A stretch of DNA of 2,508 bases from Naegleria gruberi (taxonomy: Eukaryota): assembly GCA_000004985.1 (NCBI GenBank), contig GG739257.1; one strand, given 5' to 3'. Under the pieces are notes generated by a model. It did no database searches, had not been told where the DNA came from, and saw nothing but the letters and a program-made list of their open reading frames with translations. Every line of letters begins with the position of its first letter. The first letter of the stretch is position 1. This document shows, in pieces, positions 1 through 2,508 of the stretch. A program made the translations under genes and the position numbers.

Positions 1-1089
1 TATGCTCATGATTTAAATTACGACCAAGTTTTTGGAGCTTGTTGTGAAAGCGTTGTCGGATATGTTCCATTGCCAGTCGGTATTGTTGGTCCAATTATTA
101 TTGATGGAAAGCCATATCATATTCCAATGGCTACTGTTGAAGGATGTTTGGTTGCCAGTACTCACAGAGGTTGCAAGGCCCTTTCCAGTTCTTTTGAAGG
201 AGGTGTAAACAGCGTCATTTTGAGCGACGGAATGACTAGAGGTCCAGTTGTTCAATTTGCCAACACAAAGAGATGTAACGAGCTTAAACAATTCATTGAT
301 AATCCAGAAAATTTCAAGGAATTATGTAGAGTTTTTAACAGTGATTCTCGTTTTGCTAGATTGTTGGAAGTTAAAGTTGGTATTGCTGGTAGAAAGGCAT
401 TCTTGAGATTCAAGTGCCGAACTGGTGATGCTATGGGAATGAACATGATTTCAAAAGCAACACAAAAGGCTCTTAAATTCTTGAAGAATGAACACTTCCA
501 AGATATGGACATTTTAAGTTTGAGTGGTAACTATTGTACAGATAAGAAGCCATCAGCAATGAATTGGATTGAAGGTAGAGGTAAATCCGTTGTTGTTGAT
601 GCTACCATTCCAAAGGATGTTGTGAAGAATGTTCTTAAGACTACAGTTGATGAAATTGTCAGTCTCAATATATCTAAGAATTTAATTGGTAGTGCTATGG
701 CTGGTTCTGTTGGTGGTTTCAACGCTCATGCTGCCAATATCGTGACAGCAATCTTTTTGGCTACTGGTCAAGATGCTGCCCAAAATGTGGAAAGCTCGAA
801 TTGTATGACTATTATGGAAAAGACTGATAATGGTGATTTATATGTCTCTGTGACAATGCCATCTATTGAAGTAGGTACAGTTGGTGGTGGTACTCACTTG
901 GATGCTCAAAAGACTTGTTTGAAGATTATTGGTGTTGCTGGTGCAAACCAAGAAAATCCAGGTCAAAATGCTCAAACCCTTGCCAAATGTGTTGCTAGTA
1001 CTGTAATGGCTGGAGAACTTTCTCTCATGGCTGCTCTTGCTGCTGATCACTTGGTGTCTGCTCATATTGCTCACAACAGAAAGAAGTAA
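1..1089 (+). CDS. HMG1: 3-hydroxy-3-methylglutaryl-CoA reductase (class I, eukaryotic), C-terminal catalytic domain. Partial at the 5' end: the ORF runs off the window start.
   Basis: The frame-1 translation is continuous from base 1 ([31 protein letters not shown]...) to the TAA at 1087-1089. The ORF track starts at TTG 70 only because it calls alternative starts; there is no stop between 1 and 69. The translation contains the conserved HMGR motifs: [12 protein letters not shown] (catalytic Glu), [18 protein letters not shown] (NAD(P)H binding), [24 protein letters not shown] (catalytic Lys), [36 protein letters not shown] (catalytic Asp), [13 protein letters not shown] and [17 protein letters not shown] (catalytic His). 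It is collinear with yeast Hmg1p/Hmg2p and human HMGCR catalytic domains as I recall them. There are no in-frame stops or frameshifts, and codon usage is uniform. Confidence 0.95.
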
Positions 1090-1113
1090 TCAATTCCAAA
1101 ATTTTGTAACAAC

Positions 1114-1119
1114 AATAAA
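1114..1119 (+). terminator. AATAAA-type positioning element, a candidate 3'-end formation / polyadenylation signal for the HMGR transcript
   Basis: The hexamer AATAAA lies 25 bp downstream of the TAA stop inside a very AT-rich stretch (ttttgtaacaacaataaatcctaattattaattaaaata). Yeast 3'-end signals are degenerate AT-rich elements, so this is only a plausible assignment. Confidence 0.3.
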
Positions 1120-1196
1120 TCCTAATTATTAATTAAAATACGAGTAAACATGTTGTATCCATTAGAAGATAAAGTATTAATGTGAAGATAGAAAAT

Positions 1197-1273
1197 CCAG
1201 CAGAGAGTATGTTTAATTTGGCTTTTTGTTGATTTTTATTCACCAATATCCAAAAAATAACCTATTCCCAAAT
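1197..1273 (+). repeat. Degenerate TIR-like fragment (possible relic of a related insertion)
   Basis: ccagcagagagtatgtttaat (1197-1217) resembles ccagaatgagagtatattaat at the element's left end. aatatccaaaaaataacctattcccaaa (1245-1273) resembles aatatccaaaatccatcccaaa from the TIR. The two parts are separated by ~27 bp of unrelated sequence (ttggctttttgttgatttttattcacc). The similarity is partial and was judged by eye. Confidence 0.25.
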
Positions 1274-1598
1274 ACAATAACCCTCATTCTCTAAATGATT
1301 TTCGCCCAATAGTGATTCTTCATCTCTTAATATTTTAGAATGTGATTTTTTAACCAATTCTCAATAGTATTAGTAAAGATAAGAAAAAAATTAGTGTTTC
1401 AATAGTAAACACACAAAATAAAGTTCAAATAATATTTAGACAATTGGGTATTAAAGCTCAGGGGCTGAACCACCTTAATGGTGAAACAGCCTGGAACCTG
1501 CTTTGAAGGATGTAAATCTTTATTACCAGACATTTCGAATAATTTTTTGAGCATGGAAAATTTTTAACAACTCGGAATTGAGGTTGCTTATTAAGCAT

Positions 1599-1606
1599 AC
1601 CAGAAT
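1599..1606. repeat. Left copy of the putative target-site duplication (ACCAGAAT, 8 bp; the core CCAGAA 1600-1605 is unambiguous)
   Basis: The 8-mer accagaat directly abuts the outer end of the left TIR. The identical 8-mer directly abuts the outer end of the right TIR at 2021-2028. The boundary bases (a at 1599/2021 and t at 1606/2028) could belong to either the TIR or the TSD, so the TSD is 6-8 bp. Confidence 0.55.
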
Positions 1607-1641
1607 GAGAGTATATTAATATCCAAAATCCATCCCAAACC
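1606..1641 (+). repeat. Left terminal inverted repeat of the MITE-like element
   Basis: A 36-bp block whose reverse complement is found at 1986-2021 with 2 mismatches (positions 22 and 26 of the repeat). It begins TGAGAG (or GAGAG if the first T is assigned to the TSD). Confidence 0.65.
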
Positions 1642-1671
1642 AGTTTTTGGATATAGGTGAATAAAAAATCG

Positions 1672-1702
1672 GCAAAAAGCCAAATTGAACCAAAAAGCCA
1701 AA
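1672..1702 (+). repeat. Left subterminal repeats of the element: two tandem-ish copies of (G/C)CAAAAAGCCAAA
   Basis: gcaaaaagccaaa lies at about 1672-1684 and ccaaaaagccaaa at about 1690-1702, some 65-95 bp inside the left terminus. The same 12-mer recurs near the right end at 1919-1930. Confidence 0.45.
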
Positions 1703-1916
1703 ATCTAAATCCAAAAATAAGTCAAGAAATTTCCACTAAAAAATGAATTATTTCAAAAATAAAATATTCCAAATTTATATCGAAAAATTGTTGATTTATT
1801 GCAATTAGTATTGATAATAATCTAATAAATATTCGTAGAGTGATTTGCCTGCATTCCTTGTTGACAATTGCTCAAACACGACACATTTTCAAATAATATT
1901 ATCCAATCCGAGATTT

Positions 1917-1931
1917 ATCCAAAAAGCCAAG
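1917..1931 (+). repeat. Right subterminal copy of the CCAAAAAGCCAA(G) repeat. A related aaaaagccatatccaaaaaaagc lies at 1962-1984.
   Basis: atccaaaaagccaag lies about 90 bp inside the right terminus, in the same orientation as the left subterminal copies. Confidence 0.4.
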
Positions 1932-1985
1932 CCCGTAAAAATTCAGCCAGATTGCCCTTTTTAAAAAGCCATATCCAAAAAAAGC

Positions 1986-2021
1986 GGTTTGGGATAGATA
2001 TTGGATATTAATATACTCTCA
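1986..2021 (-). repeat. Right terminal inverted repeat of the MITE-like element
   Basis: Forward sequence: ggtttgggatagatattggatattaatatactctca. Its reverse complement equals the left TIR at 34 of 36 positions. Confidence 0.65.
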
Positions 2022-2028
2022 CCAGAAT
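2021..2028. repeat. Right copy of the putative target-site duplication (ACCAGAAT)
   Basis: See the left copy. This is a perfect direct repeat in the same orientation on both flanks, as expected for a TSD rather than a continuation of the inverted repeat. Confidence 0.55.
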
Positions 2029-2396
2029 ATTTTCACTTTATTTTGTAATTTACAATCAGAAACAAGTCCATTCCTCATATTCAATCGGAATTCAACAGAG
2101 ATTCGAATAAGATATTATTATCAAAGGTTATAATTTTTGTAGGACTATAGTATGACAATTTGAGCAACAGGTTGCAAAGTTGATTCATTAAACAATATCT
2201 CAATCCTTGAGCTTTTAATGTGTTTGTTTTAATTAATATATATTTTATTATTTTGTGAATTTAAAAACATGTTGTTTTCCAAAACCACTATTTTATCTCA
2301 GTAAACCTCGATAGGAACATAAATTGTTGAAAAATGATTATAATGATACAACCTTTTTTTGATTACTCATATTACACTTTTTCAAATTCAAATTCA

Positions 2397-2461
2397 GTCT
2401 GTAAAATTATTAGACAACTCTGTAAAATAATTTCATTTCAATTACAGACCACTGTTATAAA
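2397..2461 (+). promoter_or_regulatory. Candidate promoter module: three spaced copies of (G)TCTGTAA (two direct, one inverted) followed by a TATAAA box. It may serve a gene lying beyond the window's 3' end.
   Basis: gtctgtaaaat is at 2397-2407 and tctgtaaaat at 2419-2428, 21 bp apart. The inverted copy ttacagacc (RC ggtctgtaa) is at 2442-2450. TATAAA is at 2456-2461, about 50 bp before the window end. In ~25% GC sequence a TATA-like hexamer alone is weak evidence; the triple motif is the notable part. Confidence 0.3.
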
Positions 2462-2508
2462 GGGTCTACTGGATTAACAATAATTGAAACCTTCTTTAAT
2501 AGCTGATC

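Follow-up and report, generated by a model that had tools for sequence, protein, structure and literature searches.

The HMG-CoA Reductase Locus and Its Host

The window, meaning here the whole stretch of 2508 bp that was analysed, corresponds to one entire orphan scaffold of the Naegleria gruberi reference assembly, with the partial gene model XP_002668160. The final 362 codons of the HMG-CoA reductase gene occupy its 5′ part (Table 1). At the amino-acid level this fragment is 100% identical to the N. gruberi protein XP_002670914, encoded on a scaffold of 243,952 bp, and the small scaffold duplicates the 3′ end of the reductase gene found there. The sequence-only reading of this DNA had assumed an AT-rich yeast as the host, an assumption contradicted by the identity of the reductase fragment to the protein of an amoeba. 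Such a short scaffold may represent an unmerged alternative haplotype, possibly owing to insertions in its 3′ flank.

The reductase stop codon is followed by 1.4 kb of AT-rich DNA, in which the longest open reading frame does not exceed 51 amino acids. Scans of positions 1090–2508 for Rfam families, tRNAs, Pfam domains and promoters or terminators returned nothing meaningful. Within this flank, a short patch at 1440–1520 differs in composition from its surroundings (G+C of about 0.35 vs. about 0.25); Rfam, tRNA and Pfam searches gave no match to it. The structure described below begins 517 nt past the stop codon, in agreement with the distance of about 520 bp given earlier. Its ends, the flanking direct repeats, the repeated motifs near both ends and a partial relative located closer to the reductase gene are listed in Table 1.

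Table 1. Features of the 2508-bp window, in order of position (position 1 is the first nucleotide of the scaffold).
Feature	Position	Strand	Description
HMG-CoA reductase, last 362 codons	stop codon ends at 1089		5′ part of the window
Putative relic of a related sequence	1203–1256	-	1211–1256 against the reverse complement of element positions 38–84: 42/47
Left copy of the target-site duplication, ACCAGAAT	1599–1606	.	alternative: CCAGAA at 1600–1605, if T1606 is a base of the element
Whole candidate non-autonomous element, 414 bp	1607–2020	+	AT-rich; no open reading frame above 47 aa; DNA fold pairs the ends
Left terminal inverted repeat, GAGAGTATATTAATATCCAAAATCCATCCCAAACC	1607–1641	+	similarity to the right arm goes on with indels to about 1667
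Hairpin-forming pair in the left arm	1619–1654	+	ATATCCAAAA at 1619–1628 and TTTTGGATAT at 1645–1654, 16 nt apart
Left subterminal repeat block	1674–1717	+	AAAAAGCC at 1674 and 1692; ATCCAAAA at 1709
Right subterminal repeat block	1913–1985	+	ATCCAAAA at 1917 and 1973; AAAAAGCC at 1921 and 1963
Right terminal inverted repeat	1986–2020	-	GAGAGTATATTAATATCCAATATCTATCCCAAACC as read on the minus strand; mirrors 1607–1641
Right copy of the target-site duplication, ACCAGAAT	2021–2028	.	alternative: CCAGAA at 2022–2027

Inverted Ends and the Flanking Direct Repeat

[quoted passage not shown] When indels are allowed, the similarity of the two arms can be followed over 64 alignment columns at 82.8% identity, to about 1667 on the left and about 1958 on the right, so the earlier proposal that the inverted repeat is extendable with indels holds. 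The terminal octamer GAGAGTAT is present at both ends, and the terminus reads GAGAG. The arms, which differ from each other by indels, enclose a unique core of about 280 nt.

The direct repeats ACCAGAAT stand flush against both inverted ends, and the perfect 8-bp repeat abutting the two outer ends, as first described from the letters of the sequence, is thereby confirmed. The exact border between the repeat and the element can be placed in two ways. T1606 and A2021 are complementary to each other, and they are also the last base of the left and the first base of the right direct repeat, so that with a duplication of 8 bp the element measures 414 bp, and with one of 6 bp (CCAGAA) it measures 416 bp. 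The 8-bp duplication is the simplest reading, and the 6-bp one is possible on a single copy; a reading with a 9-bp duplication fails. The initial description counted T1606 and A2021 twice, as element and as duplication. Its inverted ends stand, and its counts of 34 matches in 36 positions and of 416 bp become 33 in 35 and, on the 8-bp reading, 414 bp. The predicted empty site, with one ACCAGAAT, would read ...gttgcttattaagcatACCAGAATattttcactttattttg....

In 500 dinucleotide shuffles of positions 1090–2508, the best 35-nt inverted match reached a mean of 21.7 and a maximum of 27 identical positions, against the 33 observed. The probability of an exact 8-mer repeat at two fixed ends is 6.8e-5 at the local base composition. 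When the window and 45.6 kb of DNA from related Naegleria were scanned for a 10-nt inverted seed accompanied by an exact duplication of 8 or 9 bp, this element alone emerged. The coincidence of the inverted ends and the flush repeat by chance is thus excluded. Folded as single-stranded DNA, the element is dominated by end-to-end pairing with z = -4.8, and none of 100 shuffled sequences folds as well.

Non-Coding Interior and Subterminal Motifs

No coding capacity was detected between the ends, as had been supposed: the longest open reading frame spans 47 amino acids. The element as a whole has no Pfam, Rfam or tRNA match. The stop-free segments of all six frames, joined into one query and compared with 5.8 billion proteins, found nothing at E <= 10.

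The region next to each end is occupied by short repeated motifs. For ATCCAAAA, 0.42 occurrences are expected in the window and six are found, five of them in the element; for AAAAAGCC, the expectation is 0.23 and five are found, four of them in the element. These observed-to-expected figures are generous, because both motifs were picked after viewing the sequence. All the occurrences fall in the outer 110 nt or so of the element or in the fragment at 1211–1256. Clusters of this kind resemble the subterminal repeats to which transposases bind, and a similar binding role may be suggested for them here from their placement. The left arm additionally contains the pair ATATCCAAAA and TTTTGGATAT, which can form a hairpin and is mirrored in the right arm. 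This pair, too, could represent transposase-binding motifs.

A Partial Relative near the Reductase Gene

About 350 bp upstream of the element, a stretch of 46 nt at 1211–1256 is 89% identical to the subterminal region of the element, with E = 9e-10 in self-comparison, and the sequence of the element is therefore not strictly unique. The fragment is directly preceded, at 1203–1210, by GAGAGTAT; apart from the ends of the element, the window contains this terminal octamer nowhere else. The letters before this octamer, CCAGCA, loosely resemble CCAGAA of the duplication.

The 37 terminal nucleotides that would be expected past 1256 are absent, the similarity there being no better than that of shuffles. 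The possibility that 1203–1293 is a complete deletion derivative was rejected on the same grounds, since the expected terminal 37 nt come no closer than shuffled sequence. The segment 1203–1256 is accordingly best described as a relic or a rearranged piece and not as a second complete copy. A further candidate, in which the element would be nested in an older inverted repeat (1328–1431 vs. 2028–2130), was also rejected, as 25% of null sequences align equally well.

Comparison with Other Naegleria Loci

Six further Naegleria loci (L001, L003, L004, L005, L007 and L008; 88 kb) contain neither a homologue of the element nor GAGAGTAT...ATACTCTC pairs, and one full copy was seen in the window and these loci together. 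The three loci checked for a long inverted repeat 3′ of HMG-CoA reductase (L001, L003 and L005) have none. An empty site is not provided by any of the six. The lack of a homologue at six loci together with the lack of an inverted repeat at three argues against an ancient conserved hairpin, and favours an insertion, as was originally proposed.

The closest relative of the window is L001, a Naegleria contig from an ENA metagenome, which is 97.7% identical over the coding part of the reductase. The similarity ends at window position 1133, i.e., 44 nt past the stop codon and before the site of the element, so that this contig gives no empty site. Past that point it carries a convergent gene of the DUF791/MFS_5 transporter type. 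The best match to this gene in N. gruberi, at no more than 62% identity, is on a different scaffold. The comparison of window positions 1134–2508 with positions 2616–3437 of L001 indicates that closely related lineages differ in structure at this locus.

The genes downstream of the reductase are different at the other loci. For N. fowleri, N. lovaniensis and another Naegleria (L003/L004), the next gene is one of about 840 amino acids on the same strand. This neighbour lies about 120–145 nt past the reductase stop codon in L003, L004, L007 and L008 and has no Pfam match; it is seen neither in the window nor in L001. The same four loci share the order of a DOCK/RasGEF gene, HMG-CoA reductase, the gene of about 840 amino acids, a minus-strand gene and MUS81. 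The minus-strand gene encodes 659 amino acids, or 328 as called in N. lovaniensis.

Just to the right of the duplication, on the minus strand at 2030–2051, lies TTACAAAATAAAGTGAAAAT, which over 23 nt is 91% like sites at L007 (16453–16475), L003 (16139–16161) and L004 (10177–10199), with E of about 0.04. In N. fowleri and in another Naegleria, the similar sites are located a few nucleotides upstream of the ATG of the 659-aa gene. Were the empty site reconstructed, an ATG on the minus strand (1598–1596) would stand 8 nt downstream of TTACAAAATAAAGTGAAAAT, opening a reading frame of only 46 amino acids. The resemblance is probably a chance one in AT-rich DNA.

The 20-nt end GAGAGTATATTAATATCCAA was also compared with large sequence collections. 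It has no match in IMG/VR, where the inner end pattern has none either. JGI metagenomes yielded one match, located in a DNA-ligase-like coding sequence, with the identity stopping at 20 nt; one match was likewise obtained among GTDB genomes, in a MAG of Treponemataceae, with the identity stopping at 22 nt. The number of such matches is about as expected, and they are due to chance.

A Probable Miniature Cut-and-Paste Insertion and Its Alternatives

The segment 1607–2020 is probably a single inserted copy of a MITE, a miniature and non-autonomous DNA transposon of the cut-and-paste type (class II). What speaks for this reading is that inverted ends and a flush direct repeat bracket a sequence with no coding capacity, that the motifs are clustered and that a partial relative lies nearby; DNA transposons are, besides, on record for Naegleria. 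Against it stand the single full copy seen, the chance-level matches of the 20-nt end, the lack of an empty site in L001, the ambiguous length of the duplication, the 9-bp duplications of the MuDR-type element reported in N. gruberi and the small share of transposable elements in Naegleria genomes. The signature of a cut-and-paste insertion that had been recognised at this site is present, being formed by the inverted ends, the flush direct repeat and the repeated motifs near both ends, and with 414 bp and no open reading frame above 47 amino acids the element is indeed miniature and non-coding. In the mechanism proposed for its origin, a DDE transposase, its gene located at another place in the genome, would be supplied in trans and would bind the inverted ends of about 35–60 nt together with the ATCCAAAA and AAAAAGCC motifs in the outer 110 nt or so of each end. 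The element would then be excised via double-strand breaks and joined to the target ACCAGAAT, cut in a staggered fashion, and the repair of the stagger would leave the flanking direct repeat. The mobility of the element, its transposase, the binding of the motifs and the superfamily are all deduced from sequence anatomy, and the steps are to be understood as a model.

An alternative is a non-mobile palindrome, for example a hairpin that is regulatory or acts in RNA, or an inverted duplication generated locally by replication or repair, next to which the flanking repeat would be coincidental. Such an origin would agree with the single complete copy seen and with the strong folding of the arms, and the fragment of the left arm found 350 bp away could reflect local duplication. 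It is nonetheless improbable. An exact 8-bp repeat flush with both ends would arise by coincidence with a probability of about 7e-5, no Rfam family matches the sequence, no such hairpin is present at three related Naegleria loci, and the element lacks a homologue at all six loci searched. Unlike the arms of a repair palindrome, moreover, those of the element differ by indels and lie on either side of a unique core of about 280 nt.

The least credible explanation is that the structure arose as an artefact of assembly or cloning on so small an orphan scaffold: the complete 2508-bp scaffold does duplicate the 3′ part of a gene on the 244-kb scaffold, but a chimeric artefact takes the form of a perfect palindrome or an abrupt join, whereas here the ends are 94% identical with indels, enclose a unique core and are flanked by a flush 8-bp duplication, and the motif clusters recur at both ends.

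Superfamily Affiliation

The MITE reading leaves several superfamilies to be considered as the source of the transposase. The element was at first attributed to the hAT superfamily, an attribution that is not secured: it was based only on the 8-bp duplication, and the inverted ends, from 35 nt to about 60 nt, exceed the 5–27 bp of hAT elements. To judge from the long inverted ends, the GAG terminus and the 8-bp duplication, a Mutator-like parent is no less likely than a hAT one.

A non-autonomous Mutator-like (MULE/MuDR) element is a possible, if tentative, identification. The terminus of maize Mu is GAGATAATTGCC, and the GAGAG terminus of the element resembles it. The 8-bp duplication falls within the 8–11 bp of MULEs, provided that T1606 and A2021 are bases of the target, and the inverted ends are long, with 35 nt near-perfect and about 60–70 nt detectable, which corresponds to the short end of the MULE range. 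Mutator-like elements in general have duplications of 8–11 bp and long inverted ends, an example being Spectre, with ends of 74 bp and duplications of 8 bp (PMC6446971). A full-length MuDR-type element (MuDRF) has been reported in N. gruberi itself (PMC3164196). The likeness to Spectre and MuDRF comprises the long inverted ends, a duplication in the 8–11-bp range and a terminus of the G-purine-G type, and is one of general description. Against this identification, MuDRF has duplications of 9 bp (PMC3164196), a length at which the reading of the present duplication fails, and no Mutator-like transposase is linked to the element, which at 414 bp is non-coding.

A MITE of the hAT superfamily, mobilised by a transposase of the BED / RNase-H-like / hATC type, is likewise possible, though doubtful. 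The terminal consensus of hAT elements is YARNG, and their target consensus is nTnnnnAn. GAGAG agrees with the former in A2 and G5 and departs from it at base 1, which is G and not C or T; the duplication ACCAGAAT agrees with the latter in A7 and departs from it at position 2, which is C and not T. The ends of a MITE can exceed those of its parent element, so that long ends weaken hAT membership and do not exclude it. Short subterminal repeats are typical of hAT ends. A duplication of 8 bp is the hallmark of the superfamily (PMC4316626), but the duplication considered here is possibly of 6 bp. The inverted ends of hAT elements measure 5–27 bp, with 28 bp as the longest known in 2014 (PMC4316626), compared with 35 nt at 94% identity, or about 60 nt with indels, in the element. 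No hAT transposase is linked to it.

A known system to which the element can be compared is mRover1, a group of hAT MITEs from Lachancea yeasts, which average 356 bp, have 8-bp duplications and contain a hexamer repeated 16 times (PMC4316626). The two have in common the size class, the non-coding character, the 8-bp duplication (on the simplest reading of the element), a subterminal motif repeated many times and a hairpin-like DNA fold. They differ in the ends, which in Rover span 18–20 bp and in the element 35 to about 60 nt, and in the host, a yeast in one case and a heterolobosean amoeba in the other. In addition, an autonomous parent with the same ends is known for mRover1.

Another superfamily, either P-like or a family with 6-bp duplications, is rather unlikely, though it deserves a place among the candidates. 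P and Merlin elements resemble the element in the length of the duplication (8 or 8–9 bp). Non-autonomous P elements with 8-bp duplications have been deposited for fungi (PMC3164196), and no P element tied to Naegleria was found in the literature searched. Merlin ends have a conserved terminal 5′-GG, in a survey that makes no mention of Naegleria (PMC8101967). The element departs from Merlin here, its terminus being GA at both ends (GAGAGTAT) and not GG.

Significance for Naegleria

Transposable elements of N. gruberi amounted to 0.28% in one survey (bioRxiv 10.64898/2026.06.24.734286), and most of the repeats of this species are unclassified (PMC12344493). In N. lovaniensis, interspersed repeats account for about 2%, with the DNA-transposon class at 0.68% in the repeat table (PMC6125883). 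The DNA transposons known from N. gruberi include a full-length MuDR-type element and Harbinger entries (PMC3164196). Descriptions of MITEs for Naegleria were not found in the literature searched; Repbase has curated N. gruberi entries, and the family of the element may already be deposited there. The element is probably of an ordinary type, from a host that has received little study; it would at best be another family of a familiar sort, and it adds nothing conceptually new on how such elements work.

A more far-reaching proposal is that the element belongs to an undescribed MITE family that has been active recently in N. gruberi, whose genome is poor in transposons, and that its insertion is heterozygous. 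This proposal is unlikely as it stands. If true, a heterozygous insertion would explain why the 2.5-kb scaffold was left unmerged in the reference assembly, and the family with its transposase would constitute a cut-and-paste system native to a heterolobosean; genetic tools are few in this group. If confirmed, the element would add one more DNA-transposon family where transposable elements are scarce. In practice, it could then serve as a marker for differences between haplotypes of strain NEG-M and as a lead to an active transposase.
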